Shown here: positions 1 through 64,000 of the stretch, piece after piece
How positions within the stretch are numbered: position 1 is the first letter of the stretch
Layout of the letters: the number at the start of each line of letters is the position of its first letter
Source: Podarcis vaucheri
Taxonomy: Eukaryota
Strand: one strand, 5' to 3'
Assembly: GCA_965113315.1 (NCBI GenBank)
Contig: OZ220363.1
Length of the DNA: 64,000 nucleotides
Position numbers and translations under genes: made by a program
The notes under the pieces: generated by a model
Seen by the model: only the letters and a program-made list of their open reading frames with translations
Told to the model about the DNA's origin: nothing
Database searches by the model: none

Positions 1-399
1 GTTTCCTCTTACTGTTTTTATAACACGCACTCGTGCATGTTTACACAGAGGTAAGTCCCGCTGCATTCAATGGGGCTTACTTCCCTGTAAGGGAACTAGG
101 AATAAATCTCACTGGGATCAAGCCTTTGCTGTTGTTTTGTAACCCAGACCCTTGTTTTGTCGTGTCCTACTCTTCGTTGACCCCATGGACCAGAGCACGC
201 CAGGCAACTTTTGAGGAAAGATAGCTTGGAGTGAGCTTTATCTTTTTTAATAAAGAAAGACGGAACTCTTGTATCGCGGGTTTCCCACAAGCATCTAGTT
301 AGCCACTATGAGAACCAGATGCTGGACTAAGCTGGGCCACCGGCTCTTATGTTCTTACTATGCGCCAAGATCTATGGCCGTGCAAAGAGAGAGATGCAT

Positions 400-1030
400 C
401 GAGTGTGCCTGTTTGCTCGCAGGCGAGGTTGGAGAGGCTTCTCCAAAAATAATCAGCTCCGGTCACCATTTTTCTGTCCTGCTTGAAAATAAAAGCGTCC
501 GGGGGATTCATCAAAGCCCCATCCACCCGAAAAGGTCTCGAAGAAACAGGAGCGGCTAAAGATGGAAGCGCGTTCTTCTTATCTAGGAGCCTCCGGCCGA
601 GAGACTCGGAGGCAACGCGCGCCGTGCCGAGGACCTGGAAGGAGCCCGGGCGACGAGCCTGCAGGAATGCCAACTATGCGGAGGCTGCCTGTACCTGCAG
701 CTGCTCCCTTGCTGGTGGCCCCCAGGCCCGCACGGGGAGGAAGAGAGAGAGAGAGATTCTCCTCCAGCATCCGCGAAGAAACGAGCAGCGCCCGAGAAAA
801 ACCATACCTGGGGCGGAGAGGGAAACCAGCTTCACCGCCTCCCTTCACGCCCCGGTACAAGCAAGTGCAGACCCGCCTGCACTCGCGGGCCGTCTGGGCC
901 TTCGTACCAGCGAGACGCAGAGATGTCTGCCCCCAGGCTACCATTTATTTCCATTACAAAACTGCAACGGCAACGAAGCTCTCGGGGAGTTTTTCCAGCT
1001 AGTTTGCAGACCCACCTTTTACGGCTCTAA
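400..1030. promoter_or_regulatory. Second CpG-rich island, possible alternative promoter or first exon of the minus-strand gene
   Basis: Locally dense CpG; GC box GGGGCGGAG near 810; minus-strand donors CAG|GTATGG (802-810) and CAG|GTACAG (about 688-696). Confidence 0.55.
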
Positions 1031-1402
1031 AGGGAGGTGGGGTGTTCATTGTACAAAGAAACTAATAACTCCTTTCCAGTTGTCACATTCCCAACAAACA
1101 TGCATAGAAGAAGGGTGCAGGTCTGGCCCTAGCCGAGGGTGTGAACAGTCAGAGGGAAGATATTACAAGCGGTAAAATGTATCTTCTAGTCAAACAGTTT
1201 TTGTATGTTGTGGGTAGAGGGGGGAGAAGACGGACAAAGTTTCTTTTGTGGAATGCATGACTTCTACAGTACAGGCCATTTCTGAGTTTCCCCTCTCCAA
1301 GAAATGCAGCAAGAGGAGAGGGTGGAGAATGCTTTTAGGGAAAGGTCATTAAACGTGCAGCTCTGCTGGAGCCACACATTAGAGATCCGAAGACACCCGT
1401 AA

Positions 1403-1447
1403 GCGTGTGCGTGCGTGCGCGCGCGCGCACACACACACACACGCATA
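1403..1447. repeat. Compound (GT/GC/AC) alternating purine-pyrimidine tract
   Basis: gcgtgtgcgtgcgtgcgcgcgcgcgcacacacacacacacgcata. Confidence 0.9.
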
Positions 1448-2636
1448 GTAATATGGTTTACACATGCATCCATAGGCACATAATTTAGTGCAGTAGTTGC
1501 AGAATCATGAATATGACTGACAGACGAAAACCCCTTGGCCAACTTTTTTAGGTCACAGAAATGTGCTCTCCCATGTATACTTGCAAAGTGAAGCAAAGCA
1601 CCACATATGCATGCGCACACAGAGCTTTTGCACATTAACAAGTACTTTTGCTCCTATCCATTACCACCACGTTTTGGAATGTTGCTGTCTATGTCAGGGC
1701 CTGTGCTAAGTTAACTCAAAGGCAGAAACAACCCTTAGGAAATGTAAGACAAGACCTTTCTGTGACAGGTTAGATTTTTTACTTCCCCTATGATCCTCTC
1801 TTGTGCCAGACAAAATAGTAGGCTGGCATAAATCACACAAGGAAGAGGGAAATCAAGGGACCAGAGGTCTCCCAACTCCTGCACCTTCAGTTCTAAGGAA
1901 TCCTTTTGTCCCAAGAGAAAATCCTTCTCAAACGTCACCATATTAATTGGCTCCTTTTGTTATTCCTGGCTGGAATCTATCCTTCCTCAGCAGCTTCTTG
2001 CTTGCACTGGGCAAACATTGGCAGCAACAGGATGAGGAGCTTCCCAATAATGGCATTCTTTGTTACCAACTTACTATTAGAAGGATGTAGATGAAACTGT
2101 TCACAGCATGTGACTGTTTTTGCTGCCCTACAGCCAACAGCCCCTCACTTCACTTCATGGGCTCTTTATAGCATGCAGCCACAAAAAGGCAGGTAGCCTT
2201 AAAAAAACCACCTCAAATCTCTATTTGTTATTGATATTATGCTACTTAGGTGGGGGGTGGGTGCGTGTGTGCGTGTGTACACACAGAAACACACACCCCA
2301 CAGATCAGTTTTGGAGCATTTTTTTTTCCATATTCTGAAAGTGTTTTGTTCATCCACACCAAATTACAGAGCCAGACATGTCTTGGGAGGCTGCCTTTTG
2401 CTCTTCCCTGTTCAATACTATACAAAGTGAACGCTTATTGGAAAACTGAGGCATTGAAATCACGCAGCAGCACAACACCATCCAGAAAACCTTCCCTATA
2501 AACAAACAGGATCAGGGCACATATCTCATGCCTAAATTCACACCACTGCAAGTACCAAAAATTGAAGTAGTCCATCAATTGGGGGAGGGCCAGAATTTGC
2601 TTTTACAGTTCAAGTCTATTGCGCTAAGGCGAAGAA

Positions 2637-3052
2637 TACAAGATGAGCCCTGCAGGAGCAGAGCAAAGGCCTATCTAGTCCAGCATTCTGTTGTCATAGT
2701 GGTCAACCAATGCCTGTGGGACTGCTCCGGCGGGAAGGTAAACGGTGTTTCCATGCGCTGCTCTGGTTTGCCAGAAGTGGCTTAGTCATGCTGGCCACAT
2801 GACCCAGAAGCTGTACGCCGGCTCCCTCAGCCAATAAAGCAAGATGAGTGACGTAACCCCAGAGTCGTCCGCGACTGGACCTAATGGTCAGGGGTCCCTT
2901 TACCTTTTTAACGCTTGCAAGCAGGACATGAGAGTAATACTCCTCTCCCGCTCATGTTCCCCAAGAACTGGCAATCAGAGACATACTGCCTCTGACATTG
3001 GAGCTGATATATAGTCATTATGTCTGGTAACTACTGATAGCCTTATTCTCCA
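2637..3052 (-). mobile_element. CR1-type LINE 3' fragment, interrupted by a Sauria SINE
   Basis: Reverse complement of the CR1-type tail (ctagtccagcattctgtt..gtggtcaaccaatgcc) resumes after 2910 (gcaagcaggac..gatagccttattctccat); the same tail is on + at about 278-358. Confidence 0.65.
2721..2909 (+). mobile_element. Sauria SINE (5'-truncated)
   Basis: gctccggcgggaaggtaaacgg...ggacctaatggtcaggggtccctttacc; near identical to 14607-14799. Confidence 0.9.
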
Positions 3053-6000
3053 TAAACAGCAGAGTAGTTAAAAGCAACACATTTTGACTAATTTTGACTC
3101 CTGTATTTTTTGTAAGCTTAAAATAGCAGGACGATTGCTACTGACATCTACAGGTGCCAGCTTCTCAACTAGAAGCAGTAGGTGGAGGCAGGCAGCCTAC
3201 CAGTTCCCTTCACCTTCATCCCTCCAAGGCAAGGGAAGAAGGTTGGCCAAGTGAGTAACTAGTGGAAAAAACAGGGGGGGGGGAGGCACAGCAGCTGCTT
3301 TCTCTTTTAGAGCCTCCCTTAAAGAGACAGGCATAATTTCTGCTTGGAGCACCAAGCAACCTTAGCTTCTTAGACATATTTGCAGGGCACATGGAACGCT
3401 TAGACTACAGTCATGACATCTAGAAACCACTTATATTAAATAATCACATGTGAACCACACTGGATCTAAAGAAAAGTTGCCTAAGGAAAGGAGATGTAGA
3501 CTTTAGCTTTTCAACAGGACGCTCCCATTTTTCTATACCTAGGCTTGCCCCCAACTCTGCTTGAAGGTCTATCATTTCCCTTCCCACATTCATCTTGGGA
3601 CATCATGGCTGGCTGGGTTCCCATGCCATTTTACCTTGTGCTGCCTGGAGAGGATTGCAGTTCCTCCCATTAATTTGCAGCGCTGTAATGGGATACGTTC
3701 CACAAGGGCAGTTCCTTCTACTTCCGTACTCTTAGAGAATGAAAAGAACAACCAGTACTGAGATTTTGCAAGTCTACTTGGAACTTGCACCCCTGTCTCT
3801 AAAATGCTTTCGGTCATGTAGACCTCCTCAATAAATGACTCCTCCTACATTCAGCTTCTGTGCTTACTCACACCATAATCATTCTTTCTGCATTTGGGCG
3901 GGGAGGGGGGCAGGGGAAGAGCACCTAGAATATGTATGCTCATGACCTCAAATAGCTCAGAATATGCAGAGGCTAACTTTGTGCCTTGCAATTACGCAGC
4001 ACACCAACAACATTCCAAAACGCCACTCCAGGTGGAAATTATGCACACATTTAGTGCTGTGGTTTGAAGGGCACAAACAATGGTTCATAACAACCAGAAC
4101 TGGTGACTGCTCCCAAAAATATAATACTGGAAATCACCTTGGAATTTAACCTGCCCACAGAATCCCAAATTGTTAAAAGATATAACTGACATCATGATAC
4201 GCGAGACAAAAGATGGATAACAGCCACAGTTGGCGTTCACATATTTGCAAATGGACTGGCATGAATACACAATGCCAGCTGCCTACCCAGTGTCCTCTTT
4301 AGGCGGAGTTATTTCTGGCACTGTAGTAACAGTAGCAATACACAAGTCTCCTGTCTGCCTAAGGAGAAGCAACCACACTAAAAATAGGGAAATCTCTATG
4401 ATTGGGCATGAGGAAAGGTGGTTAAAGCTATCTGCATAGCTCTCCAGTACTTTGCTGGCCAAGACCATTGGCTGTTTCACCGACAGTGACAGATATGCAC
4501 ACTATATATAGGGGTAGGCACTGCAATCCTCTAAGTGAGCAGGGGAGAGGATTTGCAAAACCTGGGTCCTGCTAGACCAAGCGTGGCTTCCACGCCAGAA
4601 AACTGGAATAAAGAGCAGAAGTGCTTGGTAGAGACTGGGTTGCAGGAGGTGTGGTTTAAAATTTTAAGCTTCAAAATTCCTGATCCTGAACAGAGGTATG
4701 CACTCTTTATAGTAGCACCATGAGATCCACTCTCTCAACAGTATATTGAGAAAGAGGCGCAGGGGTTTTCTCCCTGCTCCCAATCAACTGGTATAAAATT
4801 TTTATGAAATAAATAAAAATAAATTGTGCTTGAGGGGATTAGGCCAGGATGGGAAACCTCAGGCTAGGAACCAAATGTGGCCCTCCAGGACTCCGTATCA
4901 GGCTACACTTGGCCCTCATGAAGTTATTGGGTGTTTCTGCCTGGCTAGAATTGTCATTGAACGCTGCTAATGCCTCTTATTTGCCTAGATGAAGGACAGA
5001 GCGTGTACGTAGACACTAGCCTACTGCACAAAGGTAACGTCTGCACATTTGTTTTGCCCACTTTTGCTCTGGCCCACCCACTATTGGCAGGTCGCCTTCA
5101 GAAGGCTGCCCAGGTAGCCCATAGCCTGAAAAAGGCTCCCCAGCTCTGGATTAGACAAGTTAATCCTACCATAAGAAACATCCCTGGAATCAGTGATAAA
5201 GAGATTCACAATGAAAATGCTTAGTACAGTAGTAGCTGAGACGAAGTTATACAACATCATATTTTAAATATGTGTCTGGAGAAGCAGAGTTGTATTTCTA
5301 TTGCACCTCTATCCAAAAGAGATCTGTAACTCTGACAAAAGAGCCACTAATAATCACATTTCCTGCTAGAAGCAAGATATAGCAAAGTATCAGATGAAGA
5401 ATTATCTTAGTGCACGGGACAAACAGTGACAAGTATTGCAACTGAGAATCTACAACCTTTTCTTAAAAGAACCCACTGAGTTCTGCAGTGTCTGGTTAGT
5501 TAGAAAGGAAGAGCAAATAGATTATAACAGGTTATGACATCGACCGATTAAAAATATATATATTTATTTTAATGTATTTAAAATAAAGTATTGCATTAAT
5601 GAATTTCATTGTTTATTGTTTGCTTACTTACATTTGAATGCATCCATGGATGGTTGATTAGATTTTCAAATTGTAAGCCACCTTGAGGACTTTTGTCAAA
5701 GCAGAATATGAACTTAAAAGAATAATAAGAATAGCTCAGTGACAAGTAGTCCACAAGAGGACTAAGACTCACTCCATATTCATAATATTCATAATAAAAA
5801 TGTTACAATTTTTCACAGGCTTCCTCATTCTATTGCATTGTTCTCAGAGTTTTTGCAAAAGTTGATGGGGTGTTGTTGTTGTTTTTTTCCAAGGGGGTTG
5901 TTGGCAAGGAGAAGCTTAATGGCAGTGTTAGAGTAGTATGTGCAAGTTGGGGGCAGCAGGTGCATATGACTAGGGCAATATGACCCCAATCCACAAAGGA

Positions 6001-9000
6001 AAGGGGGAATTTAACAACCCAAAGGCAACCCAAACACCATAAATTTAAGGCACATGTAAAAAACTCTACCCCAAAGAATCCTGGGAACTGTAGCTTAAGG
6101 ATTCTGGGAACTGTAGCTCTGTGAGGGAGTAAGCTACAGTTCCCAGGATTCTTTGCGGTGGGGAAATGTGCTTTGAATGTATGGTGTGTGTATAAAGTCA
6201 GACTCTGTTGCTTTACACTGCAATCCTTTTGCATTCTATTCCTTCCTATTTCTACCTGTATCTACACAAACCCAATTAGAGCTGGGAGGAAAATACAAGA
6301 TTCTCCGGTATCTCCCAGTTACACATACCATAATCCACATGCATGGAATTGCAACTTTTGTAGTACGGTGGGATGGAGGTCTTTGCGCATTGGGGAGCTA
6401 GTATGCCAGAAAGAAACTCTTCCAATTTATCCCTGCTTGCAGCACAAAGAGCTCATTCCCTGACGCTGGACAGTCCTCACAGACAACCACAGGGGCATGT
6501 TGCTGAACAAGAAATAGAGAGAATGGAGGAGTGGGGAATTAATAGCAGAAAGCAAAGAAGATCATAAATCCAAATTAAGTGTTGATGGAATCACAAACCA
6601 CAACTGAGTGGCCTATGCATTTTACAACCTGCTGAGCTGATTTATTCCGGACAGGACTGTCAAGCCCAGAGGTTAGGCTGTGAAACAAATGGGGAAACAA
6701 ACCCATGCTGAGGAAGAGAATCTCTTCTTCCTTCAATGAGATTTGAAACGGAAAGCTCTCTATAAAAAGGAAAGCGCTCCAGTGCCCCCTCATACTGATC
6801 AATAGCCCCAAGGCCTGCGTGGGCCTTATCTGGCCTGTAACTGCATAGGTCTCACATGATCAAGGGTGCAATCCCACACAGAGTTTCCTAGGCATGAGTC
6901 CCATTGAACACAGCACTTCTAAATGCATAAAAGGACTGAACTGCAAACTAGTAAACGGACGTCCCTCTGTGTGGTCAACTAATGCAAGGTTCTCCATGAA
7001 GAGAGATTCTTTACTGAAATGGAGACTCGTGAACGGTAAGTGAATTGCTCTTGTGCTCTAAAGGATGAATCATAAAAAAAGAAGTCCAAATAAATGAGAT
7101 TACAGCTTGGGTTGTTGTTTTGTCAGCAAGCTCTTATTCTTTGCTGCATTTTATTAGGTGAAACGGCATTTTGTAAGAGTTTGTTTCTGTTGCATATAAA
7201 CGTTCTGTTATTGTCATTGCTGTTAGATGCCCTGAGTGTGGGATGGGTGATATAGAAATTGCTTAGTAAACAGTCATCCTCTGCAGGTTCATTTAAGACA
7301 CACTTCCCCAATCTGTGTGCATTCTTTCTAGCAGTTTCTTTTGATAGGGAGATGGCGCACTTATGCAGAGTGAGAGGTCAGCATTCTTCTTGCTTTTTAT
7401 CTACACCAAATGCACAAAAAAAATGGGAAATGAGCACCACAATGGGCTTGCTTATATTTGCCTTCAATACTGGGACTATGACATGCTGGATCTGGACTAG
7501 TAATATAACACACCACTATTATAACATACTAGACTCATCTGTTTAACAAGCAAAAGCATTTACTATTCTTTCATCCAAGATGGTCCCAATTTTACATTCT
7601 ACCTGTTCGGAAATATTTAACTTCCATAAGAGCAGAAGGTTCCTAATGCTTCCACAAAAAATTCCTTTCACCCCAGCCAAGAATGTGCATTTTGAATGGC
7701 TCTATTAAAACCTTTGATAGCATGCTTGACATTAGATTTCTAATATTTAGAGAACTAGGTGCTTGGAAAGGATTAAGTAGAGATGGATCTTTCAAGGCTA
7801 GTTAAAACTCTTTTTGCATCTATTCTGCCCTGGACACATGAGTAGTCTGCTCTCCAAGAATAGGAGACTATGGAGATCCAAATAGGGCACTAAAAGCATA
7901 AATGCTCATTAAGCACTTTTAAAAGCTCTGTAAATTAAACCATTACAAAGTCTTGTGGCACCTTAAAGACTAGCAAATTCATGGTGAATCCCCCCCCCCA
8001 AATAAAACCACCTTTCATGGTGTAAAGTCTATCTAACACATGAAGTGTTATCCTCAGATAGCCCATGCAGAGAAAAATACAGTGGACAGTGGAATCAAAT
8101 GACTAGGAAACACAAGAAGTACAGTGTGACACACTTAAAATGCCAATTATTTTAGTGGAGGCACTGAAAAGATTTTGGACAGGTCATCCTACTTCTAAAT
8201 AGGCTGTTATGGTTTCCTAATGTTCCCTAGCAGAGAATAAAAATAAAAAGCTCACCAACTGCCATTTAAAAACTCCCTTTTAACACTCCCTTCCTCGACC
8301 CCCATTTCCCATGCAGAATATGTTTGGAATGAAAGGTGGGGCTGAATTAGAATGGCGGAAAGATCTGATCAGACAGCACTGGAGGGAGGTCTGCAGAGTC
8401 CCCTAGGCTCTGCTTTGTGTGTAAGCCAAGTTGCCTTCTGTGATAACAATTCACCTGCACTGCTGTGCTAACCAAGTGAGGTTCCTGAGGTGAAGGTGTG
8501 CTGCACAGAAGGCAAATTGTTGGTGAGGGGAAGAGATCTCTTACTGAGTTCTGTGTAGAATAACCCTCAGTGGCAGACATAAGGACTCTGTGCCTAGCTG
8601 AAAAGGACAGGAGGGCTTTTATGTTACAGGCAAGAAAGGGCACCAACACCCATTCAAATGAAGTAATGAAAATAGTGGCAATTCAAAATCCATTAGGGGC
8701 TTCGCACTTTGTTCTCTTTCCCCTGTCAGAAAACACACACACTGCTCTTAGTACTCCACATTTCTAGCTCTTGCCAGAAATAATTACAGTAGTCTGTGCC
8801 TCAAGACAACTTTGAGTCCACAAGGTCAGAATCAGAGCATCACTCAGCAGTTTTCACAAGCATTACAGAAAATCCAGGCGGAAACCTTAAAAAAACCACC
8901 CATGTCACCCAGTTCCAGAGCAGAGGCCTTGCCTTCTTAAAGGAAAGGGTTTTGCCACCAATTTTGACCACTTCCCCCACTTCAGCTCTTGTGGAATAAT

Positions 9001-9717
9001 AAGGGGATCAGAATGTCTTCAACATCTCTCTCTCTCAGGGTCAATCCAGCTCTTACTTTCCTTTCTTCTTGCCATCCCTTTTATTTCAAAGTTCAATAAA
9101 CAGGAAGAAAAGGGAATGGTCTTGACAAATCCCATCAAGGCTCAGGAAAAACCAAGCCTGCCTCCAGCTGACATACCAGGCCCTGCGCTAATGAGAGGTA
9201 AGGAGGCACCTAAGAAGAACAGGCAACAGCAAAGAGAAGGAGAAATGAATTATTCACATTGCATGCAGTAGACAGCTGCACAAATCACACACTTTCCACA
9301 CCTAAAAGGGACAAGCACCAGATCCTTGCAGGTCCCCATGCTTGACCAGGGCTTCTACATCTTGCATCCCAAGAGAGGCAGCCCAGAGGCCAACAGCTGC
9401 ATCCAGTCAAGAATGGAATTTGCAGCTGAAAGGCTTTTGTGCAAAGGATGCACAATAGCCAGGCCAGTACAGGGGAGGGTCAGAGTTAACTCTTTGATCA
9501 CCACAGCCCCAGAGGGCAAAAAAGAAAGGAACAGCCTGTAGTTGCCACTCTTTCTAAAATGGCACATATGTTATCATGCATATTCAATCTGATCACTGAT
9601 CACAGCAGGCCTCTAGTATTATTCAAGCAAAAAGAATACGTGTTCCTAGAACTGAGAGCTCCAGCAAGCAGTGAAAAAGCTCATCCCCCTCCCATCTCTA
9701 TAGCATAACACCAAATA

Positions 9718-9958
9718 CAGTCGTACCTTGGATCCTGAACGCCTTGCAAGTTGAATGTTTTGGCTCCCGAACACCACAAACCCAGAAGTGAGTGTTCTGG
9801 TTTGCGAACGTTCTTTGGAACCCAAACGTCTGACGGGGCTTCCAACTGGCTGCAGGAGCTTCCTTCAGCCAATTGGAAGCCACACCTTGGTTTCCGAACA
9901 CTTTGGAAGTTGAACAGACTTCCGGAACAGATTCCATTCAACTTCCAAGGTACCACTG
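9718..9958. mobile_element. Tc1/mariner (pogo/Tigger-like) MITE
   Basis: TIRs CAGTCGTACCTTGG / CCAAGGTACCACTG flanked by TA. Confidence 0.85.
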
Positions 9959-10770
9959 TAACCTTTTTTTATCCTGTATGAGAATGAAAAACCAACCTTG
10001 ACAATACACACCACAGTGGCTGGGGTGCAAAGGAGACCAACAAAGTGGATGAACTGCTGCGAGGGTTCTTGTCCATCTATAGATAGTGGAGAGTAGACAC
10101 GGGCCCACAGTCACCAGGATAAATGAGCTCCAGAAGAAGAGTCAATGTCCATTGTTCAAGAGCACCTGAAACAGCACAGAGAGGCTGAAAAAGGGTCAAA
10201 GTACAGGTGATACATATACCTCCCCTTTTTACCTTCTCCCAGCCCCTTAAGGGGCTACCTGTTACTTCAGTGTAGAAGATTATCTACATTCAAATTATTT
10301 GGTACTCAGAACTGCACCTCAGTTGTATTTATACAACTATTTCTATACTGCCATACCATAAAGCAGGACAGTGCTCATAATAAAGAGACAATGAAAAAGA
10401 ATGCAATGTTTTATCACAATAGGAAGCTCAAGCTGCCATCAGAAAAATAAACGAAACATTTGCTACTCAGGATTGATTCACATGACCCCAGTATGTCATG
10501 TCAGTACGTCTAGGGAATTGTGTTAATTTTGGTACATGGGAGCCCCAGCTTTCCAGCAGGTGGAAATTTTGACCGAAAATATTGCTCCTATGGGCAACAG
10601 AGGTTTTAGCAACCTCACTGTAAGAAGAAGGGTAGCACAAGGCCCCCATTCAGCCCATATTTTGTTACGTTTCAGAGAGAAACTAATCAAACTTGCAGCA
10701 CATTAAAAGAGGTCGGTGCTATGACAGAAAATGAACATTGCTGTGATGGCTCACACTAGTTTTACAACTA

Positions 10771-11001
10771 CAGTGGTACCTTGGGTTACAGACGCTTCAG
10801 GTTGCAGATGCTTCAGGTTAGAGACTCCACTAACCCAGAAATAGTACCTCAGGTTAAGAACTTTGCTTCAGGATGAGAACAGAAATTGCACGGTGGCAGT
10901 GGGAGGCCCCATCAGCTAACATGGTACCTCAGGTTAAGAACAGTTTCAGGTTAAGAACGGACCTCCAGAACGAATTAAGTTCTTAACCCGAGGTACCACT
11001 G
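10771..11001. mobile_element. Tc1/mariner MITE
   Basis: TIRs CAGTGGTACCTTGGGTTA / TAACCCGAGGTACCACTG, TA target duplication. Confidence 0.88.
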
Positions 11002-12045
11002 TATATTGTAAAATTACACTACCAGCAGAATGGGATAGGATGCCCATATTTTGGTTTCCCCCCTTGAAGAGCCAGCTGCCAAGGGAGTGAATGTCAATGG
11101 GAGACTTGTCAGCGTAACAGTGCAATCCTATTTCTACTCAGAAGTGAGTCTCATTGTGCTGAATGGGCCTTACACCCAGGGAAGTATGTATGAGATCCCA
11201 GCCAAAGGCCCACTGAACACAACAGAATTGTATTTCTAATGTATTGTATAGGATAGGATATGCTGCAAGTATCTTGCCCAGTAGGAGATATGTGAAATTT
11301 AACCATCAAACCTGAGCCCTGGGCTCATTAGAGATAATTTTAACAGGAAAAGGTATCACCTTTGATTTCTTAGTGGGAATTGGTTTTGAATGCAGTTTGA
11401 AAAGAATTCATGCTATTATGACTTTTAGGATTCCAAGGTCAGGCTCTGAAAGGAGTTCTTCCTTTGACCCAGCAGCTTACACACCTTGGGTAATTTGTAT
11501 TTTTCTGAATTGTCATATAGAAAGGGTGGCAACTCTCAGGTAGGCTTGTAGGTCATATGTTATTTTGTCATTATAATAGAAATCCAGTATCTCTAAACCT
11601 TTCTTGGTAGTCACCTGAAGGCTCTTCTTCTAAGCTTTTGTACTACATTAAAATAGCACGAGTTCTGCAACGTTTCTGAAATGTCTTGACAGAGCTCACA
11701 AGGAACGTTATTGCCATTGCAAGATTATACTTTGAATTGGAAAGCCAGTGCACTCTCTCACTCTCTCTCTCTCAAATGTGCTTGCTAATAAGTGTCCCGC
11801 TGTTATCGTTTCAAGTGGCAGGTAAGTGTGCCCTTTTGTGAACAGCCGTACTCATTGCTTCGGTGTTTAACTTTGTTATGTGTGATAGCAAATGTGGCAA
11901 GAAATGTCCGGGATTAAAATAAATAGTACTGAGACAACCAGGCGGAACATGAAAAGAAGTGTGATTAATGCCACCGCACACACATTTTTAGGCTGCCAGA
12001 AGCTGCCTAAAATAAAAACAAACCAAATGTTTCTAGCCCCATACA

Positions 12046-12167
12046 CATGGTGCTGATAACGGCAAGGTTGCAGGTTCGATCCCCATATGGGACAGCTGCG
12101 TATTCCTGCATTGCAGGGGATTGCACTAGGTGATTCTCAGGGTCCCTTCCAACTCTACAATTCTATG
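12046..12167 (+). mobile_element. tRNA-Ile-derived SINE with CR1-type tail (5'-truncated)
   Basis: tggtgctgataacggcaaggttgcaggttcgatcccc (tRNA-Ile-like anticodon and T arms) + ttcctgcattgcagggg..ggtcccttccaactctacaattctatg. Confidence 0.8.
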
Positions 12168-13616
12168 TCCACAGATGCACCCAGCAGCACTGTGGGAAAT
12201 GGCTGCTCTAAAACACTCAACGTTTTGCTGAGGCACGGTAAATGCAAAAGAAAATAATGAAGAGAAAATATTTACAAGAGGCACAAAACAGTATGTTAGT
12301 AAGCCATCCTTCTTCGCCAGCTTCCACATGCACACCGTTACCAGAGAATTCTTTGTCTTCAAGCTGAAATCTCTGCCTAGCAAGAAGATTTAATTCCTGT
12401 TCTCAGAACAGGTTTGTCAAGCACAGTGCATATTCCCACTTGAAGAAGTTATTAAGCATTTATACAAGCTCAAATTATAACATTTGCTGCAAATGCTGCC
12501 AATACCAACAGGAATTTACTTGCTAAGGCATCACAGTCAGTCCAAACTGGGTAGGACACAGAAGAACAGGGAACAGACATTTTGTGAGGAGCATTGCATT
12601 TACTCATTTCCACCATGACAATTACTTTGAATACACAGTCGTATTCTAGCTAGAAAGCTTCCAGTGGGAGGATTACCCTTGTGTATATTTAATACCACCC
12701 CAATAATTATCTTTCTAAAAACATGGATGTAAGATTTTAAAATGAAATTCTTCACATCAGTTTCTTGACTCTATGAACCATTTGCTTAGCATTTTAGCTA
12801 TTACATGCAGAAAACCCCACAGCCTGACTAAATAGCCACTTTCCTGTTAGGCTGCTGTGTAAGAGAAGATGACACAACCTGCCAGGGCTTGAACAACTAA
12901 GTGTGCTCTTTGGAAAAAAATCAAACAATTGCACCATTCACCTGGAAACTGCAGGAACAGCAAAACGTTACGGTAAACTTGTGTGTTTTGGCATTTTAGG
13001 TTTAGAAAAGCTCTAACCCCATAGCTGGATTGCTCAAGTCGGAATGCAAGCTCAGCAGCAGTACAGGAAAGAAACCCAATATAAAAGGTGATGCCTTTGG
13101 GAAGTACTGGAAGCAGCATCACACAATAAAAGTGTTAAAGGAATCAGTGGAACACAAATTTTACAGAGGCAGTTCACAACACACAGCATCCAATATAGTC
13201 TAGTAAAAATAAGGCTGAGATAAAATAAATCATTTTTAGGATAACATTTAAGCTAGCAGAAGTAGCAACATACTAATAGCTGCAATGTCCAGTTTGATGC
13301 AAAATGAGGCTATTCTCCGTCACAAGTTGCTACTGGAAGTGCCTGAAAATAGAAACAGTTGAAAACTAACAGGCACTGAGGCTGCAGTATCTCAATTTCT
13401 ATAAGGTCAAATAGGTTCCCTTAAGGTCAAATAGGTCCCCTTATTTGATTTATTTTTATTATATATCTTCTCTTCTTCCTAAAGGAGGAAATGATTTTAA
13501 AATATTTAACAGGAGCATTTGTACCTTTAGTACAACACTCATGAAGAAAAACCTCTCTAATGCTTTTAACCCAAATACGTATTGTAAATTTCCTTCACTA
13601 TACCAGCATCGACATA

Positions 13617-13867
13617 CAGTCGTACCTTGGTTCTTGAACAGAATCCGTGCTGGAAGTCCATTCGACTTCTGAAAATGTTCAAAAACCAAGGTGTGGCTTT
13701 CGATTGGCTGCAGGAGCTTCCTGCATTCAATCGGAAGCCACGGAAGCAGCATCAGATGTTTGGGTTCCAAAGAACATTCGCAAACCGGAACACTCACTTC
13801 TGGGTTTGTGGCGTTCGGGAGCCAAAACATTTGAGTCACAAGGCGTTTGAGAACCAAGGTATGACTG
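13617..13867. mobile_element. Tc1/mariner MITE, same family as 9718-9958 in opposite orientation
   Basis: TIRs CAGTCGTACCTTGGTTCT / AGAACCAAGGTATGACTG, TA flanks. Confidence 0.85.
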
Positions 13868-13992
13868 TACAGTATGTTGTTGTTTAACAGTCATTATCAT
13901 AACCTGCTATCACATAGTCACACCCAGCCCAGTACTTTGTTTGGGTTCAAGTCGTGCTCAAGCAAGGTGCCTCAGGCCAATAGCAGCCAATA

Positions 13993-14202
13993 CAGTGGTG
14001 CCTTGCAAGACGAAATTAATTCGTTCTGCGAGTTTTTTCGTCTTGCGAAGCACGGTTTCCCATAGGAATGCATTGAAAATCAATTAATGTTTTCGTTTTC
14101 GTCTTGCGAAGCAAGCCCATAGGGAAATTCATCTTGCGAAGCAACTCAAAAAACGAAAAACTCTTTCGTCTTGTGAGTTTTTCGTCTTGCAAGGTACCAC
14201 TG
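13993..14202. mobile_element. Tc1/mariner MITE with internal TTCGTCTTGCG repeats
   Basis: TIRs CAGTGGTGCCTTGCAAGACGAAA / TTTCGTCTTGCAAGGTACCACTG, TA flanks. Confidence 0.85.
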
Positions 14203-14606
14203 TATAGGTAAAAATGTATTAGGAAATGAGGTGTGCTTTACAGTATGTTGTGCCCAAGCCAGTTGTCAGGCTGGATACAATTCTATGCTTGCCCTGTGGG
14301 TCGGTGACCTGAGGTCCAAAGCACACTGAGGTACACACCTCAATTCCTTATGATGTTTAATACATTGGACGTTATTGGTATGGGGCATCATGCTTGACAG
14401 TGTCTTGTCACTTCCGGTCTAGATCAAGATGGAGACCACTTCTTTCAGAGCTCTGAAAGAGGTCTCTGCAACCAGATGGGGCCTCTTTGAGGAACCACAG
14501 GAGGATGGCCTGCAGTGCCTGGGGTGATCCCCCCTCCCCACCCTATAATGAAGTCAGCCTGACAACGAGGAATAGGAGAGGCAGGAGAAGCCTTTTTGCA
14601 TTGATC

Positions 14607-14799
14607 TAGGTACCGCTCCAGCGGGAAGGTAAACGGCGTTTCCGTGCGCTGCTCTGGTTCGCCAGAAGCGGCTTAGTCATGCTGGCCACATGACCCGAAA
14701 GCTGTACGCCGGCTCCCTCGGCCAATAAAGCGAGATGAGTGCCGCAACCCCAGAGTCGGTCACAGCTGGACCTAATGGTCAGGGGTCCCTTTACCTTTA
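14607..14799 (+). mobile_element. Sauria SINE (5'-truncated)
   Basis: taggtaccgctccagcgggaaggtaaacggcgtttccgtgcgctgc...ggtccctttacctttaa. Confidence 0.9.
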
Positions 14800-16573
14800 A
14801 ACACAGCAACTTACAATATTTTTCTTCTTATGGTAGCCCAATTGCTGTGGCAAAATACAATACAGGTACCGGTAGGTTAGAATTTACATGTATGTTTTGC
14901 TATCTTAACTGGACTCACATTATAATTGTCTGATCTTAACCATTATCAGCTGGAATCAACAGAACATAAAATAATGTTGTCAAGCCATAAGAACTGGATT
15001 TAGCCTAAATGAAAATCCAGGGTCTACACTGGGTTTTTTTGGTAGATCACTAGTGATAACACTTTCTATTCTGAGAACCTTGCACTAATGCCAACTGGCT
15101 TAGGTTGCCATGAAGCATGAGTCACGGCCGAATTGGCAAGCACTGTCCTTCAGTGAATCCCCTAATAGTTACTGCAAATGAGTCTCTTACCAAACTCAAT
15201 TCGAGAAGACTAGGGCTAGTACAATTCTTCCACAATTCTTGCACTGTCTGTTCCTTGAATTTTAAGCTTGCGAGGTTCAAGGACCTGTTTTATCTTTTGC
15301 AAGGAGCCTATATCAACAACTGCCAATGCATTATTAATGATAATATAATCTATCACAGATATATGGGCATGGATCCTGAGACCCCTGAATGAAAGGAAGT
15401 TGACAAAGAGAATTTTCATTCCCCTACTCACCCCAGCACCCTATCCAGTGGGGGAGAGGAGACAAAAGTAGGCAGCTTGAACAAGCAGTTTCACTTGAAG
15501 CTGCATTTGAGGCTGCCTCAAAATGCTAACGTTAGAAGGCACATTTGCAGGAGGGGGCAGGTAGGTGGAAGGGGGTGCTTAACCCAACTCATGGCTGCCA
15601 ACTCTCCCTTGAAAACATCTTCCGGGGTTTTACTCCTTTCCCCTCAGCATGGAGAATAGCATTTATGAGGAGAATCGGTCAGCATGGAAATTATTAACCC
15701 AGCCTTCCCCAGCCTGGTGCCTTCGCCATGGACTATAACTCCCATCAGGCCCAGCCTCCGAAGCTGTGCTGGCTGGAGATCAATGGGAGTTGCAGTCCAA
15801 AATGGCTGAAGGACACCAGGTTAGGGAAGGCAGGTTAAGCACTAACGTCCTCCCTTCTCCACTACAAGCCCACCTCTCAACCCAGTTGTGGGATTGCCTT
15901 GGCAAATAAGGGGCTGGGAAGAGGCTTTTGTGAAGGTTCTGCCTCTAGGGAAAATACTTATTTCAAGAGCTTAGAGAAATCCTTTGTTATACCATCAGCA
16001 TTTGCAGTGGGGTTGATCTTTTTCGAAATAAAGAGGAGCGGATGCTTAATTTAAACAGCTCTGCACAATGGACCAAACATTACAAGTACTGTAAAAGGAA
16101 ATGCAACCCTCAGATCAAGCCCTCCAACAAGTCCCTTGTAACAGCCCCACTCAGAAAGAGATAACTCCAGCTGAAACACAAGTTGCTAGCAGTAAAGCAA
16201 GCTGTACTGAAGGGTAGAAAATTAATGGGAGCTGCAGAGCCCCTCCTGGCCTTGGGGTGCCTTCTGTGATGCAAAGATGAATGCAGAATCTCAGGTCCCC
16301 TGCACTGAGACCACTCTTCAGGCAGTTCTTGAAGACTGGCAAAAGGCTTTCCAAGGACTTTCAGCTTTCATTACCAGGCTAAACATGAACAGTAACACAC
16401 TTGGATGAGTAGCTTAGAGTGGTATGGAATATGCTGGGAGTGTCGAGGTGCAACTCAGCTTGCACTGTGGGCTGGTGTATCTGCTTGAGAAAGGGCAGAG
16501 AGAGAGGAACCTCCAAACTTCCTAGACTGTCCTTGTGTTCATCTTCCTTCAGAGCTAGATGGATACTCTTAGG

Positions 16574-16819
16574 TAGGGTTGCCATATTCTGAAGAGCAAA
16601 AAAGAGGACGCAATGATGACTCTCATTTTATACAGTATGTAGGCTATAGAAGCTGTATAGAAGCTATAGAAGCAAGTCTTTAACCACCAGTTATATTTGT
16701 ATCTCCTCCAGAAACTATAGCCAGAGACATTTTGGCAAATTTAAAAAATCCACCTGGACAGCATTTTTACCTCTGAAAAAGAGGACATGTCCTGGAAAAG
16801 AGGACACATGGCAGCCCTA
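16574..16819. mobile_element. hAT-type non-autonomous element
   Basis: Termini TAGGGTTGCCATA ... ATGGCAGCCCTA; related element starts at about 18940. Confidence 0.7.
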
Positions 16820-17569
16820 GTCAGTTGCTGACCTTACTTATTATTCCCTCCTTTTCTTCTTCATGTTTTCCTCTTGACATATCTTCCCAGCAGACATATT
16901 TTGGATCTCTCTTCTCTTGAGACGCAAGAGCAAGCATGGCTCATCACATCTCAACCTTAGGAAAGATTCCCATTCTATTTGGCTATCGACACGTATTTCC
17001 AGTAATAAATATTCACTTTGTTTTCTTAAACCCAGAGTCTCCACGTGATTACATCCAGGGAAAGTGTGCTTCTCCAACAAGGATTCTGCTTCAGTTCAGA
17101 TTCTGCCGGCATTTAACTCCAAATGCTAAGAAAATATACCCCAGAACAGGTGCCAAAAGCAAAGAGACTGGAATTTACAGTCCTTTGCAGCCTCAACACT
17201 CCCAAGAACATATTTCAATTAAAGCATTAATAAGACTAGTAAGGAGGCTGCTTCTCTACTTCCTCTGCTCTCTGCTTTTAGAGTTCTCTGCAGGCCCCGC
17301 TGGAATATTTTCCAGCTCCAGCAAACAAAGAGAGTCTCTAAAAGGCTGCGCCTTATGCCTTTCATCTTCTGCCAAGTTCAGATAACATTTTAAGGTTATA
17401 CTGGCTTTAGGTCCTATGTTTCCAGAAAAAAATTAATGGAAGAACAGAGTGTAACTGAAGTCAGGGACACTGTTCATTCTGTTCATTCATTAAACTTAAA
17501 GTGCAAAAGCAGAAATGTGGTTCATAGGGATCAGAAGCACTGAATGCATTTTCCATATTTATCCACACT

Positions 17570-18330
17570 CAATGCCCTCATTATCACAGATTATTTAGTT
17601 CCACTCCAATCTGCATTCAGGCCAGGCCATGGGACTGAGTTGACCACGGCTGACATGATGGATGACCTTCACAGAGAAGGGAACAAGGAGAGCACAACCT
17701 TGTTCCTGCTTCTTGATCTTGCAAGCCAAGAGACTGAATCAAGAGGGTACAGCACTGGAAGAGTGCTTTTCAGCCCCCTGGTGGTTACGCTATGGGGTGC
17801 TGCAGAGCACTATTCTATCTCCAGAGCTATTTAATGCTACACGAAGCCTCTGGGGGTGATCATTGGGAGCAAGATGCTATCAGAATGCTAACTACACTCA
17901 GTTTCATTTCTCTGTAACATCTGAATGAAGCTGTGTGGGCCCTGGGCAGGTGGCTTGGGTGGAGTGGTGAGATGGAGGAAGGAAAATAAGCTTAGCTTTA
18001 ATTTTGGCAAGACAGAGGCACTATGGGTGAGTGGCTCCTGCATCCAAGAAATTGGTCAACTGCTTTCCCTGGACAGTTTTGCACTGTCCCCAAAGGAACA
18101 GTTTTCAGTTGGGGGGTGTTTCTTGATCCAGCTCTGTCACTGGAGGCCCAGGGTAGCCTCAGTGGCTAGAAGCCCCTTTTACCAGTGTAACCTTGTGACA
18201 GCCACATTCATTCCTGGATCAGAGAACCTGACCACAGTAGTTCAGGCACTGGTGACTTCAAGTTTGGATTACTGCAGTGCACTCTATGTGGAGCTTCCCT
18301 TGTGCTTGATCTGGAAAACACTTAGTAGTT
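17570..18330 (+). mobile_element. Degenerate L2/CR1-clade LINE reverse transcriptase fragment
   Basis: LQSAFRPGHGTE..DDL..LLLDL, KLSFNFGKTE, VQALVTSSLDYCSALY; frameshifted. Confidence 0.8.
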
Positions 18331-18497
18331 AGGACCTTTTTACTTGCCTTACCCCACTCAACCACTTCAGTTTGTGAAACTGGTACTACATAATACTCGC
18401 TTATAAGAAATCAGTATTTTAGTGTGGCAGCATTTACTTTAATAATCTTAAGATACCTCTTTTTAACTGTTTTTAATCAATAATTTTAAGATGGCAT

Positions 18498-18624
18498 CAT
18501 AGAACTGTAGTGTTGGAAGTGACCCCAGGGGTCAATCCCCTTCAGTGCAGGAATCCAGCCCACAACCATCTTAGGGTGGGTTTGAACCACCAACCTTCTG
18601 GTTGACACAGGCAGATGCACTGAG
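18498..18624 (-). mobile_element. SINE with tRNA-Asn-like head and CR1-type tail
   Basis: Minus strand aaccagaaggttggtggttcaaacccaccc + ttcctgcactgaagggg..ggtcacttccaacactacagttctatg. Confidence 0.6.
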
Positions 18625-19931
18625 ATCAGGTTTTATTATATATTTCTGTAAACCGCTTAGAGATTTTCCTGCAATCAAGCGGTATATAAATCCTGTTAAA
18701 TATATTATCAAAATTGGGAGGTGCTGCATGCATTTTTAAAATCACTGTGGGACTCACACCATATTTGCAACCTGAATGGATAATATTCGTAGGCTATGAA
18801 AGCAAAAAAAAAAAAAGGGGGGGGGATACCCAAGCCAATGCTGATACTTAGGCTTTATATTTTACCAAGTGGAATGATTGTAGCTTTGGTATTGAAAAGA
18901 TGGCTTGTAGGTATATGCACATGGCAGAGGACTGTGAATTAGGGTTGCCATACGTCCGGAATTTCCAGGGCATATCTGGAATACTGCAGCCGCAAGCAGT
19001 GTCCAGTGTCAGCAGTGTTGTTTTTGCAGGTTTCCCTCAGAAATAGCTCATTTCTTTGAGATTTTGCAAAAGAAAAGTTCAACAACTTTTCTGTTCGAAT
19101 TTTCACTTTTTGAAATATAGCAGCTCAAGTACAAAGGTCCTTCACTCTCCCTCCACTCTGTCACAAAGCACAGCAACAAAATTCAAGGAGCAATATTTCA
19201 AACTCTGCCAGCAAATCCCAACATGACTCACATTTAGCTTCTTCTCTCCCTTCTCTGGGCAATTGGTTATGCCATGTGGAGGTCAGGTGGCCAAACTCCC
19301 TGCTGACCTTTGCCATTAATTATCTGTGATCAACTGCATACCCCTTCAGGCCTCCAGTCCCCCCCTCCGACCCAATTACTCCCTTCAGCTTCTTTCCCTC
19401 CTAGCAAACAGCATATTTTTTCCCTTCCCCACACCTCTTGCCCCTCCCCCCCAGCAGAAGTATGTTCAACTAATTAAACTTTCATGCACACATAAGCTTG
19501 CCTGCATCTACTGGCTCCTACTTTGCATTACCTTACTCCAGCATTAAGAAACCGGGACACAGTTGTGGGTGGTGGCGGGTGAGCTGCACTCCTAAACTTT
19601 CCATAAGTATGTTTAGCACTACTGGAACATCAACTGTACTGGAGAACAAAGCTCTTCTAAATCCTTTGCTAATGGGAATAGGCAGAGCTGGCAGTAAGGC
19701 TTATATGCCTACCCCATCCTTCATTCAACCCTTAAAAACCAAATACAATCAGAGGAGCTTCTTCCCAGGTAAGTATGCCTGGGTTTGCAGCCTAAAGCCT
19801 TTTGCCAGGATTTGGGGAGAACATCTGGCAAGTGTCAACAACAGTAATACTGCATCCCCCTCCCCAAGTGCAAAGAATGTTACTAACCAGCCAACCAACC
19901 TTATTTGTCTGCCCTGCAAAGGCACCCTTTG

Positions 19932-19997
19932 GAGAAAGAGAAAAAGAGAAAGAGAAAGAGAAAGAGAAAGAGAAAGAGAAAGAGAAAGAGAAAGAAA
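19932..19997. repeat. (AAAGAG)n hexanucleotide microsatellite
   Basis: Direct reading. Confidence 0.95.
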
Positions 19998-20512
19998 GGG
20001 ATCTGGAGTCCAGTTATTCATATATTCACTGTATTGGCCCCCTGCTGCAGTTGACAAAAGGATGGAATCAAAGCACCATGACAATAAGCAGCATGTGAAT
20101 ACACTCCCACCAGACAATGCCACATACCAGCTCAATTCCCTCAGGATGCTAAACAGCAGTAGATAGGATTGATTCACACCAAGGCTACCTCTATTGGAAG
20201 CATCAAGCAGATTTTCTTTCCCAACCTCCACCAACATATGATTGCTACCAGAATTAGCAAGGGAATAAGAATCTGTTTCTACTTCAGTATATAGGCTCAC
20301 TAGATGGCTTTGGAAAAGTTGTCTGTCTGTAAATTGGGAATAACCATCTGGCTCACAGGGCTGTCCAACCTTAACAGGAAACGAGTAGGTACTTCTGAAA
20401 TTGCCACAGCAAATTTCTGTCAAAACTATGTTCATGACAATATGGTAGGCTTTCAAGATTATGAGTAAAGGTGCCTTGTGTTTTTTACTTTATTTACTGA
20501 ATCATGCATCAT

Positions 20513-20858
20513 GTAAAGGTAAAGGACCCCTGGACGCTTAAGGCCAGTCAAAGGCGACTATGGGGTTGTGGTGCTCATCTCGCTTTCAGGCCGAGGGAGC
20601 CAGCGTTTGTCCACAGACAGGTGGCCAGCATGACTAAACCGCTTCTGCCACAATGGAACACCATGACGGAAACCAGAGCACACGGAAACGCCGTTAACCT
20701 TCCTGCCGCAGTGGTACCTATTTGAAAGGTGTGCTAAGTTGGCAGAACCTGGGACAGAGGAATGGGAGCTCAACCTGTCGCAGGGATTTGAACCGCTAAC
20801 CTTCTGATCAGCAAACCCAAGAGGCTCAGTGGTTTAGACCACAGCACCACCCGGTCCC
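20513..20858 (-). mobile_element. Sauria SINE, essentially full length
   Basis: Minus strand starts GGGACCGGGTGGTGCTGTGGTCTAAACC with B-box GGTTCAAATCC and ends in a (ACCTTT)n-like tail. Confidence 0.88.
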
Positions 20859-22229
20859 ATACAATCATCCCTGCAACCAATGTATGTGTTATGACTGAAA
20901 TTCTTAAACCATCAGCTTGATTTATAAAGATAATAGTTCTGAGGCACTTGAACATTAAGCCTAACACAATCCCATGCCTATGTAATTGGGAGTCTCACTG
21001 AACCCAAAAGGACAGGCACAGCACTGGGCTGCACAAGTACTTACATCAGACACTCTCTGTGTATGAAGGGGAAACAAAGGCTTATTGGCAGCATAAAAGT
21101 AAATAAAATACACAAATACCAAGCTGCAACAAGACAAAGATTTAAAATCTTCCCATTTATTGTAATATTAGCTTTCAAAGTCAAGAACCTACTTGTTGGC
21201 TTGACAACCACTAAAAAAAAATCTGAAGAGGGGGTTAATTGTTCTTATGCTGCTGTTTTAGTGTTTTAACTGCAATTTGTATCGCATTGTTGAGGACCTT
21301 GGGAAACTATTGAGGGCCAAATGGCAGCACAGAATGTAAAAAAGAGATTAACAATAGTTCACTAGCTGCATGACAGAGGTTTTTGCTCAGAAAGCTCATG
21401 CTTGCTATATATATCTTTCTCGGATATGATTTGCCCCTTATCCATGGTTAGCCAATATATTAAACATTATATATTATGACCGAAGTGGCAATATGGTGCA
21501 GTGATTAGAGTGCCACACTAGAACCATCCACTATCTCACAAATCTAGACATTGTTGTAGGAATAAAATAAGAGACAGGTCCCATTGAAAAGAATTACCCT
21601 AACCTACCAAAAGTTCCAAGAAGACACAGGAGTATCTTAAGGCCATTTCCCCTATGCATTCTTTGGAGGATCATGCCCCTTTTCCACCCAAAGCATGCAT
21701 AGGGCTCACTTTGCACAGATTCAAATTTCATGTCAATTACAAAAGCTCCCTAGAATCATGGCCTCTCAGACTCATGGGGCTGCTTAGCCTCTGAATAGGT
21801 GAGCTATAAAAATATATGAAGATGACCTTCTCTGAGGATATGGAGAATACATTTCCTTCATTGCCACCAATTAACCACATATTCATCCAAATATTAATTA
21901 GGCAGCAGAGCTTCCAAACAGGTCAGAGCTCTCACACATCTCGAATTAGAAATTTACCACTGCAGGGAAAGACTCGATATACAGTAGTTTGGCCCGGGTC
22001 GTATTAACTTGGGAGCAAGACCATCACATTTACTTGGAAGAAAGCATGCTTCGGATCGCAGCCCCGCACATCTATCGCTAAATGATGAAGAAGGTGTAAT
22101 TAGCAGAAGGGAGATAATTACAGGCTTAGCAGTTCTGCAGAAGGACCAACAAGCAAAGGAACTTTTACTACTGCTAGCAAATAACTCTTACTACAGCTCG
22201 AGTTATTATTACTTCTGATTTCACACATG

Positions 22230-23600
22230 CGGCGGCCAAAAGGCGAGCCGAGCGCTCTAGGGCGCTAAAATAACTCGAGGAAACGGAAGGCGCCCCTTTG
22301 GGAGCTTTAAAAATTATTACGGTGGCGGTGACGGGCCGTGTATTTCAGGGAGAGGAGGGTGCCTCCGGAGGGGGAAAGGGCTGTTCTTGTCCCAGCCTTC
22401 TCACTTCCCCAGCTCCCCGTTCAGGCCGCGCGCCCCGAAGGCTGCTGCCCCACATCCCAGGTGCTGTGCCGTCGGCCACCTGCTGCCGTTGCCTCCGCCA
22501 AGCAATAAAGCGGGACAAAGGGGAGGCGCCGGGCGGGCAACGCACCTGCCGCCGCCAGCAGCAGCTCGTCGTCCCCTTGCCCAGATTCATGCAGTTTCCC
22601 CACGCAACTCATATTCCCCCAAAAGAGGGACCCGCTGACGGCGGGCACCGTCTTCACGACGCACCTGCAAGGCGCAGCCAAGGCAGCCTCTCCTGGCAAG
22701 GGAGCGCCGAGCACCTGCCCGCGCTGAGCTGCTCGCGAGGGGTCTCTCCCTGAAGGGAAGCCTCCTCAACCCTCTGCGCCTGGGAGGTAATGCGCGCCCG
22801 CTTCTCCGCCACGCAAGATGCGCGCAGCCTGAGCGAGCCGCGCTCGCGCCCTCCTCGCCTCGCTCTCCAGTCCAACCCTTCCTTCCAACTCTCCTCCTCC
22901 TCCTCCAAGCCGGCACCTGCCTCTCCGAGCCGCTCCTCGCTCGACTCACTCGCCTCCCCACCACCCCGGTTCTTTCGCTCGGCGCTCGATTGGTTCGTTT
23001 CTCTCCATCGCAGGGTCAGGAGCTGCGCAGGCGCGGAGCAACTGTGGGGGGCGGGGGGGGGGAGAAATAAAAGAGCAGAGAGTCGGGAGACGGAGGAGGC
23101 GTGTCTCCAAAAAAGCAAAGTCCGACCCGGAAGCGCGCGCGCATGCGTGCTTGGTCAGGCGTACTCGGAGCTGGTTCGTGGGTCGCCGGCTGCTGCGGGG
23201 AAAGGCGGGGAGTGGGGGGCAGCTGCGCTGCGGGGGCACGCGCGCAGGCACGCAGGCGCGCACCCGTCTCTGGATCCGCCATGGCAGGATCCGCGCAGGG
23301 GCCGCTCGGGAGGTTGCGGCACCTGTGCGGCCGCTACCAGGACTACGTGAAGCGACACCCGGCGGCCACAGCTCAGCTGGAGAGCACCGTGCGCGGCCTC
23401 TCTTACCTGTTGCCAGGTAGGCGGGGGGCGAGCCGCGGAGACCGAAGCCGGGGGGGGGGGCGTTGAGGAATCCCAGCACCCTTTCTCCAACGCAGAGTCG
23501 CCGCGGGGAAAGGCTTGCCATTGACCTCCCCCCCCCCGGCAGAAGATGGTGTGGGCGCGGCTTCAGAGCTGCGCGGCCGGCAGAAGTCCGGCAGGTGAAG
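22230..23600. promoter_or_regulatory. CpG island, bidirectional promoter for PEX16 (+) and an inferred divergent gene (LARGE2 by synteny, -)
   Basis: Very CpG/GC rich; ETS/GABPA CCGGAAG 23127-23133; NRF1-type GCGCATGCGT 23139-23148 and TGCGCAGGCGC 23024-23034; CCAAT on minus strand near 22989-22993; minus-strand splice donors at 22944-22949, about 22662 and about 22543. Confidence 0.85.
23281..23416 (+). CDS. PEX16: PEX16 coding exon 1 ([46 protein letters not shown])
   Basis: ATG in CpG island; donor AG|GTAGGC at 23417. Confidence 0.95.
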
Positions 23601-26600
23601 TTTTCCCCAGCAGCTGTTAGAGGAGCGGGAGTTGTGCCAGGTCGGAAGGTGGCAGCCCCAAGCGAGAGAGGAAATAAATGACTGGGGTGTGCGTGTGTCC
23701 CTTCTCCAAATCCTCCAGACCTTTGGACTCGGATTTGGAGGGAGATCTGCTCGAATGAATCCCATTACTTTGCATCTTGTTAAGAGTACTGTACCCTAAT
23801 TTTTAACATTGTGTTCTTCAGGCAGCCCTCTGCCACTTACCGTTTGGGTGACCTGCCTGTTTCAGTGCCTGCTGCCGGTTTCAATCACCGGTTTGATAAC
23901 CTCCTGTTTGAAAGCGCCCAGGTCACACTCGATGCATCAAGATAGCTCTGGTCTCTCACCCTTGTTGGTGACTTCTGTTGCAACCTTGAGTAATTGCAGG
24001 GCAGTTACTTTCCAATCCGTAAGAGCTCTGCTAGATCAAGCCCAGAGTCCATCTGGTCCATTATTTTGTTTCCAGTGGTGACCAGGCAAATTCATTCCCT
24101 GGAAGGAAGCCCTTCACGCCCACTCCTCCCCCCCCCCCCTTTTGTGTCCTGCCTTTTCTGTTGCAAGCTTGCAGGCAGGAGTTGTCTTGCATGTTATTTA
24201 TCTCTTTTGGTCAAAGAGTACAGTGAAAGTGCTTTAAATCAATAACTGATCAGCCACTGGCTTATCACCACATCTTGGGAAAGTAAATTTCATTAGTTAA
24301 TAGTGTATCGTGTGGAAAAACTACTCTCCTTTGCCCTGAATTTACTACCAATCAGTTTCACTGCCTGGCCTCTACCTCCTTGCATTATGAGATGGGGTGG
24401 GGAAGTATCTACTCTCTGTGTACTATTTATCATTTGATAAGCTTTAGTTGCCTTTTTTCTAGACTAAAAACTTCAAATACTTTGACTTATACTTGAAGGG
24501 AAGGTATTCCAACACTTTAATATTTTTGGTTGCCCCTCTGCCATGCCCTTCTTAAGTCTGGATACAAAGAACAGTGTTCCTGAAGTGAAAGCACTATTTG
24601 TTTGTATAAAGTTGTTATAATACCTTAACATTTTCTGTTAAACCTATTAACCCCAAACAAAAACAAAAAAATCTTAATTTTTCACTTATGTTGACATTGT
24701 AGCAAAATCCCAAGGTACCCTTGTTAGGTAGACATAGGCAGCTTAGATCCCATATTGCCTCAGTGTCTATCACTTTATAACTATTTGTGCTGCATTTCCT
24801 TTGCCATTTTGTTTTCTGTTGTGGACAAATCATTTTGGAGTTTTTCATGGTCTGTTTGACTTTTCACCACACTTGAATAATTTGCTATCATCTGCAAACT
24901 TGGCTGCCTCATTGGATAATATATAAATAAGTTAAAGTTCCCAATACTTATCCCAGTTCAGATGCTTGGAGAGCCTCACTATTGTTTCTGTTGTGATAAC
25001 TGTTGTTCATACCATCTGCTTCCCATTCTTGCACCATTTCCCACTCCACAAGTGGACCAGTCCTCTGGTTCCCTACTTCCATATTTTATCAGTTAGGGGG
25101 GGTGATGGAACCAAATGATAATCATCACCTGACTATAAGTTGCAGTATACCTGGTCAAGAGAACATCTGAAACAAAAATAAAATAATTTGCTCATTGTTT
25201 ATCAGGAAAAAAACCAGTATTTTTAACCTAATTGTGACTATATTGTTTAAACCATAATTTACAGTGGCCCCAGTGTCTGTCAAATATAAAGGCAAATCTG
25301 GGATTACATTCCTACAATGCTATGGCAAAAAGACTCCGATTGGAGAATTGTCAGCTGTCATTTACCTATAGGACGTGTCTCCTCTTGTTGATGAAACTGG
25401 AGTGCAACTCTGTATTGGTTAAGAAGATGCAGAGTAGATTGTGGGATATTTTAATCTCCAGGCTGATTGAGCAACAGGGTAGCATATTTGTATAAGAATT
25501 GCATCAAAGCCTTTCCCTCAGAATACCTGTTTGGACTGTTTTCAAAAGAGTGTGGAATATTGGCTCATGTCTTCCTTATGCTTATTTTCCAGGTCGGTTT
25601 TCTGACTCTCATGAACTGTCTGAGCTGGGTAAGTAGAGCTGGAGATTGGCTGTGGGGTCCCAGACCTATGCTATGTTTTGCAAATAATGCCATGCTTTGT
25701 CGGGAGAAGATGACCTGAAGGAGGCCTTTTCTTAAGGAGAAAGATTTAATGCATAGCCAAGATTTCTCAGTGGTTGCTGAAAGTTTTGGTGCAGAGTAAA
25801 TGAGCTTGGACTGGAAAAAACCCTTTTTCTTATGAAGGCCAATTGACCCAAAGGGAAATGATAATAATGTGGGCAGGGAGGCACACACACAGTTATGAGG
25901 CAGAGGGTCTTCAAGCCACCCCAGGGTTTAAAATTCATTGCTCCATTAGACTGCCACACTATAGACCTTTCAGAATGAACTGAAGGCTCACTTTTTTAAC
26001 TTGAGGGTTTTAAAAATTATCATACCATTCTTGCTGTTGGTTTTGATGACATTTTAGTAATGCTCGGTGGACATTTATTAGTTACTAGTTTCCCAGTAAT
26101 TCATCCTTATTTTGTTGTAATTTTGTGTTTTAATGTAAGCCATCTTGAAAGAGTTAGTTAATAGTTTTTCTAGACTGCCCTTCATCCAGAAGGATTTCAG
26201 GACAGTATACAATATAGTAGAACCTCTAAACTAAAAAAAAAGGAGGTGGTCCTTTAAGTATTTTGGTCTTAAGTCATCTAGGGCCTTACAGGCTAACATT
26301 ACAAATTGGGTGTGGTACCAGAGGCAGCCAGCATAGTTCCTGAAGGCTAGGTATAATATGATCTCACCTTGCTGTAATGTTCAATAATCCAGGGGTGGCA
26401 TTCTGCACACGCTGCAATTTTCAGGCCATTTTCAATGGGATCCCCAAATAGAGTGCATTACAACAATTTGTTCTTGAGTTCACTGTGCCCAAGCTATCCT
26501 AATTCAGGAAGGGGGACACTTGGTGACTCATCCAGAACTCTGGGGCTCAAGCAGCTGGAACAAGGAGTACTCACAAACTACCAATCATCTCTGTGACTTC

Positions 26601-29600
26601 ATCTAGAAGAGGTTTTCTCTGCAACTCCCAGACACAATAACTGCCTACCAACAGTGCTTTCATCTTGTTGGGTTTCAGTTCACTCTCAAGTCAGTGTATA
26701 AATACATTAAATAAATAAATGGTAATGGTGAATGTTTTCTGATGCCCTAGGCAACTGCCAGCAAATGGCTAGTTTCACTCCATTAAGTTGATGTTCAGAT
26801 CCTGTATGTCTAAGTCATTTATATCTAATTAAAAACAACAAGCAAATTACTGTCTGTTTTGTATCTGATTTGCTTCTGCTCATTCTTTCTTGCAACAGCC
26901 ATCCTACTTCAATAAGGCCAGAATATTTGCCAGGTGCTAGCAGCCTAGCTCAGGTCAAAGGTATTCTGAAGACTGTAAACAAACATCCATTCTGAAATAG
27001 CATTTTTGGTGATAAAGATATACCATCTGATAGCATCATGCCAAGGGCAAGAATGAATGGACCTGTTTACCACACACACTCATTGCACCAGATTATGGAA
27101 GAGGGCCAAGGTGCTTGGCTACCTATGTGCAGCTGAGAAAGTTGCATAATTGTTGCCTCTCCTTACAAAAAAAAGGTTGTTTGATTAAATCAGTGTCCTC
27201 TTCTAATCAGTGGCCTTTTTCTTTTCCTGGTTATAAGCAGTAATTCTTCCTGTGCCTTTTCTACCTTTTCCTTTCTCAGTTTATTCTGCCTCCAATTTGC
27301 TGGTGCTGTTGAATGACTGGATCCTTCGGAAAGAGCTGCAGCCCCCTCTTTCTGTGGTAAGAATCTTTTCTATGCAAGAGAAGAGGCAGGTGGGGTACAA
27401 TCCCTGTCTCCCATGCCAAGGACTAGAATGTCGCTCCTGGATTTTATCCTGTTGGCAATAGATTCTGAAGCTGCTGCTATCTGGTTGAATCTTGGGCACC
27501 TGCCAGCCCTTGTCTGCTTGCGCCACAACATTCTGGAAGGTTGATGAAAGTTACAGTGGCCTCCAGGAATACTGCTGGCTTATACTGTGAGTGACACCAG
27601 TTTCTTGAGCCGTTCAAAATCCAACTCTTCCTTTACCTGGTGTGCACCACATGAACTCTGGCCTCTATGTAATTCCCTTTGAGGATTGGGGTGGGGATGC
27701 AGGCGAAAGAGCCCAATTGATCTTTCACAGAAATCAATATATTCTTTAGGATCTTCTTCCATTTCAGTTGTGGTGGTAGAACAGAAAGCATCAGGCCCTG
27801 CTGAGTTTAAAGGAAAGTTTGAGGACATGGGGTAGCATTGAAGGTTTGGAGACAAAGGGAGCAGGTTGTTCAGCCATCTGGGGACTGACAAAATAAATGA
27901 TGATGATAATCATCATTAATAATTTTATTATTTATACCCCTGTGATTATAAGAATTTGTGTAGTGCAGTCCTGGCATTTTGGCTCACCAAGCAGTCCCGT
28001 TCAGTATTGTGGGATGGAATTTTTTTCCAGTCCTTCATTTTTTTGTGGAAAGCTTTCTATTTTCATAAACTCATTAGTAATGATTAAATGGATGTCAATT
28101 ACAAATATGGTATAAGGCAAACTTGGCAGTTTCAATGTGTTTTGTTTACTAAGCACAAGTAGAATAAACACGCTAAATTAGATCACTCTCTAGGGCATGA
28201 GAAAATTTTCCAGTGCCAACTATTTTTTATGCAAATTACATTAATTTGTATATGTTTTTCCCATATTGAAATTTTCTGAAAAACCCACATCACAGGTTCT
28301 GCTGTGTTCAAGAGAGCTTACTCCCTAGTCTTCCTTAAGATTGCAGCCTGCAATGTAGGCAGTTTGCAGAAAGGCATTATTAACACTGAATGCAGAACTC
28401 TTCTCCCAACATAAATGGCTCTTACTGTTCCACTTCTTATGGTCATGAGAAAGAGGTTGCTGATTAAAGATCCAGCTAATTCAGCCTTTGGCAAGCTGAG
28501 GCTCTCCAGATGTTTTGGACCAGATGTTTTGCACCAGCCCTAGTCAGCACATGACATGCCCCAGATTGGTGAAGGCTGATTTGATCCAATGTTGTAAAAC
28601 AGTGACTTCCCAGCAGAGATCTGTAAGCAGGGAATGAGAAAGGTAGCCATCTTCTGTTACTTACCCCCACCATGTGTCCCAAGAGACTTTTTGCTAACTT
28701 ATTTGTCAGGAAAGCTTGAGTTCGGCTAACCTCTCTACCTGCAGGCAAACACAACTGTGGCACACAGATCTTTGTTGTTGTGTGATTGATGAGCCTGTGC
28801 GAGGGTATTTAAAGCTGGAATCCAGCTGGTTCCCTTACTTTCCTTTGTATGAGGGACTCTTGATCCATTCCTCCTCTCAGGCCCCCCAGAGTCACCTTGC
28901 TACAGCTTTGGCTATGCCTTGAAGCTGGTCGCATCATGTTGTCTCTCACTTGCCTCTTGCTTTGCAGGCACTTCCCCAGCAGAAACTGTTGACATGGCTG
29001 AGTGTCATCGAATGCGTGGAGGTCTTTGCCGAGATGGGGGCTGCCAAGGTGTGGGGTGAGACTGGTCGGTGGGCCATCATTGTCCTCATCCAGCTGGCCA
29101 AGTGAGTGTTCAATGGAGAGGAACTATTGCACCTTGTGAATCCCAAGGGTGAAAATGTGAATCCTTTGGTGGGAGGCGGGGGAAAGAGACCCTTGTTGGA
29201 ACGTTGATTGTTAGGGTTAATGTGCCACATTAAAGTGGTACCTCTGGTTACGAACGCTTCAGGTTATGAGCTCCGCTAACCCAGAAGTAGCTGCTCCTGG
29301 TTGTGAACTTTGCCCCAGAATGTAAACAGAAATCATGCACCTTTGGCACATGGGCAGCGGGGAGGCCCCATTAGCGAAAGCGCGCCTCAGGATAAGAATG
29401 GACCTCTGGAACGAATTAAGTTCGTAACCAGAGGTACCACTGTACTCTAGGTTGGGCACTTCCTGCATGACACTGAGAGCACTGTTCTAGTTTTACAATG
29501 TTCCCTAGTTGCAGTGTTCCATCATGGGACTGGATTGGGTCATTGTACTCAGATAGCACCTTGTTCCAACTGGGCCTGCCCAAGGAGCTGTATGCCTTTG

Positions 29601-32600
29601 GGATTCCTTCAGTTACAGTTCCCCAGTTGCATCCCTCACTTGATTGCTGTCTTAACTCTTCCTTCTCCTCCAGTGATTGTAGCTGGAACTTCTGGTAACA
29701 GCAGCAACCTGACGGGAACCTCACTGTACACATATCACTGAACAGGGTTGCAAATGCAAGGTTGCATGAATGGTCCTGTGATGGCAAATCGGAGAGCTGT
29801 GTCTTTCTACCGCCTTGGCATTTATAGCCCTTGATTTGCTTTAACCCACAGGGCCATCTTGCGCCTCCTGCTCTTGCTGTGGTACAAAACTGGCATCCAG
29901 ACATCTCCTCCTATTGTGCCTCTAGACAGAAGGCAGTCATTGCAGCAGAAAGGTGAGTCAGGTGCATGGTGGATTGCAACCACTTTGGCTTTAGTCAGGA
30001 AGGAAGTTCCAAATGCCAGCCAACTGACTGACTAGGTTTGAGAAAAGGAAGGCTTTGTGTAACCTGAGCAGCAGAAAATCTTTGTCATTTCACCACATGT
30101 TCATCTCGGTTTTTGCAGACTCTTTCGCAGACTGTTGAACTCCCTATGGCCCTTTAGCTGTTGCTGGACTCACATCAGCCCCAGCCAGCATAGCCCATTG
30201 GTCAGGGATGATGAGATGATGGGATGATGGGATGATGGGATGATAGCCCAAAAACATCTAGAGGGCATCTAATTGGCTATCCCTGTTTTTAGGCTTTAGC
30301 TTGTGGCATGATGTGCCTGGGACTTGCAGTCTTCCTCCCTGTTAGAAAATTTGAAGAGCATTTTCTGGTGCCCTGTCCAGGCTTTTCTTTAGTGTCAGCA
30401 GTCTGCAGAGGGTCACATTTCTCCTCAGACTTAATCCTCATGCCTGTGAGTCTGCTGTTCTGTTTCAATGAATGTGCGAACCTGAACAGATCATGAACTG
30501 GAGTGGAGGAGGGCTTTCCCCCGCCCCTTACTGTGGTCTTATTTACCTGTCTCCTGACAGATATGGAGGTAAACTCAATAGGGAAGGAGCGGATATATGT
30601 GGGGAAGCGCTGTAGCCGTGTTGTGAGATCTCTCGATAGCAGTGAGTATCTTTCTCGTTTGTCTCCCATGTTACACGTACGGTAGAACTAGGTTTCTGCA
30701 TGTGTTGCCAGGTCGCAAATGTAAAGTGTGCACATGTATACATGCACTCAGACACACAAGGGCATCTCCATAAACGGCAGCAGTTTTCGACATACCAGTA
30801 CAAAAAGGGTTTAGATAGTTTAAATTATTTTATTTTATTTTAAATTGTATTGTTTTAACAGATTGATAGCTGGCTGCCCTGGGGTCTTTGGGAGGAAGGT
30901 TAAGATAGAAATTAAATAAGTTGTTGCACAAGTACAGAGAATGCCGACATTCTGCTGATGGCTGAAGGCAGCCCTGTTTAGGGAAGCTTTTAATGTTTAA
31001 CAGACCATTGTACTTTAATATTTTGTTGGAAGCTGCCCAGAGTGGCTGGGGAAACCCAGCCAGATGGGCAGGGTATAAATAATAAATTGTTGTTGTTACT
31101 CATCCAAAGTATGATACCCATGAAAAGCTGAGTCTTTTTCTTTCTTCCTTTTTGATTTTAGCCCCATCCCTGCACTCCAGACATTGGGGAGCACCTCAGC
31201 AAAGGGAGGAGAAGCAGAACCGAAGAACAATGGAGACAGACCAGCTGCCAACCCCTTTGAGCGCCCAGGAAACAGTTGCTGAGTCCATCTACATTACCCG
31301 CCCGTTGCTCCACTGTATCCTCCCTGCAGTGTATCCTGTACGCCACCAGAGAGAGCTGCAGCCCCAGTGTGGAGCATCATGGCCCTTAATGCTGAGCGGG
31401 TCTTGACTCCTGGGCAAACTCTTGGAGGCTTTGCTTCAATCAGTGGGCCTGAAGATCTGCCCCAATTAACGTCCCCTGTTATTCTGAACCTGCTTTAATT
31501 TTTGCTGCTGTAGCCCCCATGGGCTCATGAGACGGCTGGGAAGTCTTTCTGCTTCTATAGTTTTTTGCCTGTTGTCTGTTCAGTTCCTTAACTCTTGCAC
31601 ATAGTGGTGAGCGTAGGCTTATGGGGACAGAGATCTTGGAGACCCTGGCTCCTTTCAGCAGTCTTGGATATCTCAAGGTCAGTTGGGATAAAAGCATTTC
31701 ATCATCCTGGATCCATTTTCTTTCACCTTGAATTTTTTGTAAAATGTTGATTACCTGGTTCTTTTTACTCCACTAGTGGTGTGCCTCTCTGCAGCTTCAG
31801 GGGGAGAAGCAGCCCCGCTGTGAGGAGCTGGCAGGAAAAGGAGGGCTTTATCTTTCATGGCAGAGGCTGCCGGGTTGTCCTCCTGTGCCGTTTGTTTAAT
31901 TTTATTTATACCCCACCCTCCCCGGCCAAGACCAGGCTCAGGGCGGCTAACGTCAAGTATAAAAACAATCGATTAAAATACAACTTAAAATGCAGCCTCA
32001 TTTCAGTGGAAGCCCAGATCAAAAACTGTTTGTGGGGAGAAAACGTCAAATCTTCACCAAGGTCAACTATCCAGACTGGTCCTACGTGGGCCAGAAAAAA
32101 GCAAAAAGCCAGGGAAGTCCCCAATTAGGGGTTCCATCACAGAAGGAAAAGGGAAGAGGGGGAGGGGATCAGGCTGATTCCAAACCAAAGGCCAGGCGGA
32201 ACAACTCTTACAGGTCTTACAGTTCCTGCTCTCTGAGAGATGGTACCAGGCTTCCTTTGAACCAGGGTGCACCTCTGGAACTCATTTTCAACAGCAGGAC
32301 TCAACTTTGGAACATAAAAATGGGAAGGAGAGAGTGAGAAACAAAGGGAGGGAGTGTGTGTTTGTCAAATTCCTCACCACTTAGATTAGGAGGAATATCA
32401 TTCAGGTCAACAAGTACTACTCTTAGGCAGGCTTGAGGCCTAGTTGTGCTCCTGTTTTTTAAAAAAATGATTAGGAGAATCATTAACAAAAAAGATTGGG
32501 AGAATAGCTTGGCACTCCACACCCACACCCACACCCAGCCCCTCATGATTTCTCTGCTTTCCCTTCTGCAGTTTGAGTTTACTGAGTGACATGAAAGATC

Positions 32601-34078
32601 TCAACAAGCGTGAGCGTGTGGAGCTGAGGCGTCGGACTCTCCTGCTGCTGTACTACCTGCTGAGATCTCCTTTCTATGATAGATACTCTGAGTAAGGCTG
32701 CCTGGCTGGCTTCTTTTCAACCATATTAAAATCCCCACCCCCATAAGGAGACCTCTGGATTTCTAAAAGAGAAACCTGTGGCTTGTGAGCATTCAGCACC
32801 CAAATGGGTCTTGTCTGTAAGCTCCATTCCGAGAGTCCCATTCCCATTGGGAAGGAAGCCATTCTCATGGGCTCATCTGAGGTGTTTTCTCTCTTTCTCT
32901 CTCTCTCTGTGTTCCTTCAGGGGCAGGATCCTCTTTCTGCTGCGCCTGCTGGCAGATTACGTCCCTGGAGTTGGCTTAGTCACTCGTAAGTAGCTGACTG
33001 TTGTGATTGGTCTTTTTAAAGGAAGCTGATAAAGGTTAAGGAGACCGTAGGGGAGAATCCTCCATTGGTTTTGGGATAACCAGTTCAAGGGGCTTTCTAC
33101 TCAGCATGTGCTTAGATGAGGGGTATTCAAGGATAACAGCAGGGCTAGAAGATCTCCACATTTGAAAAGTTGGCAGTAGGATCTGTGAAGCTGAAATGTC
33201 TCTTCAAAGACTTTAAGTGTGGCTACTGAAAATGCTTTGCTGCCGTTGTCTGCTATTGTCACATACGTATCTCCACAGCCTAAAAATATGCTGGTGAACA
33301 TTTGAATAAAATGTATCTTCTCTTTTAGTAGGATACATCAATCTTCCATATATTTGGTGATTGTTTCCTTCCCTGTTTATATCTAGCTTGGGATCTAATA
33401 TTTCATTAAAATCTCCTCCTAGTATTAGTACAGTGGTGGTGGTGGGGCAGTCAGGGAACCATCAGAGCAGCATGTGGCGGGAGGAAGACGAGATTGTTCC
33501 TTCAGTGTAAGCAATTCTGCTTGTCTGATCAAAGCATCTCAGTGCTACATTGAATGCTGCTCACTGTTTTGATACTTGCTTTTAAAAAAATGTACATGTT
33601 TTGGATGAAGGCATGGCTTACAAATTGTTTGAATAAATAGCAACTTTTAGGAGTTGACAATGACGATTCTGTGCAGAATCCAGACTTTTGAGCAACACAG
33701 GAATAGCAGTTATTATTACTGGTCGGTTTTCCTTCTCCAAAACATCTTTTCTGTCAAGACAAAGGGGGTCTATGCAAGGGACCCCTTCCTGAGATATATT
33801 TCATATCAGTCCTTCCTTTAGATATATGAATATTAGATCTCTCTTCTTGCCCTATGAATAGCCCTCCTTTCTTTCATATGCCCCACCTGTGATTTCAGAA
33901 CTCAGGATGTTGGCTGGGAAGGGGCAGTTGTGGAAGCAAATGTTGGCAAGTTAATTTCTCACATGTTGCTTTAAGGTCTTCCAGTTCATTTTCATATTTT
34001 TCTCCCTTCTTCATTTCAGGGCCACTGATGGACTACTTGCCAGCCTGGCAGAAAATTTATTTCTACAACTGGGGTTGA
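23281..34078 (+). CDS. PEX16: Peroxisomal biogenesis factor 16, complete 11-exon gene: join(23281..23416,25593..25628,27280..27356,28968..29101,29852..29952,30561..30641,31162..31314,31605..31677,32572..32691,32921..32985,34020..34078), 1035 nt, 344 aa
   Basis: Strong Kozak gccATGG at 23281. All exons are flanked by AG/GT and join in frame. Translation matches recalled PEX16 motifs: [100 protein letters not shown]. Confidence 0.97.
25593..25628 (+). CDS. PEX16: PEX16 exon 2 ([11 protein letters not shown])
   Basis: ttttccag acceptor, G|GTAAGT donor, 36 nt. Confidence 0.95.
27280..27356 (+). CDS. PEX16: PEX16 exon 3 ([26 protein letters not shown])
   Basis: ctttctcag acceptor, GTAAGA donor, 77 nt. 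Confidence 0.95.
28968..29101 (+). CDS. PEX16: PEX16 exon 4 ([45 protein letters not shown])
   Basis: tttgcag acceptor, GTGAGT donor, 134 nt. Confidence 0.95.
29233..29442. mobile_element. Tc1/mariner MITE in PEX16 intron 4 (related to 10771-11001)
   Basis: TIRs AGTGGTACCTCTGGTTACGAAC / GTTCGTAACCAGAGGTACCACT, TA flanks. Confidence 0.85.
29852..29952 (+). CDS. PEX16: PEX16 exon 5 ([33 protein letters not shown])
   Basis: cccacag acceptor, GTGAGT donor, 101 nt. Confidence 0.95.
30205..30244. repeat. (GGGATGAT)x5 tandem repeat inside a degraded hAT MITE
   Basis: gggatgatgagatgatgggatgatgggatgatgggatgat. Confidence 0.85.
30561..30641 (+). CDS. PEX16: PEX16 exon 6 ([27 protein letters not shown])
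   Basis: cctgacag acceptor, GTGAGT donor, 81 nt; YVGKR..RVVR motif. Confidence 0.93.
31162..31314 (+). CDS. PEX16: PEX16 exon 7 ([16 protein letters not shown]...[15 protein letters not shown])
   Basis: ttttag acceptor, U12-type donor GTATCCT, 153 nt. Confidence 0.95.
31315..31604 (+). other. PEX16: U12-type (minor spliceosome) GT-AG intron 7 of PEX16, 290 nt
   Basis: 5' site GTATCCTCC; perfect U12 branch point TTCCTTAAC at 31584-31592, ending 10 nt before the terminal AG (31603-31604); flanking exons join in frame (LLH|LVSVGLWG). Confidence 0.9.
31605..31677 (+). CDS. PEX16: PEX16 exon 8 ([25 protein letters not shown])
   Basis: U12 acceptor, AG|GTCAGT donor, 73 nt. Confidence 0.93.
32572..32691 (+). 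CDS. PEX16: PEX16 exon 9 ([40 protein letters not shown])
   Basis: cttctgcag acceptor, GTAAGG donor, 120 nt. Confidence 0.95.
32921..32985 (+). CDS. PEX16: PEX16 exon 10 ([21 protein letters not shown])
   Basis: CT-rich tract + ccttcag acceptor, GTAAGT donor, 65 nt. Confidence 0.95.
34020..34078 (+). CDS. PEX16: PEX16 exon 11, terminal coding ([19 protein letters not shown])
   Basis: atttcag acceptor; TGA at 34076-34078. Confidence 0.95.
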
Positions 34079-34441
34079 TTTGGCCTCAGCTCAGGTTATT
34101 GCAGCCAGAGGGCGCTCAGGCTAAAAGCAGAGGCTTGTGGTGGTAGGATGACTTTATACAGTGGGAGGCAACCTTGAGACTTTAAAGAACAGCAGCAGCA
34201 GCAGCAACACAACATGTGTCTTTCTATGGCTTATGCTAATGATTACCGAGAGAAGAGTAAGGGCTCTTCTGACATCTTTTTTTTAAAATGTATCTCCCTG
34301 TGAACTAAGAATGCTACAAAGAGTAGGTCTTAAGGTTCCTATGCTACTCCTCTCTCCATTCTGATATATGGTTTTGGATCTCATGGGGCTTATGGAGGGG
34401 GACCCTTTTTTTTTGGTATGTATTTTCTATGGCTATGAATG

Positions 34442-34447
34442 AATAAA
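34442..34447 (+). terminator. Candidate PEX16 polyadenylation signal AATAAA
   Basis: First AATAAA I noticed after the stop (about 365 nt), followed by GT/T-rich sequence; further AATAAA near 36093-36110. Confidence 0.45.
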
Positions 34448-36650
34448 GCCGGGAGTCGGCAGTGCTTTTGGGCTAATTTGGTCTGTTCTCTTGAATATTG
34501 GGGACGTGCCTCGCAGGAGGAGTAAGGTCTCTTGCTTTCTGGCCAGCTGGGATGGAAGGCAGAGAGTTTTGCAGACACTGCCAGTGCTTTGTTTCTGAGG
34601 TGAGACAAAAATTAGCATTCAAACCAGCCTGGAAATGTTTCCCCTTGTGCACACGCACACATGCACACCATTCTCAGATGCAACGGGTGGGATTGGATCA
34701 CTGGAATTAACCCTGTGAGGATATGTGCTCCAAACCATTTTCTTGATGTTATTATCTGGCACATAATCCAGAGTCATCACTGAAAGGCTGCTTCCAGACT
34801 CACAATAAGCTATTGCTGCTCTTTGCGCAAACCCATTACCCTTTTCTGGCTATACAGCCAGGCTTATTCCCCACCCCACCTCGTCTTTCACAGTAAAAAC
34901 CTATGCAGTTTGGTGCTGTGGTTGGCAGGGAACTGAGCACCCCTTGGGCCAGCTCAGGCAGCAAGCCAGGAATGTTCTTGGGTATGCTTTTTTCCTTGGC
35001 TTATTTCCAGTGGTCCATATGCTGCTCGGCTGGAGCCTGGTCTGCCAGGGGCTGTGGCTGCTGGTCTTCTCTGCCAGCCTGCTTAATTTCCTGCCCTGCC
35101 CTTGAGGATATGCAGCTCCACAGCTTGCAGACTGCCTGGATAACAGCTAGTGTGTGCTGCAGGGCTTCGCTGAACAAACTGCCGGTTGCGGAGGTGCTGG
35201 CAAGCAGGGCCAAAGGCCTCGGCAAATTGGTTGGTGTCTGCAGAACTGAGTTCCCAGCAAATGAAACATAAAGGCCTGAGCCGATGCCTGGGTCAAATAA
35301 ATCAGAATGGTTGCCCTATGCAAAGCATCCAAGAAGTAAGTAATCGAGTGCTTCATCAACTCTCTCCACCCATAAAGCAGCAGATGGAGCACAAAGTGCT
35401 TGTGCTGCCTACCTCCTCGGTTACTTACTGGCACGGTCTGTTTTTCCTTCTTGCTAAGGCTGCATTTACTGATAGGCCACTTCCCAGCATCTTCAGTCTG
35501 TTTCTGCAGTGGTAGGCTGAATACTTGGAAGGGCTTGCCATGAATCAGGGCCCACCAGGTTCAGAAGGCAGTCTGGAGAGTGCTCAGCTTGTAGATTTCT
35601 TTTTCCAAAGCTAGCAATAGCCTCCTTGCAACAGACAGGTGGGGGAAACTGCCCTCCATTTTCTGCTGTGTAGTACAATTTTCCTGCAAAACGAAAACCA
35701 AACCCATAGGAAATAAATGTTCTCAATCCCAGGGAAAGGATCTATGTACTGGAACAATTTGTTTAGTAGAGGAGGACTATCAGTCATTTCAGCAAGCTTG
35801 CTGATGAAGGAAAATCTGTCCTGTTTTCAGATGGCACACAAACTTCTTAAGTTTGTTGGAAGTTGGGGTTTCGTCCCCATCTTCCTACCTTCTCCCTGTA
35901 ATTGGTAGGTGCTGTCACCTCCTTATGGAGGGTCCTTGGAGGGATTTATGGGTGAAACGATAGACTACTGCAGTCACTACTGGCAAGAGGCCTTTGTTTA
36001 ATTTCCCCTTCTTTCCTACTCCATAGTTTCGTAGCAGTGACCAGTAGCTAGACTGATTGGAAGCCCATTTTCACTAGCTCACCAGTCTTCAAAATAAAGC
36101 ATAAATAAAAACTAAAGTGAGAGAGATGGAGAATTTGAATTTAAAGAAAGGGTAGGTGAGAGAGAAAAGTTACAGTCGGGTTTCTAGTCTCCATCTGATG
36201 AAGACTGGCCCTATAAGTTGAACCACATGGTTCAGGGCAGTTTAAAACAGGACCAAACATACACTGTATGCCTGTTGTGACACCTTAATGCAAGCAACTG
36301 ACAGATCCCCCTTCTCTGTGAAAGCTGGAGAGAGTGGGAGAGAGTGGGATTATCCTATTATGTCCCTGAAGGCTTCATCCACCAACTAAATTTGTCCCCT
36401 GCGAGCCACAAGCTCAGTGTACCAAGGACATAATGTTCAGCAGGCAGATAGTCACACATCTATTATACAGAACAGCACCTTTGATAGCCCCCTCATATGT
36501 GCTAGAATTTATACCAGTGGTTTATTAATACACTTTGGAATTTGGTTTTTGTTAGGTTAAAAAAAAATGGTGCAAGGTGGGGGGGGGGAGTGCAGTATGC
36601 CTCAGTCTCCTCACTCTGTCAAACTCGCACAGCTGCCTAACTCACTAGTT

Positions 36651-36786
36651 CAGGCATAGGCAAACTCGGCCCTACGGATGTTTTGAGACTACAGTTCCCA
36701 TCACCCCTGACTGCTGGTCCTGTTAGCTAGGGGAGATGGGAGTTGTAGTCCCAAAACATCTGGAGGGCCAAGTTTGCCTATGTGTG
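36651..36786. mobile_element. hAT-type palindromic MITE
   Basis: Long imperfect inverted repeat with exact 8-bp target site duplication CACTAGTT (36643-36650, 36787-36794); degraded relatives near 15700, 28480, 30130, 38360, 38550, 39835, 41080, 52545, 56630, 62980. Confidence 0.88.
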
Positions 36787-37169
36787 CACTAGTTACTTTG
36801 ATGCTGTGTTACTGAAGCCTGGCTGGTGCATAAGCTGGGGCTCTCCTCTTGTTCCTAGATAATGTGACTTCATGGGAAGAAAGCTATGCCTGATGAGAAA
36901 GTACATCATGTGGGATGAAACTTGTTTCTCTGAAATGGGGCTCAGCTAGAAGAGTTGTAGAAGCATGCAGCTTTGTCTGAGAGGACACTTTTTCCGAAGG
37001 GGCTGCACAAGTTGCATTCTTAGGCTGGCCCCCATTGGGCAGGCCCATTACCTAGGAATCGGAATGCTGTGTGTTCTTTACCCTTTGTGATGGCATTGTA
37101 GGCACTGGGAGCTGTCTTAAGTTCCATTGCTGAAAGCCAATAAGGGTTCCTACCCATTTGACTGGCCGG

Positions 37170-37234
37170 ATGGGATTCCTGCTTCTGTTGCTTCTCCTCA
37201 CAGAGAGAGGGCTGTCCATGCCAAGTCTTCAAAG
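37170..37234 (+). CDS. FREY1: FREY1 exon 1 candidate (MGFLLLLLLLTERGLSMPSLQR), signal peptide/anchor
   Basis: cggATGG with in-frame TGA upstream at 37131; donor AAAG|GTAAAA in phase 2, compatible with exon 2. Confidence 0.7.
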
Positions 37235-40200
37235 GTAAAACACTGCTTGGTGGTCCTGCACTCTCCATTAGGGGAAAATAAATAACTGCACAACGAATTG
37301 TATACCTGACTCTTGCCACCCAGATGTGGCAAGGAATGAGGGTGAAGAAAAGTGGCCACTTGCCTGCCTTTCTTTAGGAATCAGGTACACTTTATTAAGG
37401 AATCATGGCAGCAGGTTAAGTCAGAGATATCCATTAAGTCTCAGTGCATGACCCCTTCTCAAAGGAAAAGCGTGCCAAATATAAAACAACAGCTAGCAGT
37501 AGGATTATATTCCAAAGGCTCAACATCTGGGTAGATCAACCCATCTCACATGCCCTAATTCCTATTGAAATTGTCAGCAGGCACATTTTAGGGATATTTT
37601 GCTCCTGCTGGCACTAAGAAAAGAAAATCGCAATATGTTTTGGTATAGTGAACCACTTTAAAGATGTACTCCTATGTATCAAGTCAAATTTCTTTGGAGA
37701 ATTTAGATTTTCATGCAAACCCCTTGATTATGATAAATGCTTGAAATCACTGCATTGCTTGATGTCCTGAAGAAAGACGCAGAAGTGGGGGGGGGGGGCG
37801 CGGCAGAAATGGGGCCACAGGCGATACAAAAATAAGATTTTCAATAAATACTGCAGTTATCCACCATCTTTCGGGTCTGTACATGCTTTTCAAACAAGAC
37901 ATTATAAATGGAAAGTGATGTAATAAACAGATAAAATTAATTAGTTAATAAGGTTTTAAATAGCTGCATTTTCAAAATGTGATTTGATTACATCTATAAT
38001 TTCTTGATCAAGAGGATATGTTATGGTTTGGAGGAAAGTTTTTTAACTACAGAGGGTTTATTATAGGCACTTGCACTTGTTTTAATTGCACATTTGGGCT
38101 AGTGCTCTGTGCTTTGTTTTATAAATTATTATTTGGCTGGGAAGGTGTTTTGAAATAACCACGTGGGCAACTCCCTCCGCACTAATAGTCCATAAGATCA
38201 GGGCTTTAGGCAGCAACCATCGCAGTTCCTGACCTTGTCCTCTTCTGCAGCAGGCTCAGTCCGTCTGTCCCAGAGGAATTCTCTGCACCCCTGGAGCTCC
38301 AGCAGCAGCACTTTGGCCTGGTGGATGGCATGTATTCCTTCCAGTTCCTACTACGCAACAGCATAGGGCAAGGAGAGCCAATGTTGATGGACTCCAGGTG
38401 TTGATGGACTACAGTTCCCACCATCCCTGACCCCTGCCTATGCTCGCTGGGGCTGATGGGAGTTGTAGTCCTTACCTCTGGGCAAAGGGATCGTCAATAT
38501 ATAGGCACAAGTTGAAAAAAAAAGTCCCTTCCAGGTTATTAGAAGAGAAACCTTTCCCAATTTTTGGTCCCCAGATGTCATTGGACTACAGCCCAGTTAT
38601 TCCTGGCCAGCAAAAGTAATCATAGGGGATTGGTGGGAGTCGTAATCCAACATCTTGGGGATCTGTTGGTAGGGAAAGCTGCAGCAGAGGCATGGCTGAC
38701 CAGTGCAAGATGGCCTGAGCATTTCAAACCTATCTGGCATCACTGTTCCAGCTACCAAGTTTCTGAACTTAACTCAAAGGGCTGGTTTTGACCTATAAAG
38801 CCTTATGCAGCTGAAGGACTGCCTCTCCCCAACATGAACCAACCTGGATCATGTATGTGGTTTGGGGTTGTCCTCTGTGTGCCCTCTCCAAGGAGAGTGG
38901 GGTGGGTGGCAACACAAGAATGGTCATTTTCAGTGATGGCTCCCTGATTATGGAAAGCTCTGCCTAGTACTGCCACTGGCTACTTTTAGGAACCAGGCAA
39001 AAACATTGCCATTCAGCCAGGCCTTTAACTTGGAGAGTTTTAGATACTGTTTCCTCCTTTAGTGCATGGGATATGAACCTACCTAGACCTTGCGATTATA
39101 ATCTGAAGCCCTTCTTCGTGTGCCTCCTCCACGAGAAGTCTGGAGGGCGGCAACATGAGAAGGGGCCTTTTCTGCAGTGGCTCCCTATTTGTGGAATGCT
39201 CATTATACAGGGAGGCTCATTATACACCTTTAGGCACCAAGCAAAAATGTTACTCTTCAACCAGGCCTTTGGCTGATTAAATGTGTTTGTGGGAGGGCTT
39301 TTTATTGCTTCATTTCTTTTTATTATGTATTTTTATCTTGTATTTTTATGCTATGAACCTCCTTGAGATCTACAGATGAAGGGTGGTATACAAATCTAAT
39401 AAATAAAATTTCGAGTTGACTTTTTGTAAAAGAGAGAGCAACTAATAAGTAGTATTATCGTTATCATTATTATTAATCATCGCCCACAACAAAACCCAGC
39501 TGTATCAGAACACAGATCACTTGAGTTTTCTTCCATGACCAGCTGCACCATCTATTTTCTGGATTCAAGAGAAAGAAAGAAAAAGCTCCCCTCTATCAAT
39601 TTCAGCCCCTCATTTGAGTCTGTATGGAATGGAAGCAATTTGAATGTGGTTCTGTAGGGAGAGGTGGGCGGAAGTGGATAAGGCAAGACTCTTGATTGAC
39701 TTTTGACACAACGCCTCTGAATGCCACCACTGTTGCTTATGAAGCCAAGAAGTCTAAACTCACTAGGAAACATGACAACCATGTGCCTTAAGCACCCTAG
39801 AATGCCCTGTTGGTTCAAAGAAGTCAGTCCTTAGAGCACCGGTGGGCAACCTGGTGCCCTTGAAATGTTGTCAGACCACAGCACCTATCATCCCTTACCA
39901 CTGGCCATGCTGGCTGGGGCTTATGGGAGCTGGAGTCCAACAACATTGGAGGAACCCAATGTGCCGCTCTTATCACTGCATCACTGCCAGCGTTTTGGTG
40001 TGCCAGTTGAACCACCCTCCCTCTCCTCAGCTTGCATGAGGTTCTTACGATCCAATTTCAGGGTGCATGTGGGGGAGGAGAGGGAAAAGCCCTATTGTGC
40101 AGGCAGAAGTCTTTGCACAGAGCTTCTTCTGGCAGCGCTCAGTAGGTGAATCCCTCCTCCAGTTTCCCCAACCCTGCCTTCTAGTTAACTGCCCCGAGGA

Positions 40201-40458
40201 TCCCATAATATGCCCCTCTTAGGGCCATGTGAGCCTTCGCTTCCACATCCTCCTATGTGATTTTTTCTCTTCCTGCCCTGCCATTGCCACGCACTTCTCT
40301 TACTAGCTCCTGTCTTCACAGATTATGGCATTAAACCAAAGATGCCCAACTTCCGGAGACGGATACAGCGGAAGGAATCGGAAAAGCTGCAAAAAGCACA
40401 CAAAAGCAAGCGGGATGAGCCAAATTTTGAGGAGTATTATTACGACGACCTCCTTTGA
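37170..40458 (+). CDS. FREY1: Frey regulator of sperm-oocyte fusion 1 (C11orf94) orthologue, 3 exons: join(37170..37234,38254..38327,40322..40458), 91 aa: MGFLLLLLLLTERGLSMPSLQRLSPSVPEEFSAPLELQQQHFGLVDDYGIKPKMPNFRRRIQRKESEKLQKAHKSKRDEPNFEEYYYDDLL
   Basis: Exons 2-3 match recalled human C11orf94 motifs (SVPExFSAPLEL, GLVDDYGI, KRD..xEYYYD..L*). Position and orientation between PEX16 and MAPK8IP1 match synteny. Exon 1 chosen as the nearest ATG + Leu-run + phase-2 GT donor. Confidence 0.88.
38254..38327 (+). CDS. FREY1: FREY1 exon 2 (LSPSVPEEFSAPLELQQQHFGLVD)
   Basis: NAGNAG acceptor ctgCAG|CAG (38251 or 38254); ends at a GC donor G|GCATGT. Confidence 0.88.
38750..39408 (+). mobile_element. L2-type LINE 3' end fragments
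   Basis: ttgacctataaagcc.., gggccttttctgcagtggctccc..tgtggaatgctc, ccaggcctttggctga, terminal ggtatacaaatctaataaataaaa. Confidence 0.6.
40322..40458 (+). CDS. FREY1: FREY1 exon 3 (DYGIKPKMPNFRRRIQRKESEKLQKAHKSKRDEPNFEEYYYDDLL*)
   Basis: Long pyrimidine tract + tcttcacag acceptor; TGA at 40456-40458. Confidence 0.9.
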
Positions 40459-40919
40459 GTCTCTTAGGGAAATGCAAATAGAGGTGCCACCTCTGAAGTG
40501 TGCTTGCACCAACTAATTGATCTGTCACAGGCAGCAAAAGCCCCTCAAACCCAAATCACCTAGTAATGTAAGAAGCGAGATCTTCCCCTTCCTTTGCTCT
40601 TTCACACTTGCATGCCTCTTCCCCATCCCCACAGTTCTGTCTGCTCTATGCATCCATCCTACAGGCATGGCACTTGGCACTCAGCAGGGCAGTTGCAAGG
40701 TCTTGGCTCACATCTCATGTTGAGCAAAGCTTGAAAAATTTGATGAGGGCCAGAGATGGGTGGGGGTGTTTTTTGCTGCAGAGGCTGGGACTGAGTTGGC
40801 CACAGCTTTCTGTTGCCGTTGTCTTCTCTCCCTCGCCACCCCTGTCATGACTCTTCTTATTATGGGTCCAATATTTCTTCCCCTTGTGCCAATTCTTCTA
40901 TTCTTTGCTCCCGCTGCAC

Positions 40920-40925
40920 AATAAA
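40920..40925 (+). terminator. Candidate FREY1 polyadenylation signal AATAAA
   Basis: AATAAA about 460 nt after the FREY1 stop. Confidence 0.4.
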
Positions 40926-42874
40926 ATTCCAGATTCTATGGAAGCTGACTACTATGAGTTGAATTGTATAATGTAAATATATATACAGTTCCATATTTGA
41001 CAAAATTGATTTCATTTAGGGCTTTTTTGTGTATAATTAAGTGTTTTTGTTTTGAGAAAAGCAGAAGTTAAGTGCCTCAATGGCTCTCCAGATATTGGAC
41101 GACAATTCCCATAATCAACGTTTATTAGTGTCCAACAGCATCTGAAGGGCAACAGGTTCCCCATCCCTACTTTAGGGTCTCCCCAACATCTGGTAGAAAT
41201 GCAGACCCAAAACCCTTTGAATGCCGCTTAATAATTGGCAGCTTTCCTTAACTGGCAACAACAGAGCTGCCAACATACAATCTATATTTAGCTAGAGAAG
41301 AGGCTAGTAGATTAGAAGATTTTGTGGCAGAGTCCATAGAGGTCCTGGGATTCTGACATCTCAAAGCCTTTAACCAGAATAGGGGAATGTGGCACAATTC
41401 TGGTGGTTGCAGGGGGCCAACAGCTGGGTAAACTCTAGCAAGACTTCTCAATCATTGTCAATAACTAACAAATTAAGCCCCCTCCCCATTGTATCTGAAA
41501 GCAAAAAAAAAGACACACGCACAACACCAAGGTTCACAAATCTATGGAGACAGAACCTCAATGGAAATGGGAGGGAGTTGGCATCCATCTGTATTGGGAG
41601 ACAATGAAGAAGTGCCATGCTCCCCACCCTGCCTGAAAGCCAAGCTATTCCGAGAAGAACGAGATCTACAAGAGAGAGTTGTTTCATAATACCCAACATA
41701 GTCATTCAATACTATTTGATTCAGTGGGACCTTTCCACACTTTTGTAAGCCTATGCAAGGTTTATACCTGTACTTTTGAAAACTGAAGATGTGTGACACT
41801 TCCGTGGAAATCTGATGTACTATAATTTGGTTTCAAAATGGGGGTTGCAGAACCTGGAATGTTGCTATGCTGCAACTGGTGTGGCTCCCCAAGGAAGGCT
41901 AGCAGAATGTCAAATTTGGCTCTTGCAATTCCCAGGAAAATGCTCAAACAGCAGTTTGCTTAGAGGCCTGAGTCTCCTTGGGCAACAAAACAACAGCAAC
42001 GCAGTCTCTTTGAAACATCAACGTTTAATCATTGTTGTCATTAGAGCAGAAGCACAGAGCCCCCTGCTTTTTGGGGGGGAGGGGGAGAAGGGCAAAGGCA
42101 CACCTTTCTGCAGCTCTTATTAGCCCCTAGTCACTCATGCTATTCTCCCAGCTTTGCTGCTTCTCCATGGGACCAAGCCCTTCCTGAATCAATTTTGTGC
42201 TTATGGCTGGAGCTCCTCTCAAGCCCCTTGATGCAGATGAATCAGATGAACCCTGGCTCTCGTGTTCTGTGCAGGGTCCAGATTCCCTCCGTGAATGTAG
42301 AACCTGCAGCTGGAGAGCGGGTATGGAGGGAAGGGAGATTTAGAGCACGGGCCGGGGTGGAGGAGCTCTTTCCATCAGCAGATTCCCAGGGCATGGGCCC
42401 TCCCTGGCTGTCTACATGCCTTCAAACTGGGAGGGGCTAGGACAGGCACCAGTGTTCCTCCAGTGGTTCCCGGATTTTTTGCAGGCACAGGATAAGAGAC
42501 TTGGATGCTATGTCTTGGGAACTGGCGGGGCAAATGGCCACCACCCCCATTCTCTGTCTCCTCCTTCACTATTCCCCAACCCCACCATTCCCAGCCAGGG
42601 ACTGGGCTCACTACTTGCAACCACCCCCAAGCTTATGAGCTATTCCTTCTTCTGCAGTGGAAGAGCAGCATCCCCATCTTACTAAACTCCCAATGTGAAG
42701 GGCTGAACACGGCAGCTAGAACTAGAGCAGGCCCCAAACAGACTCGAGCAGAACTCGTGGAGCCCTCTCTCTCGCAGTAGCACCAAGGCAGCCCATTCAA
42801 GTGGGCACTCCCAGTGCCCATGCCCACTCTCCTCCTGTACCAGCGGCAGCAACACCTGCTTCTGCTGGTGGTGC

Positions 42875-42880
42875 TTTATT
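42875..42880 (-). terminator. Candidate MAPK8IP1 polyadenylation signal (AATAAA on minus strand)
   Basis: TTTATT on + strand about 250 nt past the stop; an ATTAAA variant also occurs near 42023-42028. Confidence 0.4.
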
Positions 42881-43130
42881 TCAGATAAACAAACGAACGG
42901 AAAAGCATATTTCTTCTTCTGATAATAAACCCTTTTTTTGGTCCACCCACCCCACCCATCCCAAACCCCCAGCCCAAGGAAAGAGGAGGTGCACTGAAAG
43001 AGGTGGGGCTCTGCGCACTGAGGAACACTGTTCCCACGCCCACTCCTCCTTCCATCTCAAAGCAGCTTGTCCATGCACAATGGGGGGAATGGCCCTTGTC
43101 TGTACAGGAGGGCGGGGGCTGCCCCGGCCC

Positions 43131-43203
43131 CTACTCTAGGTAGATGTCCTCTGTGGGGCATGTATATTCCACACATTCCTTGTAGAACTGATGGAAGGCT
43201 CTC
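43131..43203 (-). CDS. MAPK8IP1: MAPK8IP1 terminal coding exon ([23 protein letters not shown]), kinesin light chain-binding tail
   Basis: ttttgcag acceptor; TAG at complement 43131-43133. Confidence 0.96.
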
Positions 43204-46200
43204 CTGCAAAAAGAAAACATGAAATGGAATGTCAATTGGGAGCTGGGATTCTTCCACAGAACAGGCAAAGCAACAAGTTAGAGCTCAACACTGAGCCTAC
43301 CAAGAGGTCCTTAATTGCATCTGCAGAAAACAGTATTTGGAAAGAGGTAGATTCCATCATGGGAGAAGGGCTGTGATGGGAGAGTGCCAAAGCTCTGCCT
43401 AGTCAGGTTGTATGGGATCAATTCCAATCTGCTACCTCTGATGATGTGGACAGGCTGCTTAGACGAGTGAAACCTACCACCTGTCTCCTTGATCCTGGCC
43501 CATCAAAGTGAGCCGGGTAGGGCTGGGCAATGGGCTCAGTGAGGTGGTGAATGCTTCTCTCAGTGAGAGAGTCTTCCTGGACCCCCTTAAAGAAGCTGTT
43601 ATTAAACCACTCCTTTAAACACATCTATGGACCCGGCCATTATGGCCAATTATCACCCAGTCTCAGATCTTCCATTCCTGGGCAAGGTGATTGAGCGGGT
43701 GGTCATTGAACAATTCCAGGCACATCTGGAGGATGCGTACCATTTGGATCCCTTTCAGTTGGGATTCAGGCCCCATCATGAGACTGAAACCACCTTGGTT
43801 GCACTGGTTGATGACCTCTGGTGGGCTAGAGACAGAGGTCAAAGCTGTTTCCTGGTTCTGCTGGATCTCTCAGCAACTTTTGATACCGTTGACCATGGTA
43901 TCCTTCTGAACTGTCTAGGGGGGTTGGGAGTTGGGTGAAAAGTGGCTGATCCCTGGCCACTAATGCTTCTGCTGGCATCTCCAGTACCCACTTGCAACCG
44001 ACACACCCCTCTCTTAGATCCAGGTAGACTAGGATCTTTGTAAATAGCAGGAATTTTCAGGATGTAGCCTGAAACTCACCCTACAGACTCTGCAAGTGGT
44101 TTGGTGGACTCCTCTGCAACAAAGACATGGCACGCAAATCTGTGGTCAGCTGGGTGCTTGGTGATGAACCCAAAATACCTGAAAGAGAAAACACAATACA
44201 TGAGCTTGGGCTAAAGGTTGGGTTTCTGGTATCCTAGGCTAGGAATGAATTCTCTAACAAAGAAACAAGACCCATTGGTTCCATTCTTCCTGCAGGTACA
44301 AAATATACCTCCCTGAAGAGAAAGCCGTTGGTTTTGCTTTGCATGTGTGGGCAAAAGCAGGAAGTGGGACAAATACATTTCTTCCTGTGCAATTTGTGTA
44401 CCAGACAAAGCTGGTAAACGGCAGCCAAGACAACAGAGCTCACCTGGATCTCTAAAAATAAAGCTTGATTGCGAAGCCAACGCCCCACCCCCAACAAATG
44501 ATGGGCACACACCCCGCCAAATTCACAGCTGTCTTCTGGCTACTGTCTATCTATGTTGGTACCAAGTGGAGGATAAGTGTAGGTGATACAGTCTGATTAA
44601 TAAGATCACAATGCTGTTATATGCCCATCCCACCTTTATCAAGCATATTGTTTAGTAGGGATTAAGAAGATTGCTACACAGGAACTTCCTATACAAGTTA
44701 CACTTCAAAGCCCCAAACTGCCTAGGGTACACTGAAGGATAGTGCAAGGAGGAAGAGCTGTGTGTCTCCTTTGCCATGAACTCATTTTGCCCATCTGCCG
44801 GGTCTTACTTGTTGTTCTTTGGGTGGTATCCACAGAATGAAATGTTCTTCAACTGGAAAAAGTGGCTACATTTATTCCCCTGCAGGATGGAGAGAACAAG
44901 ATGTTAGGCTTGGGTAGGGCAGTTGAGGAACCAGAGCCATTTATTGAAGGGAAAGTAAAATGTGTTTGGATCCCTCACACTTGGGAGATCCAAGTCACAA
45001 ATTAAAAGGACCTCATGCTGTGTTTTGGGGAAAGGATATTCCATTGTATAACTTGCAACAGTTTATCTGTGCACTGCAAAAGCTTGTATGGTAGGAAGTA
45101 CAGGGAAAATTCCAGGAAGGGCTGATGAGAAGGAAAATCAAGTCACGGGAGTCTTGCTATACTGGCCTCAGAGTAGGGCCCCCAGACTCCTGATTTGTCC
45201 ATTTTAAATTACTTAGATCTTAGCCCTTGTAGAATGAAAGTTAGGAAGGAAAATGTGCATAGCCTATTTTGTGTGATATGAGCCTATTCCCATCTTTTAG
45301 CAATTTTAGTCAATGAGTGAAGTCGCAGCTGTGATTGACAGGTGCTATGTTACACACACACATCAGAAGAGACCCAAAAACAGCTCCAAAATGACCAAGG
45401 AAGTCCCGTCTCCAAACATTTGAGAAAAACATCAGCCGGGTTCAGTTTGAAGCCATTTTATTACCTTCCTTGCTCTATGTGTGACTTTTTTCTAGATGGA
45501 GAAAGAACTGCCTGATTCATTCTGAAGGATCTTCCAGGTTCATTTAAAAGCTTTTCTCTTCCTTTGGCTTTCCCTGATAGAAATGGGATTGTTGACCAGA
45601 AACAATAACTGAAAAATCCAGGATTTTAGTGTAGCTGTAATTGGGCAGTAGTATGTCTACCTAAAAGCAAAATTAGCAGCTAGGACAGTAAGTAATTCCT
45701 GCTCTTTCTAACTCAGAATTAATTTCATGAAAGAAAAGAGCTTTTTCCAATATTATGTGATTTTATTTTTTAAAAAATCCTGCTAATGCAAAATACATAT
45801 CACAGAGGGGTACTGCAACTGAGAGAGCTATGTGGGTTACATCAACCCTGCAAAGTAGCCCTAGCTTGCTATATTCAGGCCTGCTAGGGAAGGGCTGAAT
45901 AGCCTCTAGGTGTGTTGGTTTCTTCTTAGGGAAATGCAGTTGAGGGTGTTGTTAAGTGGACTGTCAAGTGGATTAATTGCTTTTTCAACCAAAGGGTGGG
46001 GGAAATAGGAGAATTATTGGAAGCAGCTTGTTGTTCCCAGTATGATAATCAACAGTTGCTTACTGTTGGTCAAGAAAAAGAAATGGGTGTCTGTTTGTCC
46101 TGTGCTAATAACACAGTTCTAGTTGTTAAGGAATAAAAATAATAACTAACCACAGCAAATGCTGCTAGAATACACTGCATTCAATCTTGAATTCATCCAG

Positions 46201-49200
46201 CCATGAGCATTTAAACCTCAGTCGCTGTATTTCTTATGCCACTTTTGGTACACACCCTCCCCTACCATCTGAAATATAGTGTCTGGTCTTAAATGAATAT
46301 AGTAATGCCAACCTAAGATCAACTGATGAAGCGTAACATAACAGGTTAACAACTCAGGGAACAGGAGTTTATTGCATGGTTTAGGGTTGGTACTAGAGGA
46401 CAGCAATGCCCTTGTGCCTTTAACAGCTGTGTGGCAGGCAGATATTTAACAGGTTAAACCTTTTCTAGTATGGAAACATAAATACAGAGCAAGCTTCCCC
46501 CGCTGACATTCTGCCTCTCAGACATATTATTACTGATGTGCAGCTCCTTATCTATTTTTGGGCTCTTCATCCCACTCACAAAAGATTATATAAATTTCCG
46601 TATGACACAAAGCATATGCAAATCTGTATCCTCTTTTGTGAGTGGGGAAGAGGGTCTAATCCACATACAAGTGTCCTGGGTCCAGAAAACCCTGTTGGCA
46701 TCACTAGTTCCAGATCATAAGCTTCTTACTCTCTCCTAAAGGGTCTTATGCAGGAATACGAAAGCGGGGATTTCAGGTTCAGGATTATAGGAAGGCTGCA
46801 GCAGTATCAGAGTCAAGCAATATTCTTGTACCAGCTACAAAACGTCCCAGCCTTTACATTGTGTGTCATTTAACCTTCAATAAATGAAAGGTCTTGATTC
46901 TGTTACAATCATTTCATGAGGTAGAATTGAACGGATTCTACTTTAGCGTTAGTGCACGAAACATTATATAATAATGGGACAGTTGGTTACACACATTTGA
47001 AAAATAGTAATACATTCAAACAAATGTTTTGTTCAAGCAAAATAAATTGAAGCCAGCTGTGTTGATTAAACACAGCCCAAGCTCAGATAATTAATTAACA
47101 CGCTATCATATATATTTCTCCCAGTCTTTCTACTTTCAGGTCCACTGCCCTTGATTGACTCTAGCAGGGCATTTCCATTGTGAACAGAATGCACTTTCTG
47201 AATGGCTTTGCTCCTTCCTCTTGAAAGCTCCATGTGAGCTACTTATGCAGAGAGGCTTTACTGCACAGATCCACAGGACACCGGTTAAAATAGTAGCAGA
47301 CGGGTTTAGCAATGCTTCGTAGATTATCGGAGCAGCTTAGCAAACAGACCTTCCAGTGCATTAATATGCCTACAGCCTGGGAGCATGTACTTTTGCATCT
47401 GGACTTCAGGGCATGAATGTGACTCTGCCCTGTTATCCAATCCCCAATAGACTCCTTCAGGAAAAGACAGGAGGCACCGCCAGCCAGGACATATGCAAAT
47501 CGCTCTCGTTTGCATGCTCTCTTTTGTTTATTGGCCAAGGGGTAGCACTGAGCTGCTGGAAGATGTAATAATAATGAGGCACAGAGAGCACAGAACCCAG
47601 GAACAGGGCTGGCAGCAGAGCTACACATGTGGTCTAGCCTACCTTGCTGGGGTCCTTAGAGTCATCACCTTTCACGGCAATCTTGACTCCTCTCATGCTG
47701 ATCTCCAGGACGCAGCTGGAGGGCGGGTTAAAGTGCACGGTGAGGCGGCGAGTAGTGGCAATCTGTACCAAAACAGAAAATTTGCACCAGCTGTCACACA
47801 AACTATCTGGAGTTTCTGGTGATGCTTCTCTTCTCACGGAAAATATCACCCCCTCCATTTTATATAAAACTGGGGTTCCCTTTCCTCCTCCCAGGTTGGC
47901 AGTTTCAAGAAACATTGACTTCAAAGTACCTGAAACTAGAAGATGGGTGATCTGTTTTGGGAGTGGGAGGAGACAAGGGCTGAAGATAGACATAATGTCC
48001 CAAGATTGCTGTATATAGAGGCATACATATACATACACACTCAAACTCCACATTAATATATGTTAAATTCATTCTTCACATTATTTAAAAATTGTGAAGT
48101 ATTAACAGTTGCAGAACTGCAATATGGATGGTGAATAAGGAGGGGCATCGGTGATGTCACTGGCATTGGTCAATAAGCAACCTCCACAGGTATCTTTCCC
48201 ACACTAAATACCAAGAGAACTGCTTTTTTGAAGCTTAGCTGGAAAACAAGGAAGTGTGTTAATATTTATAACCCATGATAGCTTTTGGTGGAATGCAGGA
48301 GTGTGTTCCCCAATACCACCTGGATAGTGCTTTAAGTGTTGTGGAGGAGTTCTGCCATGGTTCTGCCAATGAGCACGGCTTGACTGACTATGAAATGAGC
48401 AGGACCTTCTCTGTGGCTGCACCTCAGTTGTGGAATTCCTACTCAATCAAGTTATTGCACTTGTCCCCAGTGCTGACATCCTTTCTCCGACAGTTAGAAG
48501 CACACCAGCTTATTCATGCCTTTGGTGAAGGGCGAAGAGGATATGGATGACTCATTAATCTTCTCTGCTGCATTAGGTATGGTGTTCGGTATTTCAACTT
48601 TTTTAATTGATACATTATTTTACACTGATTCTGTTGTTTTATGATGTGGTTTTATTGTTGCAAGCTGCTCTGGGCTCCTTAGGGAGGAAGATAACAACAG
48701 CAACAAATGATGAGGAGTGTGTTTTCAAACTTGCCTACTGCTTAATTCCTTCTATGTTTTAGCTCTCGTTCCCCCACTTCCATCTGAACTAGGTATGGCG
48801 TTATCAAGGAATCTTGATGAAAGATTCCAGAAAGCACACATAACATTCAGATGTTGCTAATGTACAGGATGAGGATAAACCAATGGAAGCTTTATCTATT
48901 CAGGATGGACTTGCATATAGTGGGCAGCGTAAATGCCAGCAGAGTGACAAAAAGCCTATTCAGAATGAGGTTACCCCAGGAAGAGCAAGTTTTCAAAGTG
49001 AAGTGTGTGCCTCTTAAATCTAGGCCTCCTCCTGGACTCTATGTCCAAAGCAGTGGCTAAGTGTATGTTTTATCAGCTGCCACCAATCTGCCAACTGCAC
49101 CCCTTCCTAGAAGACAGAGATCTGGTCACTGTGGTGCCATGCCATGGTACCCTCCCACCTAGACAGCTGCAACATACTCTCCACGTGGCTGCTCCTGAAG

Positions 49201-52200
49201 GTTATTCAGAAGCTGCAACTAGTCTAGAATGCAAACACCAGACTGATTTCTACCAACAGCCATTGGGAGCAGATAATACCAATCCTATGTGAGCTCCAAT
49301 GGCTGCCACTTGGTTCCAGGCCAAGTTGCCGGTATGGACATCTTAATGTCACTCACAGCCTGGGCCTGGAATATCTATGGGGACCATCTGCATATGTATA
49401 TTCTCCTTCCTAAAGATAAGTGCAGCTAATCTCCTGGTGGTTCTATTTTTTATTGAATTGGTAGACACCACAAAAGTGCTTTCTGGCTGGAGGCCCACAG
49501 GCTGTAGAACCAATTGCCTACAGAGATCTTCTAGATTCCGGACTTTGCCTTTTTAAGTAGGCACTAAAAGCAAGTTTATTTACCCAAGAAGCTTTTTATG
49601 GTTAATGTGCCAATTTGGTAACTTAACACACACACACACACACCTCCTTCCGATAGTTTTCTTGGCATTTTAATCGTATGTTGGTTTGATCTTCTCTGCT
49701 TTGAGAACAGTTGTATTTTCAATAGTTGCATTGAAAGGCACAATATACATTTTCTAAACAAAATAACACCACATTTTCCCTCCCACCAAAGAAAATGTCC
49801 CATGGGAAAACCATGGCTTAGCAGGGATGGGCAGGGACAGTACCTTCTGCATAGCTGCGCACAGCACATCGTTGCCTTTATGATATGGAACCTGGACTGA
49901 GCCGAGAAACTTCACCCGGTACTGGTCCACCCAATCACTACTCTTGCTTGAATCTGAAAAGCAAAAGTTCAAGGTAGGTGAGAAGAATCCGATTCACATA
50001 GATATCCTACATGACGTAAAGTTAGGAGGGAACAGACTTCTGGTTGCTCTAACTACTGACATAGCTGTCAGGGATGGGACACAAGTCGTGAACATCTACA
50101 CTCCTTCATACGAGTGATAATTTGTACACCAGCTTTGTCCTTTCCCATTCCACTTTGAAGAGTGTCTGAAGTGTCAGCATTTTCTCAGGAAAAGTCCTGG
50201 TTTACAAGACAGCTCTGAGCATGAGCACAGAGCAGGAATGGGTACAAGCGGCCAGATATGTGTGGGTAGCAGAGCCATTGATGGGTTAAGTACCTGTCAT
50301 ATGATCTGGATCCTTGGTGACCTCAATTGCGTAGTAAGCAGGGAAGATGCCCCGGTCCCCTGTCCTCATATTATAAGCCTCATACCAATAGTCTTCTGCC
50401 TGAACCTCTACCAGCAGAGGGTCATCGACCTCCAATTCCAGTTCATCTTCATGACGAGGCACAAACCTGAAGAGAAAACCATGCAACTTATCTAACTAAA
50501 GCTCTGAAGATACAAGCCTATCTTAAGGTTCAAGAAAGAGACCTGCAAAAAAATTATGTATTGGGGTCAAAAGGTAACAGCCTAAACTCTCACTGCTAGC
50601 ACACTAGACGAAAAGTGCCTGCATGTTGGCACAGATGTTATTTCTCTAGGCTTGGCTTAGCAAATAACTTCTCCCATGAATGGTGCTACCTCAGAGGAGC
50701 TGCTCATGGAAGACTGAAGGAGCTACTTCTCCATAGTTAACTCCCTCCCCCCCGCAAAAGTAGCTACTTCAAACTGCCATATGCTGTTCCTCAGCTGCTA
50801 CCCCACTGAAGACGCCACAATGAATGTGCAATGTTAGCCGGCAGTATCCTAGGCTAGCCACACAATCCTAGGGTGCCCATGCCTAGGGTACCTAGTAGCC
50901 CATGCCAAGAACCACAAGTTAAGGGAAGGGTTGTTTCAAGAATCATCAAACTTTTCTTTTGGGTTATGCCTGGTTGGAGCTATTGGTGAGGAAGGCTCAA
51001 TAAATCTAAGGAATAAGCAATCCTTTGATATAACCAAGGGAATGAATGTTAGAAGAGCTGTGTTTATTCTCTGGATTCAGCTTTGCAATGGTGAGGGCCA
51101 CTGTGAGGAAGACTTCTTGGTGACTCAACCAGGCATAATGGATTTTGGGTATTAGTCTAGTAACTTTCAAAGCCTAACATTACGAATGGAGTTTTGTGTA
51201 CTTTTGGCAACTCTTTTGCACCCTATAAATCAAGCTAACAGGGATATGTTATTTGCATACATAAGCGCTGAAAAACAATTTCTCCCCTGGCTTAACAAAT
51301 CCTCACAACCAACGTCCAATATAGGCAACCCTGGATGTTGAACTGAAAATCTTCCATGGGTGAGAACCCAGTTCCAAGCATGTTTTTCTATCTGTACCAC
51401 AAACTGAGATCCATAGATCAAGGCCACTGAAGACACCTTATGCCTTAGATGACATCTCTGCAATTCAGGTGGTCACAGGTTGGAAAACACCACTGTTTGG
51501 GTGGATGGGAGGATTCTGGGGCAAAAGGTTTTATCTGCACTCACCTGAAGACTGCTCGGTGTGTCTGCTCTTGCTCCTCCCCATTGATAATACAAGAGAA
51601 GAGACCAAATGATTCAGCACCTGAAAATGAAGTGGGGGAAAATACTATAGCCACCTAATAACTCTCATCTTCAAGCAATGAAGTCAACTGTTTTCTGGAA
51701 CCTGCTTTGCCAAATCAGAAGTGCCCAACAATCATCTTAGCTGCACAGCTTCCTAAGATTCTCTGTGAGGAGTGGAAATTCTATGCATGAGTAGCTGCTC
51801 TCGTGTAGGTACCCTCAATAGGACAATGTGATACAGAGAGGTATAACCTGACCAATAATAACATTCTGGGTGGGTGTGTTTCATTGTTGTAAGTTCTGAC
51901 AGGAGCCACTATTTCACAGCATATCCAGTTGGGAGAACAATGGTGTTGTGCTCTCAATAAAGTTAGCCAAAGCTTTACCCTGAAGCCTTACCACACTTCC
52001 TGCAAATGTGGCAGAAATTGATGGGTTCCAAAACTCAACATAATGTAAGCCTCAATTCAATATAATGTAAGATAAAATGGAGGCAACACACGTGACAGTA
52101 GCCCAAGGATTTCCTGCAGGAATCCACTAGAAAAAAAGCCAGTCAAAAAGGTCTAGCATACTTTGGCCTCTTAATGAGCATCTACATGAAAACAACCAAT

Positions 52201-54745
52201 TGACTGAGCTGGTAGCTTCTTGTGGAGCAGATAAAAGGACTGGAGACATACTTCTTTTCCTTCAGTGTTGGAGGTGATATGAGGAACGGATTGTTCCCCA
52301 TAGCGTGTATACTCCTCTCCCTGTCATCTCTGGTAAACAAGTTTTTCGGGGCGTTGAAGTGTTTCTAAAACCCTGCTTGCCAGAGGTGATAGTGGGACAA
52401 AAGAAACGTGTGTGGCAACAATACCCATGCCATATTCCTTTCAAGCAATCTTGATTTATTGAGTTCTGAGAAAGCATTATGCCATGGCCATACACTTATG
52501 TTTAGGGAGATTTTGTTCCTCAACCCATTCAGACACCAGCATGAGAGTGTAAACCAACCTTCACCAATCCAGTTCCCTCCAGATGTTTTGGACTATAGCT
52601 CCCATCACCCCAAGCTATCACAACCAAGTCATAGTCTAAAGTGTCTGGAGGGAAACCCAGTTGGCAAAAGCTGCTCTTGAACATATTTGACATTTTCTTG
52701 AACTACACATCCAAGTTGCTCTAAGGTCTTCTGAGGTCACCTTTGGTCTTAACAAGATTATTTTTCATAGAACTGTCTCTTGTATTGACCAACAACTTCC
52801 TTGTACCCCCCCCCCCAAAGTCACTGGGTTTTAATGCCTGAGCAAGTGAAATCTGCTATGATATGCTGTGAAATTTCAGGTCCCTCCCCGCCCCCCGCTC
52901 CAATACCAATGCTCATACTGGAATTTGCCCCAGCACTCACTGGAGGAGCGTGACCGTCCGCTCATGAAGACGTTGAGGAACTTCTTGGAGAAATGGATGT
53001 CTGCCTCAGGGGTGGAGTCCTCAGAGAGACAGACAGAGTCACGTTTCAGGGCGTCCTCCTCATACTCCTCCCCAATGGCTGACTCATAGGGTGAGGAGAC
53101 ACAGTTGTCGTAGACAGTGGCTGAATCGCTCTCGTCGCTGTAACCCGAGTAACACTGTTTCAGGCTTACGAGTTCCAGCTGCACGTCCTCGTCTACCACA
53201 AGAGTGTATTTGACCGAATCGTAGGAGAGGGCACTGGTGTCGGAGCTCACAGACGCCCTCTGGCGGCTATGGCAGGGCCGGTAGCTGCCATTGCTGCTGC
53301 TGCCATACACAGTCCTTGGTGCGTTCATTTTGTCAGGTGAGGACAGGTAGTCCAGCACTTCATCCTCCTCGCTGATGGAGGTGTTAGGTTTTCCTGCCAG
53401 TTGTGGGTAGCTGGAAGTGTCTATGTCAGAGCTGATGGACATCCGGTTATCACTGGACTGTGACATGAATGGCTTCTCAGACTCCAGAGGGTCAGAATTC
53501 TTTTGCACTGGTGTGAGGTAAATCTCCTCAGTAGCCTCCAGCCTCACATCTGTCTGGTAGCGAATGCGGTCCCGATAAGCTTCTGGCCCTCGTGTCACTA
53601 CTACAACGGTGGGGTTCTGTGGTGGGGGGCGGTTGGCAACCTGCTGCTTCTCCGGTGCCCGGGACGAGGCAACACAGGCTGGAGCGATCTGTGTGGCAGC
53701 CGTACGCCGGCACGGGCTCTCCGTGGATGTGCCCCGATCTTTGGTGGAGGTTGTGCTGTTTTGGTGAGTGACCTCATCACTCAGGCAAACGTGGTCATGG
53801 GGAGGGGTCTGCTCTCCTAAGGGTGGGTAAGGTGGGGTTAGAGAATTTATGTCAGCCAAAGGAACGAGGGCAACAGTGTCTGGGTACATCTCAACACAGA
53901 TAATTCAGAATGGTGGCAAAAGCAGCTGTTGTGAAGTCCAGTCACCCAAGGGACTGAATCTAAGGAGCTGAGAGGAGCTGTTTCACTTGGTGGGGCCTGT
54001 GGGACATTACAATAGTCAGGGCCAATAATAAGCAGAGTTGGTATACCAAGTCCTAAGTATTACCATTCACATCCCGAAGTTGTTATAAAACCTTCTAACT
54101 GGAATGGCCAATCTTTGGAATTAGTAAGTTCAAAACTGGAACGAATAGCAAAGGAACTAGTTTCCAGGGACCACAAGGATCTTATGAGAGGAAGGAAATA
54201 AATGTAGCACACTAAGCAGATTGCTCTGTCAGCACAAGGCTTTCTGCTTGCCTGATGGAAGATCTGCTTTCTCCTCCTCCCATGTCCTGTTCCAGACAGG
54301 GGCATAGGAATGGGGGGCCACCCAGGTTCCATCATGGAGGGGGGTGACAAATTATCAAGGAACAATTACTGCCCTACTAGGGCAGTTCATAAAAAACTTT
54401 TTTTTTTAAAATGCCTGCTCCAAAGGTCTTGTCTTACTACACTACGGATTATATAGCTATATATGAAATTTCATGCATATCAGTTAATATCTTGACCCTC
54501 CTCCACGAAAATAGCTGTTTACTTGGATGTTTTCCTATGTCATGAAGGCTGAAATTTCAATTCAGTGGAGCACTTACTGTTCCCAACCCTAACCCTGAAA
54601 AGCCATCTAATTAGACTTTAATTTGATTTTGACATGTTTTTAGGAGGTAATTTAATTATTGTTTGATTTTATACCAATGTTATGTATCTGATGTTAGCCA
54701 CCCTGAGCCCATCTTCGGCTGGGGAGGGTGGGATTTAAATAAAAG

Positions 54746-54789
<44 letters not shown>

Positions 54790-55901
54790 TACTACTTATT
54801 ATTATTTCTTTGTAAGAAAATATGAAATAATGTAGAACCATTTTTGCAGGCAAAAAATATATATCAAAGGTGGGGGGTGACGAGAATCTTTCCGCACCTG
54901 GTACCACCTGACCTTCCTACGCCTCTGTTTCCAGAGGTTTTCTCCTGACTTCCACACAGCCAATTTTGTAGGAGTGGGGAAAGGAGGGAAGCTCCGTTGC
55001 ACTAGTGGAAGTCCTTGCCCAGGTTTCTGCTCACAGGGCTCATTAGTTAAATCTTTCCCTCAGGGCTGGATTCAACTAAATTATTGTGCAAGCAGAAGCC
55101 AGCACAATGTGTCCCTCTAGTGCAACAGAACTCTCCTCCCCATGTTCCCTAAATCTGCTCAAGAGGGTTGGGAAAACCCTCAGAACAGCATTCAGCAGAA
55201 GCAGAGGAGAGATTGGTATGTCCATCAAGCAGAACAGAATAGAGGAAGATGAGGGGGCAGATCATTCCACTGGGCAAGCAGAAATGCTCTCGCTGACAGA
55301 ACTTAGTTTTAGCAGGACACTGGATTCCTCCCCAAGTGTTGTTATTAATTTGATATCTCCCCTTACTTCAAGGACCCCAGAATGCTGTTCATGTTGTTTT
55401 CACTTCACAACCCTGTGAGGAAAGTTGGACTGAGAGAGTTAAGTTCTCAGACCATCTATTGAGTGCCTTGTCTGACGGGGCTTTTTGAACCCAATTCCAG
55501 CACCTTAGCACACTAGCTCTTCTGCCACAGATTGTCTTGAGCTGATGTAACGAGCCACATTGTGAGTTGGCCTTGGATTTTTAGAGTAAGCCTGTTCTGA
55601 AGGAGAGCAGGCAGGAAAAGTCAAACCCAACCCCCCATGGCTCGTGTGCCACCAGTCAATTAATAAAACTATAGCATCCGTTTCAAGATGCATGCCAAAG
55701 TGAAAACACATTAGAAGGATGTAGTGAGAAGGTCCAAGCGCCAGAGAACGTACCATCATGCAAAAAGGGGGAGGAAAAAGATCGAAAGAGAACCAGTCGC
55801 TGTACAGGGATGAACTCACCAGTTTTCAGAGGGGATGACGACCGGGACACTCGCTCCTGCCAACTGTGCTTTTTCCCCAGAGAGTTGTTATTCAGAGTGT
55901 C
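43131..55901 (-). CDS. MAPK8IP1: JNK-interacting protein 1 (JIP1/IB1), 5'-partial, last 9 coding exons: complement(join(43131..43203,44080..44178,44809..44879,47643..47762,49844..49953,50294..50466,51545..51620,52941..53816,55820..55901)), 559 aa in window
   Basis: [41 protein letters not shown]3 ([29 protein letters not shown]), PTB ([43 protein letters not shown]) and C-terminal [11 protein letters not shown]; all GT-AG and in frame. Upstream exons, including the JNK-binding RPKRPTTLNLF exon, were not found, so they lie beyond 64000. Confidence 0.97.
43380..43938 (+). mobile_element. L2-clade LINE RT fragment in last intron of MAPK8IP1 (antisense to gene)
   Basis: [59 protein letters not shown]. 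Confidence 0.88.
44080..44178 (-). CDS. MAPK8IP1: MAPK8IP1 PTB exon ([33 protein letters not shown])
   Basis: 99 nt, tttcag / GTGAGT. Confidence 0.95.
44809..44879 (-). CDS. MAPK8IP1: MAPK8IP1 PTB exon ([24 protein letters not shown])
   Basis: 71 nt, ctgcag / GTAAGA. Confidence 0.95.
47643..47762 (-). CDS. MAPK8IP1: MAPK8IP1 PTB exon ([40 protein letters not shown])
   Basis: 120 nt, gtacag / GTAGGC. Confidence 0.95.
48950..49570 (+). mobile_element. Degenerate L2-clade LINE 3' fragment
   Basis: [15 protein letters not shown]-type ORF2 C-terminal remnants, heavily decayed. Confidence 0.6.
49844..49953 (-). CDS. MAPK8IP1: MAPK8IP1 PTB exon ([36 protein letters not shown])
   Basis: 110 nt, tttcag / GTACTG. 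Confidence 0.95.
50294..50466 (-). CDS. MAPK8IP1: MAPK8IP1 SH3-domain exon
   Basis: 173 nt, cttcag / GTACTT. Confidence 0.95.
51545..51620 (-). CDS. MAPK8IP1: MAPK8IP1 exon ([25 protein letters not shown])
   Basis: 76 nt, tttcag / GTGAGT. Confidence 0.95.
52941..53816 (-). CDS. MAPK8IP1: MAPK8IP1 large central exon ([15 protein letters not shown]...[15 protein letters not shown])
   Basis: 876 nt within ORF 52876..53889; cccttag acceptor, GTGAGT donor. Confidence 0.95.
54747..54788. repeat. (TTA)n microsatellite, tail of a retroposon 3' end (about 54690-54790)
   Basis: Direct reading; preceded by agccaccctgagccc..gggtgggatttaaataaaag. Confidence 0.9.
55820..55901 (-). CDS. MAPK8IP1: MAPK8IP1 exon ([27 protein letters not shown])
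   Basis: 82 nt, cag acceptor / GTGAGT donor on minus strand. Confidence 0.95.
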
Positions 55902-57037
55902 CTGAGCAAAAGAACAAAGCGGCCTTGTAGCTGCAAGGGTAAACGGCGCATGGCACAAAGGGGGCCCCATCACCCCCCCAAACTCCAGCCTATGGCCCTG
56001 CTGCTTCCCCCTCCCCCCTCCCCCAGCCGGCTATTGTCTGTGTGCATTCATAGGGATTCAACAGCTAAATCCATCTGTTGCTGCTGCAGCCGCAGATGCC
56101 AGAACCACTGTAGGCCAGGTCCACATGGAAGCAAAGGGAAAAAGGAAAGGAGATGGAGCAAGGCATGGGGACTGGGGTTGGTGGAGGGAGAAAGTACCCC
56201 CCCAAGCCTTCGTCAGAAAGAAGCAAATTGTCACATTTCCGGGTACCATTCACTTGTGCTTCGCTGCTGCAGGGAGACTGATTCACACAAATGCTCTCTC
56301 TTTCTCTCAGGGGCTCATCCACACTACTGTTCATCCTGTTTCCAAGCAGTTTTGCCTTTGCCCTGGAAAACTCTCTCTTTAGTGCTAAATCAGAGCAAAC
56401 AGCACTCTGCAGAAAACCTGACTGCTGTTTGTTCCAATTCAGCGCTGAATCACAGGTTTTCCCAGGGGGAAGTGGCAGGGCAAACGCAAATGTGGATGAG
56501 CCATTGTTCCCATTAGTCAAAGAATTTCAGGCATTCTAACACACTGCTGCCACAATGGGCTGAGCTGCATTTTACAGCGTAGCTCCTGGCATTTCTCCAC
56601 CCCCTCCAAAGCAGCAACCCAGAGTGAGTCAAGGTGGTGCTCTGCAGAGGTTCCTGGATGACAACTCCTATTATCTCTTATCGCTTAGCCATGTTAGTTG
56701 AATGATGAGACTTGGGAGTCCCAACAACATCTGGAAGGCACCATGTTCACTATCAATCCGGTAGCCAATTTCCGGTGGGGAAACATTCAACACAATGACG
56801 TCTCAGTGTGCATTTGTCTCCCCAAACTTTAGAAGGGAGATTCAATTTCTGAGTGGGGAGGAGAGACATAGGTTGGCAGCAACCATGTATCCATTGTATT
56901 TCATAAAGAGACCCTATCAAAAATAATATTATTGATTGGATAAGGCCGTGGAGCAAGACATTCACTGAAGTACCAGACATTAAAACACACTTTTATGAGA
57001 AGGGTATATGCTTTTTAAAGGTACACAGCCTATGAAG

Positions 57038-57350
57038 CATAAGATCCTATAATTGTAGAGTTGGAAAGGAGCCAAGGGCCATGTAGTCCAACCCCCTGCA
57101 ATGCAGGAATCACAGCTAAAGAATCCCTGACAGATGGCTACCCAACCTCTGTTTACAAATCTCCAATGAAAGAGAGTCCACCTGTTGAGGCAGCTCTTAC
57201 TGTGAGTAAGTTTCTTCTTATGTTTAGTTGAAATCGCCTTTCTTGTAATCTGAATCCATCAGTTTGAGTTCCCCGGTATCAGTAGAAAACAATTTTGCTC
57301 CATCATCCATGTGACAGCCCTTCAGATATTTGAATATGACTATCATAATT
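57038..57350 (-). mobile_element. CR1 LINE 3' end
   Basis: Minus strand carries degenerate ORF2-end sequence (caactaaacataagaagaaacttactcacagtaagagctg) then ttcctgcattgcagggggttggactac..ccaactctacaatt. Confidence 0.75.
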
Positions 57351-58503
57351 CCTTGGCTATCACGAATTAAAGGATTCTGGAAAGTCTGTGCCCAGTGACG
57401 CTGCCATGTGCTGTGTCAGAGGCAAGCAGGGTCTCTCCCCTAACCCATCTCTAGCTGCCTCAGTCCCTTTTGTGTCCCTCAGGGAGCTACTCCCAGAGGC
57501 TGCTTTGGCTCACCCACTCGTGCTTCAGCCCTGGTACCACCAGACTCTTTGCCCATCCCTCTACCAGGGAGGTCCTTGCTTTCCCAGGGAAGAAGTGGAG
57601 GAGAATGTTCCAGGAAGCAGTTTCAGAGAAGGCTCTTCCTCTGGTGCTGAGTTAAAAAGCAACAGGCCCTCAGGGCCACTCAGTCCTCACAGGCCAAGCA
57701 GAAGGAAGGCGCACCTTGAACGCTAAGTTTGTAGAAAGGCAGCATATAACATTTCTAAATGGATTCAAGTAAGAAAACTACCATATGTACAATGGGAGAG
57801 GCAGGGGCAAGGGAACATTCTTGCACCAATGGTTAACAAAAGGTATACATACTTTCTGAATGAAAACAATGAACGTAAAAGCAAACTTCTGATGGACTCC
57901 AGAACAACACCCCCAAATTTCTCTAAAAGCCATTTCATGTGTCCCCTTGTTCATTTGCTGCTCCCAGTTCCCACTTTGCTGAATTTGCTGAAATTAGATT
58001 ATTATTTTTTCTATGTTAAATTATTTCCTCAGCTGCATTTGCACAAGCCTAACTTCCCTCTGCAGCCCTTTGGAATCCTTCATTTGCTCCTCCCAATATC
58101 CCCCCCAAATAAAACTAAACCTGCAGCTAGATGTTTCCTAGGCCTTGGAGACTTAAAGCACTGTTTCCTAGCCACTTTGTTTCCCTGGCGTTCTGCTGGA
58201 TTTCAGTACGAAAGGAATGCCCCGGGACCTGCATGAAGCAGTACATAGAGGCAGGAAGAGAAGGGAGGGCAGTGGGATGTACTGTCCCAAGAGATTGTCC
58301 TTTCTGCAGCCAACGAAAGAGAGAGGCCACCACTAGCTGCCAACGTAGCTTTGAAAGCTGCTCTTGTGCTGGGGCAAAGGAGCCCATGTCCCCATCTGCC
58401 TCTGCGTAGCTCCCGGTAGTTTCAAGCTGCCTGAACAGCAACCATTTCTGCCAATGCATGTCCAGAGGAGGGGCTAGCAGAAAAGGAAGCAGCTTCTCCC
58501 CCC

Positions 58504-58504
<1 letters not shown>

Positions 58505-58534
<30 letters not shown>
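58505..58534. repeat. (AC)15 microsatellite
   Basis: Direct reading. Confidence 0.95.
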
Positions 58535-58536
<2 letters not shown>

Positions 58537-61500
58537 CAGATGACCAGAGAATGGGATTATGAGATCATACACTTGTGACAGGAATCAACAGAGCTCTTTG
58601 GAGGCATTATGCAACCATCTCAATATGGTGATTGAGGGCATTCTGCATGATGTGCCACAGACAAAAGACTTGAAGCTCTCATGATCTGGAGAGGGGTAGG
58701 TAGGGCTCCCTGTTGCTGAAGAGCTTGTAACATAGTTATTCCTCCACCCATGATACTTGACACTAGTGGTACAAGGTCCTTCACTCAGACTGGCCTTGCT
58801 GACTCTGCAATTTCTGCTGCAGCTTGTTGGGTGTGTTTGGAGATAGGAACATTGGCCAAGAGTTGCTGGAAGAAGACACGGGGTCTGGTTTCATGACAGG
58901 GAATTACTAAGAGGGAAATCACATTTAGCGCAAGAGCAGTGCTGTAAAGTCTGAGGGAAAGGGATGAGCTGGAAGCTGGACGCTTATCCTTATGCCCTTT
59001 TGACAATCCAGTCGCTCTGCACTGCAACACAGGGATGCTTCTGATGCAATGTCAAAAGATCCTTACTGCACCAGGACATTTTGACACACTGCCCAGCAAG
59101 CATACTCCTTTGGAGCAACTGAGTGTCTCTAGCAGGGAGAGAGATTTGGATTTAATGGTACAATTATCAATGGTAGCTGACATGAGATAAAGTCTATGAA
59201 ACACCACACAGGGAACGCTGGAGATAAAACTTTGCACATACATTAGAAAACAAAGATATCTGTTGTGATCTTTCCGATTTATTAGATTACTTGAAAGGGA
59301 CTTTGGAGAGAAAAATGCAGCATCCAAGAATTGCAATGTAGGAGGTGAACATATGATTATTATTAATGTGAAAAGGGGACTGTAATGAGAATGAGCAATT
59401 CTAGCCGACTGAGAAAGAAACCTCTGTATGAACACATCTTTCATCTGATGTTTCTTTAGGGCTTCTTCTCTCTGCCGTATGTGAAGCACCAACCATCATT
59501 CGCTTCGGACAAAGGTGGACCTTTTCCCAGGCTTTCTCTAACTTATTTGACCCTGTCTTCATTAGCCTTAATTCTTCATTTTATACTACAGTTTCACTGG
59601 TATTATTATTATTATTACTACTAATTATTATTTATTTTATTTATATACTGCCCTTTACCTGGAGGTCTTAGGGAGGTTCACAGAACAAATATGCTGTATT
59701 TTTGTTTTAATGATGTTGTTTTTAAGTTGCGTACTGCTTTGAGATTTTAAAAATATTAAGCAGTTTCTAAATGCTATAACATAATAAAATAAAACATGCT
59801 TTCTTATAGCAGAAACAATCTGACTGGTGCCATGGAATCGGGGAAATTATTGCTAATTCTAAAAATGCACTAAACAGGTGCAGGTACAGTACAGAAGACA
59901 GCAAAGATATAAATGTGTTAAGAACACATTCCTTTTTATTGGATGCTGGGACGATAAGCATATTAGCAATATTGGCCCATAAAGTGTGTAAACAAGGTTA
60001 AAGGATAGATCTAAATAAATAAATGAAATTGGAATTAGGATTTCTCTCCACAGGATTATTCCGGCACCGACTGCCATGCATTTGTGTGCCTGAAAGTATT
60101 TTGTCTGAACTGATCAGTCATACATATTGCTGACTGATGATTCTATGTCCGGAAGCCAGATCTGGGGAAGTCTCATGAATGCAGAGCATTGCACTGGAAC
60201 TAGCTTTGAAAAGCCACGGTTTGGACCATGGCTGTTTCTCTGTCTCCTTGCCGAAATTAATGTCATTTTCCTCCAACCCGTGTGTGAAGAAGAAAACGGT
60301 AGTTGGCAAAGCGAGACTCTGCCCAGATAAGAATAAGATCTTGTGATCTGGGTTACAGCTCTTAATAGGCCTTTTCAGGAAATTCCAGGTCTGAAAGGGT
60401 TACTTGCAGACTCCAGCTCTCAGTTTCAGCCTTTGCCCCCCCATCAGATATATAGCTGGACTGACAGAGCAGCAGAAATAGCTTGGAGAGAGGTCTGCTG
60501 CTGACATAGCTAAGTGCCCTGGAAACTCCTGCCTGTTCCTTTGGAAACGGACAATCTTAGCATCCAGATTTTGCCATTATTGTTGCTCCTGAACAGGCAA
60601 AACCAACAGGATAAAAGGAGAGTTTAAGTCAGTCTGGAGACATATTCAGCTTTCCCTCTCAGGGAAAAGTACATTAAAACAGCAAGTCAAGGCACCCACA
60701 GAGCCTGCTCAGGGCAGCCTGGCTGAGGAAGAGCCCATGACGTAAATTGCCACCTTTATTATCTGGGAAATTACTCATTTCTGTTGGCTCTTCCTGGCAC
60801 TAGGTGTATGGGGAGGGGAGCAAGTGAGATCACCGCTTACCCCAGGCCATATTTAACTTCTATGAATATTACTCACCTAGTTCATAAACATCCCTACAGC
60901 TTGTACCTGCCATACGTAGCCTTCTGTGAATTCTTCTACCTATCCACTCCCACATGCAGAAGCGAAACACGGACAAGTCAAAATCACTCATCACACTCAC
61001 ACCTGTGAGGACTGCCCTGCCCACACAACCCTCTTCCTGCGCCCAAACTTGAAACTCTTTCTCCAAGGGAGCATTTCTTAGCTAGTAGGAGAGTGGGGGA
61101 CGCACTTTAGAGAACTGCATTATCTTTTTGGCCTGCTTTGGCCTAAACCCCTCCTTTTTCTCGCACACTCTCAGTGAGCAGAATCATAACCCTCACCACC
61201 CTGCTGTTTTTGCTCCCCAAGACCACTCTCATTCTCCTGCGGCAGTAAGCTTGTATTAACATTACTCTGGTGATTCAGCATCTTGGACTGGAAATCCCAC
61301 CTCCCCTCTATTGAAAAGAAATAAATATAATACATCAGTATGTGTTTGAGGGATAGTATGCATGCACAAACTGCAAGAATAGTATTTTTGTCTCCTTTAA
61401 ACATACTGTCTCTCTGGCCCAACACCAGCGGCAGACCTTTGAACCCCATCCCAAGATCAAGAGGTTTCTGGAAAAGGAGATTGTACTTTTGTGGACAACA

Positions 61501-61649
61501 ACAACACACTCGCCTCAGTCTGGTGCTGTACCAAGTACCCAGACAGGCCCACCCAGCTCATTCACCCACATCTTGGTAAAGCAAGCCAGATCAGCTCCTT
61601 CATCTATCATGAAGGGATCAGTCAGATTAGTCCCTTCATCAGCCCCTAT

Positions 61650-62650
61650 ACCAGGGGAGGTGGATCCCTGTTGGTTCTCCTGGATCTCTCAGCAGCTTTA
61701 GATACCAGAGACCATGGTACCTTCCTGGAGCAGCCCTGCAAACTGAGAGTTGGGAGCACTGTACTGTGATGGTTCTGCTATCTGCAGAGTAATTTTTGGC
61801 TCATCATCAAGCACCTACCTTGTTCCCCCACGCTTTTTAAACACATATGAAACTGCTGAGTGAGAAGATCCAGGCATTTGTGGATGGCACCCAGCTCTAT
61901 TTGTTTATACCACCTGAGTCAGGTGAAGCCCAAAGTCTGGCAGCCGTCAAGGGCTGGATGAGAACCAATAAACTGGAGCTGAATTCTGACAAGATGGGAG
62001 GTGGTTCCTATGACCAGGAACAGGGTAAGCAACCTGTTCTAGAGGGATTCACACTCACTGATATGGAGCAGGCAGTGCTCCTTGATTCTAAGTCGAGACT
62101 GGATATCCAGGAAGGTGTGCACAAGCCCAGCCAGGGCTGCCACCTTGCCCCCATAATAGAGGGACCCCAGGTCCCCATGACATCAGCATGCCCCATGGCG
62201 TGCTTGTAGTGTGCGCACACGCCTCATGGTGTGCTGGTGTCACTTGTGCATGCCCCAAGGTGCAGGCACCCCGTGGCTTGTGTGCGTGATGCAAGCATGC
62301 CCCATGGTGTGCATCTATGTCACCACAGAACTTTGTGGGGTCTTGGCCCTTCCATCAGAAATACTGGGGGAGCTTGTCCCCCCCCCCCGGGCGCCTATGT
62401 GCCCAGCCACAGCTGGTTCACCACCTATAGCTGTCCCTGAACTGGGATAACTTAGCTACCGTTATTCATGCTCTGGTAGACTCCTGACTGAATTACTGCA
62501 ATGCCCTCGACCTGGGGCTGCCCTCTAAGAGTGTCCGGAAGCTGCAGATAGTGCAAAATGCAACAGCTCAGCTGCTGTATGGGATCGCAAAGTGAAACGC
62601 ATTACAACTATTCTTTGGGAATTGCACTGGGTGCCTGTATAGGGCACCTT
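61650..62650 (+). mobile_element. Degenerate L2-clade LINE RT fragment with a nested insertion (about 62110-62405)
   Basis: [50 protein letters not shown]. Confidence 0.75.
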
Positions 62651-63682
62651 TCCCAATATGTCCTGCTCAAGGATTAATCTTTCACCCAGCATTGTGGTCC
62701 TCATCATAATGGCTGTCTCTGCAGGTGCATCTGCTGTGAAAATTCAAACACGGCTATTCTTCTATCTCATCTTGTTTGGTTCTAAGACAGAGCTCAAAAC
62801 TGCTGGCATTGAGCTCTAAAGCCAACAAGTGGGGTATCTCTTGCGGAAATTTCAGGGTACAGCCTAATCCTCGGTGCCAGAGGGAACGTTACAGGGTGCA
62901 TGAGACTATGACAGTAGATGTTTTCCAATTTCACTCTCCTATGGAAGTTGGGGGCGCAGCTGTGATGAGAGTGGCTTTGGCCCACCTGGTACTCTCCAAG
63001 TGTTCTGGACTACAAGTCCCATCAGCCCCAGCCAGTATGGCCAAGCTGGGAGTTACACCAGGTTGGCAAAAGCTGGAGAAGAGGGCTCTATCCTTGTTCC
63101 CTTTTCCTCCAGCCCAAGCTGTTCAGCTCTTCAGCTGGAGCTTTAATAGCCTCTATTGTCAATTGCATAATGGTACCAATTCCCAGCCCCCACCTACACA
63201 CACACACACAGAGAGAGACATGCAGTCTTCACCATCTGCTGCACGGAGCAGCACCTGCCTTTCGGTGCACTTTCCATTGCTAACGTCACTGGGAAAATCT
63301 TCTTATATAGTAAGTGGAGCCAATATCCCAGAACAGCATACGATTAAAAATAGCCTCTTGTTGCATGTGGAACCCTACTTGCTCTATAGACTAAACAACA
63401 GAGAGGCAGATAAAGAGATTGCAGGTGGCTAGCCTGCGAACAGTTACGGCACGGAGTGCTGAAATCTACACTCCTGCTCCCAGATGGAAGAGGGATGCTG
63501 CAGATATAGGGAAGTTAAAAACTCTTTCCAGTATCACGCAACACAGCCAAAATGGACTGCTCACACATTTCCTGTTACTTCTAATAAATGCTCCCTTTTG
63601 AATACTTTCAGCAAGTTCTCTTCCCACTTCCTGTTAAAATTGCTTCCCATCGCAAGTACTCTTCCTTACACCACCATTGAAC

Positions 63683-63817
63683 CATAGTTGGAAGGGACCC
63701 CAAGGGCCATCTAGTCCAACCCTCTACAATGCAGAAACATGCAGGTAGCCTTTATGGGGATCAAACCCACAAGCTTCGCATTATCAGCACCATGATCTAG
63801 CCATCAGAGCTAACTGG
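63683..63817 (-). mobile_element. tRNA-Ile-derived SINE with CR1-type tail
   Basis: Minus strand ccagttagctctgatggctagatcatggtgctgataat..gtttgatcccc..ggtcccttccaactatg. Confidence 0.78.
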
Positions 63818-64000
63818 AATATTTTGTTTCCTTTAATGAAATGAAGTGTGGTACAGTCTGCTAATGCTACTATAATTCCATTAGTCTTTAAGGTGCTGCA
63901 GGATTCTTTGTGTTTACTTTTACAGATTAACATGGCTGCCCCTCTGTAATTTTGGTTCTTCTGTGCCCACATTGTTCTTTTCCGAGCAAATCCCCTTTGA

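What the first reader, a model, noticed from the sequence alone, without database searches (positions are those of the whole stretch)
37170..40458. Hidden intact FREY1/C11orf94 micro-gene in a lizard
Seen: three small exons, absent from the ORF track, splice into a clean 91-aa ORF between PEX16 and MAPK8IP1. Known: mammalian FREY1 is a testis protein tied to IZUMO1 complex assembly and to the intramembrane protease SPPL2c, and it has been characterised mainly in mouse. Inference: an intact squamate orthologue implies an amniote-wide role. If SPPL2c is mammal-restricted, as I recall, FREY1 predates that partner and must have an older function. A gene this small with a GC donor is easily missed by annotation pipelines.
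Basis: partly seen in the sequence, partly recalled or inferred. Interest (0 to 1): 0.7.

Follow-up and report, generated by a model that had tools for sequence, protein, structure and literature searches.

The report
Ordinary lizard copy of FREY1 gene
This is a real, spliced three-exon gene, the lizard copy of the sperm-fertility gene FREY1, already annotated in related lizards and published as vertebrate-wide; it lacks the short motif that mouse FREY1 uses to block its protease partner, so it likely works without that block.

Summary
Exons 37170-37234, 38254-38327 (GC donor) and 40322-40458 give a 91-aa ORF between PEX16 and a PTB-domain gene. It matches Pfam Frey (E 8e-19), and contigs of public runs join both introns. 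It is neither hidden nor new: the protein is identical to a RefSeq 'protein Frey' of a lacertid, FREY1 is annotated across reptiles, birds, amphibians and coelacanth, and Hao et al. 2022 already report it as vertebrate-wide and testis-enriched in a lizard. A role apart from SPPL2c proteolysis is already shown in mouse. Two side results. (1) The PR motif needed to inhibit SPPL2c is in 15 of 16 eutherian but 0 of 94 sauropsid proteins. The lizard N-terminus is 13 residues shorter and looks like a signal peptide, while a KR site before an acidic Tyr-rich tail is kept in 121 of 126 proteins. (2) The genome has no SPPL2 copy near its tau-like locus, but it holds an intronless SPPL2 elsewhere, with relatives in turtles and ratites; its orthology to SPPL2C is unresolved. 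Verdict: already known, low interest.

The parts
37170..37234 (+). FREY1 coding exon 1: Met, a hydrophobic run to residue 10, then polar residues; GT donor. Contigs reach upstream to 37091-37101 (5' untranslated).
38254..38327 (+). FREY1 exon 2, conserved core; tandem acceptor at 38251 gives a 92-aa isoform
   Evidence: Pfam Frey E 9e-4; 0 differences over 76 letters in X5, X6
38328..38329 (+). Non-canonical GC splice donor of intron 2 (GC-AG intron 38328-40321)
   Evidence: matches 5 of 7 other donor-consensus positions, the best of the 7 exon-2 donors scored
40322..40458 (+). FREY1 coding exon 3: basic region, KR site, acidic Tyr-rich 14-residue tail, TGA
   Evidence: (Pfam Frey 31 bits, over cut-off)
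40459..40925 (+). 3' untranslated region ending at the only AATAAA in 40459-41500 (40920); two contigs end at 40913 and 40943
35307..35335 (+). Alternative upstream exon (ATG, 10 codons, strong GT donor, same phase as exon 1) used by a 79-aa database model that lacks the hydrophobic N-terminus; downstream of the PEX16 stop; not tested by reads
34020..34078 (+). PEX16 last coding exon (upstream neighbour, same strand)
   Evidence: (joint 32985-34020 in 4 of 4 runs); upstream exons by tblastn with a Pfam Pex16 protein
43134..44210 (-). Last two coding exons of the downstream, convergent PTB-domain gene (MAPK8IP1 by recalled motif and synteny)
   Evidence: PID E 5e-8

Best explanation
The locus is the intact, spliced lacertid orthologue of FREY1 (C11orf94), and its product likely works in the secretory pathway of round spermatids to help mature IZUMO1-class sperm membrane proteins, likely without inhibiting an SPPL2c-type protease. 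Shown here: gene structure, splicing in related organisms, family membership, synteny, an IZUMO1 exon in the same genome, and absence of the PR motif and of a basic residue at the position that aligns with residue 30 of 99-aa eutherian proteins. Taken from papers: testis enrichment in another lizard and the mouse mechanism (ER/pro-acrosome protein; binds OST subunits, IZUMO1 and SPPL2c; knockouts fail at sperm-egg binding). Inferred: the short hydrophobic N-terminus sends the protein into the ER and the conserved luminal core does the client work. Whether the N-terminus stays as an anchor or is cut off is open.
For: Identity to database FREY proteins; Pfam Frey; 189 relatives at E<=0.01, 120 listed, from squamates to amphibians; tree places it among squamates (89/84); identity 79% Pogona, 59% chicken, 47% seal, 41% coelacanth. 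Coding constraint: in X5/X6 six substitutions and an 8-base insertion fall in 37140-37155, before the ATG, and none in exon 2; none of the 12 indels shown (of 52) lies in the coding exons. One Izumo-Ig exon in the genome matches IZUMO1 structures at E 8e-9. PR motif: 15/16 eutherians, 1/2 marsupials, 0/1 platypus, 0/23 squamates, 0/4 turtles, 0/1 crocodilian, 0/66 birds, 1/12 amphibians, 0/1 coelacanth. PR and R30 are needed for SPPL2c inhibition (PMC10234869 passages and sections 6-7). Mouse sterility does not depend on SPPL2c proteolysis. OST/acrosomal-protein role (PMC9974436 sections 5 and 10 part 1).
Against: No tissue label on any run laid, so testis expression in this lineage is borrowed from Pogona. 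No functional test of FREY1 outside mouse turned up in my searches. The three mouse papers disagree on mechanism. The squamate N-terminus has a median uncharged run of only 11 residues and 2 charges where the mouse transmembrane helix lies, so the mouse type II anchor model may not carry over. 15 of the 16 eutherian rows come from one 90%-identity cluster and are not independent; the mouse sequence itself was not retrieved. Only one IZUMO1 exon was checked.
Confidence: 0.6

Rival explanations
1. Outside therians FREY1 is a secreted peptide precursor: a cleaved signal peptide, a conserved middle piece, and convertase cutting after KR to release a 14-residue acidic Tyr-rich peptide (possibly sulfated) into the acrosome or tubule. 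Therians later lengthened the signal into an uncleaved anchor carrying PR.
For: Residues before the conserved Pro: median 17 in squamates, 17 turtles, 18 birds, 30 eutherians. KR before the tail in 121 of 126 proteins and at least two Tyr/Phe in every tail. RxxR just after the hydrophobic part in 11 of 12 amphibians. Conservation peaks in the core and around the KR site.
Against: In mouse, predictors also called a signal peptide, yet experiments showed an uncleaved type II membrane protein with a retained C-terminal tag (PMC9374335 passages; PMC9974436 section 5). Hao et al. found orthologues of 'several other vertebrates' mainly in the membrane fraction of COS-7 cells (species not named in the text I read, figure not visible). 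RxxR is in only 3 of 23 squamates. No signal-peptide predictor was available; the call is by inspection and simple counts.
Confidence: 0.25
2. Lizard FREY1 pairs with the intronless SPPL2 copy at G000:C39:40.03 Mb, which is the sauropsid orthologue or analogue of SPPL2c, so the FREY-protease pairing is amniote-old.
For: A 578-aa single-exon SPPL2 ORF with both catalytic aspartate motifs; relatives in squamates, turtles and palaeognath birds; a clade with SPPL2C is not rejected (AU p 0.36 and 0.25); 3 polarised columns favour it against 0 and 2 for the other groupings.
Against: The best trees put the copy beside SPPL2B (71/52 and 85/81). It lies by class C GPCR, 3-beta-HSD and zinc-finger exons, on another contig than any tau-repeat gene, whereas human SPPL2C sits with CRHR1 and MAPT (PMC4815063 passage). 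Lizard FREY1 lacks PR and the R30-aligned basic residue. No relative from neognath birds was among the 61 hits, though they keep FREY1. Its expression was not tested.
Confidence: 0.12
3. The exons are a relic or mainly a read-through tail of PEX16 rather than a gene of their own.
For: The penultimate PEX16 exon would splice in frame to FREY exon 3; such a chimeric model exists for a quail (P0205) and is discussed for turtle and bat; contigs cover the PEX16 3' region almost continuously to FREY exon 1 in X1.
Against: Exon 1-2 and 2-3 joints are seen directly; in X5 the FREY exon contigs have depth 106-179 with no cover at 34442-36590. The frame is intact and constrained across squamates. No PEX16-FREY joint is among the 15 joints shown of 95.
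Confidence: 0.03

Closest known systems
FREY1 / C11orf94 / 1700029I15Rik (Pfam PF15878 Frey)
   Same: Three coding exons, position just downstream of PEX16 (PMC9974436 section 5), conserved core, KR site and Tyr-rich tail; 47% identical to a seal protein.
   Different: N-terminus 13 residues shorter before the conserved Pro, no PR motif, no basic residue at the R30-aligned position, charged residues inside the stretch that is transmembrane in mouse.
Annotated squamate FREY1 (database names 'protein Frey', 'protein Frey 1', 'C11orf94 homolog')
   Same: 91-aa product identical to P0012, 92-aa isoform identical to P0014; 1 to 3 differences from four other lacertid entries. Pogona orthologue reported testis-enriched.
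   Different: Nothing of substance. One current database model (P0015) uses another first exon and lacks the hydrophobic N-terminus.
Peptide-hormone precursors with convertase sites and sulfotyrosine tails (gastrin/CCK-like layout; comparison recalled, not from a call)
   Same: Signal-like N-terminus, dibasic site, short acidic Tyr-rich C-terminal piece.
   Different: No sequence similarity was tested or found; no amidation Gly; the mouse orthologue is shown to be membrane-anchored.

Membership tests
FREY1 (PF15878) | Profile match above the curated cut-off | tested here: met
   68.4 bits vs 28.3 for the identical protein P0012; exon 3 alone 31 bits
FREY1 (PF15878) | Three coding exons directly downstream of PEX16 on the same strand | tested here: met
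   mouse layout in PMC9974436
FREY1 (PF15878) | Intact frame, spliced transcript | tested here: met
   joints in contigs of related organisms, RNA by guess
FREY1 (PF15878) | Testis / round-spermatid expression | not testable with these tools
   runs carry no tissue label; Pogona data from PMC9437168 supplement 1
FREY1 (PF15878) | Uncleaved type II transmembrane helix of about 20 residues | tested here: inconclusive
   only 17 residues before the conserved Pro, uncharged run 11, best 19-residue hydropathy 1.38 vs median 1.89 in eutherians; no topology predictor or experiment
SPPL2c-inhibiting Frey (mouse type) | PR motif at the start of the transmembrane segment | tested here: not met
   0 of 23 squamates, 0 of 94 sauropsids
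SPPL2c-inhibiting Frey (mouse type) | Basic residue at position 30 | tested here: not met
   Met at the aligned position; R/K in 0 of 23 squamates, 10 of 16 eutherians, 32 of 66 birds; equivalence inferred from a 99-aa seal protein
SPPL2c-inhibiting Frey (mouse type) | An SPPL2C orthologue in the genome | tested here: inconclusive
   no match on the contig of the tau-like locus; intronless SPPL2 elsewhere, AU test does not reject or show orthology
Secreted peptide precursor | Cleaved signal peptide | not testable with these tools
   length and charge pattern fit; no predictor or N-terminal sequencing
Secreted peptide precursor | Conserved dibasic site before a conserved short peptide | tested here: met
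   KR in 121 of 126 proteins; actual cleavage not tested

The most novel reading that the evidence does not exclude
FREY1 began as a spermatid peptide precursor (cleaved signal, convertase-released acidic Tyr-rich C-terminal peptide), and lizards keep that form. Therian mammals turned the signal into a membrane anchor and gained the PR motif that locks SPPL2c. Then the conserved fertility function would lie in the luminal core or the released peptide, not in the transmembrane helix studied so far.
Probability: 0.22. Interest if true: 0.55.

Novelty: already known. Interest (0 to 1): 0.13.

Why it matters
As found it matters little: the gene is annotated in close relatives and its vertebrate-wide, testis-enriched distribution is published. 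The useful by-product is a natural variant for a disputed mechanism. Three mouse papers disagree on how FREY1 acts, and the lizard protein keeps the luminal core and tail but lacks both features needed to inhibit SPPL2c, so a rescue test in Frey-null mice would show which part carries fertility.

Tried and rejected
Upstream extension of the N-terminus: rejected. There is an in-frame stop 13 codons upstream, no in-frame ATG, and an 8-base insertion in that stretch in a related organism; the longer database models of a gecko, a monitor and a garter snake do not agree with each other. Other exon-2 donors: of 17 GT/GC sites in 38290-38419, four others give a product in the exon 3 frame, but contigs use 38327. 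Complex prediction of FREY residues 1-55 with the membrane part of the intronless SPPL2: no verdict (score 0.03, mark 0.34, alignments not used, no controls folded); no weight either way. Run search: no RNA holder listed on record; X9 and X11 showed no FREY joint. dN/dS across squamates: not run, no coding DNA of relatives at hand. SPPL2 trees: two careful searches did not finish and gave quick trees; smaller sets finished (16 and 13 rows) and left the S/2B/2C order open; no sauropsid SPPL2B and no marsupial SPPL2C row was available. CRHR1 could not be placed beside the tau-like locus (no HRM match within 3 Mb), so the mammalian interval may be rearranged here. Literature: searches showed no paper on the clade pattern of the PR motif, on FREY1 as a peptide precursor, or on a sauropsid intronless SPPL2; these were judged from listings and abstracts, searches were too loose to be informative, and subscription papers are not held. 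Earlier scan notes: none fit.

Full report
Observation. Intron 1 is GT-AG, intron 2 is GC-AG, and exon 2 has a tandem acceptor that adds one residue. Pfam Frey matches exon 3 above its cut-off and exon 2 below it. PEX16 lies upstream on the same strand and a PTB-domain gene downstream on the other strand. Of 23 runs listed I laid 7. The exon 2-3 joint at the GC donor appears in 5 of them from three studies; the exon 1-2 joint appears in 2 of the 4 runs, one study, and is not among the 15 of 95 joints shown. The runs are RNA by guess, unlabelled for tissue, and from related organisms.

What it is. A search with the exon 3 frame gave 11 squamate proteins among 12 candidates, 10 of them named FREY or C11orf94. 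The nearest cluster holds 7 lacertid entries; one is identical to the 91-aa product and one to the 92-aa isoform. A profile search gave 189 relatives, 120 listed, from squamates, turtles, a crocodilian, birds and amphibians. An exhaustive search of 1.84 billion representatives gave 36 hits, adding coelacanth, platypus, marsupials and eutherians. The tree places the window protein among squamates. So this is FREY1, and it is annotated.

What is in print. Hao et al. 2022 (PMC9437168; passages, section 5, supplement 1) report the gene from cartilaginous fish onward and show testis enrichment in Pogona (48.9 against at most 2.5), chicken, alligator, caecilian and pufferfish. Contreras et al. 2022 (PMC9374335; passages, section 8) show a type II ER protein, stabilised by SPPL2c, whose knockout sterility does not depend on SPPL2c proteolysis. 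Lu et al. 2023 (PMC9974436; passages, section 5, section 10 part 1) tie it to OST subunits and acrosomal protein biosynthesis and note PEX16-FREY chimeric models. Contreras et al. 2023 (PMC10234869; outline, passages, sections 6-7) map inhibition to a PR motif and R30. A 2026 review (PMC13319360; passages) adds nothing on non-mammals; the SPARK preprint does not mention FREY. The IZUMO1-SPACA6-TMEM81 complex is described as vertebrate-wide (search listing only). Figures, and the alignment supplements of Hao et al., could not be seen and may already show the N-terminal differences below.

Anatomy across clades. I aligned 126 proteins that look complete, leaving out partial or mis-modelled entries such as P0007, P0015, P0026-29 and P0034. 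The part before the conserved Pro is a median 17 residues in squamates and 30 in eutherians. PR is present in 15 of 16 eutherians and 1 of 2 marsupials, in 0 of 94 sauropsids, 1 of 12 amphibians (at the extreme N-terminus), and not in platypus or coelacanth. The R30-aligned position is basic in 10 of 16 eutherians, 0 of 23 squamates and 32 of 66 birds. KR before the tail is kept in 121 of 126. Fifteen of the eutherian rows come from one cluster, so they count as few independent observations. The lizard N-terminus looks like a signal peptide, but the same was predicted for mouse and disproved by experiment.

Partners in the genome. One Izumo-Ig exon matches IZUMO1 structures at E 8e-9, and an IZUMO-domain exon 0.3 Mb away looks like IZUMO2 (label recalled). 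The A22B peptidase search gave 13 matches at 6 loci. By recalled motifs four are the spliced SPPL2B, SPPL2A, SPPL3 and SPP genes and one is a broken SPP-like copy. The sixth is a single-exon 578-aa ORF. Its 19 best hits of 61 are squamate, turtle, palaeognath and unnamed proteins, labelled SPPL2B where named; I checked lack of introns only in this genome. They form their own clade (100/100), with the order against SPPL2B and SPPL2C unresolved. It is not near a tau-repeat gene, and 200 kb upstream of the tau-like locus hold no SPPL2 match in 6816 frames. In 11 of 12 squamate-clade rows the PAL motif reads STL, while 6 of 6 turtle and bird rows keep it; PAL changes block SPPL2c activity in mouse.

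Mechanism. Most likely the lizard protein does what the mouse protein does apart from protease inhibition: it enters the ER of round spermatids and helps IZUMO1-class acrosomal proteins mature (0.6). The gene, splicing, family and missing motifs are shown; tissue, topology and clients are inferred from Pogona and mouse. The main rival is a cleaved peptide precursor (0.25); a pairing with the intronless SPPL2 is less likely (0.12); a PEX16 read-through relic is very unlikely (0.03).

Verdict. Observation confirmed, interpretation partly supported, novelty already known, interest 0.13. The only open lead is the clade pattern of the N-terminus, which my literature searches did not find described but which needs a topology experiment.

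Noticed in passing
L001:1231-2967 (-), G000:C39 about 40.03 Mb: Single-exon 578-aa SPPL2 paralogue with relatives in squamates, turtles and palaeognath birds, labelled SPPL2B in databases but a separate clade. Catalytic aspartate motifs kept in this copy; PAL changed to STL in 11 of 12 squamate-clade rows, so possibly a pseudo-protease. Orthology to SPPL2C unresolved; expression untested.
   Followed up: partly
window 35307-35335 (+): A 10-codon exon with a strong GT donor downstream of the PEX16 stop splices in phase to FREY exon 2 in a 79-aa database model (P0015) without the hydrophobic N-terminus; may come from PEX16 read-through RNA.
   Followed up: partly
window 32985 and 40322: The penultimate PEX16 exon is in phase with FREY exon 3, which explains PEX16-FREY chimeric models such as P0205; no such joint among the joints shown.
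   Followed up: partly
one search hits (P0001-P0213): No bacterial protein among the 36 representatives at E<=0.001: 28 are named vertebrate entries and 8 unnamed or not looked-up ones resemble bird, crocodilian or mammal exon 3. This gives no support to the horizontal-transfer origin proposed in PMC9437168. No ray-finned or cartilaginous fish was among them either, so the search is not at its limit.
   Followed up: partly
one search hits: 12 of 36 representative models break at the exon 2-3 junction (exon 3 alone, retained intron, or PEX16 chimera), in birds, a crocodilian-like entry, a skink, a newt and bears; the GC donor may be shared widely, which I could not check.
   Followed up: partly
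L008/L010, G000:C19 about 104.25 Mb: SPP/HM13-like pieces close together with frame changes; looks like a broken processed copy.
   Followed up: no
L017, G000:C34:18113294-18113464 (-): IZUMO-domain exon, IZUMO2-like by recall, 0.3 Mb from the IZUMO1 exon.
   Followed up: no
L021:906-5072 (+), G000:C34 about 28.31 Mb: 1389-aa open frame with reverse transcriptase, RNase H and integrase domains: an LTR retroelement with a long intact pol frame.
   Followed up: no
L023-L024, G000:C34 about 28.34 Mb: A Band 3 cytoplasmic-domain exon lies about 150 kb upstream of the tau-like repeats, and no hormone-receptor (HRM) match lies within 3 Mb, so the mammalian CRHR1-MAPT interval appears rearranged.
   Followed up: no
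window about 36650-36780, 38400-38480, 39880-39950, 41090-41150: Short interspersed repeats in and around the FREY introns; they draw most of the contigs and spurious joints.
   Followed up: no
window 43606-43938 (+) and 33213-33461 (-): Open frames that read like reverse-transcriptase and endonuclease fragments of LINE elements (by recall, not scanned).
   Followed up: no
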